From: an uncultured Gammaproteobacteria bacterium | GTDB taxonomy: Bacteria; Patescibacteriota; Microgenomatia; Levybacterales; UBA12049 | Assembly: GCA_964646925.1 (NCBI GenBank) | Contig: CAZYIC010000001.1 | Span: forward strand, 1 to 58,743 | Length of the DNA: 58,743 bases | Direction of reading: 5' to 3' | Shown here: positions 1 through 58,743 of the stretch, piece by piece | How the letters are laid out: every line of letters begins with the position of its first letter | Position numbering within the stretch: position 1 is the first letter of the stretch | Program-made: the position numbers and the translations under genes | Notes under the pieces: generated by a model | The model's input: only the letters and a program-made list of their open reading frames with translations | Told to the model about the DNA's origin: nothing | Databases searched by the model: none

Positions 1-949
1 CTATGTATGTACCGCTAAGCCAATAGTTTCTAGTAGCGGGATTGCCAAAAAAATCCGGGACAAAAATGGTCACAGCGTGAAAGAGAGGGATTAACAGCTT
101 TAGAAAAGATGCTTGAGGATATGGCGTCCTTGCTGACTGAGAAAATAGCTCAATCATTGGAAATAATTGCGCTGCCGATAACAGTATTGGCAAAACTAAA
201 ATCAGACAAAAGATCGACAGCTTTTTAAGCCTATCTTTCTTGTCAATGAAAAAAATATTAAAAATAATAAATGCCGCAAGAAAAACAAATACGTAGAATG
301 CTGTCTGGATATATCCTGCAAGAATTGCAAAAGTTAATGACAAAGATATTGCAATAGATTTTATGACGCTTGGTTTTTTAAGATTTTTAAGCGTAACCCA
401 CATGGCAAAAGGCATCCACGCTATAGAATGACCAATATTCCCATACTCTATCCATACAATGGAATAGGAAGAAAACGCAAATAATAAACCGGAGAAAACC
501 GAACTCCTTATGCCAAGCTTAAGCTCCCGCGCAAATAAAAAACTAAATATTCCGGTTAGAACAGGCTGTAAAATGATAAACATTGTCCACGCAAGTACAT
601 AAGGAAACATAAAAAATAATATATTTAAAGGATAAAATGATCCCGACTGAAGACTGGCTATATGAGGATTTCCGGAAAAATTATAGGGATTCCAAAGAGG
701 AAGCTCAAAGTTTTTAAACATTCTAATTGAAAATTCTTTCTCCGGATACAAAAGCCTAATAACGTCGAAATCCTGTCCTTTATTTGGGTAGCCCCCTGGG
801 GCGTATCCCAAGAATGAATATGAATTGTATGGAGCATACTCTCCAATAAGAAGATCGCCCGGAAAGGGAACTTTACCCTTAAAGATGGGGTAAAAGAAGA
901 TCAGTGATACGGCTATAAAAATGAGAATAACAAAAATTGATCTTCTCAT
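1..949 (-). CDS. YfhO-like polytopic membrane glycosyltransferase; N-terminal 316 codons only, 3' end runs off the window
   Basis: Absent from the ORF track because no stop lies inside the window. My translation from ATG (949-947) is MRRSIFVILIFIAVSLIFFYPIFKGKVPFPGDLLIGEYAPY...ELPLWNPYNFSGNPHIASLQSGSFYPLNILFF and stays open to position 1. Multi-TM protein with a YfhO-like N-terminal loop pattern. Confidence 0.55.
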   Translation of the reverse strand, partial: MRRSIFVILIFIAVSLIFFYPIFKGKVPFPGDLLIGEYAPYNSYSFLGYAPGGYPNKGQDFDVIRLLYPEKEFSIRMFKNFELPLWNPYNFSGNPHIASLQSGSFYPLNILFFMFPYVLAWTMFIILQPVLTGIFSFLFARELKLGIRSSVFSGLLFAFSSYSIVWIEYGNIGHSIAWMPFAMWVTLKNLKKPSVIKSIAISLSLTFAILAGYIQTAFYVFVFLAAFIIFNIFFIDKKDRLKKLSIFCLILVLPILLSAAQLFPMIELFSQSARTPYPQASFLKLLIPLFHAVTIFVPDFFGNPATRNYWLSGTYI

Positions 950-950
950 C

Positions 951-2459
951 TTACTTTATCTTATAAATACTTGTATAATTATCTCCTGCTCCCCTAATTC
1001 GCAAAATAGGATTTAGATTCCATTGAACAGGAGCAGTCCCCGGATATTCGCAGGAAGAACATGGTTGATAAAAAAGAAAATAAGTAGGAATTTTTTTGCT
1101 CTCTTCAATTACCTTCGTTGGAATTACATCTCCTACAGGCCAGTAACCATCTATTTTTATATTTGGGTTATTAACAAGATATATTTCGAGAGCAAACGGC
1201 ATTAATCCGAAAGTGCCTTGCGTAGCAACGTAAATTTTCCCCTTCTTTACTTCTTTTTTGAAAAACTCAACAACTCCGTTAATCCCTCCGCCTGCAGGCC
1301 AATCAGTTAGGTACTGTTTTGTATCTGAAACAGGAATGCGCGCATTAGCAAAATCATTCAATATTAAATAATCTGTTTTAAAAGCCAGTGCAAAAACCAG
1401 AAAAAGGAATACGGGGAATATGTAAAGCATCTTAAATTTCGCATAAATATTTATTAAAGAAAATGCAATTAACGGAAGCAGCGGGAGAATCATGAAGAAA
1501 ATAAAACGGGGAAATAGAGTTTTTCCAAAAAATCCAAGAGCTACAATGGGAATAATAAACCAAAGAAAAAGAACTATTTTTTCTCTTAAAAAAGACCTGC
1601 TTATAAAAAAAGACGAAAGCGTTAGGGCAAGAAGCGGCCAGGTTAAATAACGTATTACCCAATCCCAAAATGCCTGCCAGTTACTAATAAAAAACTCTAG
1701 CGGATGCCGCATCCATTCTTTCAGAGGATAAACAAAGATTGCATTTTTTTCTGCAATTATATGGAAGAAAGGAGAAAGCCTTAAAATAGAATAAAAACCA
1801 TATGTAACCACAACAGCAATAGCTGCAAAAAAAACCCATTTTGCAAACCTCTGCCTTAATCCTTTTTCTTTCCAATTAAACAACATTAAAGACACAGGCA
1901 AAAGATAAATGCTAAAAAAAGCATTTGTTTTGGTCAGAACTCCACCTCCTACTACCATTCCGAGAATTAACGCAATATCCAGACGAATTCTTCTAGTCAA
2001 TAGAACAATTAGAAACAATGCCCAAATGGCAAAAGTTCCGACAAGGCCATCATACAAAGCCATTCTATCGTATACTAAGGCCATCGGAAAAATTAAATAT
2101 AGAAAGCTGGAAATCAATCCAATCTTATTGCTCTTAAATATCTCTTTTCCCAAAAAATACATTCCCATTAAAGTCATAAATCCGGCTCCAACGGACACGA
2201 GTCTTCCGGCCAACAAGGGGTCCTGAATAAAACGAAGAGAAATCATCATCAACCAAATAAACATTGGTTGCTTACCATCAGTCAGAGAAATAAATCTCCA
2301 GTTTGCGTCTTGTTTTGCAATTTGCGCCCAGCGGATGTAAATTGCCTCATCGGTAAAAATCGGCAAAGATAAAATACTGTAGAGCCGAGTTACGAAATAT
2401 ATTAATACTAGAACTGCCAAAACAAAAAACTCAAGCTTGTATTTTTTTAATAAAACCAT
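951..2459 (-). CDS. ArnT/PMT-like GT-C glycosyltransferase (GT39/GT83-type), polyprenyl-phosphate-sugar dependent
   Basis: 502-aa polytopic membrane ORF. First-loop motif FTDEAIYIRWA (DExxY) followed by GKQPMF, typical of the ArnT/PMT_2 family. Confidence 0.65.
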   Translation of the reverse strand: MVLLKKYKLEFFVLAVLVLIYFVTRLYSILSLPIFTDEAIYIRWAQIAKQDANWRFISLTDGKQPMFIWLMMISLRFIQDPLLAGRLVSVGAGFMTLMGMYFLGKEIFKSNKIGLISSFLYLIFPMALVYDRMALYDGLVGTFAIWALFLIVLLTRRIRLDIALILGMVVGGGVLTKTNAFFSIYLLPVSLMLFNWKEKGLRQRFAKWVFFAAIAVVVTYGFYSILRLSPFFHIIAEKNAIFVYPLKEWMRHPLEFFISNWQAFWDWVIRYLTWPLLALTLSSFFISRSFLREKIVLFLWFIIPIVALGFFGKTLFPRFIFFMILPLLPLIAFSLINIYAKFKMLYIFPVFLFLVFALAFKTDYLILNDFANARIPVSDTKQYLTDWPAGGGINGVVEFFKKEVKKGKIYVATQGTFGLMPFALEIYLVNNPNIKIDGYWPVGDVIPTKVIEESKKIPTYFLFYQPCSSCEYPGTAPVQWNLNPILRIRGAGDNYTSIYKIK

Positions 2460-3603
2460 AACCTAAGGATACCACAACGGAAAGAAGAATTGAAGCTGTA
2501 CTGAGCCAAAGCAGTATTACAGGAACAGGGTTATCCCAATTTCCCAGATACAAAAAGGGGAGATACTGCAAAAGAGAAAATAACGACAGAATCACTCCTG
2601 GAATAAAAAAATAATATTTTTTTGAAACCAATGCTATGAACGGTAATAGATTCAAAAGATACCAAGGCTGAAAATTAGTTCTAATTGTTGCTAGAATTAC
2701 CGGAACTACCATTAAAATCGCCATCGCTGAAAATAAAATTTCCCAATTCAACTGTTTTTTCCTTTTTTGAAGATACAGAATTAATATGTAAATCGGTAGA
2801 ATAAAAGCCGTTGCAAATTTTACCCCAACTGATAATATGAGTAATATAATTGCACGAACATATTTCGTATTCATTAATAAATAAACTGAAAACAATGCCA
2901 AAAGCATCATAACTATATCATTATGGGAAGATACTAAGCTTTCAATAATGACTAAAGGATTTAAGGCAAAAAAGGCAGTGCCAAAAACTTCATTTTCCGG
3001 TGAGACTTTGCGTAAAATTTTGCTTATAAAAAAAGCTGTTCCCAAAAAACTTATTGATACAAGAGCTTTGAAAAGAAAAAATGTCGGTAAAAAAAATTTT
3101 AATCCGACAGACAAAGGAACTGTTAAACCAAGCCAGATTGGCCCGTAAGGGAAAACTCTATGTGTCCAATGCATAAAAGAAAGCATTGGGTCTCCCGGAA
3201 AATCTAACGCCCTATACAAATAAGGATTCTTATGATAAAAAGTCACGATCTTTGCATCGAAGATATAATTAAAAAGATCGTATGAAAAAGCATTGTAAGA
3301 AAATGTCAGCAGAAGAGCAGTTGAAATAATTAAAAACCAGATTGTCTGCCTATTAATCTTTCCTTCGTGAATCTTTCGAAGAATCATTAAGTAAAAAAAG
3401 AAAAGAAACAGAACAATTCCGGCAAATAGAAAACTCGAAAGAGGTCTTTGAAAATAACCAATATTTTGGAAAAACTTCTGTATAACTTGCCAAACCGACC
3501 ATTCCGATAATGTCAGATTAAGGTCTACCTGCGTAAAAGAATAAAAAAACAACCCAACTACGGCTGATAAGTATCCAATAGTCCAAATTGAAAATTTTTT
3601 CAA
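2431..3603 (-). CDS. Polytopic GT-C-like membrane protein (DUF2029/GT87-like mannosyltransferase-type)
   Basis: 390-aa ORF with more than 9 TM segments. Loop FNYIFDAKIVTFYHKNPY...HWTHRVFPYGPIWL resembles DUF2029-type glycosyltransferases. Overlaps both neighbours, operon-like. Confidence 0.45.
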   Translation of the reverse strand: MKKFSIWTIGYLSAVVGLFFYSFTQVDLNLTLSEWSVWQVIQKFFQNIGYFQRPLSSFLFAGIVLFLFFFYLMILRKIHEGKINRQTIWFLIISTALLLTFSYNAFSYDLFNYIFDAKIVTFYHKNPYLYRALDFPGDPMLSFMHWTHRVFPYGPIWLGLTVPLSVGLKFFLPTFFLFKALVSISFLGTAFFISKILRKVSPENEVFGTAFFALNPLVIIESLVSSHNDIVMMLLALFSVYLLMNTKYVRAIILLILSVGVKFATAFILPIYILILYLQKRKKQLNWEILFSAMAILMVVPVILATIRTNFQPWYLLNLLPFIALVSKKYYFFIPGVILSLFSLLQYLPFLYLGNWDNPVPVILLWLSTASILLSVVVSLGYGFIKKIQA

Positions 3604-4355
3604 TCGTATTCCCCTCTTAAGGCTTTTGCCTTTATTCTCAAAAGATCCATAAAGCCCTCGATTGAATCTTTGATAGGATTCACCCTTCTTGTTTCTACGT
3701 ACAACCAGCTTACAGGCACTTCCTTAATCTTATACCCAATTTTTTGAGCAAGGTATAATAGCTCAACATCAAACCCTGCAGAAACATTTGATCCGGAAAC
3801 TTTTTTAAAATTATTGTGCAGTTTATTAATTCTACTAAAAAGTTTTTGAGCCACCTGTTTTTTAAATATTTTGAATCCGCATTGAGTATCGGAAATTCCA
3901 TTAAGTCCTACCAGAAAAGTTCTTAAAGAAATCATACCCTTTGCCATAAGAATCCTTGTCCACGGCGCGCCTTTTCTTTGAGATTTTCTTGAACCAACAA
4001 CGATATCGTAACCGCTATTAAAAAACGGCAAAAGTTTGTCAACTTCCTCAATCGGAGTTGCCTGATCCATATCGGTAAACAAAACGTAATCGCCTTTCGA
4101 ATTCAAGACCCCCGCTGTTACCGCGCCTGCTTTTCCTAAATGAGAATTTTCTATTAATTTAAAATTGGGATTATTTGAAGAAAATTTTCTTACAAACTCA
4201 ACGCTTCCGTCTGTTGATCCGTCATCTACCACTATTACTTCGTACGAATAATTTTTCTTACTCAAAAAATGCTCAACTTTGTCCAAAACCCCTTTCTGCA
4301 AATTCGCCATCTCATCGTATGAGGGAATAACAACAGATAAAAAAATCTTTCTCAT
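3600..4355 (-). CDS. GT2 glycosyltransferase, polyprenyl-phosphate glycosyl synthase type (Dpm1/ArnC/GtrB-like)
   Basis: 251 aa. LSVVIPSYDE...VIVVDDGSTDGS...FTDMD motifs of GT-A family 2. Confidence 0.8.
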   Translation of the reverse strand: MRKIFLSVVIPSYDEMANLQKGVLDKVEHFLSKKNYSYEVIVVDDGSTDGSVEFVRKFSSNNPNFKLIENSHLGKAGAVTAGVLNSKGDYVLFTDMDQATPIEEVDKLLPFFNSGYDIVVGSRKSQRKGAPWTRILMAKGMISLRTFLVGLNGISDTQCGFKIFKKQVAQKLFSRINKLHNNFKKVSGSNVSAGFDVELLYLAQKIGYKIKEVPVSWLYVETRRVNPIKDSIEGFMDLLRIKAKALRGEYD

Positions 4356-4377
4356 AAAGAAAATTATACTAAAAAAG

Positions 4378-4451
4378 TAGCCCCAAGGGGATTCGAACCC
4401 CTGATCTCAACCTTGAGAAGGTTGCATCCTAGACCACTAGACGATGGGGCC
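4378..4451 (-). tRNA. tRNA-Glu (anticodon CUC)
   Basis: 74-nt cloverleaf read on the minus strand: acceptor GGCCCCA/TGGGGCT, D-arm TCGTCTAGTGGTCTAGGAT, anticodon stem CAACC/GGTTG with loop TTCTCAA, T-arm AGGGG-TTCGAAT-CCCCT, discriminator A. CCA is not encoded. Confidence 0.9.
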
Positions 4452-4606
4452 ATGCATGGCAGGCGGGCGAAAGCGCCTCTACAGTTTATTTTACTCTAAA
4501 ATACTTCCCCAAACAAGCCTTCTCCGAAGTTTTCCAACTGAGATTTTCTATATCAATATAATAAGGAAAATTACTCGTCTACGATTTTGATTTTGGAGAA
4601 TAGTAG

Positions 4607-5074
4607 TTAGTTAAGGATAAATATAGAAAAGTTTAGGATGGAAGCAATAGTAACCCAAACGATGTAGGGATATAAAAGGTAGGCCGCGTTTTTGTCTACC
4701 AATAATGATTGTCTGATAGTGATAAAAATAAAAATCCAAAGAGCGATAATTTCGACAAATGCCAAAAAGATATTGTGCATTCCAAAGAAAATAATTGACC
4801 AAAGAAAATTAAGCGCAAGTTGAATGAAAAATAATCTAATAGCTTTTCCTTTTCCCTTTTTCTTCGAAGTCCACAGGAGATATAAAGAAATTCCCATCAG
4901 AATATAAAGAGTTGTCCAAACAGGTCCAAAAACCCAATTCGGCGGAGCAAAGACGGGTTTATTCAAAACTGCATACCAAGCATTAATTGCAGAAACGGTA
5001 AAAACAGAACCCAAAGCACCGATGGCAAGAGGAAGAACAATTGAAGCAGCTAATTTAAGCAGATTTATCCTCAC
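4607..5074 (-). CDS. tspO: TspO/MBR tryptophan-rich sensory protein (tetrapyrrole-binding membrane protein)
   Basis: 155 aa with 5 TM segments. WYAVLNKPVFAPPNWVFGPVWTTLYILMGISLYLLW is the TspO signature region. GTG start in the track. Confidence 0.85.
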   Translation of the reverse strand: MRINLLKLAASIVLPLAIGALGSVFTVSAINAWYAVLNKPVFAPPNWVFGPVWTTLYILMGISLYLLWTSKKKGKGKAIRLFFIQLALNFLWSIIFFGMHNIFLAFVEIIALWIFIFITIRQSLLVDKNAAYLLYPYIVWVTIASILNFSIFILN

Positions 5075-5134
5075 AATATTAGTATTGCAGAGAACTTACC
5101 GCAATGCAAGTTCCCAAGAAGTAAAATTAATATA

Positions 5135-5473
5135 CTGAAATTCTCCCGCCTCTGCTTTGCTTTAGACAGGCAAATCCTCCATAGACGGGGAACGTTTGAC
5201 GTTCCGGGCAGGCATTTCGGCCGATTCTTCTCTAACTAACAATGTAAGATTGTACCGAGATTGTACCGATACGGGATCGGAATAGCTTGGCGATGTGGTA
5301 CAATTTTCTATTGCTCTCCTTCTAAACCTGCCCGCAAATGCTACGCAAAGCGTTGCAGGCGGGGGCGGGCAAGCGTGAAAAAACGTCACTCTCAGCGCGG
5401 CAATTGTCAAGCTCAGCTTGACGCAAAAATTTTTTTTAAATTCCAAATTTAATCCACCTCTCGGGGATTTCAG
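5135..5473. ncRNA. Unclassified GC-rich, highly self-complementary segment: candidate structured RNA or nest of palindromic elements
   Basis: Lies in a 445-nt gap. Local G+C is about 63% (5341-5400, hand count) against about 30% in the flanks. It has a terminal helix (5135-5148 with 5462-5473) and at least 6 internal helices. There is no plausible ORF and no RNase P, tmRNA or SRP signature. Confidence 0.4.
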
Positions 5474-5519
5474 CTCTGCGGATGCTTCAATAATCTCTCC
5501 AATTTTTGAAACCATACTT

Positions 5520-6335
5520 TTATTTTAATCTCTTAATTGATGGGTTGCCTAACAATGACTGCATTTGAATAATGGCAATTTCATTCAATTGCATTAAGCG
5601 CTCGTTTTGAGACAAACCTTGGCGGATAAGTTCGGAATTTATTCCTTCCAAATTTGCCAATACAACCAATTGTGTAACATCAGAATAGTCACGGATGTTT
5701 CCCTCTTTCTTTGGGTTTTCATCACGCCAATTTTTCGCAGTTTTCCCAAATAATGCCATATTTAAAACGTCCGCTTCATTAGCGTACATAATATTAGTAG
5801 ATTGTTTGGATAGATAAGGAGGAATTAAATGTTTTTTAATCGCATCGGTATGAATTTTGTAATTTATTTTTGTTAAAGTTCTTTTGGCATTCCAACCCAA
5901 TGCCAAACGCTGATTTTCTTCTTCCTTAAGACGCTGAAATTCTTTAATTAAATAAATTTTAAATTCTGGACTGATCCACATCCCAAATTCAAAGGCTATA
6001 TCCTTATGGGCATACGTACCTCCATATCGACCTGCAGTTGCCTTAAGTCCGATAGCTTTTGTTTTTTCTACCCATTCTTTAACGCTTATTTTGTAGTTAT
6101 TCAAACCCGCTTGGCTTTTAATTATGGCAAATTCGCCATAATTAAAACTCTGGTTGTTTATGCTCTCCCAAATACCTAAGAATTCAATGGTATTTCTGTT
6201 CCTTAACCAGTCGGAGATAAAGAAATCTCCATCTTTTGCTTTTAACATATCGGTTAGGGAAATATAATCATGTTCTTTTTTGGAAATAACAGAAATTCTA
6301 ACGCCTTTAACATAAATTCTTTTATTTATATTCAT
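5520..6335 (-). CDS. KilA-N domain DNA-binding protein
   Basis: 271 aa. N-terminal ISLTDMLKAK...FISDWLRNRNTIEFLGIWE...GRYGGTYAHKDIAFEFGMWISPEFKIYLIKEF is the KilA-N fold signature, followed by a helical C-terminal half. Confidence 0.8.
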   Translation of the reverse strand: MNINKRIYVKGVRISVISKKEHDYISLTDMLKAKDGDFFISDWLRNRNTIEFLGIWESINNQSFNYGEFAIIKSQAGLNNYKISVKEWVEKTKAIGLKATAGRYGGTYAHKDIAFEFGMWISPEFKIYLIKEFQRLKEEENQRLALGWNAKRTLTKINYKIHTDAIKKHLIPPYLSKQSTNIMYANEADVLNMALFGKTAKNWRDENPKKEGNIRDYSDVTQLVVLANLEGINSELIRQGLSQNERLMQLNEIAIIQMQSLLGNPSIKRLK

Positions 6336-6494
6336 AGCAATTTACTTATTACCTTTTACATTATATTCTTTTCTATCTTTCTCTAAATTAAGTATTGCCA
6401 TATTTCGATTAACTCAATATCTTCAATAGTGTAATTGTGGCATTGTATAATGATAACATGAAAGAGGTTCGGATTTTTTCGTATAAGTCTACAG

Positions 6495-8858
6495 CTAGTC
6501 TATCGGTGAAGGGGCATGAAGAATCGGATGGCGAGACATAAATACAGATTCTGTTTTTTTAAGAGGCTTATTTAAGGCAATACCTATTACTTCATCCATA
6601 TGCGAGACGAATTTAAAGCTTAAATCCCTCACAACTTCTTTTGGCAATTCTACCAAATCTTTCTTATTTTCTTTCGGAACTATAATTGTTTTCAGCCCTG
6701 CTCTATGAGCTGCAATTACTTTTTCTTTGAGTCCTCCGATTTCCATAACGCGTCCGCGCAAAGTGATTTCCCCTGTCATTCCGACTCGTCTGTTAACGGG
6801 AATTTTTGTCAGAGCCGATATGATTGCTGAAGTTATTGCAATGCCGGCTGACGGACCGTCTTTGGGAACCGCGCCTTCGGGAACATGCACATGAACATCT
6901 ATTTTTTGATAAAACTTATCTGATAAACCAAATTGATTTGCCCGAGCTCTAATGTAGGACATTGCTGCCTGACACGATTCCTTCATCACGTCCCCGAGTT
7001 GACCTGTCAAAAGAAGCGTACCTTTTCCAGGCATCAGAGCCACTTCAATAAACAAAATGTCTCCTCCTGCTTCCGTCCAGGCGAGTCCGGTTGACATTCC
7101 AACCTCGTCTTTTTTCTCAACCAGCGTTGAGCTGATTTTAATAGGACCTAAATATTTTACGACTTCTTTTTCGGTAACTTTCACTTTCTGTTCTTTACCC
7201 TCCGCGATTAATTTTGCGACTTTCCTAAGGATTGCCGCGATTTGGCGCTCCAGACTTCTTACTCCCGCCTCCCTTGTGTAATGTTCGATGATAAAACGGA
7301 TGGCGGCATCCGTAATTTCCACTTTTTCGGAAGTCAAACCATGGTTTTCTATTTGTTTTTTGAGCAAAAAATCATGGGCAATTTTAAATTTTTCATCATG
7401 GGTATAACCTGCAAAAGTTATCACTTCCAGACGGTCTCTCAAAGCCGGCGGAATTGTGTCTAAAACATTTGCGGTTGTGACAAACATTACGTCAGATAAA
7501 TCAAAAGGGACTTCAAGATAATGATCCGAGAATTGATTGTTTTGTTCGGGATCCAGCGCTTCCAAAAGAGCGGATGATGGATCTCCTCTGAAATCCGTTC
7601 CTACTTTGTCAATTTCATCCAGCATAAAAACCGGATTTCGGGTCCCCGCATCCTTTACTCCCTGAATTATTCGTCCGGGCAAAGCTCCCACATATGTCCT
7701 TCTATGCCCTCTTATTTCCGCCTCGTCCCTAATTCCCCCAAGTGAAACTCTCACGAATTTTCTACCCAAAGACCTGGCAATAGATTTACCAATTGATGTT
7801 TTACCAACACCCGGAGGTCCTGCAAAACAGAGAATCGGCCCTTTCATTTTTCCGGATAGCTTGTGAACCGCCAAATACTCCACAATTCTTTCTTTGGCTT
7901 TTTTTAGCCCATAATGGTCCTCGTCCAAAATCTTTTCCGCATTGTTAATATCAACATTATTCTTGCTTTTGACAGCCCATGGAAGTGAAACCAGCCATTC
8001 CAAATAATTTCTGATATATCCTGCTTCGGGGTTAAATTGAGCCATCTGAGAAAGTTTTTTAACTTCTTTTTTTGCTTTTTGCTCAATTTCCTCCGGCATT
8101 TTGGCTTTTTTAATCTTCTCCAAAAGTTCGCCTGTTCCGCTTTCATCTTCATCCCCAAGCTCTTTTTCTATAGTCTTAAGACGCTCTCTAAGAATTGCTT
8201 CTCTCGCTCCCTTTTCAAATCTTTCCTGAGTTTTGGAGGCGATACGCTTTTCAAGTTCCAATATCTTCAGTTCTTTTGCGAGAAAATCCGCAATTTTTTC
8301 AAGTCTCTTTCCAACATCATTAATTTCCAATAATTCCTGCCGTTCTTGAGGCTTGATATCCAAAACAGACGCAATAAGATCAGCAAATTCATACGGAGAA
8401 TTGTCGGACATAATATTCATAAATACCAAAAAATCAACTGTTTTTCCAAGATTCATAGCGCGCCTGAATTCATTTGTTAAATGATTGCACAAAGCCTTAA
8501 TTTGAGGACTATTATCAACTACATCGGGAATCTCAATGATCTTTGCCATAAGATAAGAATTTTGATCCTCAATTGACATTATCCTAACTCTGGAAATTCC
8601 TTTAACCTGAGCAATTATCTCTCCTTGGGTTCGCGTCATTCTTTCAATACGGGACAATGTTCCAACAGAATATAAGTCGGAAGGACTTGGATCATTGAGT
8701 TTGGAATTTTTCTGAAGAACAAAACACACAATTCTTTCTCCTCCGAAAGATGATTCTAAAGCTGCCAGACTTTTTGGTCTGCCGAAAGTCAAAACCGAAT
8801 CTGTATTTGGAAATATGACCCCATCTCGTATCGGAATCAAAGGAACTAGTTTTTCCAT
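6495..8858 (-). CDS. lon: ATP-dependent Lon protease
   Basis: 787 aa. LON N-domain, Walker A GPPGVGKTS, catalytic PKDGPSAGIA Ser site. Confidence 0.97.
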   Translation of the reverse strand: MEKLVPLIPIRDGVIFPNTDSVLTFGRPKSLAALESSFGGERIVCFVLQKNSKLNDPSPSDLYSVGTLSRIERMTRTQGEIIAQVKGISRVRIMSIEDQNSYLMAKIIEIPDVVDNSPQIKALCNHLTNEFRRAMNLGKTVDFLVFMNIMSDNSPYEFADLIASVLDIKPQERQELLEINDVGKRLEKIADFLAKELKILELEKRIASKTQERFEKGAREAILRERLKTIEKELGDEDESGTGELLEKIKKAKMPEEIEQKAKKEVKKLSQMAQFNPEAGYIRNYLEWLVSLPWAVKSKNNVDINNAEKILDEDHYGLKKAKERIVEYLAVHKLSGKMKGPILCFAGPPGVGKTSIGKSIARSLGRKFVRVSLGGIRDEAEIRGHRRTYVGALPGRIIQGVKDAGTRNPVFMLDEIDKVGTDFRGDPSSALLEALDPEQNNQFSDHYLEVPFDLSDVMFVTTANVLDTIPPALRDRLEVITFAGYTHDEKFKIAHDFLLKKQIENHGLTSEKVEITDAAIRFIIEHYTREAGVRSLERQIAAILRKVAKLIAEGKEQKVKVTEKEVVKYLGPIKISSTLVEKKDEVGMSTGLAWTEAGGDILFIEVALMPGKGTLLLTGQLGDVMKESCQAAMSYIRARANQFGLSDKFYQKIDVHVHVPEGAVPKDGPSAGIAITSAIISALTKIPVNRRVGMTGEITLRGRVMEIGGLKEKVIAAHRAGLKTIIVPKENKKDLVELPKEVVRDLSFKFVSHMDEVIGIALNKPLKKTESVFMSRHPILHAPSPID

Positions 8859-8865
8859 ATTATCA

Positions 8866-8892
8866 TTAGCAATCTATCATAACATCTGCTAA
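8866..8892. promoter_or_regulatory. CIRCE-like inverted repeat overlapping the putative lon promoter
   Basis: TTAGCAATC-N9-ATCTGCTAA against the CIRCE consensus TTAGCACTC-N9-GAGTGCTAA (14/18; the outer hexamers TTAGCA/TGCTAA are perfect complements). On the minus strand it sits between TTGACA (8899-8894) and just downstream of TAGATT (8876-8871). Confidence 0.3.
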
Positions 8893-8920
8893 TTGTCAAT
8901 GTCCTATAATAGGTTAGGGG

Positions 8921-8948
8921 TTGACAATTGCAAAGTTAGGTCTAAAAT
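8921..8948 (+). promoter_or_regulatory. Sigma-70-type promoter for corA
   Basis: TTGACA (8921-8926), 16-nt spacer, TAAAAT (8943-8948). The ATG lies 62 nt downstream. Confidence 0.45.
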
Positions 8949-9010
8949 CTAATTATATATCTTTATGATCCTTCGACAATAGCTCAGGATCATACTGAAT
9001 TAGCTGAAGT

Positions 9011-9985
9011 ATGAACATCCAAACAGTCATCTTTCACGACTTGTCTTTTATAAATGTTTCCCGCCCGACTGACTTTGAGATTAAATACCTCAAGAACAAC
9101 TACTATTTTAATCCTCTCAATCTGGATGACTACATGCATAGAACTCAGATACCCAAAATAGAAAATCACAAAAAATACGATCTTGTTGTTCTCCGCTTTC
9201 CTCTTTTTAGCGAAAACGTCCCTCAAAATTCCCATCAATACGGAGTGCGTCTTCCCGCCTTCCACCCTCATGTCAAAAAAAGAAGGCTGATGAGCAGCTA
9301 TGTAAACTTTTTTATTTCAAAGGAGTATGTTATCGTACTTCACGCCGGGGAACTGCCCGAAATTAATCGTATTTTTAGCCTTTGCCAAAAAACCCTTCAC
9401 AGCCGCACCGAATATATGTCCCAGGGGCCAGCATTTCTTGCTTATAAAATTATAGATGCTTTAGTTGATGATTGTTTTCCCGTAGTTAATGAAATTACTT
9501 CCACAATAGATCGGATAGATAAAGACCTGGAAGATAAACAATCCCGAAAAACCTTGGAAGACATCTCGGGAACCAGAAGAAATTTAGTTGTATTTCATAC
9601 AATGATTAAGCCTATTTTGCCTCTTTTTAATCAACTTCAGGAAGGAAAATATGAAAAACTCAATGGCACCATGCAGTCTTTCTGGGGCAACATTTTAGAT
9701 CATTTACGAAAAATATTAGATAGAATTGAAGATAATCAGGAGCTTATTGAAGGAATATCCGAAAGCAATGAGTCTCTTCTTTCATCCTATTCCAATCAAA
9801 TCATTAAAGTTCTCACTATCTTTTCGGCGATTATTCTGCCTTTAAATTTGCTGGCAAGTATTTACGGGATGAACCTAAGGCTTCCATTCGCAGATGACCC
9901 GTTTGTCTTCTGGATAATTATGCTTTTGATGGTTTTGGGAGCAATTATTATGCTTTTTATTCTTAAGCTTAAGAGATGGTTCTAG
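9011..9985 (+). CDS. corA: CorA magnesium/cobalt transporter
   Basis: 324 aa. C-terminal two TM segments with the YGMN motif (ASIYGMNLRLPF). Confidence 0.92.
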   Translation: MNIQTVIFHDLSFINVSRPTDFEIKYLKNNYYFNPLNLDDYMHRTQIPKIENHKKYDLVVLRFPLFSENVPQNSHQYGVRLPAFHPHVKKRRLMSSYVNFFISKEYVIVLHAGELPEINRIFSLCQKTLHSRTEYMSQGPAFLAYKIIDALVDDCFPVVNEITSTIDRIDKDLEDKQSRKTLEDISGTRRNLVVFHTMIKPILPLFNQLQEGKYEKLNGTMQSFWGNILDHLRKILDRIEDNQELIEGISESNESLLSSYSNQIIKVLTIFSAIILPLNLLASIYGMNLRLPFADDPFVFWIIMLLMVLGAIIMLFILKLKRWF

Positions 9986-9993
9986 TCTGAAGC

Positions 9994-10557
9994 TTATCGC
10001 ATGCATGCATTGTCTGCCCACAAGCCTTCTTTGTTTTCCGAAGCTTTCTTTTCTGCTTCAATAAATTTTAATTGATATTTATAGGGGTTACTTTGATAAG
10101 TATATTCATGAGCATACCCTTCGCTTACCATTAGCTCATTGAAGTTTAAATTATCGAGGAAGACATATCTCAAAAGTCTTCCGTATTTATCGCGATCTCC
10201 CTGCGTTGGATCTGATTCAAGCGTAACGGTTTTGCCCGTTAATATTTCTTTTGCTTTGTCACCAGCTTCTTTCCCAAAACATTCAATAGTTTTTCTTGGA
10301 TCCATAGTTTCCGGAGCATCAATTCCAATTAATCTCACCGCTTCCTCTTTATTATTTATTAAAACTTTGACCGTATCCCCATCCACAATCTTTGTTACGC
10401 GAACTTTTTCTTGCATCTGAGGATTTTGGGCATTTTTTGGCGAAAGCTGAAGAACTTTACTATTGTCTTTCGAAGAAAAATTGTTTAGCAGAACGAAAAC
10501 TACAACCAAAATGGCAAAAGATACATGAGGCAAAACTTTTTTATATCTCACAGCCAT
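9994..10557 (-). CDS. Secreted thermonuclease (staphylococcal nuclease/SNase family)
   Basis: 187 aa with an N-terminal TM/signal segment. DGDTVKV...VRLIGIDAPE...YGRLLRYV...GYA SNase core motifs. Confidence 0.88.
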   Translation of the reverse strand: MAVRYKKVLPHVSFAILVVVFVLLNNFSSKDNSKVLQLSPKNAQNPQMQEKVRVTKIVDGDTVKVLINNKEEAVRLIGIDAPETMDPRKTIECFGKEAGDKAKEILTGKTVTLESDPTQGDRDKYGRLLRYVFLDNLNFNELMVSEGYAHEYTYQSNPYKYQLKFIEAEKKASENKEGLWADNACMR

Positions 10558-11471
10558 TTATATTTACGGGCTAAATCCTGAAACCAGAAATACAGATTTT
10601 TGGCAAAATTTTCGTACTTGTTTTGTTTTTTACATACTATTTCAAGAGAAGTCCTATCCTCGAAAGACGGTGTTAATTCTTGAGTTGAAAAAGGAAACAT
10701 TATTGATTTTTCGTTTGACACATGTCCTATCCCCAATGCATGCCCCATCTCATGCGCAAGAGTATGAATAAGCTCGTCTCTGGATGAAGTAATATAAATT
10801 GTAATTTTTTGTTTTTCTCCGTCAAATAATCCTTCTTCCGGACGCAAACTCAGCTCTTCTTTAAAAGAACTTATTGTTTGATTAAGCTCTCCGACTTGAG
10901 TATTGTACTCTCTGGTTGAAAGATTTAAGTCTCTTGCCATATTATTTAATCTCTCTGCCTCCTGCTTAACATCCTGCTGTTCTTGTGTTAATTTGTTAAA
11001 TTCGTCGGGCGGAGCTCCTCCCTGATTATTCCAATAGGAAATTTTATCGTTCAAATTTTTTACCCTTTGATTAAATTGCCCAATCAACTCCTCATATTTT
11101 TTGATATTCGAGTCCAGAGCCGACTTTCCGCTGCCCAGTTTGTTTTCAAGCTCGCCAATTTGAGTATTCAAGGATTGCCGATTATCATACTCAAGGTTAA
11201 AACTTAATTCCGCCCTACTGTCATAATTAAACAAATTTTTTGAATTAATATTTTCCCAGATTGTTTCAGCGGTCTTAATCTCCTTTAAAAATTCGCTTTC
11301 CTGAATATTAAACCGGGGATCAACAATTCCTATTCTATAATTTATCGGGATATCGCAAGGAGAAAAATAAATATATTGATTTAAGAATATCGTAAATGGG
11401 GAATAAGAAAAATATAAAACAGGCGTAAAAACAAGAAAAGAAAAAAAGATCGCATAAATAATTTTCTTCAT
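10548..11471 (-). CDS. Membrane-anchored metzincin (matrixin/M10-like) zinc metalloprotease with a coiled-coil region
   Basis: HEMGHALGIGH (HExxHxxGxxH) followed by SIMFP (Met-turn). I moved the start to MKKIIYAIFF (ATG 11471-11469) because the 391-aa track ORF runs through tRNA-Gln and the obg start. Confidence 0.75.
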   Translation of the reverse strand: MKKIIYAIFFSFLVFTPVLYFSYSPFTIFLNQYIYFSPCDIPINYRIGIVDPRFNIQESEFLKEIKTAETIWENINSKNLFNYDSRAELSFNLEYDNRQSLNTQIGELENKLGSGKSALDSNIKKYEELIGQFNQRVKNLNDKISYWNNQGGAPPDEFNKLTQEQQDVKQEAERLNNMARDLNLSTREYNTQVGELNQTISSFKEELSLRPEEGLFDGEKQKITIYITSSRDELIHTLAHEMGHALGIGHVSNEKSIMFPFSTQELTPSFEDRTSLEIVCKKQNKYENFAKNLYFWFQDLARKYKWL

Positions 11472-11480
11472 AATTTTAAG

Positions 11481-11551
11481 CTGCCGAGCAGGGATTCGAA
11501 CCCCAATAACGACCTCCAGAGGGTCGCGTCCTACCGTTAGACGACTCGGCA
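11481..11551 (-). tRNA. tRNA-Gln (anticodon CUG)
   Basis: 71-nt cloverleaf. U1-A72 pair and G73 discriminator (Gln identity features), D-arm GTCT-AACGGTA-GGAC, anticodon stem CGACC/GGTCG with loop CTCTGGA, T-loop TTCGAAT. Confidence 0.85.
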
Positions 11552-11577
11552 ATACAAAGTCAATTTTATCACTCTTA

Positions 11578-11586
11578 TGGTACAAT
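11578..11586 (+). promoter_or_regulatory. Extended -10 promoter (TGGTACAAT) placed 6 nt upstream of the obg ATG; predicts a leaderless mRNA
   Basis: TGGTACAAT-GTCGAC-ATG. The A of the ATG falls at the expected +1. Confidence 0.45.
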
Positions 11587-11592
11587 GTCGAC

Positions 11593-12564
11593 ATGTTGGT
11601 TGATAATATTAATTTAATTGTCAAAGCTGGAAACGGCGGGGACGGGGCCGCAACTTTTTTGCGCAACGAAAGTACCGCCAGAGGCGGACCTGACGGTGGC
11701 AATGGCGGGGATGGCGGAAACATATATTTTCAAGGATCGACAAATGTAAATGATCTTCGTGAATTTCGATTTAAAAAAAGAATTGAAGCAGGAAGCGGGG
11801 TTCCGGGAAAACATAAGAAATTGTTTGGAAAAAATGCAGAAGATTTGACTATTTATTTGCCTTTGGGAACACGGGTAACGGAGACTGCTTCAGGAAAAAT
11901 AATTGAAATAACCGATACCAATAAACCTTTTCTTGTTGCAAAAGGAGGAAAAGGAGGACGAGGCAATACGGAATTTAAATCTGCCACCAATCAAGCGCCA
12001 AGATATGCTGAAAAGGGAACATTGGGAGAAGAAAAAAAATTGTTTCTAGAGCTAAGATTGATTGCGAACGTTGGTTTAATCGGATTGCCAAATGCCGGCA
12101 AAAGCAGTCTTCTTTCCGTTCTGACAAAAGCAACTCCAAAAATCGGTAATTATCCATTCACAACTCTTGAACCAAATATTGGAATGCTGGGAAAACATGC
12201 GATTGCTGATATTCCAGGATTAATTGAGGGAGCATCCGCTGGAAAAGGATTGGGAGTAGAATTTTTGAAACATATTGAAAAGACTAAGGTTTTAATTCAT
12301 TGTATAGACTCATCTTCGGAAAGCGTACAAAAAGATTACTCAACGGTAAGAAATGAATTTGAACAATATAATGCCTCATTATTGAATAAACCCGAGATTA
12401 TTTTGCTTACCAAAACTGATCTGGTAGATGAAAAAATGATAAAGAAAAATGTAGAGATTTTGAGCAAAAGGGGTAAAAAAGTCCTAACCGCATCCATTTA
12501 CAATCCGGAAAGCATAAACGCCTTAAGAAAAACCTTGGAAAAAATACTGAATTTGGGTCTATAA
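11593..12564 (+). CDS. obg: GTPase Obg/CgtA
   Basis: 323 aa. Gly-rich Obg fold (KAGNGGDGAATF...GGPDGGNGGDGGNIYF) and G1 motif GLPNAGKSSL. Confidence 0.95.
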   Translation: MLVDNINLIVKAGNGGDGAATFLRNESTARGGPDGGNGGDGGNIYFQGSTNVNDLREFRFKKRIEAGSGVPGKHKKLFGKNAEDLTIYLPLGTRVTETASGKIIEITDTNKPFLVAKGGKGGRGNTEFKSATNQAPRYAEKGTLGEEKKLFLELRLIANVGLIGLPNAGKSSLLSVLTKATPKIGNYPFTTLEPNIGMLGKHAIADIPGLIEGASAGKGLGVEFLKHIEKTKVLIHCIDSSSESVQKDYSTVRNEFEQYNASLLNKPEIILLTKTDLVDEKMIKKNVEILSKRGKKVLTASIYNPESINALRKTLEKILNLGL

Positions 12565-12571
12565 TAGGTTG

Positions 12572-13522
12572 ATGGAAAAAATTTATTATGTAAAAGGCTC
12601 CCAACCCAGAACAGGAAAGAATATTTTTATTATTTTCTTTTCCTTCACAGCACTATCTTTTCTGGTGTTTTTTTTGATAAACATATTTCTAAATCAATCC
12701 TCTCCTCAAATTTATAAGAAAGTAAAATCGCAAATAGATATTTTAATACCGCCTGAAGATAAACTATTGAAGCAGGTGGTGCAGAATGAATTAAAAGAAA
12801 GCAAGGGAAGTTATGGTGTTGCTATAAAGAATTTAAAAACCGGTGAAAATTATTATTTTAATGAACATAATCGCTATAACTCGGCAAGTTTATACAAACT
12901 CTGGGTTATGGCGGAAACGTTTGCGCAAATTAAAAATGGAAGATTAAAAGAAGATGATACTCTAAGTGAAGATGCTGAAATGCTAAATGATAAATTTAAT
13001 ATCGCCTCGGAATCCGCAGAGTTTACGGAAGGAGCAATTACGCTGTCCGTCAATAATGCTTTGAATAAAATGATCGGTATTTCGGATAATTATGCCGCTT
13101 TGCTTCTGGCGGCAAAAATACGCTTATCAAACATTGCATCTTTTTTAAGGTTAAACGGATTTAACGAGTCAACAGTCGGATCAAATGGAGATGCTCCCGC
13201 AACAACCGCACATGACGTCTTACTTTTTTTTGAAAAACTATATAATGCACAGCTTATCAATGAAAAATATAGCACTTTAATGCTGGAGCTATTAAAAACG
13301 CAAAAATTGAATAACAAAATGCCTAAATATCTTCCCCAAGATACCGTTATAGCGCATAAAACCGGAGAATTGGATAAATATAACCATGATGGCGGAATTG
13401 TGTATGGCGCAAATGGCGATTATATTATTGTTATTTTAACAAAAACCAACGCATCCGACTTAGCTGCAAATAGAATATCCAATATCTCTGAAGCGGTTTT
13501 TAACTATTTTGAAAATAATTAA
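12572..13522 (+). CDS. Membrane-anchored class A beta-lactamase-like serine hydrolase
   Basis: SxxK (SASLYK), SDN (ISDNYAA) and KTG (HKTGEL) motifs with an N-terminal TM segment. I took the ATG at 12572 rather than the TTG at 12569. Confidence 0.75.
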   Translation: MEKIYYVKGSQPRTGKNIFIIFFSFTALSFLVFFLINIFLNQSSPQIYKKVKSQIDILIPPEDKLLKQVVQNELKESKGSYGVAIKNLKTGENYYFNEHNRYNSASLYKLWVMAETFAQIKNGRLKEDDTLSEDAEMLNDKFNIASESAEFTEGAITLSVNNALNKMIGISDNYAALLLAAKIRLSNIASFLRLNGFNESTVGSNGDAPATTAHDVLLFFEKLYNAQLINEKYSTLMLELLKTQKLNNKMPKYLPQDTVIAHKTGELDKYNHDGGIVYGANGDYIIVILTKTNASDLAANRISNISEAVFNYFENN

Positions 13523-13560
13523 GGACTCTCCTTAATTTAATAGGAAACGTGTTGATGCGA

Positions 13561-13589
13561 TTGACTTTTGGGATGTTTTTTGGTATAAT
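13561..13589 (+). promoter_or_regulatory. Strong sigma-70 promoter for the DEAD-box helicase
   Basis: TTGACT (13561-13566), 17-nt spacer, TGgTATAAT (TATAAT at 13584-13589). Leaves a leader of about 65 nt. Confidence 0.55.
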
Positions 13590-13660
13590 ATAGGATATTA
13601 AATCAGGCAGATTGAAGGAATAAATCGCATCTTTTCCCTACTCATAGCTTCAATTAATAT

Positions 13661-14860
13661 ATGAATAAACACAGATTTAATCCAAGGAAAAATTTTGGAA
13701 GAGGTTTTAAAAGATTTCCCCAAAGATCAATGAAAAATTCCGAGCTGATTGCCGCAATTGCGGCAACTAAGGCTGTTAATGAAATCAGACAGGCTCAACC
13801 GGAAATCACATATATTTCAACAAACAAGTTTGAAGATTTCAAAATTTCCCCACAAGTTTTGGAAAATGTTAAACTTAAGGGGTATACGACTCCTACACCT
13901 ATTCAAGATCAGGTGATACATTCCATAATTGAAGGACGGGACGTCATTGGCATTGCCAATACAGGCACAGGTAAAACAGCTGCCTTTCTGATTCCCTTGG
14001 TTGATAAGGTTTTCAGAAACAAGTTAGAAAGAGTGCTGATTGTTGCCCCAACGCATGAATTGGTACTTCAGATTCATGATGAATTACGCGGATTTGCCAG
14101 AGGCTTGGGCATATATACTGCGCTTTGCATTGGAGGAGTAAGTATGGGAAAACAAATTTCCCAATTAAGGCAAAAACCACATTTTGTAATAGGTACGCCC
14201 GGAAGATTAAAAGATCTTATTAAAACTAGAATTTTACAGCTTTCGGAGTTTCATAATGTAGTGCTGGATGAGGCAGACCGCATGGTTGACATAGGTTTTA
14301 TCAAAGATATTAAATATTTTATCTCTCTTATGCCGCCTGTACGTCAATCACTCTTTTTCTCAGCGACGATTTCAGGAAAAGTAAGAGAGATTCTGCAAAC
14401 ATTTGTCAAAAATCCGATTACAGTATCTGTGAAAAAGCAAGAAACTGCGGAAAATATTGAGCAGGAGATCGTTAGGCTTAACCCCGGACAAAATAAAGTT
14501 GATAAATTGCATGATTTACTGAGGGAACCCGAATTCGAGAAAGTCCTTATTTTCGGAAGAACAAAATGGGGAGTGCAAAAACTAACCGAGGAGTTGATTA
14601 GGCGCGGATTTAAAGCGGGGGCTATTCATGGAAACAAAAGACAAAATCAGCGTCAAAGAACTCTGGACGCATTTAAATCAAACGAGATTCAAATACTCTT
14701 GGGAACAGACGTTGCCTCACGCGGACTTGATATCCCCAACGTAAGTCATGTTATCAACTACGACATGCCTGAATCATATGAAGTGTATGTTCATAGAATC
14801 GGCCGGACAGGAAGGATAGATAAGAAAGGCACTGCCCTAACATTCCTCGAAGGCGTATAA
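13661..14860 (+). CDS. DEAD-box ATP-dependent RNA helicase
   Basis: 399 aa. Q-motif, ANTGTGKT, DEAD, SAT and HRIGRTGR motifs. Confidence 0.95.
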   Translation: MNKHRFNPRKNFGRGFKRFPQRSMKNSELIAAIAATKAVNEIRQAQPEITYISTNKFEDFKISPQVLENVKLKGYTTPTPIQDQVIHSIIEGRDVIGIANTGTGKTAAFLIPLVDKVFRNKLERVLIVAPTHELVLQIHDELRGFARGLGIYTALCIGGVSMGKQISQLRQKPHFVIGTPGRLKDLIKTRILQLSEFHNVVLDEADRMVDIGFIKDIKYFISLMPPVRQSLFFSATISGKVREILQTFVKNPITVSVKKQETAENIEQEIVRLNPGQNKVDKLHDLLREPEFEKVLIFGRTKWGVQKLTEELIRRGFKAGAIHGNKRQNQRQRTLDAFKSNEIQILLGTDVASRGLDIPNVSHVINYDMPESYEVYVHRIGRTGRIDKKGTALTFLEGV

Positions 14861-14867
14861 TAATTAC

Positions 14868-15128
14868 GTGGCATATACTGTTTACATCCTCCGCACATCT
14901 TCAAATACTTTATATACCGGACAAACAAATAATCTTGAGAAAAGATTAAAAGAACATAAAAATAAAACCAAAAGATCAGCAAAATACATGCGAAGTTTTA
15001 AATCATTTAAATTAGCTTACGCTGAAAATCACCCCACTCTTTCTAAAGCCTTAAAACGAGAAATGGAATTAAAAAAATTATCACACACAAAGAAAGAGTT
15101 GTTAATAAAAAAGAAATCTTCTATTTAG
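14868..15128 (+). CDS. GIY-YIG nuclease superfamily small protein (UPF0213-like)
   Basis: 86 aa. YTVYILRTSSNTLYTGQTNNLEKRLKEH is the GIY-YIG core. GTG start. Confidence 0.8.
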   Translation: MAYTVYILRTSSNTLYTGQTNNLEKRLKEHKNKTKRSAKYMRSFKSFKLAYAENHPTLSKALKREMELKKLSHTKKELLIKKKSSI

Positions 15129-15166
15129 CTTGACTTAACAAATCAAATTTTATATACTTTCCATCC

Positions 15167-15568
15167 ATGAAAAATCCTTTTGAAAAAACAATCAAAAAAA
15201 TATTACTCCATAAATTATTAAATTCTTTAAGAGAAGATTTGTCTTTCTACGCAAATCATACTGAATTATTTGCAATATGGACATTATTATTTGGAATTAT
15301 TGCAGGATTATTTATTTTTTCTGTTAACAGCAATATTTTTATCATTTTGTTATCCCTAATTACTGGAGTCGCAATTGTATTTACAATCGCTTTCTTTTCT
15401 ATTCATTATCTCTACGCAATAAATTATGATTATGAAAAAAAATTACTTATCAAAATTCACAATACTCTTAATAGGTCTTTCGAATTAAGGCATTTATTTT
15501 ATTTTATAAAAATTCCACGCATCTCAATCCTCAATAACTTTGTAAGAAATATAAAATTCGCTCACTAA
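15167..15568 (+). CDS. Hypothetical membrane protein (2 TM)
   Basis: 133-aa ORF with a hydrophobic hairpin. No recognisable motif. Confidence 0.4.
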   Translation: MKNPFEKTIKKILLHKLLNSLREDLSFYANHTELFAIWTLLFGIIAGLFIFSVNSNIFIILLSLITGVAIVFTIAFFSIHYLYAINYDYEKKLLIKIHNTLNRSFELRHLFYFIKIPRISILNNFVRNIKFAH

Positions 15569-15586
15569 TTCTGATATACTAAACTG

Positions 15587-16141
15587 ATGAAACGGTTTAT
15601 AAATTATAAATATAAGGGACTTGCTCTTATTTTTGTTAGCATCCTCTTAACAATTTTTTTATCTAAAAATAATTTCTTAAATCAAATTATCCTTAACGCC
15701 TCAAGTATCCCAATGCTAGGCTCCTTCATTGCAGGGATACTTTATGTTTCAGCATCTACAGCAGCGTTTGGAGTTTTTATTCTCTTAGGGTTATCAAAAA
15801 ATTTATCAGCAATAGAAATAGCATTATTTGCGGGACTGGGAGGAGCTGTGGCTGATTTTGTTATCTTTCGTTTCATCAGGGGAGATTTGATTGGCGAAAT
15901 TACACCTATCTACAACAAGCTTGGAGGATATTACTTTACGCGGCTGATGCATCGCAGGCTCTTGCGATGGAGTTTGCCCATTATTGGAGCTTTTATTATC
16001 GCGTCCCCCTTTCCCGATGAGATAGGAATAGCCTTGATGGGCTTGTCTAAAATAAAAAACTATCAATTTGTCTTGTTGTCTTTTGTTTTGGATACAGTCG
16101 GAGTTTTTCTTCTAGTTTCCGCGTTCTCCTTAATAAAATAG
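15587..16141 (+). CDS. Hypothetical polytopic membrane protein
   Basis: 184-aa ORF with 4-5 TM segments. No family recognised with confidence. Confidence 0.4.
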   Translation: MKRFINYKYKGLALIFVSILLTIFLSKNNFLNQIILNASSIPMLGSFIAGILYVSASTAAFGVFILLGLSKNLSAIEIALFAGLGGAVADFVIFRFIRGDLIGEITPIYNKLGGYYFTRLMHRRLLRWSLPIIGAFIIASPFPDEIGIALMGLSKIKNYQFVLLSFVLDTVGVFLLVSAFSLIK

Positions 16142-16498
16142 CCTGAAGACATAGGGGATAAATATAAAAAGCCCTATTATTACCGATCCGATCGTAGCTA
16201 CCAAAACCATTCCCGCTCCTACGTCTTTCGCAATCTTAGCTTCTTTTCTATGCTCTTTGATAATAAGATTAACCATTTCTTCCAATGAGGTATTTATCAT
16301 TTCAGATAAAATTACCAACAAAATAGTTATTACCAGAATTACCATTTCCAGAGAAGTAATCTGAAAATATAAGCCAATTGAAATAACTAATAGGGCAAAA
16401 AAATAAGCAATGCGTAAATTACGATTATATTTTAGGGCGTGCAAGATACCTTCCAATGCATACCTTACGGAACTTAATAAAGATCTATCGTAGTTCAT
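16130..16498 (-). CDS. dgkA: Diacylglycerol/undecaprenol kinase (DgkA family)
   Basis: 122 aa with 3 TM segments. RYALEGILHALK...SEMINTSLEEMVN...AKDVGAGMVLV matches the prokaryotic DAGK pattern. Confidence 0.85.
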   Translation of the reverse strand: MNYDRSLLSSVRYALEGILHALKYNRNLRIAYFFALLVISIGLYFQITSLEMVILVITILLVILSEMINTSLEEMVNLIIKEHRKEAKIAKDVGAGMVLVATIGSVIIGLFIFIPYVFRLFY

Positions 16499-16501
16499 AT
16501 T

Positions 16502-17101
16502 TCAATTATAAATCATTCCCAAAAGAAATTGCTTACTAACTAGATACACTATTAATGTTATCACGACACCCAAAATAGTTCCAATTATAGTTTCCGCAAG
16601 TGTATGCTCTTTCATTTTAATACGTGACCATGCAAGAAGAGGAACAAGACTAAGAAGAAGAAAAAAATATTCTTTATAGACAATTCCTATAAATAATAAA
16701 GCGGCTGCGGCAGTTGCTAAATGGACGCTAACTTTAATCCATCTATTGACAATTATTATTACTGTCAACCCCAAGACAATTGCAAAAAATCCTATAAAAA
16801 GAATTTTTGGACCATCAAGAACGAGAAGGAACAATAAATAGCAAAAAGCTGCAAACGCTGAAAACGAAAAAAGAAGGGGTCTTTGTTCTCTTTTGGAAAC
16901 GTCAAGATTAGAAAAGACTCCAAGCATTACTCCCGCAACTACAAACAAAGCTACAGCAAGAATAAATGCGTAAGAAAATATCGTCCATTTCAAAGCATAA
17001 ACATAGTCTTGGGTAAATTTCCCAACCAAAATAAAAGGGATTGGGAGTAAGGTAAAAACAGGACTAAGAAAAAAAGATACTGTTTTAGCAAAACCCATCA
17101 T
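16502..17101 (-). CDS. PAP2-like lipid phosphatase membrane protein (tentative)
   Basis: 199 aa with 6 TM segments. Degenerate PAP2 motifs: KREQRP, VSVH, and SRIKMKEHTLAE (SRx5Hx3D/E). Adjacent to dgkA. Confidence 0.45.
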   Translation of the reverse strand: MMGFAKTVSFFLSPVFTLLPIPFILVGKFTQDYVYALKWTIFSYAFILAVALFVVAGVMLGVFSNLDVSKREQRPLLFSFSAFAAFCYLLFLLVLDGPKILFIGFFAIVLGLTVIIIVNRWIKVSVHLATAAAALLFIGIVYKEYFFLLLSLVPLLAWSRIKMKEHTLAETIIGTILGVVITLIVYLVSKQFLLGMIYN

Positions 17102-17104
17102 AAG

Positions 17105-18337
17105 TTATAGAAATGCTTTTTTAATTCTTTCCAAGGTTTTTTCTTTCCCCAATATTTCCAACGACTCAGGAAGAGGCAATCCTTTTTCAAAACCCGTTGT
17201 AATTTTGTATAAAACACTTCCTTTTGCCTTGTGCTGAGTTAAAACTTCTTTCATCACAGAAAGAATTGCCTCTTTGTTCCAATTTTTAATTTCTGAAAAT
17301 TTTTCCCAAAGAGTCTTGGCAATAATTTCTTCCTCCCTGGACAGTTTCGGTGTTTTTGAAATAACCAAATTCCTAAACTCCCCAAGGGTCTTTATCCTGG
17401 TTTTGGCCAGATCAAGAATTTTATCTGCATTTTTTTCGCTTACTACATCCAACACCTCTTTATCATCTTTATAAAAATCAGCTATTTGAGTTTTGAGTTT
17501 TGAGTTTTGAGTTTGCCTTATGTATTCTCCATTCATCCACGTTAACTTCTGTAAATCAAAAATGGGGGCAACTGTTCCAACATCTTTCAATTCAAAAACC
17601 TCTATCAATTCTCGCAATGAAAGTATTTCTTTTCCCTTTGGATGGCTCCAGCCCAAAAGCGCCATAAAATTTAAAAGAGCTTCTTTCAAGTATCCGTCTT
17701 GCTTTAAACCCAGTACAGATTTTGCACCATGTCTTTTGGATAATTTTGTTTTGTCCGGTCCCAGAATAACGGGCAGATGAGCAAAGATAGGAAGATCCCA
17801 ACCAAAGGCTCTATAGAGTAAAATGTGTTTTGGTGTTGAAGAAATCCATTCGTCTCCGCGAATTACATGGGAGATATTCATCAGATGATCGTCTACTACG
17901 TTTGCCAAATGGTATGTTGGAAATCCGTCTGACTTAAGAATTACAAAGTCTTCAATAACATCGGTTTTAAAGGAGATTTTTTTATTTCCTATTGCATCTG
18001 TCCAAGATATTTCCCGATTGGCTGGAACCTTGAATCTTACTGCTCCTTCATCTTCATAAGCTGATCCTTTTTTCAAAAGAATCTCTACATGCTCTTTGTA
18101 AATATCTTTTCTTTCCGATTGCGTATACTCCTCATCCCACAGAATTCCCAACCAATTAAGAATTTCAAAAATTGCTTCTTTTGCCCCGGGAACAATTCTA
18201 GATTGATCTGTATCTTCAATACGAACTATAAATTTACCTTTTGTGTGTTTGGCAAAAAGATAATTAAAAAGCGCAGTTCTCGTATTTCCAATATGCGGAA
18301 TTCCTGTAGGACTTGGTGCAATTCTAACTCTAACCAT
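17105..18337 (-). CDS. gltX: Glutamyl-tRNA synthetase
   Basis: HIGN (PHIGNTRTA) and KLSKR class I motifs. I placed the start at MVRVRIAPSPTG (ATG 18337), not at the upstream extension in the track. Confidence 0.93.
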   Translation of the reverse strand: MVRVRIAPSPTGIPHIGNTRTALFNYLFAKHTKGKFIVRIEDTDQSRIVPGAKEAIFEILNWLGILWDEEYTQSERKDIYKEHVEILLKKGSAYEDEGAVRFKVPANREISWTDAIGNKKISFKTDVIEDFVILKSDGFPTYHLANVVDDHLMNISHVIRGDEWISSTPKHILLYRAFGWDLPIFAHLPVILGPDKTKLSKRHGAKSVLGLKQDGYLKEALLNFMALLGWSHPKGKEILSLRELIEVFELKDVGTVAPIFDLQKLTWMNGEYIRQTQNSKLKTQIADFYKDDKEVLDVVSEKNADKILDLAKTRIKTLGEFRNLVISKTPKLSREEEIIAKTLWEKFSEIKNWNKEAILSVMKEVLTQHKAKGSVLYKITTGFEKGLPLPESLEILGKEKTLERIKKAFL

Positions 18338-18381
18338 AATTGTATTGATTGTACTTGAATTTTTCTTTATACTCAAGGTAC

Positions 18382-19419
18382 ATGCCAACCTTAAGCAAAA
18401 CTACAGAGAAAACGAAACTAATTCTTAAATGGGGCGGAATTTCTTTAATTATATTTTTCCTTTCTCTAATAGTTTTAAAATTTATAACGATTATTAAAGA
18501 TAGCTTAACCCCGCCGCCTCCGCCTCAGGCTTCTTTTGGGAAATTGCCTCCGATTTCTTTTCCCAACCAATCGAAAAGAAATATTACTTATTCTATTGAC
18601 ACTATTTCGGGAGTTCTACCAAATTTTAGCGACCGGGCTAAAGTATACAGAATAAATATTGCAAAGCCGACTTTCCTTGCGCTTGATGAGGCTTCGGAAA
18701 AAGTTGCAAAAGTCGGATTCGCCTCTATTGGAACCCTGATTACGGAAGACGTATATCAATGGGTGGATCAAAATATTCCTCAAAGAAGGATAACGATGAA
18801 CATTTTTTCTCAGGATTTTACCCTGACATCGCCCTATCTCATAACCCCGTCTTTAGAGACTTTAAACAACTTTTCCGAGCGGGAAAACGCTATTAAATTA
18901 GCCGAATCATTTCTCTCGAGTATGTCTTTACTGCCCAATGATATAGATATGGAAAAAACAAAATCAAATCTTTACTCAATAGAGCAAAGTACGCTTAATC
19001 CTACATCCGATATTTCAAATGCGAAAATCGTAAAAGTGGATTTTTTTCAAAAAAATCTGGACGATATTCCAATCTATTATGAAAAAGGTTTAGCATCAAC
19101 CCTTAATTTTCTGATTGGCAGACAGAATAATCAATTAAAAGTATTCGAAGCTCACTTTTTCTATAAAAATGTTTCCGAAAACTCCTCTACCTATGCGATA
19201 AAATCTGCCTCTGAGGCTTATGAAGATCTAAAAAGCGGAAAAGCATATATCGCATCCATTCCCCAAGATACCGTTGAGGTTAATATCAGAAAAATCTTGT
19301 TGGGATATTATATGGGAGAAGGTCAGCAGGATTTTTTAATGCCGGTTATCGTCTTTGAAGGAGACAATGATTTTATCGCATATGTCTCCGCAGTTAAGGA
19401 TGAATGGATAGGTAATTAA
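18382..19419 (+). CDS. Hypothetical membrane-anchored extracytoplasmic protein
   Basis: N-terminal TM segment followed by a PPPPPQ linker. No recognisable domain. Start taken at MPTLSK, with TTGATT-N17-TATACT 8 nt upstream. Confidence 0.45.
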   Translation: MPTLSKTTEKTKLILKWGGISLIIFFLSLIVLKFITIIKDSLTPPPPPQASFGKLPPISFPNQSKRNITYSIDTISGVLPNFSDRAKVYRINIAKPTFLALDEASEKVAKVGFASIGTLITEDVYQWVDQNIPQRRITMNIFSQDFTLTSPYLITPSLETLNNFSERENAIKLAESFLSSMSLLPNDIDMEKTKSNLYSIEQSTLNPTSDISNAKIVKVDFFQKNLDDIPIYYEKGLASTLNFLIGRQNNQLKVFEAHFFYKNVSENSSTYAIKSASEAYEDLKSGKAYIASIPQDTVEVNIRKILLGYYMGEGQQDFLMPVIVFEGDNDFIAYVSAVKDEWIGN

Positions 19420-20371
19420 TATTTTCCGATATCGAATATAAAATTTTACTGGTATCCCAAAAGCGATCCTGACTGTCCATAACTACGATAATAAGAGTAT
19501 GTTTTCTGCCTTCATTATCAACTTCTGCCTTTGAAGTAACTAAAACCTGCCCTGCCTCATTGGTGTATCCTGTTTTTATGCCGTTTACTCCGTTCACTCC
19601 AAGTAATTTATTAAGATTATTAAGTAAATATTTATTTTTTCCTTTTATGTCCGATATTTCTATTGTTTTTGTTGCGACAATGTCTTTAAATATTTTATCT
19701 TCCAAAGCAAATGATGCTAATCTTGCCAGATCCAAAGGCGTTGTATAATCACGGCTGTCTTCCAATCCGATTGCATCCGCAAAATGAGTTTTTTCAAGAT
19801 GAAGCAATTGCGCTTTCTCATTCATTTTTCTTACAAATTCTTTTTCTTCTCCCGGATAATTCTGAGCCAGGGCCAAAGCCGCATCGTTTCCGGATGGAAG
19901 CAGCATTGAATATAAAATGTCCTCGAATAACAATTGTTCTCCAATTTTAAATCCCACATTAACTCCTTCAACATTCTCTGTTTTAATTTTAATAATATCT
20001 TTCATTTTGTAAAAATCCAAAGCAACCAATGCTGTCATGATTTTTGTTGTCGAAGCTAATGAGAATAAAAGATTTGGGTTTTTTGAAAAAAGTACTGCCT
20101 TGGAATCGCTATCCATTACAACTGCTGCTTTGGCAGATATATCCGGATTTATTTGTGTCTTAAAAACAGGATATTGTGTCTTTGAAGTCTTTAATGGGGA
20201 CTCTTTTATTTTTTTATCAAAGATATAATATCTTAAAAGTACATCTAAAAGAGCAAAACTAGCCAAAAAGAAAAGGCAAAACAGAACAAATACATGCAGC
20301 AAAAATCTTTTCTTCTTTTTGAGAAAATTAACGATTTTTTTTATCTTTATCAATTGCTGAAAGTCTTTCAT
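19394..20371 (-). CDS. D-alanyl-D-alanine carboxypeptidase (peptidase S11, PBP5-like)
   Basis: SxxK (ASTTK), SGN (PSGNDAA) and KTG (IKTGYT) motifs with an N-terminal TM segment. Confidence 0.88.
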   Translation of the reverse strand: MKDFQQLIKIKKIVNFLKKKKRFLLHVFVLFCLFFLASFALLDVLLRYYIFDKKIKESPLKTSKTQYPVFKTQINPDISAKAAVVMDSDSKAVLFSKNPNLLFSLASTTKIMTALVALDFYKMKDIIKIKTENVEGVNVGFKIGEQLLFEDILYSMLLPSGNDAALALAQNYPGEEKEFVRKMNEKAQLLHLEKTHFADAIGLEDSRDYTTPLDLARLASFALEDKIFKDIVATKTIEISDIKGKNKYLLNNLNKLLGVNGVNGIKTGYTNEAGQVLVTSKAEVDNEGRKHTLIIVVMDSQDRFWDTSKILYSISENINYLSIHP

Positions 20372-21665
20372 CTACACGCTCCATGTCTCGGGGAAAAAGA
20401 CTCGCTTCCCTAACATTACTTAAATTAAGAAGTTTCATGGTAATTCTCTCCAGACCAAACGAGAATCCCCCTTCCGGAGGCATTCCATATTTAAACGCCA
20501 TCAAATACATCTCAAAACTTTTTGGATTCATTCCGCGATCTTTGATGGATTTTACAAGATCGCTATAGTCATGTCTTCTTTGGCTTCCGCTTAAAATCTC
20601 AAGTCCCTTGAATAACAAATCGTAGCTTAAGGAATATTCCGGATTTTTTGGATCTGGCATTGTATAAAAAGGTTTCGCCAGTGTAGGAAAATGGGTGATC
20701 GTCACAAAATCGCTTGCGTACTTTTCTTTTGCCCACTTGCATATATCAACTTCGTCTTGAGGAGCTAAATCTTTCTCTCTTCTTATATCTCTGCCAAATT
20801 CTTTAAATATAATCTCCTGTGCCTCACGAAGAGTAAGCCTTGGAATTTTTCCAAATGCAACTTCGACCTTGCAATAATTTTGAACGTATTTAAGCATCTT
20901 AACAGCGGTTGATTCCAAAAGGTCAAGCAATTCATCAAATTCAACAAATCCAAATTCACAATCCATTTGCGTTGTTTCCGCAAGATGACGGGTAGTAACA
21001 GAGGGCTCTGCTCTATAGGCATGGGCAATCGTCCAGACCCGTTCGAAAACCGGCACCATCATTTGTTTGTATAATTGAGGGCTTTGTGAAAGAAGCGTCT
21101 TGTGTCCATAATAGTCAACTGCAAAAAGCTCTGATCCTCCTTCAGTTGAGCTTGCGACAATTGTTGGTACAACTATTTCGGTGCAACCTAAATTCTCAGC
21201 TGTCTTCCTGAAGCCTTCAAGTACTTTTGATTGAACTTTGAAAATCTCCGAAATTTTTGAATGGCGAAGAGTTAACGAACGATTATCCAAAAGGGTCGGA
21301 AGCTCAAGATTGAGATCTCTTCCTCCCATATCAAAAGGCAAAGTCTCTGCTTTGGATAGGACAACAATTTCCTTAGCCTCAAGCTCGACGCTGCCGGCAG
21401 GCGAATTTTTGTCAACTGCATTTTCGGGTCTTTTTTTGACTTCTCCTGTTACTGCAACCACGAACTCAGACTTTAATTCCTTCGCAGATTCATATGCGCT
21501 TTCTGAAACTTTAGCATTAACCACTATTTGAAGAAAACCGGACCTATCTCTGAGGCTTAAAAATATCAGCTTACCATGATCGCGCCGTAAATGAATCCAG
21601 CCATTTACAATTACAGATTCACCTACATGGTCAACGGTTTCTGAGATTAATGTGCGGTTTGACAT
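20328..21665 (-). CDS. aspS: Aspartyl-tRNA synthetase, archaeal/eukaryotic-type class IIb (about 440 aa)
   Basis: N-terminal OB fold (VNGWIHLRRDHGKLIFLSLRDRSG) and class II motifs (FRAE-like YRAEPS, GGFSFGLERI). Confidence 0.85.
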   Translation of the reverse strand: MSNRTLISETVDHVGESVIVNGWIHLRRDHGKLIFLSLRDRSGFLQIVVNAKVSESAYESAKELKSEFVVAVTGEVKKRPENAVDKNSPAGSVELEAKEIVVLSKAETLPFDMGGRDLNLELPTLLDNRSLTLRHSKISEIFKVQSKVLEGFRKTAENLGCTEIVVPTIVASSTEGGSELFAVDYYGHKTLLSQSPQLYKQMMVPVFERVWTIAHAYRAEPSVTTRHLAETTQMDCEFGFVEFDELLDLLESTAVKMLKYVQNYCKVEVAFGKIPRLTLREAQEIIFKEFGRDIRREKDLAPQDEVDICKWAKEKYASDFVTITHFPTLAKPFYTMPDPKNPEYSLSYDLLFKGLEILSGSQRRHDYSDLVKSIKDRGMNPKSFEMYLMAFKYGMPPEGGFSFGLERITMKLLNLSNVREASLFPRDMERVDERLSAIDKDKKNR

Positions 21666-21715
21666 TTGATAGTTATTATTGTATATTAGTTTTTTGTCCT
21701 TGACAAGTTGTAAGA

Positions 21716-21740
21716 TAGATTACAAATATCTTGTAATCTA
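21716..21740. promoter_or_regulatory. Perfect 10-bp inverted repeat (candidate operator) in the aspS / ORF21814 divergent region
   Basis: TAGATTACAA-ATATC-TTGTAATCTA, 10 nt downstream of a TTGACA (21700-21705). Confidence 0.35.
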
Positions 21741-21813
21741 GCCTACAAATGTCAGATTGCCGTCAGCTACCTGTCAAGCCAAATCTCAATAAAATAGCTA
21801 TATTATATAATAT

Positions 21814-22140
21814 ATGGTAGAAAGAAATTTTGACCTTGGATTTCCACAAGGACCTAATGGGATAAGATTGGTTCCCGTTAAAGGCCAGATCGGCAAAACC
21901 GAGGAAATGGACACTACGACTCCTTATGGAAGAGCACAACAACTAGTAGACGAGCTTAGATTTATGGCTGGTACGCTAGGAACAAGTGTTTCATATCAAG
22001 CTACAACTCCTATTGTTCCCGGAAATAATAACTCAAAAAAAGATAATCAAAAAATTCGCAACGGAGGTCTTAGTCCTTTTTATGAAAGACAATACCGGGG
22101 TCCTCAAAAAGCAAAACTTCATCCCTTACGAAAATTTTAA
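21814..22140 (+). CDS. Hypothetical small protein
   Basis: 108-aa ORF. No recognisable motif. The 3' end overlaps the recJ stop by 4 nt. Confidence 0.35.
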   Translation: MVERNFDLGFPQGPNGIRLVPVKGQIGKTEEMDTTTPYGRAQQLVDELRFMAGTLGTSVSYQATTPIVPGNNNSKKDNQKIRNGGLSPFYERQYRGPQKAKLHPLRKF

Positions 22141-23978
22141 AAAGATCTTAAATCCTTAATTTTCAATTGTAGTCTTTTGTTTCCATTCCCGCCTGCAAAT
22201 GCCTGAGCATTGCTCTGGCGGGCAGGCCATTCATTTTCGTCAATTGTATAAACAATATCAATCTTTTCGCCGGTTTTAATTTTAGAAAACATTTCCCCCA
22301 TCCCAAACCCAATTGCATCAAATACAGTATCGTCATTCTGAGGCACAGCCGAAGAATCTCTAGATCCTTCACTTCGTCCTGCGCCAGACGGTGCGGGACT
22401 TCGTTCAGGATGACACACTAATCGCATTTTTAGGTGCTTTCCTTCTGCGCCAACCATTCTTATCTCTTCAATCACAACGCCTTTACTTATAAATGTTGGC
22501 TCCGGATTTCCCATCCCAAAAGGAGCAAGTTTCTGCAAAGCTTCATACAAATTGACGTCAACGAAAGATAAAGGCAACTCACAATCAATCTTTAAGCTCC
22601 GGGTCAGCAAGTCTTCGTTAAGCATTAATTCCGCTTTTCTCTCCAAGGCTTTTTGAAGTTTTAGAAGTTTTATTGTCTCAACTGTAAATCCCGCTGCCAT
22701 CGGATGTCCTCCGGCATCCACCAAAAATTCTGAGGCGCTTCTGATAAATTCAATTATGTTAAATCCGCTCACAGACCTAGCCGATGCTTTGCTAAATTTT
22801 TTCCCAATTGAAACTACTATTGTAGGTCTATAGAATTCTTCAACCATTTTTCCGGCAACAAGACCGATAACCCCCTGCCCATAACTTTCATGAGAAATAA
22901 ATAGTAAATTCTTTAGCTTCTCTTTTTTCATTTTTACATAATCTTTCGCGTGCAAAACTGCCTGCATTGTTAAATCTTGTCTCTCCCTGTTCGTACTCCC
23001 TAGCAAACGGGCAAGATCTTCTGCTCTTTTTTTATTATTAGTGCAAATCAAACGCAAGCTATCCATTGCATATTCCAGTCTTCCCATTGCGTTAACACGG
23101 GGCGCAATTAGATGTCCTATTTCATAAACTCCGATTTTTTCTTTTTCCAAACCAGCTTCTTTGAAAAGCTCCAAAAGCCCTACCCGTTTTGTTTTCCTCA
23201 AAGCTTCCAAACCAAATTTTAATAATGTCCTGTTTGCGCCCTTCAAGGGAACCAAATCCGCAACCGTCGCAAGCGCTACCAACTCTAAATGTTTCTCGTT
23301 GTCATGCTGAACTTGCTCGCCTCGCTGCGAAGCGGGTTTCAGCGTCTCCTTTTTATTGAGCTGAAATGAATTCAGGATGACACAGGAGAAAAGCCAAGCG
23401 ACTCCGGTTCCGCACAACTTGGTCGTATGAACAATTGCAAGAGCCTTTGGTTTTGTTTTTGAAGGAACGTGGTGGTCGGTAATAATTACATCTATTCCCT
23501 GTCCGTTAGCAAAATCAACTGCCTTATTTGCAACAATCCCATTGTCTACGGTAATTATCAAACCGCAATTTTTAATTTTTAATTTTAAATTTTTAATTCC
23601 TGTCTCCGACAGGCCGTATCCTTCATCGATTCTATGTGGAATATACGGCATAACCTTTGCGCCAATTGAATTGAGGGTCTCCCAAAGAATCGCCGTGCCG
23701 CAAATTCCATCAACATCATAATCTCCAAAAACTACAATTTGTTCCTTGTTCTTAATTGCATTTTGAATCCTCGAAATTGCCTTATTTAATTGCTTTTTAT
23801 TAATTCCAACGCTATTAATATTTACATTTTCAATTTTTGGATGCAAAAACTCCTCAATCTCTCTTTTTGTCTTTATTCCCCGATTTTCTAGAATAATTTT
23901 TATTAGATCGTCTGTATTGAATTTTGCCTGCCCGCCGAAGCCTCGGCGAAGGAGGGAATTTTGAATTTTGAATTTCAC
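22137..23978 (-). CDS. recJ: Single-stranded-DNA-specific exonuclease RecJ carrying repeat-derived in-frame insertions
   Basis: DHH motifs (FGDYDVDGICGTA, ITDHHVP), DHHA1 (GGHPMAAG) and a C-terminal OB region. The start is uncertain. I chose GTG 23978 because the ATG at 24011 would overlap the divergent cca start. Confidence 0.9.
   Translation of the reverse strand: MKFKIQNSLLRRGFGGQAKFNTDDLIKIILENRGIKTKREIEEFLHPKIENVNINSVGINKKQLNKAISRIQNAIKNKEQIVVFGDYDVDGICGTAILWETLNSIGAKVMPYIPHRIDEGYGLSETGIKNLKLKIKNCGLIITVDNGIVANKAVDFANGQGIDVIITDHHVPSKTKPKALAIVHTTKLCGTGVAWLFSCVILNSFQLNKKETLKPASQRGEQVQHDNEKHLELVALATVADLVPLKGANRTLLKFGLEALRKTKRVGLLELFKEAGLEKEKIGVYEIGHLIAPRVNAMGRLEYAMDSLRLICTNNKKRAEDLARLLGSTNRERQDLTMQAVLHAKDYVKMKKEKLKNLLFISHESYGQGVIGLVAGKMVEEFYRPTIVVSIGKKFSKASARSVSGFNIIEFIRSASEFLVDAGGHPMAAGFTVETIKLLKLQKALERKAELMLNEDLLTRSLKIDCELPLSFVDVNLYEALQKLAPFGMGNPEPTFISKGVVIEEIRMVGAEGKHLKMRLVCHPERSPAPSGAGRSEGSRDSSAVPQNDDTVFDAIGFGMGEMFSKIKTGEKIDIVYTIDENEWPARQSNAQAFAGGNGNKRLQLKIKDLRSF
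22332..22415. repeat. Family-1 palindromic element (GTCATYCTGA...TCAGRATGAC), copy a; 84 bp, in frame inside recJ
   Basis: Terminal inverted repeats GTCATTCTGA / TCAGGATGAC. Encodes CHPERSPAPSGAGRSEGSRDSSAVPQND. About 80% identical to the reverse complement of copy d (40435-40514). Confidence 0.8.
23301..23382. repeat. Family-1 palindromic element, copy b (subtype with ATGCTGAA/TTCAGCAT hairpins), inside recJ
   Basis: GTCATGCTGAA...TTCAGGATGACA. Encodes VILNSFQLNKKETLKPASQRGEQVQHD. Related to the reverse complement of copy c, but with an extra GC-rich insert in the first hairpin loop. Confidence 0.7.
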
Positions 23979-24005
23979 ACTGTGATATACTATATCAGGA
24001 TGACA
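23926..24005. repeat. Composite repeat patch: family-2-like GC-rich unit, ATTTTGA heptamers, and a family-1 half-site
   Basis: GCCTGCCCGCCGAAGCCTCGGCGAAGGAGGG (compare 44050-44070), then ATTTTGA ATTTTGA, then TCAGGATGACA. Forms the recJ N-terminus on one strand and the cca ATG on the other. Confidence 0.55.
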
Positions 24006-25373
24006 CAACATATTCCACAACAAATTATCAACACCTACAACAAAATAAAAGAGGCTAATTTTGAAATTTATCTGGTTGGAGGGTGTGTTAGAAATCTTCT
24101 CCTCAAAAGAGATGTAAAAGACTGGGATATGACTACCAATGCAACTCCGGAACAGATTCTCAAGATTTTTAAGGATGGATTTTATGACAATAAATTCGGT
24201 ACAGTGGGCATTCCCCTCCATACTACAGTGTATGGAAGGTTGATTGTTGAGATTACAACTTTTAGAACAGAGACCGGTTACAGCGACAAAAGAAGACCCG
24301 ACAGTGTTTCCTGGGGAAAATCCATCGAGGAAGATCTTGCACGCCGCGACTTTACCATCAATTCCATCGCAATGAAACTAGACGCTCGACGCTCGACGCT
24401 AAGCACTAGCGTAATTGATCCTTACAATGGTCAGCAAGATATCAAGAATAAATTAATCCGTGCGGTTGGAAATCCGAACGAAAGATTCAAAGAAGATGCC
24501 CTAAGACTTTTAAGAGCGATAAGAATTGCAGCGGAATACCAGTTCATAATTGAAGAAAAAACATTCAAAGTTATTCAGGAAGATGCTCCATTAATTAAAA
24601 ATATTTCGGGAGAAAGAATCAAAACAGAATTATTAAGAATTTTATCAACAGATTTTACATATGACGGAATTATACTTTTAAAAAACTCCGGACTCTTGAA
24701 ACATATTCTTCCTGAACTATTGGAAGGAATCGATGTCTCCCAAGTAAGACCCGGACGACATCATACAACCGATGTTTTTACCCATAACATAATGTCATTG
24801 AAATTCTGTCCGTCAAACGATCCAATAGTAAGATTCGCAACCCTCATTCACGACATTGGCAAACCAAAAGCAATTGGCAAAGATGAAAATGGTCTTGTAA
24901 CTTTTTATAATCATGAAATAGTCGGAGCGAGAATAGCAAATGAGATTTGCGAAAGGCTGAGATTTTCCAAAAAAGAAAAAGACAGGGTTTACAACTTAAT
25001 TAGATGGCATATGTTTACTGTCGATGAAAAAGTAAGTGACGCCGGAATAAGAAGATTTATAAGACGAGTTGGAGTTGAAAATGTAAAAGATGTAATGGAT
25101 TTAAGAATTGGAGACAGGCTTGGAGGAGGAACCCAAACAGCAGAAAGCTGGAGACTTAAACTTTTCAAAAAAAGAATTGAAGAACAATTACAACCTGCCC
25201 CCTTCTCAATAAATGATTTAGCAATTGACGGAAATGACATTATTAAAGAATTAAATATTAAACCCGGACCAAAGATTGGCGAAATTCTCCAAAAACTTTT
25301 CCTCGAAGTCGACGAAGATCTCTCAAAAAACAATAAAGAATTCTTACTCAAAAGAATAAAAGAGCTTGATTAG
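24000..25373 (+). CDS. cca: CCA-adding tRNA nucleotidyltransferase with HD domain
   Basis: YLVGGCVRNLLL...DWD head domain and HD domain (LIHDIGKP). I placed the start at MTQHIPQQ (ATG 24000); the track start is a TTG extension. Confidence 0.9.
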   Translation: MTQHIPQQIINTYNKIKEANFEIYLVGGCVRNLLLKRDVKDWDMTTNATPEQILKIFKDGFYDNKFGTVGIPLHTTVYGRLIVEITTFRTETGYSDKRRPDSVSWGKSIEEDLARRDFTINSIAMKLDARRSTLSTSVIDPYNGQQDIKNKLIRAVGNPNERFKEDALRLLRAIRIAAEYQFIIEEKTFKVIQEDAPLIKNISGERIKTELLRILSTDFTYDGIILLKNSGLLKHILPELLEGIDVSQVRPGRHHTTDVFTHNIMSLKFCPSNDPIVRFATLIHDIGKPKAIGKDENGLVTFYNHEIVGARIANEICERLRFSKKEKDRVYNLIRWHMFTVDEKVSDAGIRRFIRRVGVENVKDVMDLRIGDRLGGGTQTAESWRLKLFKKRIEEQLQPAPFSINDLAIDGNDIIKELNIKPGPKIGEILQKLFLEVDEDLSKNNKEFLLKRIKELD

Positions 25374-25404
25374 TCCCGCTTAATCTTCTATAATTACTAA
25401 AATC

Positions 25405-26589
25405 ATGAAAAGGTATTTTACATCAGAGTCTGTAACCGAAGGACACCCTGATAAAATGTGCGATCAAATCGCGGACGCAATTTTGGATGAAATCCTCAGA
25501 AATGACCCCAAAGCCAGAGTCGCAGTAGAAGCACTGATAACAAACGGCGTTATTTTTGTTGCCGGAGAAATTACCACAAATACCTATGTCGAGATTCCTG
25601 AAATTGTCAGAAATGTCATTAGAGATATCGGCTATACGGATGCCAGATATGGCTTTCATTACGAAACAAGCGGAGTTACAATCGCGATCCACGGACAGTC
25701 AAGCGATATAGCAAGAGGTGTTGATAAATTTAAAGAGGTTAATAAAGGAAAAATCGTAGAAGAAGATTTGGAAAAATTAGGGGCAGGAGATCAAGGATTG
25801 ATGTTTGGTTTTGCTATTGACGAGACAGCTGAATTAATGCCGCTTCCAATTGTACTGGCGCATAAATTATGCCAGAGATTATCGCAAGCTAGAAAGAAGA
25901 AAATAATTAAAGGTTTAAGGCCTGATGGAAAATCACAGATTACGGTTGAATATAAAGACGGCAAACCTTTGAGAATTGATCAGGTTTTAATTGCCGCGCA
26001 ACACGATGAGGATATAAATCAGGAAAAGCTTAGAAAAGAAATTATAAATAAAGTTATCTTGAAAGTTCTACCAAAAAAATTAGTTGACAATAAAACAAAA
26101 TATCATGTTAACACTACCGGAAGATTTGTTATCGGAGGACCCCAAGGCGATACGGGATTAACAGGACGAAAAATAATTGTTGATACTTATGGAGGATATT
26201 CACGACATGGAGGCGGAGCATTCTCCGGTAAAGATCCAACCAAAGTAGACAGGTCTGCGCAATATATGGCTCGCTATATTGCGAAAAATATTGTAGCTGC
26301 AAAGCTAGCAAAAAAATGCGAGATTCAGATCTCTTATGCTATCGGGAAACCCGAGCCGATGTCTGTTTTGGTAGATACTTTCGGGACAGGAAAAATTGAT
26401 GATGAAAAATTAAGCGAGATAGTTTTGAAAACTTTTGACCTTCGACCGGGAATGATCATCAAACATTTAGGATTAAGAGCCCCTCTCTACAGACAAGTTG
26501 CAGCTTATGGGCATTTCGGACGAAATGACTTAAACCTTCCCTGGGAAAAAACCGACAAAATCTCCGCTTTACAAAAATTCTCCAAATAA
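25405..26589 (+). CDS. metK: S-adenosylmethionine synthetase
   Basis: 394 aa. [15 protein letters not shown] and [16 protein letters not shown] motifs. Confidence 0.97.
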
Positions 26590-26592
26590 AGA

Positions 26593-27789
26593 TTAATTCT
26601 TTTCATAAACAATCTCTCCATTTTTAATAACAGTATTTATACTACCTAATTGAGAAATATTTTCTGTCGGATTTCCTTCAACTAAAACAAGATCAGCTAG
26701 ATTACCCTCTTTGATTATTCCAATATTTTTCTTTCTCAATAATTCAGCTGCAACGCTTGTTGCAGTTTTAATTGCGTCAAAAGGTGTTAATCCAATCTTC
26801 ACCATTTTTTCAATCTCTTGATGAAGACTAAAACCGGGAACAACAAATGAATTGGGCGTGTCCGATCCCGCAACTACTTTTCCTCCTGCTTTATGAAAAG
26901 CAGCGATAAATTTTGCTTTGTCAATCTCAATTTTTTGCATTTCCTTGAGTTGAGATTTCTCTAAATCCTTAAGCCAGCTTTCTGCTTTCCAATTAAGCCA
27001 TCGTTTTTTGTCCTCTTTTGGAATTAAGTTAAGATTGGGATAATTTTCATTGCCCACAGTTTCAATATATGCACATACCTCATTAACTACTAAAGTTGGA
27101 TTGATATAAATATTTTTGTTTATAAGTAAATCTATAAATAATTTAATTCTATCTTTAGGAATAGGAAAGACAATTCCGTCTGCATGTTCAATAGATGAAA
27201 TGCCCATCTCTGCTGCATCCCATGCTGAAACTTTCCAAGTATGGGATGCAACCGGAAGATTTTCTTTGCGAGCTATCTCTACAACTTCTGTCATAAATTC
27301 TTTGGAAAGACCAAAATAAGTCTTGAAACCATCTACGCCCTTTTTTACAAGTGAAGCCGTAACTTTTCGCGCCGTTTCAAGAGAGTCTAGCTCAATTGAA
27401 CCTTTCCATTCAGTCCCCCAGAATGCAGGAGCACCATCCAAAAGTGGACCATAACAGACAATGCGGGGAAGCGAATTGTCTCCATGTTTTTCTTTCTCGC
27501 GAAGCTGAATAATCCAGTCAGGATCGTTACCAACATCCCGAATAGTTGTTACGCCAAACTTAAAAAATAATGGCGACATCCAGGAACGAAAATGAACATG
27601 ACAATCAATAAGACCGGGAATAACTGTGAACTTCGAACCATTAATAACGCTAACCTCCTTATCCACTACAATGTTTTTTCCTATTTTCTTTATCTTGTTT
27701 TCCTCTAAAAGAATGTCTGTGTTTTTTAATAAAGAAGAATTAACTCCATCAAAAACTGTTGTGTTTTTTATAATACTTTTTTTAATCAT
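26593..27789 (-). CDS. Metal-dependent amidohydrolase family protein
   Basis: 398 aa. GLIDCHVHF metal-binding motif, and AGSD near the C-terminus. Confidence 0.7.
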   Translation of the reverse strand: MIKKSIIKNTTVFDGVNSSLLKNTDILLEENKIKKIGKNIVVDKEVSVINGSKFTVIPGLIDCHVHFRSWMSPLFFKFGVTTIRDVGNDPDWIIQLREKEKHGDNSLPRIVCYGPLLDGAPAFWGTEWKGSIELDSLETARKVTASLVKKGVDGFKTYFGLSKEFMTEVVEIARKENLPVASHTWKVSAWDAAEMGISSIEHADGIVFPIPKDRIKLFIDLLINKNIYINPTLVVNEVCAYIETVGNENYPNLNLIPKEDKKRWLNWKAESWLKDLEKSQLKEMQKIEIDKAKFIAAFHKAGGKVVAGSDTPNSFVVPGFSLHQEIEKMVKIGLTPFDAIKTATSVAAELLRKKNIGIIKEGNLADLVLVEGNPTENISQLGSINTVIKNGEIVYEKN

Positions 27790-27863
27790 ATTGCTATCAT
27801 ATCAAATTATAAACTAATGAATACGCTGATTGATACAAGTTAGACTATGCAAAATAAAAAATG

Positions 27864-27869
27864 TATAAT
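27864..27869 (+). promoter_or_regulatory. -10 hexamer TATAAT placed 6 nt upstream of the yqeY ATG; predicts a leaderless mRNA
   Basis: TATAAT-TAAAAT-ATG in an 86-nt intergenic region. Confidence 0.4.
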
Positions 27870-27875
27870 TAAAAT

Positions 27876-28328
27876 ATGTTAAAACAAAAGCTTAAAGAAG
27901 AGTTGAAACAGTCAATGCTGGCGAGAGATGTATTGAGAACATCTGTTTTAAGAATGCTGCTATCTAGCATTAATTATTACGAGATTCAGAAAGGCGGAGC
28001 GGGATATGAGGCAACTGATGAAGATGTTTTGGCCGTAGTTGCAAAAGAAGCAAAACAAAGAAAAGATTCTATTGAAGAATTCAAAAAAGCAAACCGCCTT
28101 GAACTGGTCGAAAAAGAAAGCAAAGAACTTGAAATGCTGCAAGTTTATTTACCTCAACAAATGGAAGAGGAAGAAATTAAGAAATTGGTAATTGAAGTAA
28201 TTAAAGAAGCTAATGCAAAAAACATTGCTGATATTGGAAAAGTGATGGGAGCATTAATGCCAAAGGTCAAAGGCCGCGCCGACGGCGGATTAGTAAGTCA
28301 AATCGTAAGGGAAAATCTTAATTCTTAA
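27876..28328 (+). CDS. yqeY: GatB/YqeY domain protein
   Basis: 150 aa. LKEELKQSMLARD...LRMLLSSI...E is the YqeY pattern. Confidence 0.85.
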   Translation: MLKQKLKEELKQSMLARDVLRTSVLRMLLSSINYYEIQKGGAGYEATDEDVLAVVAKEAKQRKDSIEEFKKANRLELVEKESKELEMLQVYLPQQMEEEEIKKLVIEVIKEANAKNIADIGKVMGALMPKVKGRADGGLVSQIVRENLNS

Positions 28329-28338
28329 ATCCTAAATC

Positions 28339-29244
28339 TTAAATCTTTTTTCTTCTCTTATCGCTTATTTCCTGCCATAGAACCAATAATGGAGATGCGG
28401 TAAAAATTGAAGAGTATGTCCCTGCAGTAATTCCAATCAAAAGAGCGACAACAAACCAACGAATGCTTTCTCCTCCGAATAACAACAACGCAATTAATAC
28501 CAAAACAACTGTTAATGAGGTGTTTAGGGATCTGTCAATTGTTTGGATTATTGACTCATTAGCGGTTTTTGCAAAATTTGAACTGCCCACTTTCCTAAGA
28601 TTTTCTCTAATTCTGTCAAAAACAACAATTGTATCATGAACTGAAAAGCCAATAACCGTTAGGATTGCCGTAACAAAAAGAGAATCTATCTCTACTCCCA
28701 AAAAGTGTCCCAAAATCGCAAACACCCCCAAAACAATTAGTACGTCATGGATTAGCGCGATAATTGCACAAACGCCAAACCGGAAACTGCTCGCAGGCTT
28801 AGGAACCTGCCTGAAAGACCAGGTTATATATAAAATAATCAGAGCTGATGCTATTCCCACAGCCTTTAAAGCATTAAGAGTTGTTTCCTGACCGATCACC
28901 GGGCCTATTGTCTCAAATTCCTGTTCCTTAACATCCTTGAATTTTTTTGACAAAGTATTTATAAACTTACTGTTTTGATTTTGATCCATCGGAGATGTTC
29001 TAACAAAAATTAATTTTTTTGATCTTTCAATATTTGCGACTTTTATTTTTGCCTCTTTCAAAATCTTATCAATTGTTTGCACTTCATTTTCGCCTACAGC
29101 GTTACTAAAAAACAATGTTAACCGGGAACCCCCGGTAAAATCAATAGAGAGATTGAGTCCCCACAGGAAAATTGCAATAATCCCCGTAATTAAAACCAAC
29201 AACGATAATCCAAAATACCAATTTTTATGTCCGATAATATTCAT
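28339..29244 (-). CDS. secF: Protein translocase subunit SecF
   Basis: 301 aa. SecF topology, and DFTGG / HDVLIVLG motifs. Confidence 0.93.
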   Translation of the reverse strand: MNIIGHKNWYFGLSLLVLITGIIAIFLWGLNLSIDFTGGSRLTLFFSNAVGENEVQTIDKILKEAKIKVANIERSKKLIFVRTSPMDQNQNSKFINTLSKKFKDVKEQEFETIGPVIGQETTLNALKAVGIASALIILYITWSFRQVPKPASSFRFGVCAIIALIHDVLIVLGVFAILGHFLGVEIDSLFVTAILTVIGFSVHDTIVVFDRIRENLRKVGSSNFAKTANESIIQTIDRSLNTSLTVVLVLIALLLFGGESIRWFVVALLIGITAGTYSSIFTASPLLVLWQEISDKRRKKI

Positions 29245-29256
29245 AACTCTCTCCTT

Positions 29257-29325
29257 GTCATCCTGAATTTATTTCAGGATCCCATTTTTTTGGGAACTAG
29301 ATGCTGAAATGAATTCAGCATGACA
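29257..29325. repeat. Family-1 palindromic element, copy c (two-hairpin subtype), spanning the secD 3' end and the secD-secF spacer
   Basis: GTCATCCTGAA-TTTA-TTTCAGGAT ... ATGCTGAA-ATGA-ATTCAGCATGACA. Encodes the last ~17 codons of secD (MLNSFQHLVPKKMGS) and its TGA stop. Confidence 0.75.
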
Positions 29326-30635
29326 TTTAATAAAGTTCTGGTTACAACTATTGCCGAGAACATAGAAACTAAAACTCCAATTGCCAATGTTAAGGCAAAA
29401 CCCCTAACGGAACCTGTCCCAAATTGATATAAAACGGCACATGTTATAAGACTTGAAATATTGGAATCCCTAATTGATGTCCAAGCTCTTGTAAATCCTA
29501 ACCCCAATGATTCATGCCATGATCTCCCGGATCTTCTTTCTTCTTTCATTCTTTCAAATATCAAAATATTTGCGTCAACTGCCATGCCAATTGACAGGAT
29601 AAACCCTGCTATTCCTGAAAGTGTAAGTGTTATTGCATATGGAGTAATACTACTAAGCTTAAATATCGATAACACAAACAAGGCATAAATTACCAAAGCA
29701 ATGCTTGCAACAATACCTAATCTCCCATACAATACGGTCATAAAAATAATTATTATTACAATTCCCAAACCTCCCGCAAAAAGGCTTTTGAGGAGTGAAT
29801 CCTGCCCCAAAGTCGCATCAACCCCGTGCTGTTGTAAGTAAACGAGGGGTACAGGCAATGCTCCCGCATTAAGAGATCTACTCAGAGCATTTGCTGATTC
29901 CGTAGTAAACCCTCCTGTTATAACAGCGTCCCCTGTTAGTATAGACTGATTTACAACCGGCGCCTCTATAACTTGCTCATCAAGAACGATCGCAACTTTT
30001 TTATTAACATTTCTTTTCGTTATGTCTGCGAATTTTTTCGCTCCATCATTTGTAAATTTTAATTGTACTTGCGGTTTACCGCTATTCGTATCAAAACCAA
30101 CACTTGCTTCTTTGATATCCGGTCCACCGAGATTTGTTTTGTTGGGATATGTGCCCAATGAAAGCACTATGCTCGGGGGATATGCGGATTGCGTCGCAAT
30201 AAGAGCTTTAAAATCGTCTTCTGTTGTAACTAATGCAGATGAACTTGTTGCAGTCATCTCCCAAAAAGAAAGCTGTGCGGTTGTGCCGATTATGTTTTTT
30301 GCCTGGTCAACATTAACACCCGGCAATTCAACAATAATACGATAATCGTTTCCGCTCACTGCGGTTTGGACAATTGGCTCCGATACTCCAAAATAGTTTG
30401 TTCTTCGCTCTATTATTGTTTTTACACCTGCCAATGCCATATCTCTTTGAGCCTGACTCACATTTTTCATATCGGCCTTAAGCGTTATACTTGTCCCTCC
30501 GGCCAGATCCAATCCTTCTTTAAAAGACAAGGATTTTGTAAATGAGAGTATGCCCTTTGACGGAAGATTAACTACGATCGCAGTAATTGTTAATAAAATA
30601 ATAAACCAAAGAAGCAGTCGCGGACTCTTTTTCAT
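29274..30635 (-). CDS. secD: Protein translocase subunit SecD
   Basis: 453 aa. GLDLAGG motif, large periplasmic domain and a C-terminal 6-TM bundle. Confidence 0.93.
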   Translation of the reverse strand: MKKSPRLLLWFIILLTITAIVVNLPSKGILSFTKSLSFKEGLDLAGGTSITLKADMKNVSQAQRDMALAGVKTIIERRTNYFGVSEPIVQTAVSGNDYRIIVELPGVNVDQAKNIIGTTAQLSFWEMTATSSSALVTTEDDFKALIATQSAYPPSIVLSLGTYPNKTNLGGPDIKEASVGFDTNSGKPQVQLKFTNDGAKKFADITKRNVNKKVAIVLDEQVIEAPVVNQSILTGDAVITGGFTTESANALSRSLNAGALPVPLVYLQQHGVDATLGQDSLLKSLFAGGLGIVIIIIFMTVLYGRLGIVASIALVIYALFVLSIFKLSSITPYAITLTLSGIAGFILSIGMAVDANILIFERMKEERRSGRSWHESLGLGFTRAWTSIRDSNISSLITCAVLYQFGTGSVRGFALTLAIGVLVSMFSAIVVTRTLLNVMLNSFQHLVPKKMGS

Positions 30636-31207
30636 GCCAACATACTTTCCTCATCCCCCAAAAGCATAACTCTGGAACCTGAAAGAACAGACAGTATAAA
30701 TGGATCTCTTTTTTTCTTTCTAAAAGTAAATTCCTCTTCAGTCATTACCGTATAATTTATTTCTCTTCCTAATCTTTTTTCCTCGTCTCTTATTAAGAGA
30801 GCCAGTTCCGGCAAGACAATTGTACCAACAATTATTAAGTCTACATCCGCTGACCTTTTCTCCATTCTTCTTGCAAATCTCCCTGAAAACATTGCATACT
30901 TTATTTTCCCAATCTTAACACGATTTTTCAGAATTCCGGCCCCAAGCCCGACTATTTTTGAACCCATTCTCAAAAGATCAAAATAGAAAAGATAATTTTT
31001 AGAAAGAGCGTAATACACTCTGTTTGCGCGCGGCTCTCTCGCCAAAATTCCCTTGTTCTCCAAAAATAGAAGTTCTCGTCTTACAGCATTAATCTCATCT
31101 CCGGTTCTTCTTACAAATTCCCTAACATGAAACATTTCTGTCGGTTTTTCCAACAAAACGTTCAATAAATTTATTCGAGATTGAGATGTAATTAGATCAG
31201 CAAACAT
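30632..31207 (-). CDS. Winged-helix (ArsR-like) regulator fused to a nucleotidyltransferase-like C-terminal domain
   Basis: 191 aa. N-terminal wHTH (FHVREFVRRTGDEINAVRRELLFLENKGIL). The C-terminal DVDLIIVG resembles a minimal NTase. Confidence 0.5.
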   Translation of the reverse strand: MFADLITSQSRINLLNVLLEKPTEMFHVREFVRRTGDEINAVRRELLFLENKGILAREPRANRVYYALSKNYLFYFDLLRMGSKIVGLGAGILKNRVKIGKIKYAMFSGRFARRMEKRSADVDLIIVGTIVLPELALLIRDEEKRLGREINYTVMTEEEFTFRKKKRDPFILSVLSGSRVMLLGDEESMLA

Positions 31208-31229
31208 AATTCAGCCCTTTGATTTCTAC

Positions 31230-32393
31230 CTACTTTACCGTTAGTATACCATCTGTGGGCAGAATTTCAAACCATATATTTCCTCTATTAAGCTTTATGG
31301 GCTCACCCGCACTATCAAAAAGAAGAGTTCTGGCAGTTCTCGCATCTTTTCTCCAAACGCCAACAGTCTCTTTGCCATCCGTAAAAATATTGGCTTTTCC
31401 TGTTCCTTTCGTTTTGTATAGCAAATGCTGGTTATTTTCATACCCATCATTAGCACGACTTTCTATCATGCGCAGAACAACTATATTTTTTGCAGTTAAT
31501 TGTTTATTATTATTTTTATCTATATGATTAGCTCCCCCATTACTTCTTTTATATAAGTTCGTAGTTGGGTCATATGTCCAGTCAACGCTGTAATCAGCAT
31601 CAAGTGTCCAGAATTCCAAATGAATTTTTTGCACCGTTGGTCTTTGCGAAGAGAGAACATCTTCTTTGAAACTATACGGAACAAAACCCTTAGTCCAAGG
31701 AACTCCATCCTCGTCCTCAACTTTGAGATTTCTTGAAGTTGCTGCAAATTGGAAAAGTTTTTCCATAGATGAATACATTGTATGCTCTGTTGCTACTGCC
31801 CGCCCTAATCTATCATAGTCTCTCCAGAAAGTAGGAAATCCAATTGAAAACTGATTCATATCATTACGGTCTACCCAGCCATAATTTTCGATTTGAGAAA
31901 GCGCATCGGCAGGTCCGTCCTGATTTGCACCGCCAACATGAGCGTACAAAGGACTGCTGCCATATTCGGACACAAAATCCAGAAAATATGTTCGGGCACT
32001 TCTAACCGGCCCAAGTATTTCCGCATTTTGACAATAAAATATAGACAGAAATCGCGTTATTCCGCCTTCCGCAACAGCTTCGTAAATTACATCGGCTCCG
32101 GTTAATCCGGACTGGGGACGCGCTTCCTTATGATTTTCTATCATTACCCCCAAAGGACGCTGTTTTTCCCACCATTCTTTTTGCTGTTTTGAATAAAGCT
32201 CTCCATTCAAAGGACATGACTCTGTTTTTGGAAGAGTTTCATCAAAAGACAGTTTTCCCGATGTTTGTGATAAGGAAGATGAAGGTTTAACTTGAGAAAT
32301 AGACTTGCCCGAGAAAAGCGCATAAGACGAAACTCCCGAAATTAAATAAGCAATAAGTATAATTAGTACGCTAATTAATGTATCTCTTTTCAT
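31230..32393 (-). CDS. DUF3048 (YerB-like) secreted protein
   Basis: 387 aa. RPLGVMIENHKEARPQSGLTGADVIYEAVAEGGITRFLSIFY is the DUF3048 hallmark. Confidence 0.8.
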   Translation of the reverse strand: MKRDTLISVLIILIAYLISGVSSYALFSGKSISQVKPSSSLSQTSGKLSFDETLPKTESCPLNGELYSKQQKEWWEKQRPLGVMIENHKEARPQSGLTGADVIYEAVAEGGITRFLSIFYCQNAEILGPVRSARTYFLDFVSEYGSSPLYAHVGGANQDGPADALSQIENYGWVDRNDMNQFSIGFPTFWRDYDRLGRAVATEHTMYSSMEKLFQFAATSRNLKVEDEDGVPWTKGFVPYSFKEDVLSSQRPTVQKIHLEFWTLDADYSVDWTYDPTTNLYKRSNGGANHIDKNNNKQLTAKNIVVLRMIESRANDGYENNQHLLYKTKGTGKANIFTDGKETVGVWRKDARTARTLLFDSAGEPIKLNRGNIWFEILPTDGILTVK

Positions 32394-32398
32394 AAATA

Positions 32399-32857
32399 TT
32401 ATGACCTTGCGCTTTTGAGCGCTTTTTTCTCCTCATCGGATAGCTCATGTTCCGCCGACTTGCCTTTTATCACTTTCTTTGCGTACCACCTGGTACCTGT
32501 CCGTGCATAAAGACCTGAAATTATTACTCCAGTATCATCTCCATCCATCAACGATAGTACAAAACTTTGGTCTCCGCCCGTATCTTTAAAAGGATTAAAA
32601 CGCACCAAACCTATCTTTTGAATATGTAAAAGGCCTTCTTTTTGTATTTTATCACAATATAATTTTAAATAATCTATGTCTTTTTTTGCAATATGGATAT
32701 CTCTCAAAATATTTTCTACTAGTGATTTAAAATTTTTATCCGTTAATCCATGAACTAATTTATTGTAATGAGATAACGCTCGATAAAGAAATACTGTAAG
32801 AATACAAAGCCATACAATAATTATAGAAATAAAAATGAGGATAAAATTGGGCGCCAT
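32399..32857 (-). CDS. DUF4446 membrane-anchored protein
   Basis: 152 aa. GLVRFNPFKDTGGDQSFVLSLMD...GLYAR motif. Confidence 0.75.
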   Translation of the reverse strand: MAPNFILIFISIIIVWLCILTVFLYRALSHYNKLVHGLTDKNFKSLVENILRDIHIAKKDIDYLKLYCDKIQKEGLLHIQKIGLVRFNPFKDTGGDQSFVLSLMDGDDTGVIISGLYARTGTRWYAKKVIKGKSAEHELSDEEKKALKSARS

Positions 32858-32918
32858 AGATATTTATCTTAGCCTCTTGACAGCTTCGTGTCAATAGTGT
32901 AGTCTTTTGCTATTACGT

Positions 32919-33182
32919 ATGAGTAAGCACAGAAAAACATTAAAACAAAAAATTTCCGCAGACTTACACCGCAACATTTATACTCTAATAAGCAAAAGCA
33001 CCCCCCCTCTCCACCCCATAGCTGATACCGCAATTGTTAATGAAGATTCACTTTCTTATTCCTATATCCTGCGTGATATTTTCAAAACCCTATTCCTAAC
33101 GGCTTTTATTGTCACCGCACAGTTAATTCTTTTTTTCTTTCTTAAAAATCATATAATCACATTGCCTAATATTAATTACTGA
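32919..33182 (+). CDS. Hypothetical small membrane protein
   Basis: ORF with a basic N-terminus and one C-terminal TM segment. I took the ATG at 32919 rather than the TTG at 32907. Confidence 0.35.
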   Translation: MSKHRKTLKQKISADLHRNIYTLISKSTPPLHPIADTAIVNEDSLSYSYILRDIFKTLFLTAFIVTAQLILFFFLKNHIITLPNINY

Positions 33183-33202
33183 AGGGAGGTGAAAACAGAA
33201 TA

Positions 33203-33345
33203 TGGCATCGATGTATTGTGTAAAATGCAGAGCAAAAAGAGAAGATGCAAATGCTCAAGCAGTTACGATGAAAAATGGTAAACCGGCATTGAAGGGCAAA
33301 TGTCCAGTCTGCGGAACAGGAATGTATAAGATTGGTAAAGCCTAG
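33203..33345 (+). pseudogene. DUF5679-type CxxC...CxxC zinc-ribbon mini-protein, interrupted by a frameshift in an A4 run
   Basis: Strong SD GGGAGGTG (33185-33192), then ATG 33203: MASMYCVKCRAK, which then goes out of frame. In the -1 frame it continues REDANAQAVTMKNGKPALKGKCPVCGTGMYKIGKA and ends at TAG (33343-33345). One extra A at 33235-33238 would restore a 47-aa protein. Confidence 0.6.
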
Positions 33346-33384
33346 CTCAGCTAGGTAAAGCCTAGCTCAGCTAGGTAAAGCCTA
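33334..33384. repeat. 20-bp tandem repeat (2.5 copies), each unit carrying the palindrome CCTAGC-TCA-GCTAGG
   Basis: GGTAAAGCCTAGCTCAGCTA x2 plus GGTAAAGCCTA. The first unit contains the last codons and the stop of the zinc-ribbon gene. Confidence 0.85.
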
Positions 33385-33442
33385 AACTTGTTGGGAATAC
33401 TGTCTTGAGGAAATTTTAATGATTTCTTCAGGAACACACAAA

Positions 33443-33474
33443 ACCCCTACTAATTTTGGTAGGGGTTTTTCTTT
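33443..33474. terminator. Bidirectional Rho-independent terminator
   Basis: ACCCCTAC-TAATTTTG-GTAGGGGT followed by TTTTTCTTT, with an A-run on the other side. Lies between convergent genes. Confidence 0.75.
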
Positions 33475-33479
33475 AAAGC

Positions 33480-35054
33480 TTACTTCTCTTTGTAATGTTC
33501 CAGCCTGACGACTTTGACGACTGAGACATCCCACTTTCCCACAATTTCTGCTCGGCCGAATCCCGCTATTTCCCAAATGGGGTGTCCCAAAGGCTCGCAG
33601 GGCGGAGCTGACTCGCAGACAACAAGAAGTTGATTTGTAACCGTTTTTCTTTGCGGGTCATGCTCTAATGTCTCAATCGTTTTTGGCTCTTTTTGCCAAA
33701 GAGTAAAAAAATAGCGATATGCATGATCGGAATTACCCCCTGTTATAAGCGCGAAATTAAACGGTTTGTTATCGGTTTTACTTATTACGAATTTTGAAAT
33801 AGTCTCAACCTGATTCAGCTGTCTATTGGCAGAAAATTTGTAAGGAGGAGTTAAACTATTTAACCATATTATTACCAGAACAATAAATATGCTTATAATT
33901 TTCCCAATTCTCTTCTCCCATAAACCTTTAAGAAAAAATCCGACCATAAGAAACGGCAGCGGAAACATGAAGCCAAAATAATAATCATATATAGATTTTC
34001 TATAAAATCCAAAAAGTCCGACTCCGAAGACAAACCAAATAACTATCAGGCTAAGCTTTGAAAAATTTGAAGAGTGCAATCTATATGCTTTGAAACATTT
34101 ATAAAATAAATATGCTGTACTTGCTATACCCAGGAATAATGCTAGGTAATGCCATAAATTAATATCCATTTTTGTCCATGAAGAAATTTTTTCAGGAGCG
34201 GGAAAATTGACAATAAGTCTTCCAAAAACTCTAAAAAAGACATCCCCTGCTATTTCAGAAAAACGCATCTTTACAAGTACATCCTGAGGTTGAGGATGAA
34301 AAATAAAATTGAAAATACTTATTATATTAGTAAACCCATGCCGAATTTCAAAAGCTAAAAATAATGACCAGCCGATAATAAAACCTGCAAAAAGAGAAAT
34401 ATATTGCTTAAAAATTGTAAATACGTTCTCTCTTGAAAATATACATTGATTTAAGAAAATATAAACTCCAATTATAACTCCCAAAAATAAAGCCAAATAA
34501 TGAAGCTGCATTGAGATTCCGAGAAAAACCCCGGATAAAATCAAAAGTTTTGCACTATTGTTTTTAACTGCTTTATAGACAAGATACAGTGTTAGTAAAG
34601 AGAAAAACGGCATAAGGTTTGGATTCCATGAAGATTTGGAATAAGTAATAACAAGAGGAGAAATTGCATATAATCCTGCCGCAATAAGACCAACTAGAGT
34701 GCCAAAAAAATCTTTTCCGATCTTATATATTAGACCTACTGTCGCAACGCCAAAAAGAGCAACCATTATTGCCGGTCCAACAGGATTGTAATTGAAAAGC
34801 CAAAGGAAAGGAGCCATAAAATAGTAATAAATCGGACCTAGAAAAAATCCGCCTACAGAAGCTGTGGGGCCAAGCAAAGTTAAATCTCCATGCAATATTT
34901 TATAAACAATCAAAGCATCTCTTCCTTCGTCCCCCAAAAAAGTCATAAAATCCATTATTCTATAAAGTCTATAAAATGAAGCAACAGCTAAAATTCCAAC
35001 AAGAAAAATCAAGGCACAATTTTTTGACAGGAATTTTAAAAGAGGATTTTTCAT
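33480..35054 (-). CDS. GT39-type (ArnT/PMT-like) GT-C glycosyltransferase
   Basis: 524 aa, polytopic. The FLGDEGRDALIVYKILHG first-loop acidic motif is typical of this family. Confidence 0.7.
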   Translation of the reverse strand: MKNPLLKFLSKNCALIFLVGILAVASFYRLYRIMDFMTFLGDEGRDALIVYKILHGDLTLLGPTASVGGFFLGPIYYYFMAPFLWLFNYNPVGPAIMVALFGVATVGLIYKIGKDFFGTLVGLIAAGLYAISPLVITYSKSSWNPNLMPFFSLLTLYLVYKAVKNNSAKLLILSGVFLGISMQLHYLALFLGVIIGVYIFLNQCIFSRENVFTIFKQYISLFAGFIIGWSLFLAFEIRHGFTNIISIFNFIFHPQPQDVLVKMRFSEIAGDVFFRVFGRLIVNFPAPEKISSWTKMDINLWHYLALFLGIASTAYLFYKCFKAYRLHSSNFSKLSLIVIWFVFGVGLFGFYRKSIYDYYFGFMFPLPFLMVGFFLKGLWEKRIGKIISIFIVLVIIWLNSLTPPYKFSANRQLNQVETISKFVISKTDNKPFNFALITGGNSDHAYRYFFTLWQKEPKTIETLEHDPQRKTVTNQLLVVCESAPPCEPLGHPIWEIAGFGRAEIVGKWDVSVVKVVRLEHYKEK

Positions 35055-36199
35055 ACTGGAGTTAAATCAATTACTTTTTTTCTTTGCCAGATTACCTTAC
35101 TATACATTGTAAAATTCCAAATCAAAAGAAAAAATGTTCCTATCAAAAAATAGATAAAGTAATTTTCTTTTCCGAACAAATATGTTAAAACAAAAATTGT
35201 TCCTGTTTGAATTACCACTACTCCCAAACCGGAACTGAGATAAAAACCAATTAATTTCAAAAAATAAGAACTTATATTCTGAGCTTTTCTGTCTCTAAAT
35301 GTCCAAATATTGTTAAAATTGTAATTGGAAAAAATTGCCAATACTCCGCCTATCAAATTAGCGGAAGCCGGATGCCAACTAAAACCTTCCACCAATATTC
35401 TCAAAACTACTGCGTTTATTATAAAACCAACGCCTCCGACAGTTAAAAATTTTCCGAATTTTCCAAAAATTAATTCCTTGATCCTTGCAAAAACCACATA
35501 TTGAACAACATCTGTTATGTAGCCTAATGGGGCAATTTTGGAATCACCAAGAGTCCTATCGCTAAAACGGAATGGGACTTCACCGATCTTAAAACCGTCT
35601 CTTATAGCTTTATGCAGAAAAGATATTTGAAAAATATATCCTCTAAAATTAGTCAGCTTGTCTTTTTCCTTCAGAAAAACTTCTTTTTTTAACGCTCTAT
35701 ACCCGCCTGTCCAATCATGTATGGAAAATTTTGCAAAAACAGTTCTGACAAAAATATTTGCAATAACTGAAAATATTTTTCTAGAAAGCGGCCAATTTTC
35801 CGGGATCGAACCCCCGTCACTGTACCGATTTCCCACAACCATGTCATAACCCTCTTCAATTTTTTTTATAAATTGCGGGATTTTGTACGGATCATGCTGT
35901 AAATCAGCATCTATCTCAAACATCACATCTGCATTTAATTTTTTAACCGCATATGTCATCCCTCTAATGTAGGCTGCTCCCAATCCATTTCTGACAGCGC
36001 TTGAAATACTGATATTTTTCCATTTCTTCATCAGCTTTTCTACTTCCTTGCCTGTTCCGTCCGGAGAATTATCATCTGCCACAAGAATGTGCATTTCATG
36101 ATTTTTGATCTTTGGAAAAACTTCTTCTTCAAGAATAGCAATCAATCGCTCAATATTTCCTTTTTCGTTGTAAGTCGCGGGAATGACAACTATTTTCAT
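35051..36199 (-). CDS. GT2 polyprenyl-phosphate glycosyl synthase fused to a GtrA-like C-terminal membrane domain
   Basis: IPATYNEKGNI...LVADDNSPDGTG...EIDADLQHDP (Dpm1-like), plus a C-terminal 4-TM GtrA pattern (FLTVGGVGFIIN...FSNYNFNNIWTF). Confidence 0.85.
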   Translation of the reverse strand: MKIVVIPATYNEKGNIERLIAILEEEVFPKIKNHEMHILVADDNSPDGTGKEVEKLMKKWKNISISSAVRNGLGAAYIRGMTYAVKKLNADVMFEIDADLQHDPYKIPQFIKKIEEGYDMVVGNRYSDGGSIPENWPLSRKIFSVIANIFVRTVFAKFSIHDWTGGYRALKKEVFLKEKDKLTNFRGYIFQISFLHKAIRDGFKIGEVPFRFSDRTLGDSKIAPLGYITDVVQYVVFARIKELIFGKFGKFLTVGGVGFIINAVVLRILVEGFSWHPASANLIGGVLAIFSNYNFNNIWTFRDRKAQNISSYFLKLIGFYLSSGLGVVVIQTGTIFVLTYLFGKENYFIYFLIGTFFLLIWNFTMYSKVIWQRKKVIDLTPV

Positions 36200-36203
36200 A
36201 TGT

Positions 36204-37166
36204 TTATAAATTTTTAAAATATTCTATTGTTTTTTTCAATCCCTCTTCAATTGCAATTTTTGGTTTCCATCCTAAAATTCTTTCTGCTTTTCCTATATCT
36301 GGATTTCTTGTTTTGGGATCATCGACAGGTAAATCTTCAAACATAATTTCGGATTTTGAATTAGTCAGGTCTTTAATAAGATTGGCCATAGCTAAAATCG
36401 TTCTCTCGTCAGGATTTCCTAAATTAAAAACTTCCCCGGTTGATTTTTCGGAAAACATTGCGCGCTTTAGACCGTCTATCATATCATCTACATAACAAAA
36501 GCTTCTGGTTTGACTGCCATTTCCATAAATAGTTATATCCGAATTATTTATTGTCTGATTTATAAAGTTAGATACGACCCTACCGTCGTCTTTTTGCATA
36601 TTTGAACCATAGGTATTAAAAATACGAATAATTCTGACATCCAAATCGTGCTTTCTAAAATAAGCCATCGTAATTGCTTCACCAAATCTTTTTCCTTCAT
36701 CGTAAACACTTCGCACTCCATTTGGATTCACATTTCCAAAATAACCTTCCTTCTGAGGAGAAACAAGCGGATCGCCATATATCTCGGACGAAGAGGCGTA
36801 AAGGAACTTAGCGTTAAACCTTCTCGCTTGCTCCAAAAGATTATAAGTGCCTTGTGAATTAACAAGCAGAGTTTCTATCGGATAATTTATATAACTTCTT
36901 TTACTTTTTTTATTAGGTGAAGCAGGACTTGCTAGGTGAAAAATATAGTCCAGCTTTTTACCTTCGATATTCCATTTTCCGTTTGGATCTACAATATCTC
37001 CTTCAACGAAACTAAAAGCAGGGTTTTGGACTAAACTTTCAATATTCTTTTTATCCCCGGTTATAAGATTATCAACACAGATAACTTCATAATTATTATC
37101 TAACAAGCTTTTACATAAATGCGATCCTATAAATCCAGCTCCTCCGGCAACCAAAATAACCTCCAT
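36204..37166 (-). CDS. uxs: UDP-glucuronate decarboxylase (UDP-xylose synthase)
   Basis: GGAGFIGSHL Rossmann motif, and YDEGKRFGE typical of UXS-type SDR enzymes. Confidence 0.75.
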   Translation of the reverse strand: MEVILVAGGAGFIGSHLCKSLLDNNYEVICVDNLITGDKKNIESLVQNPAFSFVEGDIVDPNGKWNIEGKKLDYIFHLASPASPNKKSKRSYINYPIETLLVNSQGTYNLLEQARRFNAKFLYASSSEIYGDPLVSPQKEGYFGNVNPNGVRSVYDEGKRFGEAITMAYFRKHDLDVRIIRIFNTYGSNMQKDDGRVVSNFINQTINNSDITIYGNGSQTRSFCYVDDMIDGLKRAMFSEKSTGEVFNLGNPDERTILAMANLIKDLTNSKSEIMFEDLPVDDPKTRNPDIGKAERILGWKPKIAIEEGLKKTIEYFKNL

Positions 37167-37169
37167 AAT

Positions 37170-38141
37170 TTATCTTTCTTTTCTCTCCATTGCCAAATCT
37201 GACTTAACCATCATTTCTACCAACTCCCTGAAACTGGTTTTTGGCTGCCAACCTAAAGCTTTTCTGGCTTTTGTTGCGTCCCCTACCAGGTAATCAACCT
37301 CTGCGGGACGCATGTGGGAAGATTTATTCGATATTACATATTTATCCCAATTATTTATACCCACTACTTTAAATGCCATATCCAAAAACTCTTTTACACT
37401 ATGATTTTCTCCTGTTGCGATTACATAATCATCTGCTTTATTCTGCTGCATCATAAGCCACATTGCCTCAACATAATCTCCTGCAAATCCCCAGTCTCGT
37501 TTTGGCTCCAAAGCGCCAAGTTCCAGTTTTTCCTGTTTGCCTAAGCTAATTCTTGCTACTCCATGACTTATTTTTCTAGTTACAAATTCCAAACCCCTTC
37601 TCGGAGACTCATGATTAAAAAGAATGCCTGAAACTGCAAATATACCATAACTTTCTCTATAATTTACCGTTATATAATGTCCATATACCTTAGCAACACC
37701 ATAAGGACTTCTTGGGTGAAATTTAGTAGTTTCTTTCTGGGGAGTTTCCGATACTTTGCCAAACATTTCCGAACTGGAGGCTTGATAAAATTTTATTTTC
37801 GGATTTACAGATCTAATCGCCTCAAGCAGACGGGTTACTCCCAAAGCTGTAAATTCTCCTGTTAATACAGGCTGATTCCAGGATGTCCGAACAAAAGACT
37901 GGGCTGCCAAATTATAAACCTCATCCGGTTCTGCCTCCAAAAGAGCGGCAGACAATGATCCCTGATCTAAAAGATCGCCCTGCAAGATAGTAATCTTATC
38001 CTGAATATGCCTTATTCTTTCATTGTTGGTAGTGCTTGATCTTCTGGTAGTCCCATATACTTTATATCCCTTGTTGAGCAAAAATTCAGCAAGATATGAT
38101 GCGTCTTGTCCGGTAATTCCGGTTATTAAAGCTTTTTTCAT
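37170..38141 (-). CDS. gmd: GDP-mannose 4,6-dehydratase
   Basis: [23 protein letters not shown] and SPYGVAKVY motifs. Confidence 0.92.
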
Positions 38142-38162
38142 AAAAAGAGATATCTTATTATT

Positions 38163-39131
38163 TTAAATTATATTTCTCCAATAGTCCAGAGTATCCCTAA
38201 GCGTTGTCTCAATGGGAATTGTGGGTTTCCAGCCCGTTAACTTTGTAAATTTGCCGGCATCACATACCAAATCGGGATTATCTATGGGTCTTAATAAATT
38301 TTTGTCAACCCTTATTTTTATTTTTTTTGTGGAGAAAGAAATCATTTCGCTTAAAACATCGCTAATTTTATAAGAAACACCGGATCCGATATTGTAAACG
38401 TCTCCAAATTTTCCTTTCTCTATAGCCATCTCATATGCTCTGGCCATGTCTCTTACGTCGGTAAAGTCTCTTCTTGTCTCCAAATTACCAACTGATAAAA
38501 ATTGCTCCCGGCCCCTTTCTATTTCCGCGATTTTTTTAGCAATCGATGCCACAACAAAATGCGGAGACTGTCTTGGACCAATATGATTAAATGGCCTAAC
38601 TCTAACTATTTTTAGATCATAAGATAAAAAATATTGCAAAGCTAAAAAATCCTGGGCTATTTTAGAAACTGCATATGGACTAAGAGGCATAATAGGCGTA
38701 TTCTCATCTATCGGCAAATTTTCTTTTTTAACTACTCCATAGATATCCGCAGAAGAAATAATTAAAATTTTTGTATCAAATAAATTATTCATTTTTATAG
38801 CATTTAAGATATTGACCTCGGCAATTATGTTGTTCGTTAACGTTTTCTGAGGATCTTTAAAACTATTTGCTGGAGATGGTAGAGCTGCCAAGTGGAAAAT
38901 TAAATCCGGCTTTATTTTTCCAATAAGAGCATTGCATCCTTCCGGGAACATTAGGTCAATTTTAAAAAGTCTTATTTCATTCTTTATTCTTTCTATGTTA
39001 TTGAGCCCCTGATTAAATAAATATGTGCCGTATACTTCATGCAGCTTCTTGGAAACCAGATGTTCTGCAAGGTAACTTCCGGCAAATCCGGTAATTCCTG
39101 TTATGAGAACTTTTTTTGTAGGGGAATTCAT
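38163..39131 (-). CDS. rmd: GDP-4-dehydro-6-deoxy-D-mannose reductase (Rmd-like)
   Basis: ITGITGFAGSYL, SPYAVSK, VRPFNHIGPRQ and VGNLETRRDFTDVRDM closely follow the Rmd pattern as I recall it from Pseudomonas Rmd. Confidence 0.65.
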   Translation of the reverse strand: MNSPTKKVLITGITGFAGSYLAEHLVSKKLHEVYGTYLFNQGLNNIERIKNEIRLFKIDLMFPEGCNALIGKIKPDLIFHLAALPSPANSFKDPQKTLTNNIIAEVNILNAIKMNNLFDTKILIISSADIYGVVKKENLPIDENTPIMPLSPYAVSKIAQDFLALQYFLSYDLKIVRVRPFNHIGPRQSPHFVVASIAKKIAEIERGREQFLSVGNLETRRDFTDVRDMARAYEMAIEKGKFGDVYNIGSGVSYKISDVLSEMISFSTKKIKIRVDKNLLRPIDNPDLVCDAGKFTKLTGWKPTIPIETTLRDTLDYWRNII

Positions 39132-40420
39132 CGACCAACTCCAGTATATATAAATCCAATTTCTCTCAATTTATGGGGCTCGTAGATATTTCTTCCGTCA
39201 AGCAGAATTGGCTTCTTCATGGATTTTTTTATATTTGATAAATCAAGCTGTCTGAATTCATTCCATTCAGTCATCACAATTAAGATATCGCAATCTTTGG
39301 CAACTTCGTAGGAATCCTTACGAAATTCAATATTTTTCAACATCCTTTTAGCATTATTCATAGCGATAGGATCGTATGCTTTTATCCTTGCGCCTTCTCT
39401 CTGCAGCTTGTTTATGACGATAATCGAAGGCGCATCTCTCATATCGTCCGTATTTGGCTTAAAAGATAAACCAAGTATCCCGACTGTTTTCCCTCTTATT
39501 TTTCCGTCCAATAATTTTTTTGCTTTTTGGACAATACCCAATATAGCATACTTATTAATTGCTTCAACATCTTCAAGAAGAGAGAAATTGTATCCTGCAT
39601 TTTTGGCAATGGCAATCATGGCTTTTACATCTTTTGGAAAACAGCTTCCCCCATATCCTGCTCCCGCAGATAAAAATTCGCTGCCGACCCTTTTGTCAAA
39701 TCCCACTGCTTCCAAAACTTTTAATCCGTCTGCGCCTGTTAGTTCTGAAAGGTATGCGATTGCATTTGCAAAAGAAATTTTTGTAGCCAGAAAAGAATTA
39801 GCCGCATATTTAATCATCTCGGCAGTTTCAATATTTGTTAAGACATATTTTCCATCAATAGGCTCATGGAGTTCTACTAATAATTTTTCAGCAACCTTTG
39901 AATCTGTACCCATCACAATTCTATCAGGATGAAGAGTATCTGATATAGCTTGCCCTTCCCTTAAGAATTCCGGAACCGAAGCGATATCGAATGTCGCACC
40001 AGTTGGTTTTGACTTATTAATAATTTCTTTTGTTGTTTTATTCGTTCCAACGGGTACCGTACTTTTTGTAACAACAACCGTATATCCTCCCAGATTCTCT
40101 CCGATTTTCGAGGCCACTTCAAAAACGACTGACAAATCAGCTTCACCGGTCGGTTTGGGAGGAGTACCTACCGCTATAAAGACTACATCTGAATTTGGAA
40201 TGGATTCTTTATAATCCAAAGTAAATAATAATCTTTTTGCCTTTACGTTTCTTTTTACAATTTCTTCGAGTCCCGGTTCGTAAATAGGCAGTATGCCTTT
40301 TTTAAGATTCTCTATTTTTTTATATGTATGCCCGATAACCCAAACCGTATTCCCCAAATCTGCAAAAACAGAAGCGGTTACGAGTCCAACGTATCCATGT
40401 CCTACAAAAGTAATCGTCAT
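39128..40420 (-). CDS. ugd: UDP-glucose 6-dehydrogenase
   Basis: N-terminal GHGYVGL Rossmann motif and catalytic GGSCFPKD. Confidence 0.93.
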   Translation of the reverse strand: MTITFVGHGYVGLVTASVFADLGNTVWVIGHTYKKIENLKKGILPIYEPGLEEIVKRNVKAKRLLFTLDYKESIPNSDVVFIAVGTPPKPTGEADLSVVFEVASKIGENLGGYTVVVTKSTVPVGTNKTTKEIINKSKPTGATFDIASVPEFLREGQAISDTLHPDRIVMGTDSKVAEKLLVELHEPIDGKYVLTNIETAEMIKYAANSFLATKISFANAIAYLSELTGADGLKVLEAVGFDKRVGSEFLSAGAGYGGSCFPKDVKAMIAIAKNAGYNFSLLEDVEAINKYAILGIVQKAKKLLDGKIRGKTVGILGLSFKPNTDDMRDAPSIIVINKLQREGARIKAYDPIAMNNAKRMLKNIEFRKDSYEVAKDCDILIVMTEWNEFRQLDLSNIKKSMKKPILLDGRNIYEPHKLREIGFIYTGVGR

Positions 40421-40434
40421 AAATTATTTCCAAT

Positions 40435-40514
40435 GTCATTCTGAACGAAGGGACGCACCGTCTGGTGCATCCCGAAGTGAAGAATCCAGATCCTTCGTTT
40501 CACTCAGGATGACA
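40435..40514. repeat. Family-1 palindromic element, copy d; 80 bp between ugd and rfbD, supplying the rfbD stop codon
   Basis: GTCATTCTGAACGAAG-[GGACGCACC GTCT GGTGCATCC]-CGAAGTGAAG...CTCAGGATGACA. The rfbD ORF ends LSS-TGA inside the terminal repeat. Confidence 0.8.
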
Positions 40515-41367
40515 ACTGGGACTTAATCTTTCTTAATCCTTCTTCGAACGTCCTCATCTTAACACCCAATCTAGCTATTTTATCATTTTTCAATGCTAAT
40601 TGAAAAGGCCTAGGCGCGCGGTCATTGAAAAAAATTGATCTGGTAGTTTTATTGATTTTGGACTTGTCTAAATGAAATTCATCTGCTATTAAATTCGCAG
40701 CATCAAAAGGCGTTGAGCTTTGGCTTCCCACACAATGAAATATGCCTTGCAAATTATTTTTAATTAAGACATTAATTGCAAGGGCAATATCGTCAATAAA
40801 GGTTGGCGTAAAAATATGATCAGAAACCGCAGCAACAGGATACCCTTTTTGCAATTGCTGGAGAATCGCACGGACAAAATCCGGCCGTCCAAACACCGCT
40901 CTATAAGGAGAGGCAATTCTGACAATTATCCAAGGAGTTCTTAATCCCCGGACAATTTTCTCCCCTTCATATTTTGTTTTCGCATACCAATTGATCGGAT
41001 TTTGAATGTCTTCCTCAGCATATCCGCCGGCTGGCGGATTTTCTCCGTCAAAAACAAAATCCGTAGAAATATAGATTAATTTTTTGTTTGTCTGCCCACA
41101 TGCTTCAGCAACATTTCTTGCCCCTTCTACATTAACTTTCCAGGCTTCCCCCTCAACTCCCAAAGGTTTATCTTTTTCGCATCCGTCAACATCTGTTTTT
41201 GCCGCTAAATGAAGAATAATTGAGGCGTCAGAGGATTTAATTTTTTCAGAAATTTTATTGCGATCCGTTATGTCAACATCTGAAGATTCAAACTCGTATT
41301 TATCTTTAAGAAGTTCAACAATCCTTGACCCGACTAATCCATTTAGCCCCGTCCCCAAAACCTTCAT
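40504..41367 (-). CDS. rfbD: dTDP-4-dehydro-6-deoxyhexose reductase (RfbD-like)
   Basis: 287 aa. The GxxGxxG variant GTGLNGLVGSR and the overall RmlD length and pattern. Confidence 0.75.
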   Translation of the reverse strand: MKVLGTGLNGLVGSRIVELLKDKYEFESSDVDITDRNKISEKIKSSDASIILHLAAKTDVDGCEKDKPLGVEGEAWKVNVEGARNVAEACGQTNKKLIYISTDFVFDGENPPAGGYAEEDIQNPINWYAKTKYEGEKIVRGLRTPWIIVRIASPYRAVFGRPDFVRAILQQLQKGYPVAAVSDHIFTPTFIDDIALAINVLIKNNLQGIFHCVGSQSSTPFDAANLIADEFHLDKSKINKTTRSIFFNDRAPRPFQLALKNDKIARLGVKMRTFEEGLRKIKSQLSS

Positions 41368-41373
41368 TAGAAC

Positions 41374-41382
41374 ATTATAACA
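41374..41382 (-). promoter_or_regulatory. Extended -10 promoter (TGTTATAAT) placed 6 nt upstream of the rfbD ATG; predicts a leaderless mRNA
   Basis: Minus strand reads TGTTATAAT-GTTCTA-ATG, inside a 195-nt intergenic gap. Confidence 0.45.
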
Positions 41383-41562
41383 TCTTTAAAAAACACATGA
41401 AAATTCCCATTAAATACAGCTGCAAAATTCTAAAGTCTTAAATTTTAATCTTGAATATTGACAAACTATAAGTACCTAAATTACTATGTTTTTCAGTTCA
41501 ATGATTCAAACTGTTGAATTGCAATAGAATGAATAAGAAAGACTCAGGCAATGAAATCATAT

Positions 41563-42576
41563 CTATGATTCTCCATATTGTTCTTTGTAGTATTTTTGAT
41601 AGGAGCCATCTTTAACATCTTTCCACCATTTTTCATTTTTTTGATACCATTCAACAGTTTTTGAAAGATATTCATCGAAATTATGAAGAGGCTTCCATCC
41701 TAATTCATTTTTAATCTTTGACCAATCAACAGCGTAACGCCGATCATGCCCCGGTCTGTTTTTTACATATTTAATAAAACCTTCATCTTTACCCATTACT
41801 CTTAATATTTTTTTAATTACTTGCAAATTTGAAATATCATCTGTCATTCCGCCTACCAGATATGTTTCGCCAACCTTTCCTTTACTTAGAGCTAAATCTA
41901 TTGCACGGCAATGATCCACAACGTATAACCAATCTCTTACATAGAGTCCATCACCATAAACCGGAACTTTTTTGCCTTCTAAAATATTTGTTATTGCCAG
42001 TGAAATAAACTTTTCCGGAAATTGATAGGGACCAAAATTATTAGAACAATTTGTTATTGTAATCGGCAAACCATAAGTTTCAGAATATGCCCTCACTAAA
42101 TGATCTGAACCTGCTTTGCTTGCCGAATAAGGACTTCTGGGATTATAATTTGTTCGTTCAGTAAATTTACTCTTATCTTCAAGCTCAAGACTCCCATAAA
42201 CCTCATCTGTAGATATATGATGAAAACGTTTAACTTTGTGTTTTAGAGCCACATCTAAAAGAACTTGAGTTCCGACAACATTAGTTAGAACAAAATCCGA
42301 AGGTTTTAAAATTGATCTGTCTACATGGCTTTCTGCGGCAAAATGCACGACTACATCCATACTGCCCATTGCCTGGTCAACAGTATCTAAATCACAAATA
42401 TCTCCATGAATAAATCTATAGTTGGGATTTTCTTCGACCTCTTTGAGGTTTTCCAAATTTCCGGCATAAGTTAAGCTATCAAGATTTATAATTTTATCAT
42501 CAGGATAATTTTTCATCCAGTAAAGAACAAAATTAGATCCTATAAAACCTGCCCCTCCTGTTACCAAAAGTTTCAT
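41563..42576 (-). CDS. rfbB: dTDP-glucose 4,6-dehydratase
   Basis: GGAGFIGSNF, HISTDEVYG and SPYSASKAGSDHL motifs. Confidence 0.93.
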   Translation of the reverse strand: MKLLVTGGAGFIGSNFVLYWMKNYPDDKIINLDSLTYAGNLENLKEVEENPNYRFIHGDICDLDTVDQAMGSMDVVVHFAAESHVDRSILKPSDFVLTNVVGTQVLLDVALKHKVKRFHHISTDEVYGSLELEDKSKFTERTNYNPRSPYSASKAGSDHLVRAYSETYGLPITITNCSNNFGPYQFPEKFISLAITNILEGKKVPVYGDGLYVRDWLYVVDHCRAIDLALSKGKVGETYLVGGMTDDISNLQVIKKILRVMGKDEGFIKYVKNRPGHDRRYAVDWSKIKNELGWKPLHNFDEYLSKTVEWYQKNEKWWKDVKDGSYQKYYKEQYGES

Positions 42577-42639
42577 GCTCCTTCGCCTTTCATTTTAATT
42601 ACTTTTGCAAATTTCATATTAATTATTCTTCCAAAGTCT

Positions 42640-42693
42640 GGCTTTAGGCTTCGGAAGCATGACCCTTCCGTAATCTTGATGAAGGAGGGTCAT
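42640..42693. repeat. Family-2 GC-rich palindromic element (GCTTCGGAAGC + ATGACCC...GGGTCAT), copy a
   Basis: Lies between the NUDIX stop and the rfbB start. The NUDIX TGA stop (42692-42690) lies inside the GGGTCAT arm. Confidence 0.65.
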
Positions 42694-43250
42694 AATTTTC
42701 CTTGAGATCTTAATTTCTCGAGAATAAGTATTCCAATCATGCTAGATGAATGGTTAATTTCACCTGTCATAACTTTTTCTACGGCCTCGTTCAAAGGCAT
42801 TTTCACAACTGCAATCTCCTCATCTTCATCTAGCTTATTTTCCCCCATCTCTAATCCCTTTGCCAAAAAGAGATTTACTGCGCCTTTAAAAACACTGCCT
42901 GCCATTTGAACTCTCGCTATCTCCTCCAGCTGTTGAGCTTCCATCCCTGTCTCTTCCTTTAATTCTCTTCTTGCAGCAGCAACCGTTGTTTCATTCTTCT
43001 CCATGTAGCCCGCTACTGCCTCTAAAACTGTTTTCTTTAGCATGGATCTATATTGAGAGATCAGATAAATCTCGTAACGGTCAGTTAATGGAAAAACCGA
43101 AACAGCCGGGGTCCGTTCTGCCTCATGGTGAATCTTTCTTTTCCCCGTACTATTTTCAAGCTCTATCTCTTTAACATTAAGAAACTTTGCCTTTAAAATA
43201 GATTTTTGAGAAATAACTTTCCATCGGCTCATTTTTTTTGAGTAGCCCAA
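42690..43250 (-). CDS. NUDIX hydrolase (ADP-ribose/nucleotide-sugar pyrophosphatase-like)
   Basis: Nudix box GYMEKNETTVAAARRELKEETG. Confidence 0.8.
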   Translation of the reverse strand: MGYSKKMSRWKVISQKSILKAKFLNVKEIELENSTGKRKIHHEAERTPAVSVFPLTDRYEIYLISQYRSMLKKTVLEAVAGYMEKNETTVAAARRELKEETGMEAQQLEEIARVQMAGSVFKGAVNLFLAKGLEMGENKLDEDEEIAVVKMPLNEAVEKVMTGEINHSSSMIGILILEKLRSQGKL

Positions 43251-43957
43251 TAAGAACCTGACTTAAAAAGGCTGTCGAATGTTCCTGCGTCACTCCAGAA
43301 TCCCGTCAACTCTTCCCATCTTAGTTTTTTCTCTTTAACATAATAGTTATTTACTTCTGTTATCTCCAATTCTCCTCTTCCTGCAAAATTTGGATTACAC
43401 TTTCTAATATAATCAAAAACTTTATTATCATAAATATAAACACCGGTTACTGCGTACTTTGATTTAGGCTCTTTTGGTTTTTCTTCAATCTTAATTATGT
43501 TCTTTGCGTTTTGTGGATCAAATTGAGGCACCCCAAAACGTTTTAAATCGGAGACCTTCTTAAGGAAAACTACCGCTCCGTCCTTAAATCTCTTAACTGG
43601 CTCAGAGATATCAGAATCCGTAGTATTGTCTCCCAAAATAACAGCAATAGGATTTTTATCTGCAAAATCCTCGGCCAGAGATAGGGCATCCGCAATGCCC
43701 CCATCCGGCTTTTCCTGATAAGCATATTCCAGATGTTTAACGCCTAAAGCTTTTCCATTCTTCAAAACCCCCAAAAAATGGCCTACGTGAGGACCTGAAG
43801 TGATAATCAAAATATCCGTTATGCCTGCATTAACCAGGGTTTGAATTGGATAAAAAATCATTGGCTTATTATATACGGGAAGCAAATGTTTGTTAGTTAC
43901 GTGAGTTAACGGATAAAGTCTTGTACCAAGACCGCCTGCCAAAATCACTCCTCTCAT
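43229..43957 (-). CDS. rfbA: Glucose-1-phosphate thymidylyltransferase-like sugar nucleotidyltransferase
   Basis: MRGVILAGGLGTRLYPLT (GGxGTRL), and the 242-aa short form. Confidence 0.85.
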   Translation of the reverse strand: MRGVILAGGLGTRLYPLTHVTNKHLLPVYNKPMIFYPIQTLVNAGITDILIITSGPHVGHFLGVLKNGKALGVKHLEYAYQEKPDGGIADALSLAEDFADKNPIAVILGDNTTDSDISEPVKRFKDGAVVFLKKVSDLKRFGVPQFDPQNAKNIIKIEEKPKEPKSKYAVTGVYIYDNKVFDYIRKCNPNFAGRGELEITEVNNYYVKEKKLRWEELTGFWSDAGTFDSLFKSGSYWATQKK

Positions 43958-44031
43958 GCCACTTCGCTTATCCTTTCTTTAAATAATATTTCTAACATAT
44001 TAACATTTAAACTCTTTAACCTCTTGCTCAA

Positions 44032-44076
44032 GCTTCGAGGCATGACCCTCCGAAGCCTTGGCGAAGGACGGGTCAT
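44032..44076. repeat. Family-2 GC-rich palindromic element, copy b
   Basis: GCTTCGAGGC-ATGACCCTCCGAAGCCTTGGCGAAGGACGGGTCAT. The stop codon of ORF 44073-44336 lies inside the GGGTCAT arm. Confidence 0.65.
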
Positions 44077-44336
44077 ATTGTATTTAAAAGAAAAAATATG
44101 GTTGTCAAACCGAAAGCCCCAATCAGCATATATTCTATCACAATTTTTACATTTAAATCATGATTAAGAAGATGATGCATGATTCCCCATAAAACATAGA
44201 AAAAGGTAGTTGCGATAATTACTCCGATTTGAAAAGTTCTGTTCGAGTTGTTGGCGGATGCCAGCACAAAACCAAGAACAAGTATAATAACAAGAGAAAT
44301 GTAATATCCGCTATGTTGATATAATCTTAAAAACAT
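44073..44336 (-). CDS. Small hydrophobic membrane protein (3 TM)
   Basis: 87-aa ORF, translationally coupled to the upstream CAP-domain gene (ATG and TAA share position 44336). Confidence 0.45.
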   Translation of the reverse strand: MFLRLYQHSGYYISLVIILVLGFVLASANNSNRTFQIGVIIATTFFYVLWGIMHHLLNHDLNVKIVIEYMLIGAFGLTTIFFLLNTI

Positions 44337-45160
44337 TAAATAATAATCCCCCTGCTTAACATCCCAACCAGAATTAGTATCAGCAAAAGATACATAATGT
44401 GATCGATATTATGTCCGACAAAACGCATAATTTTCTTTTTCTCTATAATAATCATATCTAATAAAAGAACAAAAATAAACATAAAAATAGTTACAACGGC
44501 AATATTTGTTGAAAAAGATGAACTATTAATAATGGGCTCTCTATTTATATCCGATGCTGTTGCTACCTCCTGAATTTTGGTATTTTTAGCAATAGGCATA
44601 TTCGGATTACCGAAATATTCAACGATCAAAACAGTTTCATCCCCTTTTAAATTCCCCAACTTTACTGCAAAGCCTACATCGGAATAGTTGGACGAGAGCA
44701 TATTGGATCTATGAGAAGGACTTGCCATCCAGGCTTTTATCACATCTTCGGAAGATGTAAATCCTCTTGCCAGATTTTCCCCCGCGTAGACATATTTGTA
44801 TCCTGAAGAATTAATAAAAACCCAAGGAGTTTTGCCGGTTGGAGAATTATGCGCCCAATAATTATTCTCAAACATGTCGTTTGCCTTTCTGGAAGCTGCT
44901 TGCGAAAGTTTATCGTTAAGAACTAATGAACCGACACCAGCGCTTTTTCTCTCATTGTTAGTCAAAGAAAGAAGCTCTTCCGAGGAAATATCTGCTTTTA
45001 TGCCCAAAACGGAGGGAAAAGCTACTTTTATTCCCTGCATCAGAAATGTTGCTAAAAGAAGAGATGCTATTGTTAGGAGCAAATTTGTATGATGTAAAAT
45101 TTTGGCTCGATGATTATTTGATTCTTTTGGTATAAAAAGATGGTGTAGAAAACCTATCAT
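44336..45160 (-). CDS. CAP/SCP (PR-1-like, YkwD-type) domain protein, membrane anchored at both ends
   Basis: ERKSAGV...NDMFENNYWAHNSP...GENLARGF...AWMASPSHRSNML CAP motifs. Confidence 0.8.
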   Translation of the reverse strand: MIGFLHHLFIPKESNNHRAKILHHTNLLLTIASLLLATFLMQGIKVAFPSVLGIKADISSEELLSLTNNERKSAGVGSLVLNDKLSQAASRKANDMFENNYWAHNSPTGKTPWVFINSSGYKYVYAGENLARGFTSSEDVIKAWMASPSHRSNMLSSNYSDVGFAVKLGNLKGDETVLIVEYFGNPNMPIAKNTKIQEVATASDINREPIINSSSFSTNIAVVTIFMFIFVLLLDMIIIEKKKIMRFVGHNIDHIMYLLLILILVGMLSRGIII

Positions 45161-46053
45161 ATTTTTAGTATATCACTAAATTTTGTAAAGTTAACCGGAA
45201 TGCCTAACGCAAAAGATAAGGCATTTCCGATAGATTCTCCGATACGCCTTCCGGTAAACGATCCTTCTTCCATATTAACATTAATTTCGTCAACATCTTT
45301 TATTTTAATATTTTTATCTTTCAATATTTTATCTATCATTGGTAATGCAACTTGTGTTTGATTGAAATTAATATCTTTCCTTAACCAATTTATTTCATTG
45401 CCAATCCGTAAGCCTACCGCAACTTTTTTATTATTAATCGTATCTATCAACAACGTAATATTTTCAACTTTCAATTTTAAATTTTCAATTTCTACCGCTC
45501 CTTTTCTTAAAACTTTCCATGGCTTTTGGGAACAATCAATAACTGTTGAGGACTTTTTAAGCAAACATTCTCCTTTTACTGCGTAATCTACCAACTTTAA
45601 AAGTTGTGGGTTTAAATCCCTAAATTCATAAGGAGTTTTTTCACCATGAAAATTGGCTGACGGACCTAAAATCGGTACTCCGACTTCAGAAATAATTGTT
45701 TGCGCAACTTCACTGTTAGGAATTCTTACGCCTAAGGTTTCTCCGCCCCCCCGTACTAATAACGGCACATTTGCTCTATTACTATCTAGTATTATAGTGA
45801 GCGCACCGGGCCAATATTTTTCCATTAATTTCTTTGCGTCTTGCGGAATTTCTTTAACATATTTTTTAACCATATCAATATTGCTAAACAAAACAGGGGT
45901 GGCTTTGGCTTTTGGTCTTCTGCGGATTTTAAATAATCTTTCGATTGCGTCTTCATCGTCAATCCTGCAGCCGATTCCAAAAGCAGTGTCTGTTGGAAAA
46001 ATAACAATCCCGCCTTTTTTTAACACTTCAACCGCTTTTTTAATTTCATTCAT
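45157..46053 (-). CDS. tsaC: L-threonylcarbamoyladenylate synthase TsaC/YrdC fused to an N-terminal-half TsaB (YeaZ)-like domain
   Basis: Residues 1 to ~195 are the YrdC fold (VIFPTDTAFGIGC...GVRIP...GPSANFHG). Residues ~200-298, LLIDTINNKKVAVGL...ALPMIDKILKD...EGSFTGRRIGESIGNALSFALGIPVN, align with the TsaB N-terminal subdomain (E. coli ILAIDTATEACSVAL...ILPMVQDIL...[21 protein letters not shown], from memory). Confidence 0.75.
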   Translation of the reverse strand: MNEIKKAVEVLKKGGIVIFPTDTAFGIGCRIDDEDAIERLFKIRRRPKAKATPVLFSNIDMVKKYVKEIPQDAKKLMEKYWPGALTIILDSNRANVPLLVRGGGETLGVRIPNSEVAQTIISEVGVPILGPSANFHGEKTPYEFRDLNPQLLKLVDYAVKGECLLKKSSTVIDCSQKPWKVLRKGAVEIENLKLKVENITLLIDTINNKKVAVGLRIGNEINWLRKDINFNQTQVALPMIDKILKDKNIKIKDVDEINVNMEEGSFTGRRIGESIGNALSFALGIPVNFTKFSDILKI

Positions 46054-46072
46054 AATTCCTAAATCATAAATC

Positions 46073-46522
46073 TTAAATCTCTTCTACCGCTATTCTCCTT
46101 TTATCGTCACTCAAATGCTCAAGAAAGATGTCAATTCTCTTTTTCGGCAATGACTTTCCCATTTTTTCCGCCCACTCTATCACAACAATATTATTTTTAT
46201 TATTTATAATCTCCTCGAGTCCCAAGCTCTCAATTTCTCCTTTGCTCTCAATTCTATACAAATCTATGTGATAAAAATTTTTAAATCCTAAATCGCAATG
46301 CTTAAATCTATAATTTCGGATAATAATAAATGTCGGCGATATTATTCTTTTTTTTATCCCCAAACCTTTTGCTAACCCCTGAACAAGAGTAGTCTTGCCG
46401 CTTCCCAAATCTCCATAAAGACAAACAACATCTCCTGCACGCAGACTTTTTGCAAAGTCACGGCCTAGTTTCTTCGTCTCTTCAGAATTATTTGTAATAG
46501 AATTATTTTCTTTAGTTTTCAT
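46073..46522 (-). CDS. tsaE: tRNA t6A37 biosynthesis ATPase TsaE
   Basis: 149 aa. GDLGSGKTTLVQGLAKGLGI Walker A motif and SPTF motif. Confidence 0.9.
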   Translation of the reverse strand: MKTKENNSITNNSEETKKLGRDFAKSLRAGDVVCLYGDLGSGKTTLVQGLAKGLGIKKRIISPTFIIIRNYRFKHCDLGFKNFYHIDLYRIESKGEIESLGLEEIINNKNNIVVIEWAEKMGKSLPKKRIDIFLEHLSDDKRRIAVEEI

Positions 46523-46562
46523 CTTGCTTGTTTCAATGATTTAAATCATTGAAGTATTTTAC

Positions 46563-47405
46563 TTAAGAATTCTGTTTTTTATTTTTAATGTAAAACCGAA
46601 AAGATAGTATAGCACACGCAATTAACAAAATTGCCCCAATACCAATGAGAATTTTTTGAAACCAACTACTATTAGAACTTTCTGTTTTATCTGCAATTAA
46701 TGAATTCTCATTAAAAGACTCCATGTCTGTAGCTGAAGCTACTTCCCCGCTTTCCGTACTCTCTCCCAATATATCTGTTGGTAAAATTTCTTCCGTTGTT
46801 GGCGTAATTGATGGTTTTAAGGTAGGAGTAGGGGTAGGCGTATGACTCGGGGTAGGCGTTGGTGTTTTTATCGGTGTAGGAGTATTTGTTGGAAAAGATG
46901 TAGGCGTGGGTGTTGGAGTTGGTGTGGGAGTATCTGTTGGAATGGGTGTTGGAGTAGGAACAATAATATCAATACTAACAATGTTTGACCAAGCTGCAGT
47001 ACTGCCTGTTTGAGTATATCTTCCAATTTTTAGATCATATGCCCCACTTCCTGTTGTAAAATTTGGATCATCAGAGTCTATCTTACCCTGAATATTTCCT
47101 CCCCAGACCCCATTACCATCCGTTGTTACAGATAGGTAATTACCATCATTTATAGAACCGTAATGCCAACTAGTTCCGTCAAACGTTGATCCAAAATAAT
47201 TACTTGTTCCCGTCTCCGCTAAAGCCATACGAAGTCTATATATGGCATTTTTTGATAATCCGCTCATTGTTGCCGTAACAGTAAATGCAGTATCAAGGGT
47301 TAGTGTTTCTGATGGATAGGACGTAATTGAAGGAGCAGCTGCAAAAACAGGATTAGCAAAATGCAGGAAAAAGAAAAACGCAATAAAGCCAATTACCGCC
47401 TTCAT
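46563..47405 (-). CDS. Secreted protein with a Pro/Thr-rich linker and a C-terminal TM anchor
   Basis: Signal peptide, a beta-rich domain, then [47 protein letters not shown], and a C-terminal TM segment followed by KNKKQ. Confidence 0.6.
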
Positions 47406-48569
47406 TTAATTATTGGGAGCTATATGCAAATAAAACGTTTTTATGCCATCACTCTGATCAACTCTTGAAAAAAGCAACCGGCCTCCCCCGCAAGAGATAT
47501 TTCCCCTAAATAATTCTCCGTCTTTTACAGAATAAACTTCTGGTGAGCTGGAATATATGTCTATTCCCGTATGCGGTCCTCCATTATACCAGTTAAGTCT
47601 TGCCCAAGTGGTCATCCCATATCCCTGCTCTATATAAATAGGGTCATTAAGAGGCCATCTCCAAGAACCGCCAAAAGAAAATTGTCCGTCCGGAGAATTT
47701 TCAAAAGTTACGGATTTATTGGTGAGGTATCCGCTCGGATCCTGGTAGTTGCCATCCTTATGTACTTCAAAATGCAAATGAGTGCCCGAAGAGCATGCGG
47801 ATTTTCCACTTATCATATATCCGATTAAATCTCCCTCCTTAACTTTTCCCACAGATACCGCATTCCCCCCGCCGGCAGCAATACTTTCAATAGCCCGTTG
47901 CTCCGCTAAAGCCGCTTGGAGCTTTTGCTGATAAACTAGTTCGTCATTTTTCGTAACACTTAATAATGTTTCTTTATCAGCCATTTCCTGTTCGAGTTGA
48001 TTTGTATACGCTTCCAGTTGTTTTTTAAGGGATTCGACTTTTTCTCTTTTTGTTTCAAGGATATTTCTTTGATTCGCATAATCACTTTTTGCCTGTTGAA
48101 CGTCTATCATAAGTTTCTTGTCGTGGTCTCGCGCAATTCTTAGATAGTTCAATTTTGCCAGCAGATTAGAAGCATCGGAAGAGGATAAGAGGATCTCCAA
48201 TGGCTGGGCTCGTCCCGCTTTATATGTTGCGATAATTCTATTTATTAATACTTCCGCAATTTTATTCAAAGAATCGGAAAGTGTAGAAATTTTTTTTGTT
48301 GCGGTATCAATATCCAATGTAAGATCAAGCACTTCTCTTTTGTTGGCTTCTATTCTTGCCTCTGTTAATTTTATTTGATTATCCATTATGGAAATCTGAG
48401 AAGATAGAGTTTTGGCTTGACCTTTAAGATCATTAACTTTATTTTGCAGGCAATTAACTTTTTCCTGACCGGATTTATCATCACACTCTACAGCCTTAAC
48501 AATTAATGAGGTATTAAAAAAAACTAATAATCCCAGCAGAGAGAATATAAATAGTATTTTTTTTATCAT
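47406..48569 (-). CDS. M23 peptidase with an N-terminal coiled coil (EnvC-like)
   Basis: Long coiled coil, then M23 motifs (HLHFEVH, HTGIDI). Directly downstream of ftsEX. Confidence 0.8.
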   Translation of the reverse strand: MIKKILFIFSLLGLLVFFNTSLIVKAVECDDKSGQEKVNCLQNKVNDLKGQAKTLSSQISIMDNQIKLTEARIEANKREVLDLTLDIDTATKKISTLSDSLNKIAEVLINRIIATYKAGRAQPLEILLSSSDASNLLAKLNYLRIARDHDKKLMIDVQQAKSDYANQRNILETKREKVESLKKQLEAYTNQLEQEMADKETLLSVTKNDELVYQQKLQAALAEQRAIESIAAGGGNAVSVGKVKEGDLIGYMISGKSACSSGTHLHFEVHKDGNYQDPSGYLTNKSVTFENSPDGQFSFGGSWRWPLNDPIYIEQGYGMTTWARLNWYNGGPHTGIDIYSSSPEVYSVKDGELFRGNISCGGGRLLFSRVDQSDGIKTFYLHIAPNN

Positions 48570-48577
48570 AAAACATA

Positions 48578-49444
48578 TTATTTAAGATATCTTAATACTG
48601 CTACAAAACTGGAAACTATTCCCAAAATCACGGCAATCATTATTTCCGCTCCCAAAAGCTCCAACAGCAAAATCCAGGAAAGAGGAAAAACCGGAATTCC
48701 TTTGAGAAAAGATGATAGAAATGGTGCTATGTACCACAAGACGCCGCTCGCAATTCCAAAGCCCAATACAGCCCCAATAAATCCATAAAAAATTCCTTCA
48801 AAAATAAAAGGCCATCTGACATACCAATTGCTTGCGCCGATTAACTTCATGATTTCTATGTCTTCCTTCTTCTGCGATATTTTTATTCCGATAATAATTG
48901 CCATAATGAAAATGGACACCAAAGATAGAGTAATTATTAATCCCATCCCAATATTTCTCAGGGCGTTCGTCCATGATGTCAAAACAGAAACAACATCTTT
49001 CTGAAAAATCACTTCCGATACTAAAGGCGATGCTTTTAATGCATTATTTACCTCGGATAAATCCGATATTTTTACTGTTGATATTTCCAAACTTGCCGGC
49101 AAAATATCCGCAGTTACCAATTCCAAAAGTAACGGGTCGTTTTTATTCTGTTCTCTGTAAATTTTCAGAGCATCTTGTTTGGAAACAAATTTTATATCTG
49201 CAATTTTGCTGGACTTCATCAAGCTATTTTTAAGACTATCCATATCCTGTTTTTTCACTTCCTGGCGGAAAAATGCAGTAACCTGGGGTATTGACTCAAA
49301 ATAACTAATTGCTTTTGTCGAGCCGTAGAGAATAAAGCTGAAAAAAGACACAAATAGAAAGGTAAGAGTCATAATAAAAACCGCAGCGAAAGCTTGATAT
49401 GGAGAACGTCTGATATTGTGCCATGTTGTTTTAAGAGTTTTCAT
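48578..49444 (-). CDS. ftsX: Cell division permease FtsX
   Basis: 288 aa. One TM segment, a periplasmic domain, then 3 TM segments. Overlaps ftsE. Confidence 0.85.
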   Translation of the reverse strand: MKTLKTTWHNIRRSPYQAFAAVFIMTLTFLFVSFFSFILYGSTKAISYFESIPQVTAFFRQEVKKQDMDSLKNSLMKSSKIADIKFVSKQDALKIYREQNKNDPLLLELVTADILPASLEISTVKISDLSEVNNALKASPLVSEVIFQKDVVSVLTSWTNALRNIGMGLIITLSLVSIFIMAIIIGIKISQKKEDIEIMKLIGASNWYVRWPFIFEGIFYGFIGAVLGFGIASGVLWYIAPFLSSFLKGIPVFPLSWILLLELLGAEIMIAVILGIVSSFVAVLRYLK

Positions 49445-50112
49445 TTTTTCTTTCTATCATCCCTTGCCAGTTGCCCCTTATCCAAAGCAATGATTCTTTT
49501 TGAGAGTGTTTTTACAATGTCTACATTGTGGGTTGCCATAATTATAGTCGTGCCTTTTTTGTTAATTTCGGATAAAAGTTTGACAATTTCCATAGCTGTT
49601 TCCTGATCAAGATTTCCGGTCGGTTCATCTGCCAAAATAATGTCAGGAGAGAGAATTAAAGCACGCGCAATTGCAGCTCTTTGAAGTTCTCCTCCGGAAA
49701 GTTGAATCGGAAATTTATCTTTGTGGCTTAAAATCCCAACCTTTTTCATTATCTCCTCCGCTATTTTTTTTGCATTTTGAGAATTTATTCCCGAAACTTC
49801 AAGAGGTAAAATAATATTCTCAAAAATAGTTCTGTCCATTAACAATTTTAAATCCTGAAATACTACTCCTATTTTTTTTCTAAGATGGTGAATTTTACTT
49901 CCCGGGAGTTTTATAATATCCCAATTGTCAATAGTAATTTCGCCGGTTGTCGGAAGAGCCTCTCGTGTTAGAAGTCTGAAAATTGTGGTCTTGCCGCTTC
50001 CTGTCGGGCCTACCAAAAAAACAAATTCACCTTTTTCGATTTCAAAACTGACATCTGAAAGTGCAAAAACTCCGGTACGAAATTGTTTTGAAACTTTATC
50101 AAGGCGTATCAT
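49441..50112 (-). CDS. ftsE: Cell division ATP-binding protein FtsE
   Basis: GPTGSGKTT, LSGGELQR and ILADEPTGNLD motifs. Confidence 0.93.
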   Translation of the reverse strand: MIRLDKVSKQFRTGVFALSDVSFEIEKGEFVFLVGPTGSGKTTIFRLLTREALPTTGEITIDNWDIIKLPGSKIHHLRKKIGVVFQDLKLLMDRTIFENIILPLEVSGINSQNAKKIAEEIMKKVGILSHKDKFPIQLSGGELQRAAIARALILSPDIILADEPTGNLDQETAMEIVKLLSEINKKGTTIIMATHNVDIVKTLSKRIIALDKGQLARDDRKKK

Positions 50113-50145
50113 AAAAATTTAATTTTGTAGAATAAAAACGGGAAG

Positions 50146-50634
50146 CTACTCAGTTACCTCTACTTTACCTACATCCATTAACCAACCTGCATACTGCGCT
50201 TTTTGAGTTTCTCCCCAAACTTTGATCTTTTTTCCAATAAAGCCGGATAAATCCAAAGTCGAAGACGTCAGATAAACATTTTGACTGTCTCCGCCGGGAC
50301 GAACCAGATGGAATTGACCCTCCCCATTAATTCCGCCGTTTTTCAAAGTTCCGCTTGCGGTATCTTTAAACGTTTTTGTGTCTCCCGATCCTACAACAGT
50401 TCCTTTTGAAACTTTAGAGGAATCGATAAATCCTGAGGTGGGGGTATTTCCGCCGCCTCCTCCTTTGATAGCGCTTAATGCATAACCGGTAACTCCGCCC
50501 AAAACAATAGATATAATTAAAAAAATCAATAATTTTTGCGTAAAAATAGATTTATTCGTACTATTATTGAAGTTATGAATTAAGGGTTTTTCGGTCGACA
50601 TGTCTTTTCCCGGGCCGCTTGATTTCTTTTCCAT
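50146..50634 (-). CDS. Hypothetical membrane-anchored protein
   Basis: 162 aa. One TM segment, a Gly-rich linker and a small beta-rich domain. No family recognised. Confidence 0.45.
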   Translation of the reverse strand: MEKKSSGPGKDMSTEKPLIHNFNNSTNKSIFTQKLLIFLIISIVLGGVTGYALSAIKGGGGGNTPTSGFIDSSKVSKGTVVGSGDTKTFKDTASGTLKNGGINGEGQFHLVRPGGDSQNVYLTSSTLDLSGFIGKKIKVWGETQKAQYAGWLMDVGKVEVTE

Positions 50635-50693
50635 AGATATATATTCTCCTAGTTAATCACAAAACTTCTCTTTTGGCAACCCCGAATTGACCA

Positions 50694-50702
50694 TGCTATA
50701 AT
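50694..50702 (+). promoter_or_regulatory. Extended -10 promoter (TGCTATAAT) 9 nt upstream of the paralog-1 ATG
   Basis: TTGGCA-N18-TGCTATAAT. Homologous to the box upstream of paralog 2 (cATGyTATAATrCAC). Confidence 0.5.
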
Positions 50703-50711
50703 GCACCTAAT

Positions 50712-51308
50712 ATGACTGAGGGTAGAGAAAGCCATCGAAGAGATCTTGAAACAGATCTTTTTGCAATAGCAAGAAGATCTGAAACCATTGTGAATAAGTT
50801 GCTCGAAAATAAACATCCATACGCAAAGAAAATAGATGATGGAAACAAGATGGCTGCTTTCTTTTTTGATAACGGTATAGACCTAACTATTGGAATTTTG
50901 GATCATGATCCTAAAGGTATAGATTTAAAACCCCCAATCTATTAGTTTAACATACATACGGACAATATCTCACAGGTCACGAGCCGCTATGGTTGGGTAT
51001 CAAATACTACAATAGGAGGAGATAATAAACCTTATTGCGTAACTAATTCATTCTTTTTTGATTCCGAGGGCAAATCAGTAAAAATTGAAATGTTTACCTT
51101 GCTTCAAGACGGAGACGAAACACCTGAAGAAGCTTTATTAGATTATTATAACGATGATAACGAAATAGAACCGACAATAAAAAGACTTGATGTTGTTCCC
51201 ACACAAGAGCCACAAGTAGTTCCGCTAGATGGCGGCGACTATGAAAAAATACTGTATTTTTTAGATAAGATAGAATCTGGAGAATATCACCAACCTCTTA
51301 ATTATTAG
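50712..51308 (+). pseudogene. Paralog 1 of an unknown protein family; single reading frame interrupted by an in-frame TAG at 50943-50945
   Basis: Track ORFs 50712-50945 and 51090-51308 are in the same frame with only this one stop between them. The stretch between TAG and the next ATG still encodes sequence homologous to paralog 2 (SFFFDSEGKSVKIEM versus VYLFDSNGKAVKVEV). Confidence 0.7.
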
Positions 51309-51402
51309 AAAGTAACTATAATAACTCTCTCACTACGTTCACTACGTTTGCAAATATTCTCAACCTTCCAGGTTACGTAGATTCGCTATCTACTATTATT
51401 GC

Positions 51403-52074
51403 CTAATCATCTAGGGTCAAATGCTTAATCTTTTCCAATTCTTTTCCGTAGCCAATCTGATCGAAAACAAACCTTTTGTATTCTTGAGGATTTTTGAAGT
51501 GACTAAGTACGGGTTCCATTTCTATTTGCGATGAATTTCCAATAATATAGTCAGGAAGAGACGACCAAGGATAGGAAAAAAGATCATCTTCCCTTACCAC
51601 ATTAGAAACTACCGGATTAAGATGAATATAACGAGAAAGATGCAATAGTTGCTCATCAGTTTCAACGTGGACAGACTTAAAAACCCCTTGGAACAAAGGG
51701 CCAACTCTTTCATTTAAAGTATTAAAATACCTAGTATAGCTGTTTGTAAATTGACTTGTAAATTTAGATATACCGTTGTCTTGATTTTGTTTAAGAAGAA
51801 AGTGAAAATGATTAGGCATTAAAACAAAAGCCACAATATCAACAAGTTTCTCAGTTTTCTGCAGTGAGCCCAAAAGTTGTTGGCGTTCTTCCTGAGAAAA
51901 CTCTTTAAACCTTGCAAGCGAAACGGGAGGATGTGCATGTCTATAATAAGAGAATGTAAGCATTGCTTGTTTGTGCTCGGCTCTCGAAATAAAAGTGGGA
52001 GCTCTCGCGACACCTCGATTAAATATATGATAAAACTCGCCATTAACCAATGGTGTGCGACGAACAAAAGACAT
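51403..52074 (-). CDS. IS200-like Y1 (HUH) tyrosine transposase of the REP-associated (RAYT/TnpA-REP) type
   Basis: 223 aa. YHIFNRG, HUH motif MPNHFHFLL, and catalytic Tyr region SRYIHLNPV. Confidence 0.8.
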   Translation of the reverse strand: MSFVRRTPLVNGEFYHIFNRGVARAPTFISRAEHKQAMLTFSYYRHAHPPVSLARFKEFSQEERQQLLGSLQKTEKLVDIVAFVLMPNHFHFLLKQNQDNGISKFTSQFTNSYTRYFNTLNERVGPLFQGVFKSVHVETDEQLLHLSRYIHLNPVVSNVVREDDLFSYPWSSLPDYIIGNSSQIEMEPVLSHFKNPQEYKRFVFDQIGYGKELEKIKHLTLDD

Positions 52075-52135
52075 ATATTCTTTGTAATAAATAAAAGGAC
52101 AAAAGTCAAGAGGTTGAGAGGCTATTTAACCCTCC

Positions 52136-52192
52136 AGGTTAAGGAATAGGTTACAGGTTAAGGAATACAGGTTAAGGAATAGGTTAAGGAAT
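52136..52192. repeat. Tandem array of AGGTTAAGGAAT (4 copies plus one AGGTTAC) upstream of the RAYT promoter
   Basis: Copies at 52136-52147, 52155-52166, 52169-52180 and 52181-52192. Ends in the palindrome GGAATTCC (52188-52195). Confidence 0.85.
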
Positions 52193-52214
52193 TCCTGTCT
52201 CAAAGCTCCAATCA

Positions 52215-52223
52215 TGTTATAAT
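52215..52223 (+). promoter_or_regulatory. Extended -10 promoter (TGTTATAAT) 8 nt upstream of the paralog-2 ATG (52232)
   Basis: Homologous to the paralog-1 promoter box. Confidence 0.5.
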
Positions 52224-52231
52224 ACACAGCT

Positions 52232-52858
52232 ATGAAGAACGAGCGAAACACTGGAATAAACCCAGAATTAGAAATAAAAAATCACTTAATAGCAAATAGG
52301 ATTAGGGACATAATGTTAAGAAATGATACTGATCCTGATAAGTAATGGGCTGACATACTGGATTTTTGTAGCCCTATTGATCAACAGAGATTAGTGCTTA
52401 CTACCATTGTGAAAGAAAAAGAAGGAGAGGAAGTGGTTGAATTAGATTTCAAAGTGCCACCAGGACTCACGCGGACAATCTACTACTTTGAAATAAATCC
52501 TGCAAGAGAAAGCAGAACTGAGCATCAACCCACGTCTCAATACGGAAATTTACCATCTAGAGTAATAGGTCTTGACGATAAACTCTACCAAATACGCAAT
52601 GTCTATCTTTTCGATTCTAATGGCAAAGCAGTAAAAGTTGAGGTTGTATCAACTGACCAAGAAGATGAAGAAAGCCTTAATGAATACTTAGCGGAAGATG
52701 GATATTCTGATGAAGAAAAAGAAAAGTTAAAAAGACTAGATTTTATTCCTACTGAAGAACAAAGAACAATTCCATTGCGCCCCGGAGATTATGAACAGGT
52801 ATTATATTTTTTAGATAAAATCGACATGGGAGAATATAGGCCGGAGTGGTACTTATAG
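52232..52858 (+). pseudogene. Paralog 2 of the same family; the frame from ATG 52232 is interrupted by an in-frame TAA at 52343-52345. A truncated product from GTG 52394 remains possible
   Basis: ATG 52232 lies in the same promoter context as paralog 1 and in the same frame as track ORF 52394-52858. My hand translation found only one stop between them. Confidence 0.55.
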
Positions 52859-53857
52859 CTTTCTTAATTCCTCATCGATAAATTCATCCAGATCTCCATC
52901 CAGAACTGCATCCGTATTGCCCGTTTCAAAATTGGTTCGCAAATCTTTTACCATATGATAGGGGTGTAAAACATAAGAACGTATCTGATTTCCCCAACCC
53001 GGAGTTTTGTATCCCCCTTTTAACTTCTTTTCTTCTTTTTTTCGTTCTTCTTCTGTAAGAACCCACAATTTTGCGCGTAAAATTTTTAATGCATATTCCC
53101 GGTTTTGAGCCTGGAATCTTTCTGTTTGAGCAGTAACAATTATTCCTGTTGGCTTATGCTTTAATCTTACTGCGGTTGAGACTTTATTGACATTCTGTCC
53201 ACCATGTCCTCCGGCTCTAAAAAAATCCCATTCCAAATCATCCTCTTTAATTACTGTCTCCTCATTATTGCCAACATCAGGCAAAACCTCTACCAATGCA
53301 AAAGATGTTTGGCGCAGATTGTCAGCGTTATATGGAGAAAGTCTAACCAGCCTATGCACGCCAGCTTCGCCTTTTAGATAACCATAAGCATATTTGCCAT
53401 TAACTGTTAACGTAATGCTTTTATATCCCGCTTCTTCTCCGTAAGTCTCATCAATTATCTCGAACCTAAATCCTTTTCTCTCGCAATACCTCGTATACAT
53501 TCTAAAAAGCATTTCCGCCCAATCCATCGCCTCTACTCCGCCTTGACCTGCATGAATAGATAAGATTGCGGAATTTTTGTCATACACTCTTCCCAAATAA
53601 AGAAAGATCTCAAGCTCTTCCAATAAATTTTTTGCATCTTCAAGCTTATTATTAGCTATTAAATCATTAAGCGCCTCAGCTTTTGCAATTTCCGCTTGGA
53701 GATCAGACATCTCCTTCATTCTTGAAGCAGCTTTCTTATGATCCTGCCAAAAATTCGGCTTCATACTTTCTGCCTCAATTAACCTTATTTCTTGCCTTTT
53801 TTTATCAAGATCAAACTTTTCCAATAATTTATTAACTCTTTCTTTTATCTCATCCAT
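52853..53857 (-). CDS. prfB: Peptide chain release factor 2, with no programmed frameshift site
   Basis: GGQ motif ([12 protein letters not shown]). RF2-type region [20 protein letters not shown], with SPY where SPF is usual. Uninterrupted from MDEIKERV. Confidence 0.9.
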
Positions 53858-53869
53858 ATATTTAAATAT

Positions 53870-54247
53870 TTATAAACCGCAAATTTTTTTACAGATTTCC
53901 TTTGCTTGACTTGCAGGATATTGTTCCAAAGATTTAATATCATTGATTATTTTTTGGACTTGGGGAGAAGAAGAAGCTATTTCCGCAATGTTTAAGCCAA
54001 AAACTTCTTGTTTTAAATCGTCCAACTTATCTTTTATAGTTTCTTGTATATTCGCGCCCGCATCCTCTTTGCTGTTATTGCTTTTATCCTCAAGACTTAC
54101 TCCCTTAACTGATTTCACTTCTTTGGGAGACAGATTTGCGTCAAAAAAGCGTGTTTTATAAAAATATGCCCCCACTGCCAAAAGTGCTATTAGGAAAAAA
54201 ACGGTGAAAATTCTTATTTTATTCCACGATTCTTCATTTCTCTCCAT
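53870..54247 (-). CDS. Hypothetical membrane-anchored protein
   Basis: 125 aa. One TM segment and an acidic/Lys-rich tail. Confidence 0.4.
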   Translation of the reverse strand: MERNEESWNKIRIFTVFFLIALLAVGAYFYKTRFFDANLSPKEVKSVKGVSLEDKSNNSKEDAGANIQETIKDKLDDLKQEVFGLNIAEIASSSPQVQKIINDIKSLEQYPASQAKEICKKICGL

Positions 54248-54248
54248 A

Positions 54249-54257
54249 TGCTACAAT
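54249..54257 (+). promoter_or_regulatory. Extended -10 promoter (TGCTACAAT) 6 nt upstream of the MazG-like ATG; predicts a leaderless mRNA
   Basis: TGCTACAAT-ACTATC-ATG. Confidence 0.4.
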
Positions 54258-54263
54258 ACTATC

Positions 54264-54599
54264 ATGAACTTAAAGTCGCTTCAAGAAAAAATAAAATTAT
54301 TAAATGAAAAAACAAGACCTCAGTACAAGCTTTATTCGCCAATCGAAAAAGAAATCCTGACAAAAACTGTAAAATTAAACGAGGAGGTTGGTGAACTCTG
54401 TAATGATATTTTGTCGATTCTTAAATTACAAAGAAAATCCAAACTTCTCAAATTCGACAAAAGAGACATGTATGGAGAATTCGCAGATGTTATTATAACT
54501 GCAATGCAGCTGGCAATCGCAGCAGGAGTAGACGTAGAACGAGCTGTTGGAGATAAATTGAAAAAAATTGAAGAAAGATATATGAAAGAAAAACATTAA
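54264..54599 (+). CDS. MazG-like nucleotide pyrophosphohydrolase (small all-alpha NTP-PPase)
   Basis: KLNEEVGELCNDI...EFADVIITAMQLA shows the EExxE...ExxD pattern. I placed the start at MNLKSLQEK. Confidence 0.65.
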   Translation: MNLKSLQEKIKLLNEKTRPQYKLYSPIEKEILTKTVKLNEEVGELCNDILSILKLQRKSKLLKFDKRDMYGEFADVIITAMQLAIAAGVDVERAVGDKLKKIEERYMKEKH

Positions 54600-54601
54600 A
54601 A

Positions 54602-54901
54602 GTGAGCCCTTTTGAAAAAGTATATCAAGTCGTATCTAAAATCCCCAAAGGAAAAGTCTCAACTTACAAAAAAGTTGCAGAAATTGCCGGAGTAGCAAAT
54701 GCGAGAGTCGTGGGATTTGCCATGCATGCAAATAAAGATATTATTAATGTCCCATGTCACCGTGTAGTTGGTATCAACGGCAAACTTACTGGATATGCAA
54801 GAGGAGGAATAGCAAAAAAAAGAGAAATGCTGGAAAAAGAAGGAATAAAATTTGATTCTAAAGACAAAATAAATCTCAAAAAATATCTCGTTAATCCTTA
54901 A
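54602..54901 (+). CDS. MGMT-family DNA-binding domain protein (O6-alkylguanine transferase-like)
   Basis: 99 aa. VPCHRVVG active-site motif. Confidence 0.85.
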   Translation: MSPFEKVYQVVSKIPKGKVSTYKKVAEIAGVANARVVGFAMHANKDIINVPCHRVVGINGKLTGYARGGIAKKREMLEKEGIKFDSKDKINLKKYLVNP

Positions 54902-55237
54902 TCATTTATCCTTAATCCTCACTTCTTCGATATCTTTATGGAGTTCTTTCTTTAGATCTTCTGCGGTCTTTTTTATTTTTTCTTCTATATTCTCTACCTT
55001 CCCTTCGAGAAACTCCCAGATTTTATCATGATCTTCGGATACGACATGCATTAAGAATGTTTTTTTGTCTCTATCGTTAAGTTCCGACAGAATCAAATCC
55101 AAAACTTCATGATGGATATTGGAATTTATAAGAGAAATCAAATGGATTCTTTCTTTAGGGGTTAAATCCATATTCCCCAATTCCAGAGAAAGAGTGGACG
55201 TATCTATAATATGGGTATAAAAGTACTTTTTTTTCAT
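54902..55237 (-). CDS. Hypothetical protein
   Basis: Start moved to MKKKYFYTH, which abuts the stop of the upstream gene. No recognisable domain. Confidence 0.35.
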   Translation of the reverse strand: MKKKYFYTHIIDTSTLSLELGNMDLTPKERIHLISLINSNIHHEVLDLILSELNDRDKKTFLMHVVSEDHDKIWEFLEGKVENIEEKIKKTAEDLKKELHKDIEEVRIKDK

Positions 55238-55238
55238 A

Positions 55239-56120
55239 CTACAATGGTACCACAGGCCCCAATTTAATTTTATCATCCGGATCATCAATAAAAAAATAAA
55301 GCACAGGTCCTTTTAAGAATCCGTCAACTCTTTCCAAATAATGCATGACCTCGGGAGATCCTCCCAGATGCTTTCCTGTCCACTCCGCAGGACCTGCATC
55401 TGCGATATCGGCAACAATAGCGCGTCCATTGTTGGGGTTTACAACAAGCATTTTTCGATATTTATAAAAGTCGCGGTATTCTTTAAAGCGCTTATGAAAA
55501 TCCTTTGACAGAAAAGTTTGGACCGCAATATAATATTTTTCCCTATCTTTATCCAACTGCGTAAGCGATTCCCTAGATGAAGCAAAGTATCTCCATGCGC
55601 CAAGTCCGGGAGCCATGCCTGACTGCCAAAAAGATTTTTTTTCGTCTTCTCCGCCAGCTGGCGGATCAAAATGCGTGCTTAAGACATCCCCCGGGAAACG
55701 CGCTAAATGCTGTTCCGCCCCGATAAGCCCGTAATTCCTGTTGAGTCTTTTTCCTTCAAGTTCGGGCGCAACCTTAAAACCAAAAGTTCTGGACAATATC
55801 TCGGAAATTTCGATCTCTTCTTGACTATTCAGCAATCTAACTTCATGGGGCAAAACATTGGCAAGATCCGAAATTAAAAATATTTTATTGTCAACTTTCT
55901 GAACCGAGAATTGTGCTGCCGCTATAGGTTTTGCAGGGGATGAGCTTGCGGTTTGTCCTGTCAAAAGCATTAATCCGCCCAGAGATCCTGCCACAAATTT
56001 TCTATAATTATTTGAAAACCAATCTAAAGATTCTTTATGCTTATTCCAAAGTTTTCTTTGTAGATCCTGATTTCTGGCTCTCCATCGATCGGATAAATGT
56101 TTGTAATGCGATTGAGTCAT
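55239..56120 (-). CDS. Hypothetical membrane-anchored extracytoplasmic protein
   Basis: 293 aa with one TM segment. The C-terminal NGRAIVADIADAGPAEWTGKHLGGSPEVM is faintly DPBB/RlpA-like. Confidence 0.4.
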   Translation of the reverse strand: MTQSHYKHLSDRWRARNQDLQRKLWNKHKESLDWFSNNYRKFVAGSLGGLMLLTGQTASSSPAKPIAAAQFSVQKVDNKIFLISDLANVLPHEVRLLNSQEEIEISEILSRTFGFKVAPELEGKRLNRNYGLIGAEQHLARFPGDVLSTHFDPPAGGEDEKKSFWQSGMAPGLGAWRYFASSRESLTQLDKDREKYYIAVQTFLSKDFHKRFKEYRDFYKYRKMLVVNPNNGRAIVADIADAGPAEWTGKHLGGSPEVMHYLERVDGFLKGPVLYFFIDDPDDKIKLGPVVPL

Positions 56121-56185
56121 GGACAGTTAATATAATTTCTATTTCTAGTATAGCAAATTACAAAATTACTCAAGTACTTGAAGAT

Positions 56186-58743
56186 TTAATTTGGGTAATG
56201 GCACTTCTTATATTTTTTACCTGACCTGCACCAGCAGGGATCATTTCTTCCAAGCTTCTTTTTGTCAATAGGTGAATTTTCTGATTTTTTACTTCTGCTT
56301 GAAGTTTCCGAAATCCCAACACTTTCTCCAGCTGCTTGTTGCACTACGTGTTGATGCTGCGGCATTGGTGCTTGCACCTGAATTCTGTAAATTCTGTGAA
56401 CTATCTCGTCATCGATTCCCTGAATTAATTGTTCAAACATTGTATACGCTTCATTTTTGTACTCAACTAATGGATCACGCTGTCCGTAACCTCGAAGACC
56501 AATTCCGCCTCTTAAATTTTCTACCGCATCCAAATGATCCATCCAAAGAGTGTCGATAACCGAGAGCATCACATATTTTTCAATTTGACTCATAATTTTT
56601 TCTCCCAATTGTTTCTTACGCTGGCTGTAAACATCATGAGCAATATCGGTTAAAACTTTTATTTTTGTATCTATTGACGGAGCAATTTCCAGCTGTTTAA
56701 CCAATTGTTTTTTTGAATTATCGTCAAAAGGAATTATTGCAGTAAAATCATCTATTATTTTCTCATCCATTGATTTACCAATATCTGTAATTTCGTTCGC
56801 ATGAGCATTAATTATTAGGCCAACCGATGCATCGATCTTTTCAAGTATTTCTTTTTCCAAAGACTGTTTACTCGTACTTTCAAGAACTATTCTTCTTCTT
56901 TTATAAATTATTTCTCTTTGCTTATTTAGCACATCATCATAATCAACCAAATGCTTTCTAATATCAAAATTAAATCCTTCAACTTTTGTTTGCGCTTGCT
57001 CGATTGCTTTGGAAACAATCATATGCTGCAAAGGAACGTCCTCGGGCATATTAAATCGCGTCATTACGCCCGATATTGTGCCTCCTCCGAAAAGCCTCAT
57101 TATTTCATCATCCAACGCAACAAAAAAACGGGAAGATCCCGGATCTCCCTGGCGGCCGGATCTTCCCCGCAGCTGATTATCTATTCTTCGGGATTCATGC
57201 CGCTCGGTTCCTATGACATGCAATCCTCCAAGCCTTATTACTTCTTTATGTTTTTTCTCCCATTCTTTCCATTCGGAAGTTCCCAGTTTTTCTTTTCCGT
57301 CTTTGTATTTAGGAGTCTCCCCGCCCAAAATTATATCAACACCCCGGCCGGCCATATTGGTTGCAACAGTTACGGAACCTTTAACGCCTGCTCCGGCAAT
57401 TATTCTTGCCTCCTGTTCATGATTTTTGGCATTTAAAATTTCATGTCTTATTCCGCGTCTTCTTAAAAGTTCCGATATCAACTCGTTCTTATCGATTGAC
57501 GTTGTTCCAATCAGCACTGGCTGTCCGGTCTTATATGCTTTTTCTATTTCCGAAGCAACAGCCGAAAATTTAGCTCTGCCGGATTTATAAACCAAATCCT
57601 GGTTATCTTGCCTTATCATCGGCCTATTGGTTGGAATTACAACAACTGAAAGATTATAGATTTTATGAAATTCTCTTGCTTCAGTCACTGCGGTTCCTGT
57701 CATTCCTGCTAATTTTTCGTACATTCTAAAATAATTTTGTAAAGATACTGTTGCCATGGTTTTGGATTCCCTTTGGATTGTCACCCGCTCTTTTGCCTCT
57801 ATTGCCTGATGCAAGCCTTCCGAAAGCCTTCTTCCTGTCATAAGCCGTCCTGTAAATTCATCAACCAAAATAACCTGATTGTCTTTAACAATATAATCTT
57901 TTTCTTTTTTAAATAAAGTTCGGGCTTTTAGCGCTGCTTCCAAATGATAAACAGTATTAAAATCTTTTTCATAAATATTGCTAATACCATAGAGTCTCTC
58001 AATTTTCCCAATCCCATGATCGGTTAAATGCGCTGTTCTTAATTTTTCATCAACCTTATAATCAATATCCGAATTCAATTTATCGACAAGAGCCGCATAT
58101 TCATAATATTTTTGCGTTGGAGATTCATCAGGAGCAGAAATTATATGAGGAGTCCGCGCTTCGTCAATAAGTACCGAATCAACCTCATCGACAACCGCAA
58201 AGTAATAACCCCCCTGCACTGTTTCTTCAATATCTTGAGCCATGTTATCTCTTAGATAGTCAAAACCGAATTCGGAATTTATTCCATAAGTAATATCTGC
58301 TTTATAAGCTTCTTTCCTGCTAATCGGCTTCAAATGAGACAGTCTAAAATCTTGCGCATCTTTATTCACAAAATTTGGATCAAAAAGAAAAGATGTATCG
58401 CTAATAATTGAAGATACTGTTACTCCAAGAAAATTAAATACAGGACCCATCCAACCTGCATCCCGGCGTGCCAAATAATCATTGACAGTTACCAAATGCA
58501 CGCCCCGGCCCGTAAGACTATGAAGATATAATGCGGGAATTGAAGAAAGAGTTTTTCCTTCTCCTGTTTTTTGTTCTGCAATTTTTCCGCTAAATAGAGT
58601 AATTGCCGCCATCATCTGAACATCATAATGACGCTGTCCTATAGATCTTCTGGATGCTTCCCGAAGCAATGCAAATGCTTCCGGCCGCAATAGATCCAGG
58701 GCTTCGCCCCCGGACATTCCTTCCTTAAACTCTTTTGTTTTTT
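56186..58743 (-). CDS. secA: Preprotein translocase ATPase SecA; 5' end runs off the window
   Basis: DEVDSVLIDEARTPHII, TNMAGRGVDI and the C-terminal zinc motif CWCRSGKKYKKCH. The frame stays open upstream of the track ATG (…KTKEFKEGMSGGEALD), so the true start lies beyond 58743. Confidence 0.96.
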   Translation of the reverse strand, partial: KTKEFKEGMSGGEALDLLRPEAFALLREASRRSIGQRHYDVQMMAAITLFSGKIAEQKTGEGKTLSSIPALYLHSLTGRGVHLVTVNDYLARRDAGWMGPVFNFLGVTVSSIISDTSFLFDPNFVNKDAQDFRLSHLKPISRKEAYKADITYGINSEFGFDYLRDNMAQDIEETVQGGYYFAVVDEVDSVLIDEARTPHIISAPDESPTQKYYEYAALVDKLNSDIDYKVDEKLRTAHLTDHGIGKIERLYGISNIYEKDFNTVYHLEAALKARTLFKKEKDYIVKDNQVILVDEFTGRLMTGRRLSEGLHQAIEAKERVTIQRESKTMATVSLQNYFRMYEKLAGMTGTAVTEAREFHKIYNLSVVVIPTNRPMIRQDNQDLVYKSGRAKFSAVASEIEKAYKTGQPVLIGTTSIDKNELISELLRRRGIRHEILNAKNHEQEARIIAGAGVKGSVTVATNMAGRGVDIILGGETPKYKDGKEKLGTSEWKEWEKKHKEVIRLGGLHVIGTERHESRRIDNQLRGRSGRQGDPGSSRFFVALDDEIMRLFGGGTISGVMTRFNMPEDVPLQHMIVSKAIEQAQTKVEGFNFDIRKHLVDYDDVLNKQREIIYKRRRIVLESTSKQSLEKEILEKIDASVGLIINAHANEITDIGKSMDEKIIDDFTAIIPFDDNSKKQLVKQLEIAPSIDTKIKVLTDIAHDVYSQRKKQLGEKIMSQIEKYVMLSVIDTLWMDHLDAVENLRGGIGLRGYGQRDPLVEYKNEAYTMFEQLIQGIDDEIVHRIYRIQVQAPMPQHQHVVQQAAGESVGISETSSRSKKSENSPIDKKKLGRNDPCWCRSGKKYKKCHYPN

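Follow-up and report, generated by a model that had tools for sequence, protein, structure and literature searches.

The GC-rich spacer at positions 5135-5473 is probably selfish DNA in which small GC-rich palindromic elements have accumulated, and not the gene for a single RNA. It holds a copy of a dispersed 36-nt hairpin. This hairpin is a discrete unit whose base pairing is kept via compensatory changes, and the contigs that carry it indicate that it is present in many unrelated bacteria. The spacer is ordinary in itself; the hairpin family is the interesting part. In the AT-rich genomes of candidate phyla, a GC-rich and highly self-complementary spacer can consist of accumulated mobile hairpins instead of an RNA gene. 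Throughout, the window is the whole stretch of DNA analysed (58.7 kb).

The spacer and its genomic setting

The spacer stands out in composition, as the first-pass annotation had claimed. Its G+C content is 0.478, compared with 0.365 window-wide, and the 300-nt bin with the highest G+C in the window is 5101-5400 (0.487). The motifs listed for it in that annotation were all re-read, and every coordinate was correct. The accompanying description of dense self-complementarity holds for short repeats: there are 14 perfect 7-nt inverted repeats against 4.35 +/- 2.56 expected (500 dinucleotide shuffles, of which one reaches 14). It does not hold for 8-nt repeats (3 against 1.17 expected; not significant) or for the whole-region fold, which is weak. 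Folding gives z = -2.25 on the + strand, where 2 of 100 shuffles are equally good, and z = -1.40 on the - strand, no better than shuffles.

The flanking genes, TspO and KilA-N, are as previously described, both on the - strand with a 445-nt gap. In L003 and L004, the closest Levybacteria, the TspO-spacer-KilA-N block is missing between lon and tRNA-Glu, and most other relatives have tRNA-Glu and a glycosyltransferase gene directly downstream of lon. Synteny and boundary alignments indicate that the block is unique to this Levybacteria genome and recently inserted. KilA-N cassettes elsewhere have other neighbours; that is, KilA-N and tspO are not inherited together. The single TspO homologue inspected (L018, 58% identical) has an upstream gap of 28 nt, after an unrelated gene pair, and the region downstream of the closest KilA-N homologues differs from that in the window. 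A remnant of a small ORF start lies at 5490-5514, and the intact ORF sits further downstream in the closest KilA-N cassettes. A conserved tail of the KilA-N cassette was considered and rejected, as just 25 nt are in common.

In the loci searched, homology to the spacer is confined to the 36-nt hairpin. When 208 loci (1.9 Mb) were compared with it by nhmmer and blastn, only 5327-5363 was matched; the one genome scan and the one metagenome scan were both based on exact words, which a fast-evolving RNA kept in structure alone would escape. Across the whole window, Rfam 15 at gathering score returned two tRNAs and nothing in 5135-5473. At E<=10 over 5000-5600 it gave four chance-level matches (E 2.2 to 9.3) with scores far under the cut-offs. 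ARAGORN found no tmRNA in the window, and neither Rfam nor ARAGORN detected a tRNA-like piece in the spacer. These results agree with the earlier failure to find the cores of RNase P RNA, tmRNA or SRP RNA. Pfam matched none of the six reading frames of 5135-5473, and the sole match of its spanning ORF among 5.8 billion proteins was itself. No terminator-like site (a GC-rich stem, then a T run within 0-2 nt) occurs on either strand of 4900-5700; the T8 run starts 7 nt past the stem 5406-5422, outside this limit. No promoter-like or terminator-like sites bracket the spacer.

Table 1. Features of the spacer, its surroundings and related elements in the window.
Feature	Position	Strand	Basis or remark
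tRNA-Glu	4377-4451	-	
GCAGGCGGG, element-end fragment directly beside tRNA-Glu	4459-4467	+	Common to L004
Genome-specific insertion of ~2 kb (TspO, spacer, KilA-N) between lon and tRNA-Glu	4521-6510		Gene order compared with 80 Levybacteria and relatives; boundaries aligned with L003 and L004
TspO gene	4607-5074	-	PF03073 match
GC-rich non-coding spacer between KilA-N and TspO	5135-5473		No homologue as a whole
Inverted arms CTGAAATTCTCCCG / CGGGGATTTCAG (terminal helix)	5135-5148 / 5462-5473		Re-read from sequence
Segment CCCGCC...GGGCAGG, bounded by both element ends in opposite orientation	5145-5212	+	Possible long or split variant
Hairpin GGAACG-TTTGA-CGTTCC	5189-5205	+	Re-read from sequence
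Inverted arms CGGGCAGG / CCTGCCCG	5205-5212 / 5327-5334		Re-read from sequence
Tandem 11-mer AGATTGTACCG x2	5247-5268	+	Re-read from sequence
Inverted repeat ATTGTACC/GGTACAAT	within 5247-5304	+	
Hairpin CCGAT-ACGGG-ATCGG	5266-5280	+	
Solo copy of the dispersed 36-nt hairpin CCTGCCCGCAWTGCTACGCAWAGCGTTGCAGGCGGG	5327-5363	+	37 nt, one extra A; A.A at pair 11:21
GCGGGCAAG, putative fragment resembling element end GCGGGCAGG	5365-5373	+	Read from sequence
Hairpin GTCAAGC-TCA-GCTTGAC, second hairpin type	5406-5422	+	Then T8
Small-ORF start remnant (MVSKIGEII...)	5490-5514	-	92% identity over 25 nt to L203 4209-4233 and its relatives
KilA-N gene	5520-6335	-	PF04383 match
Second hairpin-family member, 39-nt variant PARQSNAQAFAGG	22188-22226	+	In frame in recJ-like gene 22137-24221(-)

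A dispersed 36-nt hairpin and its candidate partner nuclease

The 36-nt hairpin recurs in at least 120 stretches of DNA in a metagenome scan, with unrelated flanks and on contigs of 30 to 65% G+C. It is also found in two viral contigs and in L003 and L038; the window and ~1.1 Mb of Levybacteria loci together contain three full copies. An HMM from 112 copies scores the window copy at E=2.2e-10. The consensus ends are CCTG and CGGG. Each of the 11 nt left free in the search pattern is kept in 87-97% of 119 contexts and the flanks are random, so the element has sharp ends. All three pairs unfixed by the pattern (3:30, 10:22 and 11:21) show covariation, with a score that 0 of 500 shuffles reach. 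Comparison of L014 (empty site) with L003 (filled site) shows a difference of just the element, without target duplication. Copies can be nested (L090, L108, L115) and can occupy the apical loop of another conserved hairpin family (L003, L165, L166, L195). A search of the literature by sequence, encoded peptides and keywords found no published description of the element.

G-U and A-C counts allow no strand inference for the hairpin, because its copies have T opposite a fixed G no more often than A and the 3' half was fixed by the search pattern. The earlier argument from G-U pairs for a + strand RNA has no comparative support.

Hairpin copies occur between genes, within 23S rRNA genes and next to tRNAs, and some are inserted in frame in conserved proteins. 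Of 123 copies, 33 have an open frame that extends at least 60 codons to either side. The peptide encoded by an in-frame hairpin is 12 aa long, such as PARNATHSVAGG, and in UvrB it forms an exact 12-aa insert relative to PDB 2fdc_A. Other proteins with an in-frame hairpin include AlaRS, H+-pyrophosphatase, BipA, a UvrD-like helicase and, in the window, RecJ. A 16S gene begins 2 nt after one copy, and six of the checked loci have a copy 14-33 nt away from a tRNA gene. In L209 and L004, hairpin halves interrupt the D loop of a tRNA, with another tRNA in the hairpin's own loop; the interrupted host tRNA may be processed and survive in pieces. A sequence nearly identical across contigs of such different G+C is tolerated in 23S rRNA genes, beside or within tRNA-like sequences, and in UvrB, AlaRS, RecJ and other conserved proteins. 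Such inserts can mislead gene callers (through spurious N-terminal extensions), tRNA finders and RNA-discovery pipelines.

Further pieces of the family are present in the window. The segment 5145-5212 encloses two hairpins, TTGCTT-TAGAC-AGGCAA (5157-5173) and the one at 5189-5205, and the pattern CCCGCC-N45-75-GGGCRGG that describes it has one match against 0.01 expected. L209 and L004 carry long and split variants that share these ends, and by its two ends this segment possibly belongs to the hairpin family. The putative element-end pieces at 5205-5212 and 5365-5373 would account for the alternative pairings of 5327-5335 that had been proposed. Next to tRNA-Glu, the fragment at 4459-4467 has a parallel in L004, where two element halves flank this gene. 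Taken together, the element-end fragments and the second family copy in the window are more than chance predicts. KilA-N lies near the hairpin in L167 and the window only, too few cases to judge an association.

Other repeats in the spacer have different relations. The hairpin at 5406-5422 recurs at L083 8456-8472 (16/16 specified bases), in an inserted stem-loop within a 23S rRNA gene (6010-9519) on a contig unrelated to the window; the chance expectation of a 16-base match is ~0.0005 in 1.9 Mb, estimated as 1.9 Mb / 4^16. No further copy of the repeats at 5247-5304 was found. Short tandem repeats likewise flank many copies of the 36-mer elsewhere (L085, L102, L134, L177, L188, L202).

The hairpin family is linked to a small GIY-YIG gene that is very common and uncharacterised. 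When 2848 ORFs from 122 loci were clustered, the top cluster was identified by Pfam as GIY-YIG (PF01541). The adjacent ORF encodes ~80 aa and matches PF01541 at E 2e-16 and 3e-14, and the domain is present in 120/120 of the homologues listed. A GIY-YIG gene lies within 500 nt of the hairpin at 6 independent loci out of 119, against ~0.7 expected. Reciprocally, 5/5 loci fetched by GIY-YIG protein alone carry a family hairpin, and 22 of 24 homologues with an upstream called start translate, by our reading, a family hairpin just before the real start. In four of the five loci the hairpin precedes the start codon by no more than ~25 nt; in L212 it lies 13 nt past the stop codon. Family hairpins directly adjoin nearly every inspected gene of one ~80-aa GIY-YIG subfamily. 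In L137, L215 and L218 the GIY-YIG cassette is followed after 0-7 nt by a tRNA gene; in these three loci and in L118 and L221, the first 8-19 nt of the tRNA are repeated upstream of the hairpin. Part of the co-location of hairpins and GIY-YIG genes could be due to tRNA-adjacent DNA being favoured by both. There is no GIY-YIG gene beside the window copy at 5327-5363; the window's one GIY-YIG gene (14874-15074) is without a hairpin, and none of the five GIY-YIG genes of lon loci has a canonical hairpin.

From these sequence associations we tentatively propose, as a possible rather than a probable account, that the 36-nt hairpin and its variants are non-autonomous partners of ~80-aa GIY-YIG nucleases. 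They would form a REP/RAYT-like selfish system with another nuclease fold. When complete, the system would consist of [tRNA 5' fragment]-hairpin-GIY-YIG-tRNA at tRNA genes. Solo hairpins would spread across distant bacterial lineages, entering intergenic DNA, rRNA genes and tRNA loops as well as, in frame, essential proteins. If the nuclease does move the hairpin, the abundant Patescibacteria genes for a "GIY-YIG nuclease family protein" would acquire a role, and REP-like repeats would prove to be driven by a second class of enzyme.

Origin of the spacer and alternative readings

An accumulation of selfish elements is the probable origin of the spacer. A ~2-kb block of TspO, spacer and KilA-N was inserted beside tRNA-Glu in this Levybacteria genome only, and GC-rich palindromic elements would have piled up in the spacer, giving it its high G+C and its self-complementarity. 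One of them is a nearly intact 36/37-nt hairpin at 5327-5363. The others would be pieces with the hairpin's ends in opposite orientation, at 5145-5212 and 5365-5373, and further short hairpins, of which at least 5406-5422 is an insertion elsewhere too. Copies or fragments of one palindrome in opposite orientation are mutually complementary, and so produce apparent long-range helices without selection for an RNA fold. The hairpin would fold as single-stranded DNA or RNA. A GIY-YIG nuclease may spread it in trans, or it may travel along with the nuclease, by analogy with REP and RAYT; the window copy would be a solo, slightly decayed one. If the spacer is co-transcribed with KilA-N and tspO (- strand), any role of its hairpins as barriers or processing sites would be incidental at most. 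The first-pass annotation had named a nest of palindromic elements as one option, and this option is supported. Part of the region does decompose into the dispersed repeat and its fragments, but ~230 of the 340 nt (outside 5145-5212 and 5327-5373) match no repeat family.

It is unlikely that the spacer is a cis-acting part of the KilA-N-tspO transcript on the - strand, either as a long tspO leader or as an intercistronic stabiliser or attenuator like the E. coli REP/BIME. Both genes are on this strand, the 445-nt gap has no terminator-like site, and PMC3733652 reports that most REPs are found downstream of coding sequences and function as RNA elements. However, the - strand fold (z -1.40) is no better than shuffles, there is no riboswitch family match, and the two genes are not co-inherited, since KilA-N cassettes elsewhere have other neighbours. 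The tspO leader, suggested earlier, is further contradicted by L018, where TspO follows an unrelated gene pair after 28 nt (one homologue).

A quite improbable reading is that the spacer encodes an independent, lineage-specific structured ncRNA of ~340 nt on the + strand, in which the 36-nt hairpin was merely inserted or recruited as an arm. Such an RNA would also yield enriched inverted 7-mers, and the spacer has the top G+C of an AT-rich window. The + strand folds better (z -2.25) than the - strand, and the conserved hairpin family that hosts the 36-mer in its apical loop in four loci makes structured hosts possible. Nevertheless, relaxing Rfam to E<=10 brings up chance-level matches only, homologues in the 208 loci (1.9 Mb) were found for the 36-mer only, the segment is missing from the closest relatives, no promoter-like or terminator-like sites surround it, and several of its "helices" are accounted for by repeat fragments. 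The single unclassified RNA of the first-pass annotation is thus not supported by Rfam or by comparison with relatives, as nothing outside 5327-5363 is conserved in the sequences searched.

We regard a single composite MITE with terminal inverted repeats CTGAAATTCTCCCG and CGGGGATTTCAG as very doubtful. These arms pair over 11-12 bases and enclose exactly the GC-rich part, and the size is typical of MITEs, but there is no target-site duplication at the arms, neither arm recurs at <=2 mismatches in the window or across the 1.9 Mb of loci, and the interior parts have no other copies in the same data. A decayed protein-coding gene or the remnant of a tRNA/GIY-YIG cassette is hardly credible: 5490-5514 is such a remnant of a small KilA-N-cassette ORF, and elsewhere the hairpin normally goes with a GIY-YIG gene and tRNA fragments, but six-frame Pfam and tblastn with four GIY-YIG proteins are empty in 5135-5473, and no tRNA-like piece was detected there.

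Other candidates were tried and rejected. The + strand sequence GGCAAAUCCUCCAUAG looked core-like for a divergent RNase P RNA, resembling GGAAAGUCC...CCAUAG, which we take to be the core of that RNA; no RNase P model matches at E<=10, and the segment is in no relative. A tmRNA or intron-bearing tRNA in the window was discarded, as neither ARAGORN nor Rfam finds one there. A 42-nt insert in L038 was considered as a tRNA intron, but the "tRNA" has two acceptor mismatches and is not called by ARAGORN; L004 reveals this tRNA-like gene to be a decayed tRNA-Glu duplicate with element pieces.

Comparison with known systems

The 36-nt hairpin differs from MITEs in that it inserts without target-site duplication, as the filled site in L003 and the empty site in L014 show. 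Rickettsia palindromic elements (RPEs) are mobile palindromes inserted in frame in unrelated conserved protein genes (PMC10969869). The hairpin likewise adds a conserved 12-aa peptide, in frame, to unrelated proteins. Compared by description, RPEs are ~150 bp long and confined to Rickettsia, whereas the hairpin is found in many lineages, in rRNA genes and in tRNA-like sequences.

Small dispersed repeats (SDRs) were reportedly described by Elhai et al. in 2008 as non-coding, hairpin-forming mobile repeats of 21-27 nt in Nostocaceae, and are said to be nested, set in short tandem repeats and recognised by presence or absence at conserved sites. To our knowledge, they are reported in Nostocaceae only, and we know of no partner enzyme. 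By description, the 36-nt hairpin is similarly tiny, nested, embedded in tandem repeats and present or absent at conserved sites. It differs in being longer than 21-27 nt, in occurring beyond Nostocaceae and in having a candidate partner enzyme. PMC5861425 cites Elhai et al. 2008 (Genome Res 18:1484) for the SDRs of Nostoc and relatives.

Free-standing GIY-YIG homing endonucleases offer a likeness in sequence footprint: a small GIY-YIG ORF inserted at a host gene that is conserved. In this case the host gene is a tRNA gene lying directly 3' of the ORF, and its first 8-19 nt recur on the other side of the cassette. The ~80-aa protein, however, barely exceeds the catalytic domain and has no recognisable DNA-binding extension, and the conserved hairpin that goes with its gene also spreads alone. 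Yeast mitochondrial GC clusters and sponge mitochondrial hairpin elements are GC-rich hairpins of AT-rich genomes that lie in genes and rRNA, often near free-standing endonuclease ORFs. These are organellar and unrelated in sequence to the 36-nt hairpin, and the likeness is one of description. The repetitive hairpin-forming elements of sponges are the subject of PMC2800124.

REP/REPIN sequences share several characters with the hairpin. It is an imperfect palindrome in the 20-40-nt range with an unpaired four-base tail at one end; compensatory changes keep its stem, it forms clusters and nested copies, and it is repeated, with two family members and fragments in the 58.7-kb window. REPs are occasionally found inside genes, notably DNA-repair genes (PMC3733652), and the hairpin is also found in the repair genes for UvrB, the UvrD-like helicase and RecJ. 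By contrast, the REP tag is an unpaired GTAG or CGTC at one end (PMC3733652), while the tail of the hairpin is CGGG/CCCG and GTAG occurs solely in the loop of the complementary strand. REPs are typically extragenic, with tens to thousands of copies per genome, and the hairpin is neither strictly extragenic nor of high copy number: there are three full copies in ~1.1 Mb of Levybacteria, about a quarter of copies are in open frames, and some are in rRNA genes. Moreover, the same 36-nt sequence occurs across contigs of 30-65% GC. Among the 25 largest ORF clusters, judged from representative sequences, there was no recurrent RAYT-like family. In REP/RAYT systems the gene of the cognate enzyme is flanked by the repeat (PMC3116915), and the 36-nt hairpin family also flanks the gene of its candidate partner enzyme. 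Here, the neighbour is a GIY-YIG nuclease (PF01541) and not an IS200-type tyrosine transposase.

Composition and conservation of the tspO–KilA-N spacer

The region at 5135-5473 is GC-rich, as the first-pass annotation had described it: its G+C content is 47.8% vs 36.5% for the window, and 5101-5400 is the highest-G+C 300-nt bin in the entire window. All of the motifs listed in that annotation were found where it placed them, and both flanking genes agree. The dense self-complementarity that it reported holds for perfect 7-nt inverted repeats (14 observed vs 4.35 +/- 2.56 in dinucleotide shuffles) but not for 8-nt inverted repeats (3 observed vs 1.17 expected, not significant), and the whole-region fold gains only marginally over shuffles (+ strand, z = -2.25; - strand, z = -1.40).

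One structured RNA gene, the first of the two readings proposed for this region, is not supported. No Rfam family matched, whether at gathering score or with the threshold relaxed to E<=10, and the region yielded no tmRNA, in agreement with the earlier failure to recognize known RNAs. Simple scans found neither promoter-like sites bracketing the region nor terminator-like sites, and none of its six frames matched Pfam. The 117-aa ORF that spans it matched only itself among 5.8 billion proteins.

The window derives from a Candidatus Levybacteria genome, whose Lon protease is 90-92% identical to those of the closest Levybacteria/Levyibacteriota genomes recovered. We collected 80 loci around lon, one per species. 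In most of these, tRNA-Glu and a glycosyltransferase gene come immediately after lon, and window positions 4521 to ~6510 (TspO, spacer and KilA-N) are an insertion relative to comparison loci L003 and L004. Searches with 5075-5520 (nhmmer and blastn) against the 80 lon loci, and then all 208 comparison loci (1.9 Mb), matched only a ~38-nt piece. Thus, as judged from sequence comparison, the region as a whole is not conserved. Nor do homologous segments accompany either flanking gene in the relatives compared: the one TspO homologue inspected, in L018, has an upstream gap of 28 nt, and downstream of the closest KilA-N genes (91% identical) lie two ORFs, one of 98 aa and one small, where the sole match is of window 5490-5514 to the start of the small ORF.

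More than 8000 relatives of KilA-N score E<1e-20, and many of them, from numerous candidate phyla and one genome of Nitrospirota, are 75-91% identical. This spread suggests a very mobile gene, and KilA-N looks like a travelling cassette. The closest relatives form a conserved four-gene cassette adjoining a type I restriction enzyme gene.

A dispersed 36-nt hairpin and its fragments in the window

Window positions 5327-5363 have matches in L003 and L038, in both cases at an unrelated site. An exact-pattern scan for this element (the 36-mer; 21 specified bases) detected it in 2 viral contigs and at least 120 metagenome DNA stretches, with host contigs of 30 to 65% GC among the matches listed. 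Across 119 distinct contexts among these matches, each of 11 pattern-free bases on the 5' side is kept in 87-97% of copies, while the base just outside the 5' side and those beyond the 3' end are random. These limits define a 36-nt unit, CCTGCCCGCA[A/T/G]TGCTACGCA[T/A/C]AGCGTTGCAGGCGGG.

Only three base pairs were free to vary under the search pattern, and all three show compensatory change: 3:30 (U-A, A-U, C-G), 10:22 (A.A or C-G) and 11:21 (A-U, U-A, G-C). This covariation was reached by 0 of 500 shuffles. The thermodynamic optimum is a second register with a 5-nt shift, pattern-fixed and so invariable in this set; by eye, variants adjoining GIY-YIG genes show compensation of this register at 16:26. 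An additional A, together with an A.A mismatch at 11:21, marks the window copy as slightly decayed.

L003 and L014 have a ~75-nt hairpin in common, with loop GTGTATGAATAATACT, in which the 36-mer is present in L003 and absent in L014, with no target duplication. The 36-mer is also nested inside the loop of its own copies (L090, L108 and L115). Among the matches listed, 33 of 123 copies lie in open frames that extend at least 60 codons to either side; protein hosts include AlaRS, H+-pyrophosphatase, BipA, a UvrD-like helicase and UvrB, where alignment to PDB 2fdc_A gives an insert of exactly 12 residues. Copy number in Levybacteria is low, at three full copies in the ~1.1 Mb surveyed.

Copies often lie within or beside 6-11-nt tandem repeats (L085, L102, L134, L177, L188, L202 and others), such as AGTCAGT and TTGGATG repeats and, in L134, ATAACTG-like repeats. 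They are reminiscent of the heptamer repeats that cyanobacteria and large sulfur bacteria carry. L162 has an inverted pair (1377-1401 and 7735-7759), each with >100 nt of common flanks and ~6.3 kb between; the whole may form a larger element whose inverted ends carry the hairpin.

Positions of the hairpin families, their neighboring genes and the genes flanking the region
Feature	Locus	Position	Strand	Remark
TspO	window	4607-5074	-	PF03073
KilA-N	window	5520-6335	-	PF04383
39-nt variant of the 36-mer family	window	22188-22226		in frame in recJ-like ORF 22137-24221 (-)
36-mer	L083, L159			within 23S rRNA genes
36-mer	L113			2 nt 5' of 16S rRNA gene
36-mer	L087, L091, L126, L138, L183, L199			14-33 nt from tRNA gene (six of the loci checked)
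GIY-YIG gene end	L137, L215, L218			0-7 nt 5' of tRNA-Gln gene
GIY-YIG gene	L118			tRNA-Asn within ~35 nt 3'
GIY-YIG gene	L221			tRNA-Ile within ~35 nt 3'
CCCGCC...GGCGGG hairpin	L003	1397-1510
CCCGCC...GGCGGG hairpin	L014	5229-5300
CCCGCC...GGCGGG hairpin	L165	~420-520
CCCGCC...GGCGGG hairpin	L166	~140-260
CCCGCC...GGCGGG hairpin	L195	~3270-3390

Several of the long-range helices in the first-pass annotation are present as sequence and are explained by fragments of element ends. CGGGCAGG (5205-5212) and GCGGGCA (5365-5371) resemble 36-mer ends in opposite orientation, which is why both pair with the intact copy's 5' end; the pairing predicted between 5145-5155 and the 3' end of that copy arises likewise. 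CCCGCC...GGGCAGG bounds 5145-5212 (1 match vs 0.01 expected), and the window has three occurrences of GCAGGCGGG vs 0.05 expected, one of which, at 4459-4467, adjoins tRNA-Glu. The hairpin at 5406-5422 recurs in a stem-loop inserted into the L083 23S rRNA gene.

Thus, the region is probably a nest of palindromic elements, the second reading proposed for it. The window copy, the end fragments and the recurrent hairpin show this for part of the region; it is extrapolated to the remaining ~230 nt, for which no relative was found.

The L083 23S rRNA gene (6010-9519) is 3510 nt long vs a 2925-nt model, and contains a group I intron (6689-6929), a block of tandem short repeats (8620-8700), the 36-mer and an inserted GTCAAGC hairpin that has an outer stem of its own. 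In the window, the recJ-like ORF has a second, different in-frame palindromic element at 22359-22415. Its family, TGTCATCCTGAACGAAG...GAAGTGAAGGATC, also occurs at 40434-40490; in this genome a further GC-rich hairpin is nested at its centre, and relatives in L026, L112, L133 and L142 lack this inner hairpin. Another conserved hairpin, of ~75-110 nt, has CCCGCC...GGCGGG at its ends; its members differ greatly in their stems and keep the loop GTGTATGAATAATACTGA. No Rfam family matches it, and the 36-mer occupies its loop in 4 of 5 members; it may represent a small RNA not yet recognised, or else a larger element of the 36-mer's repeat superfamily.

GIY-YIG nuclease genes and tRNA genes

ORF clustering across 122 loci carrying the 36-mer, among the matches listed, gave a ~80-aa GIY-YIG protein (PF01541) as the top recurrent family. 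Its gene lies within 500 nt of the hairpin at 6 independent loci vs ~0.7 expected from GIY-YIG gene density in the lon loci. The reciprocal test, from protein to hairpin, is stronger: all five loci fetched via the protein alone have a family hairpin; in four it lies at most ~25 nt 5' of the start codon, and in L212 it is 13 nt past the stop codon. By reading, 22 of 24 homologues with a too-early predicted start have a family hairpin translated just before the true start, as PPATLCVALRAG, PACNAMRSIAGR, MLRIALQAG and variants.

In L118, L137, L215, L218 and L221, where a tRNA gene lies 3' of the GIY-YIG gene, the 5' 8-19 nt of the adjoining tRNA is duplicated upstream of the hairpin. From this arrangement, the gene and hairpin look like a cassette inserted at tRNA 5' ends, from which the dispersed solo hairpins would derive. 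Hairpins and nuclease genes may also both prefer tRNA-adjacent DNA. There is no GIY-YIG gene beside the window copy, and no canonical hairpin at the GIY-YIG genes of the window and lon loci, which belong to other subfamilies. One of these is a small ORF at window 14874-15074 (+), 43% identical to that of L101, with no hairpin nearby.

In L209 (940-1170; GCA_001780055.1), the two halves of the hairpin split a tRNA-like gene in its D loop, and the hairpin's own loop contains a complete tRNA-Val(cac). L004 (4780-4900) has the same layout around tRNA-Glu. The outer tRNA may be a pseudogene or may be processed into a working split tRNA.

The region is itself selfish DNA of an ordinary kind. What merits specialist attention is the hairpin family, with its link to GIY-YIG genes.

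Comparison with known repeat systems

Within the literature searched, we found no published description of the 36-mer by sequence, encoded peptide or keyword. Its closest kinds are mitochondrial GC clusters, the small dispersed repeats of cyanobacteria (cited in PMC5861425), Rickettsia palindromic elements (PMC10969869), and REP/REPIN elements and the RAYT transposase associated with them (PMC3116915, PMC3733652). The hairpin is REP-like in its size, unpaired four-base tail, compensated stems, clustering and repeat-flanked enzyme gene, although its tail is CGGG, whereas those of REPs are GTAG or CGTC. Unlike REPs, it has a low copy number and often lies inside genes and rRNA, and it also differs from them in host breadth and partner enzyme.

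Follow-up and report, generated by a model that had tools for sequence, protein, structure and literature searches.

How did an 84-bp GC-rich palindrome come to lie in frame in the recJ gene of a Candidatus Levybacteria genome, and what kind of element is it? An earlier note on the window (the whole stretch of 58,743 nucleotides analyzed here) proposed that a mobile palindrome had been inserted into recJ, in analogy to Rickettsia palindromic elements (RPEs). The feature is real, and its kind is already known, as it has the architecture of CGTC-type REPs.

Structure of recJ and its inserts

The recJ gene is located on the minus strand at 22137..23978 and encodes 613 amino acids plus the stop codon, as delimited by the open reading frame and Pfam. 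Orthology places the start at the GTG at 23978, and the listed open reading frame of 694 amino acids is over-extended. The DHH, DHHA1, and RecJ_OB domains recognized by Pfam are intact, the invariant residues of the DHH and GGGH catalytic motifs are present, and solved RecJ structures in the PDB match the protein with E=1e-69. The closest RecJ is only 73% identical to that of the window. The gene carries four in-frame inserts, two doublets named elements A and C and two smaller GC-rich hairpins, with a GC content of 0.55-0.76 compared to 0.36 for the window. The AlphaFold model of the protein has a mean pLDDT of 84, and internal pLDDT values below 50 occur at the four inserts only. The window recJ thus encodes an insert-bearing but otherwise intact enzyme, and the doublets are in frame, free of stop codons, and coincident with loops predicted to be disordered.

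Element A (22332..22415, minus strand) consists of two REP-like units in inverted orientation that directly abut, forming a doublet of 84 bp, and occupies RecJ residues 522-549. One unit is at 22331-22360 on the plus strand and the other at 22361-22415 on the minus strand. The plus strand reads GTCATTCTGA...TCAGGATGAC from 22332 to 22414, and base 22415 completes the 28 minus-strand codons, which correspond to CHPERSPAPSGAGRSEGSRDSSAVPQND between KHLKMRLV and DTVFDAIGFG. The GC content of 0.548, against a window mean of 0.365, bears out the original description of a GC-rich palindromic segment in frame in recJ. The element ends with CGTC on one side and TGTC on the other, and its fold has a terminal stem of 10 bp. 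One arm carries, within its loop, a nested GC-rich hairpin of 22 nt (22377..22398, minus strand), identified from its sequence and fold, and bordered by the direct repeat CGAAGT (22371-22376 and 22399-22404 in the minus-strand reading).

The insert is contained within the RecJ_OB domain, in agreement with its initial assignment to the C-terminal OB region, and the alignments to solved RecJ structures end exactly one residue before it. The pLDDT is below 50 at residues 526-548, between strands 515-522 and 552-557. The AlphaFold model thereby predicts that element A forms a disordered hairpin loop joining two OB-fold strands, consistent with the proposed surface-loop placement.

Element C (23301..23381, minus strand) is an 81-bp in-frame doublet of subtype T2 (see below) in the DHH domain, at RecJ residues 200-226. 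It encodes VILNSFQLNKKETLKPASQRGEQVQHD and contains a nested 21-bp GC-rich insert at 23316-23336, and the pLDDT is below 50 at residues 211-225. In the orthologue from L121, element C is present without the 21 bp, and many RecJ orthologues have VILNSFQD...MLKQVQHD at this site. The small GC-rich hairpin at 22188..22226 (minus strand, CCCGCC...GGCGGG) is 39 bp long, has a GC content of 0.67, and encodes PARQSNAQAFAGG in frame at residues 585-597, with a pLDDT below 50 at residues 586-597. It belongs to a separate family of small palindromes, not to that of element A, and a related insert occupies the same site in 13/120 RecJ orthologues. The N-terminal GC-rich hairpin (23928..23954, minus strand; residues 9-17, LLRRGFGGQ) is related to the LARRSLGEGG inserts of orthologues, which represent the same small family in the opposite orientation. 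The back-translation of the orthologue peptide, CCGCCGAAGCCTYGGCGAAGG, matches exactly at 23932-23952, and the pLDDT is below 50 at residues 11-17. Neither element C nor the two smaller hairpins had been described in the earlier note.

The window is represented by a single contig from one sample, and repeats may cause contigs to be joined wrongly, so a repeat-induced chimera of the metagenome assembly has to be considered. However, the flanks of element A form one continuous recJ reading frame, the gene order is conserved in independent assemblies, and independently assembled orthologues bear similar elements at the same site. We regard an assembly artefact as extremely improbable. An intein, an intron, and programmed bypass were rejected as well, as the segment is 84 nt long, lacks catalytic features, and never disrupts the frame or introduces a stop codon.

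Additional copies of the element in the window

The window contains at least four doublets of the family, A, B, C, and D, which provides the further copies expected of a mobile element. Element B (40435..40514) is intergenic, and the minus-strand open reading frame 40504-41367 uses its terminal TGA as stop codon. The identity of elements B and A is 75% in inverse and 59% in direct orientation, compared to a mean of 57% and a maximum of 64% for shuffled interiors. The earlier claim that 40435-40514 is an opposite-orientation copy of the recJ insert is therefore upheld. The nested module is common to A and B, with the outer stem bases exchanged in B (GGA..TCC for TCC..GGA). The pattern GTCATYCTGA-N50-80-TCAGRATGAC has two matches in the window, at 22332 and 40435, and none in 100 dinucleotide-preserving shuffles.

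Element D (29257..29324) is a 68-bp T2 doublet at the secD/secF junction, forming a near-perfect hairpin (fold z=-6.7), from which the last 16 codons and the stop codon of secD are derived. It was not found at the same secD/secF junction in L121. A lone terminus at 23995-24004, which shares bases with the ATG of the divergent CCA-enzyme gene and reaches only E=1.3 with the covariance model described below, was taken as a chance match. A generic inverted-repeat finder applied to the whole window was swamped by AT-rich chance pairs and uninformative.

Architecture of the repeat unit

The element is composed of two inverted 28-nt units, each with a YGTC head, a 21-nt hairpin, and a 3-nt tail. The hairpin has the form ATYCT-GA-RC-GNA-GY-GA-AGRAT (T1) or ATYCTGAA-N5-TTCAGRAT (T2). 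The T2 hairpin has an 8-bp stem and a 5-nt loop. The T1 hairpin keeps the 8+5+8 layout with two G.A mismatches and a GNA triloop, a combination that we take to be a very stable mini-hairpin of the GCGAAGC type. The GTC is invariant in 126 copies and is preceded by T in 75% and by C in 21% of them, and the tail is mostly CTC, with CCA in a minority of arms. The Y at position 6 pairs with the R of GAAGRAT in 219/224 arms. In a set of 61 distinct arms, pairing holds in 96% of cells and two pairs are changed on both sides (CG 34/UA 24; GC 39/AU 19); these pairing and covariation values were reached by 0/500 shuffles. The units are hairpins backed by compensatory changes.

The family is present in many phyla. 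More than 120 loci match the termini, and nearly all of them also agree at approximately 17 further bases that had not been specified. The hosts include Patescibacteria, Acidobacteriota, Chloroflexota, Omnitrophota, Bacteroidota, and Firmicutes, as well as viral contigs, and the T1 unit, also found in the latter, is nearly base-for-base alike from Patescibacteria to Acidobacteriota. A covariance model built solely from arms of other phyla and run on the window recovered both arms of A (E=2e-5 and 1.3e-6), B (E=9e-8 and 5e-6), and D (E=2e-7 and 3e-5), that is, with E of about 1e-5 to 1e-8. Only one arm of element C was recovered, weakly (E=0.45). Among low-GC metagenome loci, 10/98 arms sit deep in long open reading frames, and all nine host genes tested by Pfam (9/9) are real, including SecA, a class I aaRS, TatD, and DapF.

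Matches to Rfam were limited to tRNAs in the window at the gathering threshold and, for nine canonical loci at an E-value threshold, to sub-threshold look-alikes of microRNA hairpins. Full-text literature searches returned nothing relevant on the unit sequence, its three-frame peptides, or MITEs in Patescibacteria. BLAST searches of a synthetic consensus doublet against isolate plasmids and of a natural copy against phages gave no match. The natural copy had ten weak BLAST matches in plasmids (Planktothrix, Phocaeicola, and others), none of them annotated as a repeat.

The near-perfect inverted termini of 10-11 bp, extending to 24 bp in element D, the size of 68-84 bp, and the presence of several copies would also suit a classical MITE that arose by deletion from a DDE-type insertion sequence, moved by its terminal inverted repeats and in frame by chance. 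However, each arm is itself a hairpin, the within-arm covariation persists even where the left and right arms differ, and units are also found singly. In 126 copies, target-site duplications of 2-9 bp did not exceed the shuffled-pair null. Nor does a transposase recur beside the copies: there is no recurrent neighbor gene at 120 genome loci, where clustered open reading frames comprised only ABC ATPases, histidine kinases, and oxidoreductases. At 120 viral loci, the recurrent nearby open reading frames were ones without Pfam matches and a portal protein. A MITE origin is improbable.

As RNA, element A folds with -34.2 kcal/mol (z=-3.1), elements B and D are positioned at 3' ends of genes, and REPs in general are thought often to act as RNA elements (PMC3733652). 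It could thus be argued that the segment serves recJ as a signal for processing, stability, or translation pausing, or is removed from the transcript, the 28 residues being incidental or never made. However, every genic copy seen keeps the frame and avoids the TGA-containing frames, which counts against excision because such a constraint would be needless if the segment were removed. In addition, mispairs of the G-U type have no strand bias (2 T-G versus 3 C-A), no Rfam family corresponds to the element, and the same element is found in unrelated genes and in intergenic DNA. We give an RNA-level role a similarly low probability to that of the MITE origin.

Occurrence among RecJ orthologues

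The position of element A in RecJ, site A, lacks an insert block of at least 8 residues in 106/120 Levybacteria orthologues, whereas 12/120 carry a family-type insert there. The carriers agree only at the peptide ends dictated by the DNA termini (CHPE...QND/QHD). The orthologue alignment, named beforehand as a possible refutation of the insertion, therefore showed the segment to be missing from most orthologues and to have no shared conserved interior. Across the 120 orthologues, inserts are patchy at approximately five fixed loop sites, and in Levybacteria these same five loops of RecJ have been colonized repeatedly, about five times more often than the neighboring control gene. Insert presence appears near-randomly distributed on a neighbor-joining RecJ tree, which may be poorly resolved.

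The syntenic orthologues from L122 and L123 do not contain element A. At exactly this position, a different subtype is found in the orthologue from L121 (P0002), which the neighbor-joining tree places as sister to the window RecJ. Recurrent insertion would account for this, as would replacement in place by recombination. Because different subtypes hold site A in different Levybacteria, element A does not represent one recent event in this genome, but either recurrent insertion or an old occupancy with turnover.

In orthologues, the same loops contain AT-rich, low-complexity stretches that repeat every 7 nt, such as the (AAATGTC)3 that L122 has at site A, which indicates that the loops are intrinsically unstable. 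This would favor a native, lineage-specific loop that grew in place, for instance by slippage, its likeness to 40435-40514 being coincidental. The reading is close to refuted by the match of both arms of element A to the model from other phyla. The 75% identity to the intergenic copy, the GC content 19 points over background, and the identical units in unrelated genes and phyla also speak against it, and we consider a native loop highly improbable.

Relationship to known repeats

The closest known repeats are the CGTC-tagged REPs, which include RPE-4 and RPE-6 of Rickettsia conorii and dRS3 of Neisseria (Di Nocera, De Gregorio & Rocco 2013, BMC Genomics 14:522; PMC3733652). They have a stem of 8-9 bp starting with A-T and T-A pairs, a loop of 4-5 nt, and a 3-nt tail of consensus CCA. 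They are mostly inverted dimers without a dedicated flanking transposase. Intragenic dimers encode about 20-30 amino acids, many of them in replication and repair genes, and the hosts listed belong to five phyla. The present unit shares the GTC-ending head, the A-T/T-A stem start, the 8-bp stem, and the 5-nt loop, and likewise forms inverted dimers, four in the window, with no recurrent neighbor gene. The analogy to Rickettsia is thus closer than had been proposed, since the head, stem, and loop follow the format of REPs that include RPE-4 and RPE-6. The heads-outward dimer matches the R. conorii RC0378 peptide SFLRKQES...DSRFRRND; the likeness to RPE-4 and RPE-6 is one of supplementary peptides compared by eye. 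The peptides of CGTC-1 copies (VIPAKAGI, CHSRESRNP, ...RND) imply GTCATTCCCGCG..GGGAATC, which has GTCATTC...GAATC in common with the present unit.

The present unit differs from the CGTC REPs in its ATYCTGAR stem, as opposed to ATTCCCGC or ATGGCCGGG, and subtype T2 may equal CGTC-2. Furthermore, in T1 a conserved tandem G.A takes the place of two stem pairs and the loop is a GNA triloop, the base before GTC is T in most copies, the tail is mostly CTC instead of CCA, and the host range is much wider than the five phyla named in the paper.

RPE-1 (Ogata et al. 2000 Science 290:347; 2002 Genome Res 12:808) is a palindrome of about 100-150 bp found in frame in many unrelated housekeeping genes, which it does not inactivate. 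It is predicted to lie at protein surfaces, has its own conserved peptide, and occurs only in Rickettsia, a reduced, host-dependent bacterium (summarized in PMC10969869). Element A is similarly in frame, absent from most orthologues, and located in a predicted surface loop, and its carrier is likewise a bacterium with a reduced, host-dependent way of life. In contrast, RPE-1 is longer, has a conserved peptide, and is confined to Rickettsia, and sequence kinship is not expected. The present element behaves like an RPE, and membership in the RPEs is not implied.

The REPINs of REPIN/RAYT systems have a GTAG head, a single-copy RAYT gene flanked by REPs, vertical inheritance, and lineage-specific sequences (Bertels & Rainey 2011, PMC3116915; Nunvar et al. 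2010). They resemble the present family in that an inverted doublet of REP hairpins forms one non-autonomous unit that generates no target duplication. Single units, which are decayed remnants in REPINs, occur here too. Unlike in REPINs, the head is YGTC, and the unit sequence is common across phyla. No RAYT gene adjoins the copies at 120 genome loci.

Proposed origin of the recJ insert

It is probable that element A is a REP doublet, similar to REPINs, from a widespread family with the CGTC-tagged REP architecture, bearing a nested GC-rich hairpin in one loop, and that it spread or turned over as DNA, survived in a permissive loop, and is translated as a disordered loop. The in-frame insertion proposed in the earlier note is thus supported, and the mobility of the elements is what we infer from their distribution. 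The elements would spread or turn over as DNA, probably via a single-strand hairpin intermediate. This intermediate would be handled by a trans-acting enzyme that produces no target duplication, for which the HUH/Y1-type enzymes of REPs are a precedent. Most genic insertions would be lost, and the survivors would be those that keep the frame, avoid the one TGA-containing reading frame per arm, and lie in surface loops that tolerate them.

The insert would be transcribed and translated into a 28-residue low-complexity disordered loop of the RecJ OB domain, a loop that would itself have little if any function. Translation is suggested by the preserved frame and the avoidance of stop codons, an argument that is partly circular because only intact open reading frames were sampled. 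SEGSRDSSAVPQNDDTVFDAIGFGMGEMFSK is an example of a peptide predicted from a translated insert.

RecJ is a 5'-3' single-strand exonuclease. The hairpin of the unit could be what an enzyme acting on single-stranded DNA recognizes, and RecJ could act on intermediates of the element, so that insertions modulating RecJ would favor it; we consider this unlikely.

Palindromes inserted in frame are commonly described as peculiar to Rickettsia, apart from scattered REP examples elsewhere. Here, the phenomenon is extended to a lineage of the candidate phyla radiation, Candidatus Levybacteria, with several insertions in one gene. The near-universal tag of the unit could serve in the search for the enzyme that moves CGTC-type REPs, and the RecJ loops, being occupied repeatedly, form a natural experiment in which preference for insertion sites can be weighed against tolerance. 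Loops derived from repeat insertions matter for annotation, structure prediction, and phylogenetic alignments. Protein length variation and low-complexity "disordered loops" in the candidate phyla radiation may often be repeat insertions rather than adaptations.

Palindromic elements in recJ and its surroundings

The recJ gene lies on the minus strand at 22137-23978 and encodes 613 residues from a GTG start at 23978, as in its orthologues and their gene calls; the mechanical open reading frame, 22137-24221, begins upstream of this start. The protein contains DHH, DHHA1, and RecJ_OB domains (Pfam), matches solved RecJ structures with E=1e-69, and has unchanged DHH and GGGH catalytic residues. 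Element A occupies 22332-22415 (28 codons), of which 22332-22414 reads GTCATTCTGA...TCAGGATGAC. It encodes the peptide CHPERSPAPSGAGRSEGSRDSSAVPQND, preceded by KHLKMRLV and followed by DTVFDAIGFG. With a GC content of 0.548, the element is richer in GC than the window on average (0.365). The 84-bp, GC-rich, in-frame palindrome that the earlier note placed at 22332-22415 is therefore a real feature, with the sequence and codon number described there.

Element A is not single in the window, which contains three more family members, B, C, and D. Its terminal pattern, with an interior of 50-80 nt, has two window matches, 22332-22414 and 40435-40513, and none in 100 shuffles. The second match belongs to element B (40435-40514), which is intergenic and provides the TGA stop of the open reading frame 40504-41367 (from 40504-40513). 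The identity of A to B is 75% in inverse orientation, compared to 59% in direct orientation and at most 64% for shuffled interiors, and B is the opposite-orientation copy that it had been taken for. Both elements contain, in an arm loop, a 22-nt hairpin between direct repeats of 5-6 nt (CGAAG or CGAAGT), and the outer stem bases of this nested hairpin are exchanged between A and B. Elements C and D were found after allowing one mismatch in the terminus. The 81-bp element C (23301-23381) is in frame in the DHH domain of recJ and encodes VILNSFQLNKKETLKPASQRGEQVQHD. Nested in it, at 23316-23336, is a GC-rich insert of 21 bp, which is missing from the orthologue at L121, the locus with the closest recJ. 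Element D (29257-29324, 68 bp) is a hairpin of near-perfect pairing (z=-6.7 for the DNA fold) at the secD/secF junction. It supplies the final 16 codons and stop of secD in place of the C-terminal 5-6 codons; in L121 the orthologous junction is without this element.

The window also has small hairpins rich in GC, CCCGCC...GGCGGG or CCGCCGAAGCCTYGGCGAAGG, which belong to a family other than that of A-D. Of these, recJ holds two in-frame copies, at 22188-22226 (peptide PARQSNAQAFAGG) and, in the N-terminus, at 23928-23954. A third, intergenic copy at ~44040-44076 is flanked by ATGACCC...GGGTCAT. RecJ orthologues have LARRSLGEGG or PARQSNAQAFAGG at the C-terminal small-hairpin site. A candidate solo unit, ATGATCCTGAGCTATTGTCGAAGGATCAT (8967-8990, minus strand), is located upstream of the open reading frame 9011-9985 and lacks the GTC head (E=0.07 with R1, a covariance model of arms from other phyla).

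The window RecJ was modeled with AlphaFold2 (mean pLDDT 84, pTM 0.83). The only internal residues with pLDDT below 50 are 11-17, 211-225, 526-548, and 586-597, and these four segments coincide exactly with the four palindromic inserts. Element A is predicted to lie between the OB-fold strands 515-522 and 552-557, in agreement with the proposed insertion in a RecJ loop.

Anatomy of the unit

The consensus of the T1 arm subtype is YGTC-ATYCT-GA-RC-GNA-GY-GA-AGRAT-CTC, and the T2 form is ATYCTGAA-N5-TTCAGRAT. Y-R pairing inside the arm is present in 219 of 224 arms, including elements whose two arms differ. Over 61 distinct arms, 96% of cells are paired, and two pairs exhibit two-sided changes (CG 34 / UA 24; GC 39 / AU 19). 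None of 500 shuffles reached such pairing values, and every slid register collapses. The within-arm pairing and covariation indicate that each arm is its own hairpin. The T1 hairpin includes a tandem G.A, and a C-G pair closes its GNA triloop; GCGAAGC is a classic, very stable DNA mini-hairpin. Additional GC-rich hairpins are frequent within arm loops. G-T type mispairs have no strand bias, which lends no support to an RNA-only role.

R1, trained only on arms of other phyla, matches elements A, B, and D in each of their two arms (E between 1e-5 and 1e-8). Of C it recovers a single arm with a weak score (E=0.45), and in the L121 recJ it matches three arms. It has no match in either of the 15-kb loci, L122 and L123, where recJ is without elements. 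On this sequence evidence, the window copies are members of a cross-phylum unit family.

Distribution of the unit

The terminus scan covered one genome per species. Among the matches listed (at least 120 loci) are Bacteroidota, Acidobacteriota, Chloroflexota, Omnitrophota, Patescibacteria, Proteobacteria, Firmicutes, Verrucomicrobiota, and others. We estimate that the termini alone would give some tens of matches by chance; nearly all listed matches (at least 120 loci) also have bases outside the search pattern in common. In 126 copies among the matches listed, GTC is preceded by T in 75% and by C in 21%, and a target duplication of 2-9 bp is absent. No recurrent gene family adjoins the copies at the listed loci (at least 120 genome loci). 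Elements in other phyla are essentially extragenic: 110 of 127 among the matches listed are outside long stop-free stretches, and the rest are mostly at the edges of open reading frames.

Viral contigs of IMG/VR frequently contain the T1 arm: there are at least 120 matches, against an estimated chance expectation far below 1. These viral or proviral arms are mostly single; among the matches listed, a partner terminus lies within ~105 nt of only 30 of 151. Close to them, several families of unannotated ORFs are recurrent. In isolate plasmid and phage collections the unit is nearly absent and never annotated as a repeat, and no Rfam family matches it. The Planktothrix agardhii plasmids NZ_LR882964.1 and NZ_LR882951.1 have weak matches at several places each, in genes annotated as MmeI-type restriction-modification enzyme and BREX PglX methyltransferase. 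Five tandem ~170 bp repeats in a metagenome contig (L312:4770-5620) contain one T2-type arm each, in the same orientation.

Inserts across RecJ orthologues and other genes

The window RecJ was compared with 120 Levybacteria orthologues, 60-73% identical to it. Their basal length is ~545-557 residues, and insert blocks occupy about five fixed sites. At the position of element A, 106 of the 120 lack a block of at least 8 residues, and 12 carry xCHPE...Q(N/H)D inserts with varied interiors. L121 has a T2-type element at this position, whereas the window has a T1-type one; the syntenic L122 and L123 have KCQMSNVKFS instead, from (AAATGTC)3. In a neighbor-joining RecJ tree the carriers are spread almost randomly, with at least 10 changes for the 12 carriers at this site, indicating that either turnover at the fixed sites is high or the tree has poor resolution.

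Permissive RecJ loops and the N-terminus (window 23955-23985, the element A position in L122, many orthologues) contain tandem repeats of AT-rich heptanucleotides, of which all three frames are read. Examples are (AAATTCA)n as KFKIQNS, (AAATGTC)3 as KCQMSNV, and the palindromic RIQNSEFRI. These repeats give RecJ low-complexity stretches with a 7-residue period, located exactly at the REP element sites.

The window has ~20 syntenic genes in common with L121, L122, and L123, and among these GC-rich insertions are confined to recJ. RecJ has 100 insert blocks in 64 sequences, compared to 20 in 18 sequences for the control, the neighboring CCA-adding enzyme (120 orthologues of the same clade). Inserts ending in ...DSGQARMT or beginning with HPESLARG occur in the CCA-adding enzymes P0166, P0169, P0175, P0179, P0196, P0217, and P0226. 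These inserts point to a further CGTC-like REP (about GTCATTCTGGCCTG..) that lies in frame in a second gene family of Levybacteria.

Genes other than recJ also contain insertions. Of 98 T2 arms in metagenome loci of low GC, 10 are deep within long open reading frames, and all nine tested arms reside in real host genes (Pfam): type III DNA methylase, SecA, class I aminoacyl-tRNA synthetase, HycI, MiaB-like radical SAM enzyme, NamZ (exo-beta-N-acetylmuramidase), solute-binding protein, TatD, and DapF. Each arm has a TGA in one frame, and the observed genic copies are read in the others.

Relation to known palindromic repeats

CGTC-tagged REPs have an 8-9 bp stem beginning A-T, T-A, a 4-5 nt loop, and a 3-nt tail; they are mostly inverted dimers and lack a dedicated transposase (Di Nocera et al. 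2013, PMC3733652). Intragenic copies encode 20-30 residues, many in replication and repair genes, and the members include R. conorii RPE-4 and RPE-6 and Neisseria dRS3 (PMC3733652). The present unit has the same format and shares GTCATTC...GAATC with CGTC-1, but differs in stem sequence, T-rich head position, tail, and the tandem G.A that T1 has. In-frame insertion is described as mainly a feature of Rickettsia in a 2024 review on MITEs of prokaryotes (PMC10969869), and our literature search found no report of such insertion for Patescibacteria.

The patchy orthologue inserts and the CGTC-tagged REP format, which includes RPE-4 and RPE-6, support the earlier reading of a mobile, Rickettsia-like palindrome inserted in frame in RecJ; we infer the mobilizing enzyme, the timing of insertion, and the translation of the insert. 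The elements are a known type, REP-like and in frame, occurring in a new lineage. Less ordinary are the near-universal conservation of the unit and the recurrence of elements in the same RecJ loops.

Follow-up and report, generated by a model that had tools for sequence, protein, structure and literature searches.

This locus raises the question of why the stem of a short hairpin within a dispersed repeat (family 1) stays paired while its sequence changes, and what might recognize it. The window, meaning the whole stretch of 58,743 nucleotides that was analysed, contains two copies of this repeat, d and a, between which the first-pass annotation had described an exchange of three outer base pairs (GGA/TCC in copy d, TCC/GGA in copy a), with the GTCT loop and the inner stem unchanged in orientation. 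Both sequences were re-read and match this description. As was also claimed, the swap is not a simple inversion, since the reverse complement of GGA...TCC is again GGA...TCC, which rules out inversion as the origin of the outer-pair swap. A compensatory swap alone is unremarkable, and changes of this kind that preserve the hairpin of REPINs were already reported in 2011 (Bertels & Rainey 2011, PLoS Genet 7:e1002132, PMC3116915). Our best explanation, which we regard as probable from comparisons of sequence, is that the 79-bp element is a composite of two hairpin repeats, each tied to its own family of genes for small putative GIY-YIG nucleases, with stems that covary through recognition of the folded strand. 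What we observed directly comprises the anatomy of the element, its pairing statistics, the target duplications, gene adjacency and insertion polymorphism. The parts of the two copies, as read from the sequence, are the following:

40435..40513, plus strand: copy d, a family-1 head-to-head dimer of two TGTC-tagged REP hairpin units
40435..40486, plus strand: left arm of copy d, a T-type unit, GTC-ATTCT-GA-(mini-hairpin AC GAA GT, interrupted)-GA-AGAAT-C
40446..40450, plus strand: left 5-bp direct repeat CGAAG of copy d (putative target-site duplication)
40451..40472, plus strand: nested 22-bp module in copy d, GGA/TCC type, GGA-C-GCACC-GTCT-GGTGC-A-TCC
40473..40477, plus strand: right 5-bp direct repeat CGAAG of copy d
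40489..40513, minus strand: right arm of copy d, a C-type unit, GTCATCCTGA-GTGAAAC-GAAGGATC
22332..22414, minus strand: copy a, a family-1 dimer, in frame within recJ (ORF 22137-24221, minus strand)
22372..22376, minus strand: direct repeat CGAAG of copy a, first copy; the repeat reaches 7 nt here (ACGAAGT)
22377..22398, minus strand: nested 22-bp module in copy a, TCC/GGA type, TCC-C-GCACC-GTCT-GGCGC-A-GGA
22399..22403, minus strand: direct repeat CGAAG of copy a, second copy

Copy d reads GTCATTCTGAACGAAG-GGA-C-GCACC-GTCT-GGTGC-A-TCC-CGAAGTGAAGAATC-CA-GATCCTTCGTTTCACTCAGGATGAC on the plus strand. It lies between a UDP-glucose dehydrogenase-like gene (39128-40420, minus strand) and an RmlD-like gene (40504-41367, minus strand), the stop codon of which is the end of copy d (TCA at 40504-40506, TGA on the minus strand). 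Copy a reads, on the minus strand, GTCATCCTGAACGAAG-TCC-C-GCACC-GTCT-GGCGC-A-GGA-CGAAGTGAAGGATC-TAGA-GATTCTTCGGCTGTGCCTCAGAATGAC. The fourth stem position is a C.A mismatch in both copies, equivalent to a T.G wobble on the opposite strand, and a second A.C mismatch (GCACC versus GGCGC) is found only in copy a. The module of copy d pairs completely on the minus strand, with one G.T wobble, and that of copy a on the plus strand, with two. The nested hairpin is absent from the copies labelled b and c in the first-pass annotation, and copies a and d are the only ones in this genome (G000) in which the module is nested inside a family-1 arm.

The hairpin had been described as central to the element. 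It appears instead to be a separate 22-bp module, foreign to the repeat core and inserted in one arm with a 5-bp target duplication. Without its 22-nt module and one CGAAG (27 nt in all), copy d equals the dimer at C6:21127-21178 except for one base of the 4-nt spacer between the arms (CAGA in copy d, TAGA in the C6 dimer); these two make a paralogous pair of filled and empty sites, the orthologous sites found being without the whole dimer. Searching the 245 genomes of the order for the hairpin with CGAAG on both sides gave 70 matches in 20 genomes and none for reversed controls. The 5-mers abutting the module agree at four or five of their five positions in 65 of 82 copies, compared with 7 of 82 for the next 5-mers outward, which, together with their dependence on the host, indicates a target-site duplication. 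At least 11 flanking repeat sequences occur and track the host (CGAAG, CGTAG, CGGAG, CAAGG, CGAGG, CAGAG, CTTTG, CACCG and others), all of the form CNNNG; direct repeats of a fixed length that follow the target in this way are a likeness to MITE-like elements. The module as a hairpin with its own CGAAG, inserting 3' of CGAAG in the style of IS200/IS605, was rejected because the repeat changes with the host. At least six hairpin families serve as hosts; within family-1 units the module occupies either of two positions, it occurs in either orientation, and one copy lies inside another module. Many of the copies flanked by CGAAG (e.g. 13 in G184) probably stem from an amplified, already composite element rather than from independent insertions. 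The SDR1-8 repeats of Nostocaceae, reportedly 21-27 nt long, mobile in behaviour and nested in other repeats, resemble the module in their very small size, mobile-DNA behaviour and nesting, and differ from it in lineage and sequence.

The proposed exchange of GGA/TCC for TCC/GGA between copies d and a did not survive comparison with other genomes, as both types are present in several other genera; the difference appears to separate two sublineages of the module that are both old, rather than to record an exchange that took place in this genome. A single pair (C-G to T-A) sets copy a apart from the common CCC/GGG type, and the natural compensated stem variants are GGA/TCC, TCC/GGA, CCC/GGG and CCA/TGG. 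A scan of the whole genome-contig collection with CGYACCGTCTGGTRCA gave paired outer triplets in 9 of 81 cases among the matches listed, but, by an estimate of about 1,100 expected chance matches, the listed ones are mostly chance matches in large GC-rich genomes, and no taxonomic breadth can be read from them.

That the hairpin is maintained by compensatory change was borne out in a larger set of copies, the check that the first-pass annotation had proposed. The 60 copies from 20 Levybacteria genomes reduce to 35 distinct sequences, in which 89% of the cells are paired, compared with 27–38% in slid controls. Pairing at the free positions (6-27, 7-26, 8-25 and 11-22) is seen in 33–35 of the 35 sequences, with two to four pair types per position, and none of 500 shuffles matched it, although related sequences can exceed every shuffle. 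Intermediates with G.T were seen between GCACC/GGTGC and GTACC/GGTAC. Of the 35 distinct sequences, 23 conserve the C.A / T.G position, as do all 24 gene-linked copies described below, which were found with a pattern that allowed other bases there. A given stem can carry its loop in one orientation or the other (GTCT/AGAC, GTAT/ATAC and AGAT/ATCT), which shows that hairpin-mediated minute inversions act in the module family. With so few pair types at each position, the number of independent compensatory events is small, and part of the covariation is therefore shared descent from palindromic founders.

These data bear on the alternative that folding is under no selection, the stems stemming from palindromic founders or from arm-to-arm repair in an extruded cruciform, in copies too young to decay. 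The small number of pair types, the many identical copies, the minute inversions and the behaviour of related sequences against shuffles are all compatible with it. We nevertheless consider it quite improbable, given that many genera, and the gene-linked copies too, retain the same stem with additional pair types, and that G.T intermediates exist. Moreover, palindrome-perfecting repair would erase the C.A / T.G position, and the conservation of this position counts against such repair. Under the composite reading that we prefer, the stems would stay paired because recognition acts on a folded single strand, most likely ssDNA, and only foldable copies would be bound and propagated. Mismatches in the module outside the conserved C.A (five of A.C type versus two of G.T type) are uninformative on the strand, and on the tagged strand of the repeat the non-Watson-Crick cells (six G.T versus one A.C) are only suggestive of strand-specific binding and cleavage as ssDNA.

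The host element has the REPIN-like architecture that had been claimed for it, two inverted REP units, with the same build in all 18 dimers of this genome: each consists of one T-type and one C-type unit. A few singletons occur besides, and the genome contains 40 family-1 units in total, against 0 for the reversed control pattern. A unit has the form TGTC-AT(Y)CT...AG(R)AT-C, with the tags at the outsides of the dimer; an independent look at this genome gave the tag as (T/C)GTC, with T or C preceding GTCAT at most copies. Folded on its own strand, the unit has a stem of 5 bp (ATYCT/AGRAT) that leads through an internal loop of tandem G.A into a mini-hairpin of 2–3 bp, which varies between units and usually ends in a GNA triloop. 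The palindrome is preceded by GTC and directly followed by C; both were fixed in the search pattern and are present in the 48 aligned units by construction. Across these 48 distinct units, the intra-arm pairing model leaves 98.8% of cells paired; position Y6-R22 is UA in 25, CG in 23 and unpaired in none, and the mini-hairpin pairs are of the types GC/AU/GU and CG/UA/UG. The conserved pairing is within each arm and not arm-to-arm. As every dimer joins a T-type to a C-type unit, the long hairpin always carries T.G or C.A. A literature search by sequence words (GTCATCCTGA and similar) returned primers only.

Family-1 sites are polymorphic in their occupancy. At the recJ site, G004, of the same genus, has about 8 codons where G000 has 32, and lacks the element. 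The site of copy d is empty in G004 and occupied by different REP-type elements in G005 and G002, and the entire dimer is missing from G113 and G114 at a site occupied in G008. No target duplication of whole dimers could be defined, the filled and empty orthologous sites being too diverged.

The architecture invites the explanation that the dimers are non-autonomous and copied in trans by a Y1 (HUH) RAYT that recognizes folded ssDNA, and the first-pass annotation had pointed to one gene in the window:

51403..52074, minus strand: RAYT-type Y1 (HUH) transposase gene (Pfam Y1_Tnp)

The gene is real, but the link to the elements did not hold, its flanks carrying its own unrelated hairpins (AACCTGGARGGTT at 51362 and 52128). 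Classic REPIN features are nonetheless present, namely two inverted REPs as the unit of propagation, compensatory changes and dozens of copies per genome (PMC3116915). Furthermore, G000 has seven Y1_Tnp genes, and the presence of Y1 genes correlates with family 1 in 41 relatives (16/3/10/12, odds ratio 6.4, p=0.02) and with the nested module in the order (18/20 against 114/225, p=7e-4), a correlation that may merely mirror repeat-rich genomes. The expectation that a REP flanks its cognate RAYT fails for 17 Y1 genes (7 in G000 and 10 in G008, G012 and G015), none of which is flanked by family-1 units or the module; the family-1 unit nearest to any of the seven in G000 is about 2 kb away. Their flanks hold short hairpins of their own, with 4–40 genome-wide matches each (at most one mismatch, both strands), and look like those of private RAYT-REP pairs. 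Conversely, family-1 units are present without a PF01797 match in G009 (100% complete, 34 units) and G016 (36 units). The 5' tetranucleotide GT[AG]G is absent, its place taken by the (T/C)GTC tag; pairing is conserved inside the arms and not between them; and there are several Y1 paralogues here, whereas RAYTs are usually single-copy. Mobilization of the dimers by a RAYT is, in our judgement, unlikely.

A dedicated RAYT is likewise lacking for the CGTC/TGTC-tagged REPs (Di Nocera, De Gregorio & Rocco 2013, BMC Genomics 14:522, PMC3733652), which include Neisseria dRS3 and Rickettsia RPE-4/6. Family 1 has in common with them the TGTC tag and the AT at the start of the stem, the position of the unpaired tag at one end, the prevalence of head-to-head dimers, the absence of a flanked RAYT and the placement of some copies in frame in replication or repair genes (recJ here). 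The CGTC-tagged REPs have a continuous stem of 8–9 bp and a 4–5-nt loop, whereas family 1 has a 5-bp stem, a G.A/G.A loop, a mini-stem of 2–3 bp and a mostly 3-nt loop; hosts from the Candidate Phyla Radiation (CPR) lay outside the scope of that survey.

Genes of another kind do have family-1 units at their borders. On contig C6, the gene at 20811-21116 encodes a protein of 110 aa with a Pfam GIY-YIG match (8.7e-17) over residues 4-76 and a weaker T5orf172 match over the same residues; a family-1 dimer lies 11 nt upstream of its ATG and a family-1 unit overlaps its 3' end. All seven orthologues of at least 60% identity have a 3' unit (antisense), and six of them also a 5' unit (sense), the place of the latter being taken in L280 by an entire dimer just downstream. 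A degraded copy of this type (L302, 49%) has family-1 units on both sides, and two-sided flanking of a GIY-YIG gene was found in G000, G034 (twice), G026, G008, G025 and G009. At more distant paralogues the flanking repeats belong to other TGTCAT-tagged families, of which one, in G012, equals the Neisseria NTS consensus except for its first base (T for C) and flanks a paralogue that is 51% identical to the C6 protein. Co-occurrence across genomes is looser, as 7 of the 19 relatives with at least three family-1 units, including G016 with 36, are without an Ssn-type match at E<=1e-12, and the association (odds ratio about 3) is not stronger than that with the Y1 genes.

The nested module, for its part, matches the hairpin upstream of a second family of small GIY-YIG genes. 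This family is on another branch and shares 33% identity with the first over 69 aa; neither GIY-YIG protein had an NCBIfam family above cut-off. The small GIY-YIG proteins encoded at C2:31066-31323 and C10:550-813 are candidates for recognition of the 22-nt hairpin. In 24 of 30 orthologues of this second family, the hairpin, in its T.G-wobble form, lies 3–55 nt upstream of the ATG, on the sense strand of the 5' leader and on one side only. These gene-linked hairpins have a covariation of their own, with the extra pair types AGATG/CGTCT, GAATG/CGTTC and GTACT/AGTAC. A close homologue of the second family is found in only 15 of the 20 module-bearing genomes.

The best-matching precedent for a tie between small nuclease and hairpin is the Ssn framework, described in 2025 and mostly in Proteobacteria (PMC11893778). 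SsnA is a small nuclease of ssDNA with a single GIY-YIG domain (Chenal et al. 2025, Nat Commun 16:2388, PMC11893778). Ssn nucleases bind NTS/SRM hairpins as ssDNA and cut a few bases upstream; they act on ssDNA only and strand-specifically, and the upstream GTC and the C after the palindrome are critical (PMC11893778). The C6 protein, at 110 aa, falls among single-domain GIY-YIG proteins of about 90–110 aa, and its system resembles that of Ssn in the (C/T)GTC tag followed by a palindrome that starts with AT and ends with AT and by a C (NTS CGTC-ATTCCCGCG-MAV-CGCGGGAAT-C, family 1 TGTC-ATYCTGAGC-GAA-GCGAAGRAT-C), in the flanking of a gene for about 100 aa on both sides, sense 5' and antisense 3', and in separate paralogues with separate repeat variants. 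The repeat flanking the G012 paralogue fits the published NTS and SRM patterns. The stem of family 1, on the other hand, is rich in AT and carries a tandem G.A loop together with a mini-hairpin that varies. Both the Neisseria consensus and the NTS-like repeat from G012 fit the SRM search sequence HGTCWYN(0-2)YYVSBRHN(0-5)WNVSBRGN(0-2)RNCYNB, but this sequence has 0 matches in G000 and the family-1 consensus does not fit it. Further differences are that the second GIY-YIG family has its hairpin only 5', and that the host is a CPR bacterium.

The sequence of events that we propose is as follows. The host is a head-to-head dimer of TGTC-tagged REP units with the layout of the Ssn-bound NTS/SRM hairpins. 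A 22-bp palindromic module, presumably a solo copy of the hairpin just upstream of the second GIY-YIG family, would later have struck one arm and duplicated 5 bp of target (CGAAG). That the GIY-YIG proteins bind or cut the family-1 and module hairpins is our inference, and so is any movement of these hairpins by those proteins or by another agent considered in this work.

Selection could also act on the folding of RNA, with the hairpins serving post-transcriptionally as terminators, mRNA stabilizers or protein-binding sites. Predicted RNA folds lie well below those of shuffled controls (z -3.1 to -5.7), with the nested hairpin in every predicted fold; on one of the two strands the conserved mismatch becomes a wobble of G.U type; the gene-linked copy is in the sense-strand leader of its gene; and transcription is frequent for REPs that lie downstream of genes (PMC3733652). 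Against this, Rfam returned only tRNAs (window at gathering thresholds, four GIY-YIG loci at E<=0.1), and the copies lie in both orientations to genes, within the recJ coding sequence and nested in repeats. Events at the level of DNA are also seen, namely target-site duplications and differences in presence between species, and the characterized Ssn showed no RNA binding (PMC11893778). A structured RNA thus seems an improbable explanation, and we favour recognition of the hairpins by the GIY-YIG proteins as folded DNA.

A bolder extension, which we put forward tentatively and think rather doubtful, is that the 22-bp hairpin is a solo leader hairpin moved in trans, by its own GIY-YIG nuclease or an Ssn-like partner, via ssDNA into C-NNN-G sites located at the tips of other hairpins or close to them, with a 5-bp duplication. 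To our knowledge, the second GIY-YIG family has no known function in transposition. It weighs on the composite reading as well that 5-bp target duplications are not on record for any known GIY-YIG nuclease, nor the movement of its own repeats for Ssn. If the extension were true, the hairpin would be among the smallest transposable units known, single-domain GIY-YIG nucleases would have a transposase-like role, and the multiplication of NTS/SRM/CGTC-type repeats, which the Ssn paper left open (PMC11893778), would be accounted for.

If the composite reading holds, a very common class of CPR repeats, which sits in frame even inside genes such as recJ, would leave the RAYT/REPIN framework for that of the Ssn GIY-YIG ssDNA nucleases, and the nested 22-bp module with its host-dependent 5-bp duplications would be direct sequence evidence of discrete hairpin insertion. 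Within one small order, the data show nuclease and hairpin diversifying together, paralogue by paralogue. The system also makes the spread of REP, NTS and SRM repeats testable, with a 22-nt substrate, a CNNNG target, two candidate enzymes of about 110 aa or less and natural stem variants.

Two head-to-head dimers of family 1, a repeat whose REP units carry a TGTC tag, hold a second hairpin nested inside one arm:

40435-40513, plus strand: copy d, family-1 dimer with nested hairpin
22332-22414, minus strand: copy a, family-1 dimer with nested hairpin, within recJ

A repeat finder pairs these copies as an inverted match of 57 nt at 82%, and direct re-reading of 40435-40513 and of the reverse complement of 22332-22414 gave the sequences reported in the first-pass annotation. 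The inner hairpin reads GGA-C-GCACC-GTCT-GGTGC-A-TCC in copy d and TCC-C-GCACC-GTCT-GGCGC-A-GGA in copy a. As that annotation held, three outer pairs are swapped between them, and this is not an inversion, because the loop and the inner stem have the same orientation in both. The fourth stem position is a C.A mismatch in both copies, and copy a has an additional A.C mismatch; read from the other strand, the mismatched positions are G.T wobbles, and each hairpin is therefore fully paired on one strand only. Predicted folding agrees with this (copy a, plus and minus strand respectively: -15.8 and -13.9 kcal/mol for DNA, -40.1 and -34.0 for RNA), and the nested hairpin is present in all predicted folds.

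The genome to which the window belongs (G000; 0.91 Mb, 57 contigs, 37% G+C) contains about 40 family-1 units, against 0 for a reversed control pattern. The unit has the form (T/C)GTC-ATYCT-GA-mini-hairpin-GA-AGRAT-C, the commonest mini-hairpins being GCGAAGC, ACGAAGT, GTGAAAC or GGCGTAGCC. Nine genomes supplied 48 distinct units of 25 nt, and 98.8% of the cells of their intra-unit hairpin are paired, a level reached by 0 of 500 shuffles. Pair Y6-R22 is T-A in 25, C-G in 23 and unpaired in 0; the first mini-stem pair is GC in 27, AU in 18 and GU in 3, and the second is CG in 28, UA in 12, UG in 3, GC in 1 and another combination in 4. The units are arranged as head-to-head dimers, and since all 18 dimers of G000 (18/18) combine one T-type and one C-type unit (T or C at Y6), the dimer is the propagating unit. 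Position Y6 always forms a Watson-Crick pair within its arm and always T.G or C.A in the long inter-arm hairpin; the common partners ACGAAGT and GTGAAAC are four transitions apart, which keep the arm's own mini-stem and break the inter-arm pairing. What these dimers conserve is the fold of each single arm.

At its end, copy d provides the stop codon of an RmlD-like gene through its terminal TCAGGATGAC (40504-40513); the minus strand there reads ...GTC ATC CTG A, and the protein ends V-I-L. An Ssn-type gene on contig C6 likewise ends within a family-1 unit.

The nested hairpin had been described as the central hairpin of the element, which is not borne out: it is a separate insert, copy d corresponding to the dimer at C6:21127-21178 plus 27 nt, namely a 22-nt hairpin and a second CGAAG. 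We searched for this module with the CGAAG flanks and seven inner-stem bases fixed and with four outer positions per side left open. Within the order this gave 70 matches in 20 of 245 genomes (reversed control, 0), whereas a sample of 400 genomes from elsewhere in the phylum contained a single clear case; the CGAAG-flanked module is thus concentrated in the order. The outer triplets include CCC/GGG, GGA/TCC, CCA/TGG, TCC/GGA and CCG/CGG. Of 60 aligned copies, 35 are distinct, and in these the four free pairs are kept in 33, 33, 35 and 34 sequences, with two to four pair types each; the fourth stem position is unpaired in 24, as C.A in 23. This pairing was equalled by 0 of 500 shuffles, and slid controls were 27-38% paired. 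The inner stem GCACC/GGTGC alternates with GTACC/GGTAC, and G.T intermediates exist. The larger sample therefore favours compensatory over random change, so that the inner-hairpin observation extends beyond the window copies, and both hairpin families have stems maintained by compensatory change. Copy a differs from the common CCC/GGG module in the outermost pair alone (C-G to T-A), which lengthens its direct repeat to 7 nt (ACGAAGT). Given this proximity, and the occurrence of the GGA/TCC and TCC/GGA types each in several genera and with several loops, we take the window copies to represent two old sublineages.

Flanks were surveyed in the CGAAG-pattern copies and in another 40 that a core-only pattern retrieved; together these copies occupy at least six different hairpins.

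Hosts of the 22-bp module
Family-1 units, at two different positions
The GTCATTGCGAG...CGAAGCAATC family
CCCTGAG-CGAAG-YCGAAGGG elements
GTTCGAG-CGAAG-TCGAGAAC elements
Simple GC hairpins
The loop of another module copy, once

The adjoining 5-mers are direct repeats whose sequence varies with the host (CGAAG, CGTAG, CGGAG, CAAGG, CGAGG, CAGAG, CTTTG, CTCCG and CACCG), all of the form CNNNG. They are identical at four or more of five positions in 65 of 82 non-identical copies, a set that takes in copies ascertained by their CGAAG flanks, against 7 of 82 for the next 5-mers outward; in the core-only search of 11 genomes, about three quarters of copies had direct repeats, by a rough tally from flank listings. 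The simplest reading is that the module is a 22-bp palindromic insert making a 5-bp target-site duplication. In four copies of G012, a relative, the whole hairpin is flipped between its direct repeats, and loops occur both ways round on one stem (GTCT/AGAC, GTAT/ATAC, AGAT/ATCT), the mark of minute hairpin-mediated inversions. Further short palindromes (TTCTGCAATGCAGAA, TCAAGTCAGACTTGA, TCCCGCTGAGCGGGA) sit within the tips of hairpins, flanked by direct repeats of the mini-hairpin sequence (C10:18391-18435, C16:13206-13250, C6:10671-10695 and C16:9539-9563 in G000), and the nesting process is therefore wider than this module.

The elements had been read as REPIN-like and linked to a RAYT gene at 51403-52074. 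That gene does encode a Y1 HUH transposase (Pfam 9e-8; motifs HFHFLL and YIHLNP), but its flanks carry an unrelated hairpin of its own. It is one of seven paralogues in G000 (42-51% identity), located in the window (flanks 51300-51400 and 52075-52200) and on contigs C8, C9, C10, C22, C30 and C44. Every one of them has a short hairpin of its own on both sides, such as AACCTGGARGGTT, CCACCTCTAAGGTGG, CACCCTTGGGGTG or CACCTGGARGGTG, with 4-40 matches genome-wide (one mismatch allowed, both strands counted), and ten Y1 genes examined in the relatives G008, G012 and G015 have own-hairpin flanks as well. Neither family 1 nor the module flanks any of these seven or ten genes, and no Y1 match was found in G009 (100% complete, 34 family-1 units) or G016 (36 units). 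That CGTC/TGTC-tagged REPs have no dedicated RAYT was noted previously by Di Nocera et al. (PMC3733652). Genomes with Y1 genes do carry family 1 more often (odds ratio 6.4, p=0.02), and a similar correlation holds for the module (Y1 in 18 of 20 module-bearing versus 114 of 225 other genomes, p=7e-4); both correlations may reflect no more than genomes rich in repeats. The paralogues with their hairpins resemble private RAYT-REP pairs, several of them within a genome of 0.9 Mb; RAYTs are usually single-copy. The motif GATCCCGTATCGG, which brackets the C22 gene, occurs at 5266, within the GC-rich stretch 5135-5473, and in about nine other places; this GC-rich pile-up therefore includes a REP of the C22 paralogue.

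Each hairpin family instead adjoins its own family of GIY-YIG genes.

Small GIY-YIG genes of G000 next to the hairpins
C6:20811-21116: 110 aa, Pfam 8.7e-17, with family 1
C10:550-813: 88 aa, Pfam 1e-17, with the module
C2:31066-31323: 86 aa, Pfam 2e-15, with the module

A family-1 dimer lies 11 nt upstream of the ATG of the C6 gene, and a family-1 unit overlaps its 3' end. In 41 relatives, seven orthologues have at least 60% identity (G034 twice, G026, G022, G008, G025 and G005); all seven have the 3' unit in antisense and six the 5' unit in sense, the G022 copy having a whole dimer just downstream instead. G009 retains a degraded copy with family 1 on both sides. Paralogues at 40-60% identity share the layout with other TGTCAT-tagged families (GTCATTGCGAG..., GTCATGCTGAA..., CGTCATTCTGGC..., GTCATCCTCGCGAAAGCGAGGATC), the GTCATGCTGAA type flanking those of G001, G006 and G024. 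The repeat flanking the G012 paralogue, GTCATTCCCGCGAAAGCGGGAATCCAG, passes the published SRM pattern and fits the Neisseria NTS consensus except at the first base, T for C. The C6 arrangement is that of Ssn nucleases: SsnA, a 94-aa GIY-YIG protein with NTS/SRM hairpins on its flanks, binds the hairpin only as single-stranded DNA and only one of its strands, and its cut falls a few bases upstream; cleavage depends critically on the GTC triplet that precedes the palindrome, and binding on the C that follows it (PMC11893778). Family 1 keeps both features but does not fit the published degenerate sequence (0 matches in G000), and we therefore call it SRM-like rather than a member by that definition. 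Co-occurrence in the 41 relatives is imperfect (both 12, repeat only 7, gene only 8, neither 14), and it is adjacency that provides strong evidence for the link.

Standalone module hairpins precede the ATGs of the other two genes, whose proteins share 70% identity, by 8 and 15 nt. They occur on the sense strand in the T.G-wobble form (GGATGYRCC-loop-GGTRCGTCC in G000), and among the order's 30 closest orthologues 24 have the same hairpin 3-55 nt ahead of the ATG, with compensatory variants (GGATG/CGTCC, AGATG/CGTCT, GAATG/CGTTC, GTACT/AGTAC) and loops sometimes enlarged by further small hairpins. No direct repeats flank these gene-linked copies, suggesting that the dispersed ones are solo derivatives of the hairpin of this gene cassette. 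The co-occurrence of module and gene family is partial, 15 of the 20 module-bearing genomes having a close homologue. The C2 gene with its leader hairpin (C2:31066-31560) lies about 90 nt downstream of a tRNA gene (locus L247; Rfam 72 bits; anticodon CAT, read by eye), and several orthologues have tRNA genes or tRNA-like stubs close by.

Related species differ in the presence of the elements, which indicates that the dimers are mobile. G004, of the same genus, has nothing at the intergenic copy d site, and its recJ, without the element, has about 8 codons at the copy a site versus 32 in G000; G005 and G002 have different REP-type elements at the d site, and G113 and G114 lack a whole dimer at a site filled in G008. 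No target duplication was definable for whole dimers, the filled and empty sites compared being too diverged. As loci L062 (G005), L063 (G002), L064 (G003), L065 (G001) and L066 (G004) show, the short spacer that separates the UDP-glucose dehydrogenase-like gene from the RmlD-like gene is a hot spot for independent insertions: its content changes with almost every species of the genus and may be a family-1 dimer, a family-2 unit carrying a nested GC hairpin, a ATCATGCTGAA-type unit, an AT-rich repeat, or no insert at all. The recJ ORF (22137-24221, minus strand), whose unusual N-terminal 110 residues contain a GTCATCCTGA motif, has at least one more in-frame palindromic repeat, the family-2 element GTCATCCTGAATTCATTTCAGC...GTTCAGCATGAC at about 23290-23380, encoding ...VILNSFQLNKKETLKPASQRGEQVQHDNEKH... 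Another family-2 element, TGTCATCCTGAATTTATTTCAGGATC...GATGCTGAAATGAATTCAGCATGACA at 29257-29330, joins a ATCCTGAA-type and a ATGCTGAA-type arm.

Of the REPIN-like reading, the structural part stands, and the RAYT/REPIN assignment is replaced by an Ssn-like GIY-YIG one. Family 1, the host element, adds a new family to a known kind of repeat, and the module has become nested in it by insertion with a 5-bp duplication; in the literature searched we found no description of the module with target duplications that vary by host, nor of its link to a second family of GIY-YIG genes. It is speculative that insertion is carried out by the GIY-YIG proteins or by any other enzyme named here; 5-bp duplications are not known from any GIY-YIG enzyme, nor is Ssn known to move its repeats. 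Published Ssn biochemistry suggests that the hairpins may be recognized as folded single-stranded DNA in a strand-specific manner, and such recognition would account for covarying stems beside fixed tag bases.

Follow-up and report, generated by a model that had tools for sequence, protein, structure and literature searches.

What does a RAYT-like transposase gene act upon when it lies between two paralogous genes of an ultra-small genome? The gene lies within the window, the whole stretch of 58,743 nucleotides that we have analyzed, which also contains palindromes of the forms GTCATYCTGA...TCAGRATGAC and ATGACCC...GGGTCAT. The original prediction, made from the nucleotide sequence, was that this is a single-copy RAYT and the candidate mobilizer of the palindromic families. 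The motifs that it listed were all found on direct reading of the locus, with the following features (positions are those of the window).

50712..51308, plus strand: flanking paralog P1, with an in-frame TAG at 50943-50945 and a short intact ORF at 51090-51308
51330..51347, no strand: 9-mer duplicated in tandem, TCACTACGT x2, lineage-specific and immediately outside the right-end hairpin
51359..51376, minus strand: right-end cognate hairpin, GTAACCT-GGA-AGGTTGAG in gene orientation (comparison and folding)
51377..51393, minus strand: right-end degenerate inner half-site plus spacer, which folds as GTAGAT-AGCGA-ATCTAC
51403..52074, minus strand: RAYT-like HUH/Y1 nuclease gene, 223 aa (Pfam, motifs, model and fold match)
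52081..52109, minus strand: promoter-like site, with -35 TTGACT at 52104-52109, N17 and -10-like TACAAA at 52081-52086
52110..52142, minus strand: left-end module (sequence reading and comparison with family loci)
52136..52192, minus strand: outer hairpin arm repeated in tandem with a 5-nt spacer (TRF scores 60-69)
52232..52858, plus strand: flanking paralog P2, with an in-frame TAA at 52343-52345 and an intact ORF at 52394-52858 with a GTG start

The encoded enzyme

The 223-aa HUH/Y1 open reading frame is found as predicted on the strand opposite to the flanking paralogs, and carries PNHFHFLL and SRYIHLNP. The HUH motif is N88-H89-F90-H91, the catalytic tyrosine is Y149 within SRYIHLNP, and there are further motifs GPLFQG (FQ) and a YPWSS tail. 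The protein matches the Pfam profile Y1_Tnp (PF01797) with a score of 32.7 bits (E = 9.3e-8), above the cut-off of 23, and all 47 aligned homologs match the same profile. H89, H91 and Y149, together with YHxxNRG, are invariant across the 47 homologs.

A search of the PDB with the single sequence gave zero matches, and a profile search gave weak matches only (2XM3 with E = 1e-3 and 4ER8 with E = 0.075), so a fold search was needed. The AF2 model of the protein has a pLDDT of 92.8. Its best Foldseek match in the PDB is E. coli TnpA-REP (4ER8, E = 7.6e-7), with the TnpA proteins of IS608 and ISDra2 ranking behind; the Foldseek probability is 1.00 for 4ER8, 2A6M, 2VJV and 2XMA. The protein scores 54.6 bits against NCBIfam REP_Tyr_transpos (the NF047646 equivalog), under the cut-off of 80. 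No Bac_DnaA_C or HTH (HTH_23, HTH_28) Pfam domain was found in the C-terminal tail of any of the 47 members at E ≤ 0.1; the tail is helical in the model, and may be a diverged HTH. The ORF list of the window contains no tnpB partner. Judged from its sequence, this is an intact HUH/Y1 enzyme gene of RAYT-like character, as had been proposed, and it is nearer to TnpA-REP than to IS200 TnpA. It belongs to a large Patescibacteria clade, which forms 361 clusters when grouped at 50% identity (E ≤ 1e-30) and over 7,800 when grouped at 90% identity.

The flanking genes P1 and P2 are direct paralogs, as originally described, with ~44% amino acid identity over ~120 residues. Within the genome their family is found only at these two flanks, and a P2 remnant is present at the equivalent position in the ortholog L014.

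Hairpins at both ends of the gene

Read in the orientation of the gene, the left-end module contains the hairpin TTAACC-TGGAG-GGTTAA (52126-52142), the spacer ATAGCCTCT (52117-52125) and an inner half-site CAACCT (52111-52116) that adjoins the -35 box. The core of the right-end hairpin is AACCTGGAAGGTT (51362-51374). A 16-nt direct repeat had been seen to bracket the gene (51362-51377 and 52128-52143), and it is present, with agreement at 14 of the 16 positions. On comparison between loci this repeat, AACCT-GGA-AGGTT, is the conserved cognate hairpin of the 51403-52074 copy, and the locus is indeed bracketed by cognate repeats. In the inverted pair that was also thought to bracket the gene, CTCAACC is present at 51359-51365, and its partner GGTTGAG lies at 52112-52118, one base from its predicted position.

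The tandem array lies distal to the left hairpin and upstream of the promoter, and reads in gene orientation as (ATTCC-TTAACCT) x4 plus one short unit. The 12-mer AGGTTAAGGAAT was recovered at 52136, 52155, 52169 and 52181 with a partial AGGTTAC unit, the array ending in GGAATTCC. An iteron-like nature had been suggested, and we find that the array repeats the outer arm of the cognate hairpin. The array unit is different in the ortholog L009 (GAACTCTTTAACCT), and L014 has no array. The two copies of TCACTACGT at 51330-51347 were likewise confirmed, and this duplication is absent in both orthologs (L009 and L014).

The original prediction drew attention to the hairpin GTAGAT-TCGCT-ATCTAC (51377-51393), which is separated by 9 nt from the stop codon (51403-51405), as a potential recognition element. 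We reject this role. In a genome-wide search the hairpin, the 12-mer and the 9-mer were each found nowhere else in the genome. The equivalent sequence is AGGTGGCGAATCTGC in L009 and AGGTAGTGAATCTAC in L014; in L009 it reads GTAGGT...ATCTGC with Watson-Crick pairing at only four of the six positions, and the hairpin is not kept. It is instead a lineage-specific fold of the degenerate inner half-site and spacer. The feet of the cognate hairpins are ...ATTCC/TTAACC and ...CTACG/TAACCT. GT[AG]G is absent at the foot, the sole GTAG lying 18 nt away in the degenerate inner half-site.

The hairpin stems are short (5-7 bp), and as single-stranded DNA the single hairpins have weak folding energies of -2.6 to -3.6 kcal/mol (z = -1.2 to -2.9). 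Their significance therefore rests on comparison across loci. The double hairpin 3' of the stop codon has z = -4.25. No Rfam match was found over 50600-52900.

The predicted TTGACT-N17-TACAAA-N6-ATG is present, and TACAAA ends 6 nt before the ATG; if used as a promoter, this geometry implies a leaderless mRNA. A strict consensus promoter scan did not call the site because TACAAA lacks the T at position 6. The assignment rests instead on positional conservation: in 16 of the 33 loci of the family, TTGAC begins exactly 35 nt 5' of the start codon.

The layout of a Y1 gene between its own hairpins is found in 30 of 33 related loci. When the two 150-nt flanks were compared, the longest word common to both reached 14 nt or more in 22 of the 33 loci of the family, compared with 6 of the 380 control genes (Mann-Whitney p = 3.6e-18), and 20 of the 33 have perfect hairpin pairs that agree on both flanks. 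A further, in-frame copy of the hairpin within the coding sequence was sought in 15 loci, allowing up to 3 mismatches, and none was found. The stems vary by clade, stay complementary and follow the protein tree. Most loci have inverted modules (hairpin-spacer-X on the left, X'-spacer-hairpin on the right), and in most a half-site adjoins or overlaps the -35 box. Half-site arrays with periods of 10-15 bp lie 5' of the promoter. The orientation of the loop flips among orthologous hairpins, an argument against strand-specific reading of the loop sequence.

Some of these properties could be understood if the palindromes and arrays were double-stranded operator or iteron sites, autoregulatory or origin-like (cf. 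circovirus Rep iterons), with dispersed copies that did not arise from catalysis. The half-sites at the -35 box, the promoter-upstream arrays of period 10-15 bp and the loop flips, suggestive of an unread loop identity, would all fit. We nevertheless think this improbable. The same module is found again 3' of the stop codon, where a promoter is unexpected, precisely bounded solo modules of 31-39 nt lie within unrelated genes, and the catalytic HUH and Tyr residues are invariant in the family.

Paralogs, solo modules and relocation

The gene is not a single-copy RAYT. The 0.91-Mb Levybacteria (Patescibacteria) genome holds seven intact, diverged paralogs with 42-51% identity to one another, each having its own private short hairpin module on both flanks. 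Nor does the proposed role as mobilizer of the palindromic families stand. Across 41 genomes paralog number does correlate with the number of family-1 ends, weakly and with phylogeny ignored (rank rho = 0.34, p = 0.03). However, none of the seven paralogs has a family-1 end within 2 kb. The palindrome-rich relatives G009, G016 and G011 contain 42, 60 and 13 family-1 ends and no Y1_Tnp gene (zero PF01797 matches), an outcome that the original prediction had itself named as refuting it, and six genomes with 4-9 paralogs have four or fewer family-1 ends. Moreover the flanks of the locus bear a different, private hairpin and not palindrome-family sequence, the score against REP_Tyr_transpos falls short of its cut-off (54.6 versus 80 bits), and the cognate hairpin has no GT[AG]G at its foot. 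That the gene is a canonical single-copy RAYT mobilizing the palindromes of the window is hardly credible. We reject the link of the 51403-52074 gene to the family-1 and family-2 palindromes, to which it is unlinked both within the genome and across relatives. This removes a tempting wrong assignment, that of the gene as driver of the abundant GTCATYCTGA palindromes.

Orthologs of the gene have 85-87% identity and are syntenic at the prfB-ftsE site; this copy, and likewise three other clades, keeps its synteny from one genus to another. By this synteny the unit is old in this lineage and has been inherited vertically between prfB and ftsE. More distant copies occupy other sites, where the non-syntenic homology begins at the left hairpin and stops just after the right hairpin.

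Could the ~790-bp hairpin-to-hairpin unit then be an autonomous IS200-like IS that still transposes whole, with the seven paralogs representing seven old IS lineages? Its size and layout, a lone tnpA between subterminal hairpins, are IS200-like, and copies in different contexts are homologous from hairpin to hairpin. L034 and L035 share 78% nucleotide identity yet have unrelated contexts, and L023 and L043, both in one genome, are also in unrelated contexts. The distribution is patchy even within a genus, with 0-9 copies per genome in the 41 genomes. Against this, a near-identical pair is found in none of the 41 genomes, in keeping with the original view that this is not an ordinary multi-copy IS, and identity within the present genome does not exceed the 42-51% given above. 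The synteny of this copy and three other clades across genera, the motifs (NHFH and Y...NP, versus DH[VI]H and Y...Q), the length (223 aa versus ~150 aa for IS200 TnpA) and the missing tnpB partner also count against an IS, and we regard this explanation as unlikely.

Hairpin modules are also found alone, with one solo copy for the family of the 51403-52074 gene and 1-9 for the other six. They are often in frame within housekeeping genes (uvrB, gatB, guaA, dinB and rsmI). In uvrB a 39-nt solo module corresponds to exactly 13 extra codons relative to same-genus relatives. The only solo copy of the 51403-52074 family is at a hypervariable site in thyA, where it substitutes for a stretch of similar length and is not a clean insertion. 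The 13-mer AACCTGGARGGTT occurs in 4 of 41 genomes, and 7 of its 9 matches are in the only two genomes that hold the RAYT clade of the 51403-52074 copy. The window contains a solo module belonging to the family of the contig-22 paralog:

5264..5300, minus strand: ACCACATCGCCAAGCTATT + CCGAT-CCCGT-ATCGG + CGGTACAATCT x2, the latter being half-site repeats

This stretch is absent at the orthologous intergenic site in G005; the difference from G005 at window position 5266 is a composite stretch of ~200 nt, and not a single-element insertion. Scanning the genome for A[AG]GCTA with a perfect hairpin after it was not discriminating, giving 24 matches compared with 11 in shuffled sequence.

We propose that the gene encodes a RAYT HUH/Y1 single-stranded DNA nuclease/transferase of the TIRYT kind, the core of a ~790-bp unit bounded by its own hairpin, and we assign this a probability of about 0.65. 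Observed directly are the class and fold of the enzyme, the set of paralogs, the layout, hairpins that co-vary with the protein and occur together with the gene, the boundaries of the unit and the solo copies. The left end of the unit comprises the outer-arm array, hairpin, ~9-nt spacer and inner half-site adjoining the -35 box, 35 nt from the ATG; the right end comprises the stop codon, the degenerate half-site and spacer, and the hairpin. The genome contains seven enzyme/hairpin pairs with differing hairpin sequences. We infer that the hairpins are substrates for catalysis, which strand is cut and where, and what the arrays do, modeling the mode of action on E. coli TnpA-REP and IS608 TnpA. 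By that analogy the enzyme would bind its cognate hairpin in single-stranded DNA, for example at a replication fork, cleave beside it and rejoin the strands. Rarely, a solo module of 30-40 nt might be copied elsewhere (to thyA for the 51403-52074 copy) or the whole unit moved. The array, like the half-site beside the -35 box, probably either provides additional binding sites (used in targeting or autoregulation) or arose through repeated cutting and rejoining.

A number of observations sit less comfortably with this proposal. The hairpins are short and thermodynamically weak, and their loop orientation flips between orthologs. The 51403-52074 family has a single solo copy, in thyA, and that is a replacement rather than a clean insertion. 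A palindrome with direct half-site repeats would also suit the double-stranded operator of a dimeric protein, and the -10 TACAAA fails the strict consensus scan.

The proposal might be taken further, if tentatively. Possibly the seven pairs are active, mutually orthogonal single-stranded DNA cut-and-paste systems that are the source of the palindromic peptides inserted in frame into housekeeping genes (such as uvrB, gatB, thyA, guaA, dinB and rsmI), with the arrays being scars, or the iterons of a hairpin-plus-iteron nicking site like the Rep origins of CRESS-DNA viruses. If true, a large and undescribed clade of programmable HUH enzymes, whose specificity codes are short and readable, would be present in Patescibacteria.

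RAYT group 1/subclass 2.1 is the largest and least understood RAYT group, and is reported to have no REP-like partners. The large Patescibacteria clade described here has clear, private hairpin partners, the sequence of which tracks the protein tree. Seven enzyme/hairpin pairs that occur naturally in a single genome offer a compact set in which to test how hairpins are read by HUH/Y1 enzymes, and could be a source of orthogonal HUH tags with which to couple protein covalently to DNA. In ultra-small genomes, the finding also connects palindromes inserted in frame into essential genes with a gene that is resident in the genome.

Comparison with known systems

With IS200 (IS200/IS605, TnpA only) the unit shares the HUH/Y1 fold, a size of ~0.7-0.8 kb with subterminal hairpins at both ends, and occasional relocation of the whole. 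IS200/IS605 TnpA is subclass 1.1, with Y---Q, DH[VI]H and a core-only length of ~150 aa (PMC6006769 table). Our protein differs in having Y...NP and NHFH where IS200 TnpA has Y...Q and DH[VI]H, and a C-terminal extension of ~70 aa; in place of near-identical copies there is long-term synteny.

The REPtrons, which pair a canonical RAYT/TnpA-REP enzyme (subclasses 2.2, 2.4 and 2.5) with REP/REPIN repeats (E. coli yafM, PDB 4ER8; Pseudomonas, PMC3333891, PMC3479197, PMC8266576), provide the best structural match, 4ER8, and the Y...NP motif is common to both. In both, each paralog has a cognate hairpin family that co-evolves with the enzyme and brackets its gene, and repeats also lie within genes. 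The system here differs in that the hairpin foot lacks the GT[AG]G guide, FQ replaces the conserved W[QE] and the score is under the NCBIfam equivalog cut-off. There are 1-9 solo copies per family rather than the tens to hundreds of REP/REPIN, and seven paralogs in 0.9 Mb.

The in-frame solo hairpins are like the Rickettsia palindromic elements and in-gene REPs (Di Nocera 2013), lying in surface loops of conserved genes (uvrB, gatB, guaA, dinB and rsmI) that remain unbroken, with the module of the 51403-52074 family at the hypervariable thyA site. The difference is that the inserted modules here correspond to the flanks of one particular Y1 gene resident in the genome.

The nearest known system is TIRYT/TIRtron, described by Di Nocera et al. 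2013 (PMC3733652), which probably corresponds to TnpA-Y1 subclass 2.1 (PMC6006769) and Bertels group 1 RAYT (PMC5581495). No REP-like structures were found for subclass 2.1 by Quentin et al. 2018 (PMC6006769). Its signature is NH[YF]H, FQ, Y[IV]HLNP and an SS tail, with a median length of ~238 aa (PMC6006769 table). Set against that table, the 223-aa protein has NHFH, GPLFQG, YIHLNP and YPWSS, and the length of ~220-240 aa is shared. The C-terminal Bac_DnaA_C/HTH Pfam match is missing in all 47 members, in distinction to TIRYT. The flanks here comprise a short hairpin, a spacer, a third half-site and often tandem half-site arrays, and the left module contains the -35 box at a constant distance of 35 nt from the ATG. 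Another difference is the host, Patescibacteria, a group absent from the published surveys. The published TIR core is GGGGWSAS (TIRYT; PMC3733652), which GGGGTGAG of the contig-8 paralog fits exactly; GGTGTCAA, the inner repeat of relatives, is similar, and the 51403-52074 locus has AGGTTGAG. As with TIRYT, several diverged copies occur per genome (~49% identity), the gene lies between inverted, partly self-pairing flank modules (here CTCAACC/GGTTGAG plus hairpins), and the flank repeats form only moderate or low-copy families. The system is a low-copy relative of the RAYT/REP and TIRYT systems.

The enzyme and its paralogs

The protein encoded by the RAYT-like gene of the window (the window copy) scores above the cut-off for Pfam Y1_Tnp (32.7 bits, cut-off 23) and below that for the NCBIfam REP-associated tyrosine transposase equivalog (54.6 bits, cut-off 80). 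Alignment of 47 homologs shows that the YHxxNRG strand, H89 and H91 of the HUH motif, the catalytic Y149 (RYIHLNP) and the YxWSS tail motif are invariant or nearly so. The AlphaFold2 model is confident (pLDDT 92.8, pTM 0.88), and its top PDB match is E. coli TnpA-REP with bound REP hairpin (4ER8; E = 7.6e-7, target TM 0.66), followed by the TnpA proteins of IS608 and ISDra2. By its NHFH, FQ and YIHLNP motifs, its SS tail and its length the protein fits TnpA-Y1 subclass 2.1. In the scheme of Quentin et al. 2018 (PMC6006769) this subclass corresponds to the group 1 RAYTs of Bertels and to most of the TIRYTs described by Di Nocera et al. 2013. None of the 47 family members shows the HTH Pfam matches that have been reported at the C-terminus in this subclass.

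The genome (0.91 Mb in 57 contigs, 94% complete, the window being contig 1) contains seven intact paralogs, all with HUH and Tyr, at 42-51% identity to the window copy. No near-identical copies occur among 41 relatives. The gene is therefore neither a multi-copy IS nor the single-copy RAYT of the original prediction. The family is present in 26 of the 41 relatives at 0-9 copies per genome, with a syntenic ortholog of 85% identity in Candidatus Levybacteria GCA_016186645. The family is large: of 8,000 candidate clusters (90% identity) scored, 7,883 have E ≤ 1e-5, and 361 of the 50%-identity representatives have E ≤ 1e-30.

The genes flanking the window copy are true paralogs (~44% identity over ~120 residues), and the pair is absent elsewhere in the genome. 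Relative to the long frame the first (50712-51308) has an in-frame TAG at 50943-50945, where the other has Tyr, and the second (52232-52858) has a TAA at 52343-52345. They look like old neighbor genes in decay, rather than cargo of the RAYT unit. Downstream of the stop each contains a shorter intact ORF. Ortholog L014 retains a decayed remnant of the second between prfB and its RAYT gene; ortholog L009 has none.

Hairpins, arrays and promoter

All the motifs originally listed are found in the sequence, at most one base displaced, including TTGACT-N17-TACAAA-N6-ATG.

Features at the window copy
51403-52074, minus strand: HUH/Y1 gene, ORF of 223 aa
51330-51347: TCACTACGT x2, tandem duplication
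51377-51393: hairpin GTAGAT-TCGCT-ATCTAC
52136-52192: AGGTTAAGGAAT array, four full units and a short one, TRF scores 60-69
51362-51377 and 52128-52143: 16-nt bracket, 14/16 positions matching
52112-52118: GGTTGAG of the inverted pair CTCAACC/GGTTGAG

Comparing seven loci side by side, we find that every paralog has its own short hairpin on both sides.

Private hairpins
Contig 10 paralog: TTCCACC-TCTAA-GGTGGAA
Contig 8 paralog: CACCC-TTG-GGGTG
Contig 9 paralog: AACCCC-A/T-GGGGTT
Contig 30 paralog: CACCTGGAGGGTG
Contig 44 paralog: GACCTCAGAGGTC, doubled
Contig 22 paralog: CCGAT-CCCGT-ATCGG
Window copy: TTAACC-TGGAG-GGTTAA upstream, AACCT-GGA-AGGTT downstream

The 16-nt bracket of the window copy, present as predicted but read then as an imperfect direct repeat, is therefore the cognate hairpin pair. 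We analyzed the flanks of 33 correctly oriented loci, of which the window genome supplied 6 and relatives and assemblies 27, taking the longest word common to the 150 nt upstream and the 150 nt downstream. This is at least 10 nt in 30 loci, and at least 14 nt in 22, compared with 6 of 380 control genes of the window genome (p = 3.6e-18). Automatic detection gives perfect matching hairpin pairs at 20 loci, the upstream hairpin 25-63 nt from the ATG and the downstream one 7-41 nt past the stop. The common plan of the left end is a hairpin (X-loop-X'), a ~10-nt spacer (often TAGCT) and a half-site X overlapping TTGACA; that of the right end is X', a spacer (often AAGCTA) and the hairpin. Left and right ends are therefore modules in inverted orientation that each contain a palindrome. 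In 15 loci searched with up to 3 mismatches, no third copy of the hairpin lies within the coding sequence.

The predicted GTAG hairpin is the inner half-site and spacer of the right-end module. The corresponding sequences are AGGTGG-CGAATCTGC in L009 and AGGTAG-TGAATCTAC in L014, and a good hairpin is formed in the window lineage only. In the 12-mer array the outer hairpin arm is repeated in tandem together with a 5-nt spacer; read in the direction of the gene, it is (ATTCC-TTAACCT)n. Such arrays, with periods of 10-15 nt, are found also at several other paralogs and in relatives; in every case it is the outer arm that is repeated, at a position distal to the gene. The unit differs in the 85% ortholog (GAACTCTTTAACCT x2.5), and the 87% ortholog has no array. 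By this comparison the arrays are fast-evolving.

In 16 of the 33 loci a TTGAC begins exactly 35 nt ahead of the start codon; at 33-37 nt the count is 19. This spacing is what -35 + 17 + -10 + 6 gives, and the transcript is therefore probably leaderless. Both the left hairpin and the array are upstream of this promoter, a position that points to a role at the DNA level. A reading of the palindromes and half-site arrays as purely double-stranded operator or iteron sites is improbable. Between orthologous or paralogous copies the loop is inverted in otherwise identical hairpins (CTA in L002 on contig 10, TAG in L024 of relative G013) and among contig 22 family sites (CCCGT, ACGGG), the orientation of the flanks being unchanged. 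These small inversions suggest that a hairpin or cruciform truly forms in vivo.

Co-diversification, movement and solo modules

At the level of genomes, families and orders alike, hairpin sequence tracks protein clade in a maximum-likelihood tree. The stems vary with complementarity kept: AACCT/AGGTT, CCACCT/AGGTGG, CACCC/GGGTG, ACACC/GGTGT, CCGAT/ATCGG and AACGAT/ATCGTT. The window copy is syntenic in three other assemblies, between prfB and the 156-aa/ftsE/ftsX genes, as are close orthologs of three other clades. Other pairs have unrelated contexts, for example L034 and L035 (78% nucleotide identity), or L023 and L043 within one genome. In four non-syntenic pairs homology extends from the left hairpin to just past the right one, ~770-800 bp. 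The unit is therefore inherited vertically over long periods, now and then duplicating or relocating whole. We consider an autonomous IS200-like element unlikely.

Every paralog's module has further copies in the genome in low number, at 1-9 sites, many in frame within conserved genes (uvrB, gatB, thyA, guaA, dinB, murT, a gatD-like gene and rsmI). In the contig 44 family the element is a double hairpin of 39 nt with sharp boundaries. Its uvrB copy (contig 26:1091-1129) codes for STSEVGGTGPQRS, 13 residues that seven relatives lack. The same surface loop holds a different ~27-aa insertion in relative G004 (L062), which makes the loop a recurrent landing site. The window-copy family has a single solo copy (contig 20:16229-16266), which matches the left module of L014 at 27/30 positions. 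It lies in a thyA loop hypervariable among relatives, substituting for a stretch of similar length. Judged from its fillers (contig 20:16200-16280; the module here, AAATCTC x4 in G005 (L051), AAGCGAA x4 in G002 (L052)), the loop is a hypervariable in-frame site with a different short repeat per genome. Of 41 genomes, four contain the 13-mer AACCTGGARGGTT: that of the window (3 hits), G004 (4), G003 (1, at the end of a contig) and G011 (1); only the first two have members of the window copy's RAYT clade.

Further sites were observed. An intergenic stretch of the window (5140-5370) combines repeats including a contig 22 family module with CGGTACAATCT x2 and CCTGCCCGC/GCGGGCAGG palindromes; the whole interrupts, at its loop, a simple palindrome that is intact at the orthologous site of G005 (flanks 91% identical). 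The triple repeat CACCTCGGAGG on contig 2:33295-33354 reads ...GTCAAGCGC-CACCTC-C-GAGGTG..., the X'-spacer-hairpin plan; it has no matching paralog in the genome and may be an orphan solo module. In G004 (contig 10:24857-24869) a window-copy-type hairpin (AACCTGGAAGGTT) lies ~200 nt from a different paralog (44% identity), a hint that modules may cross-associate or nest.

Proposed mechanism and known systems

The enzyme was originally proposed to mobilize the abundant palindromes of the window, families 1 (GTCATYCTGA...TCAGRATGAC) and 2 (ATGACCC...GGGTCAT). None of the 47 family 1 ends in the window genome lies within 2 kb of any paralog. Across relatives the rank correlation of paralog number with family 1 ends is weak (rho 0.34), and six genomes with 4-9 paralogs have at most 4 ends. 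Relatives G009, G016 and G011 have 42, 60 and 13 ends without any PF01797 match, a pattern named with the original prediction as one that would refute it, so the RAYT-like enzyme is not the family 1 mobilizer; we regard mobilization of either family by it as highly improbable. Some other explanation is needed for the spread of the GTCATYCTGA palindromes, since G009, G016 and G024 have 42-105 ends each and either no Y1 gene or a single one.

The enzyme class, private flank hairpins, co-variation, unit boundaries, in-gene solo copies and hairpin-gene co-occurrence are observed here. By analogy with TnpA-REP and IS608 TnpA (PMC3333891, PMC3479197, PMC8266576), the enzyme would bind the folded hairpin on single-stranded DNA, cut nearby and rejoin. 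Rare strand transfers could have seeded solo modules or moved the unit, and the -35 half-site and outer arrays might be extra binding sites or products of repeated cut-and-rejoin.

We found nothing in the literature on RAYT/REPIN in Patescibacteria, and the host phylum lies outside published surveys. Among known systems the family is closest to the TIRYT/TIRtron, probably of subclass 2.1. It differs in having no detectable HTH tail, in its hairpin-spacer-half-site module with arrays, in a promoter embedded at fixed distance, in very low repeat copy number, and in the presence of seven pairs together in 0.9 Mb. Structurally and conceptually, the best analog is the REPtron.
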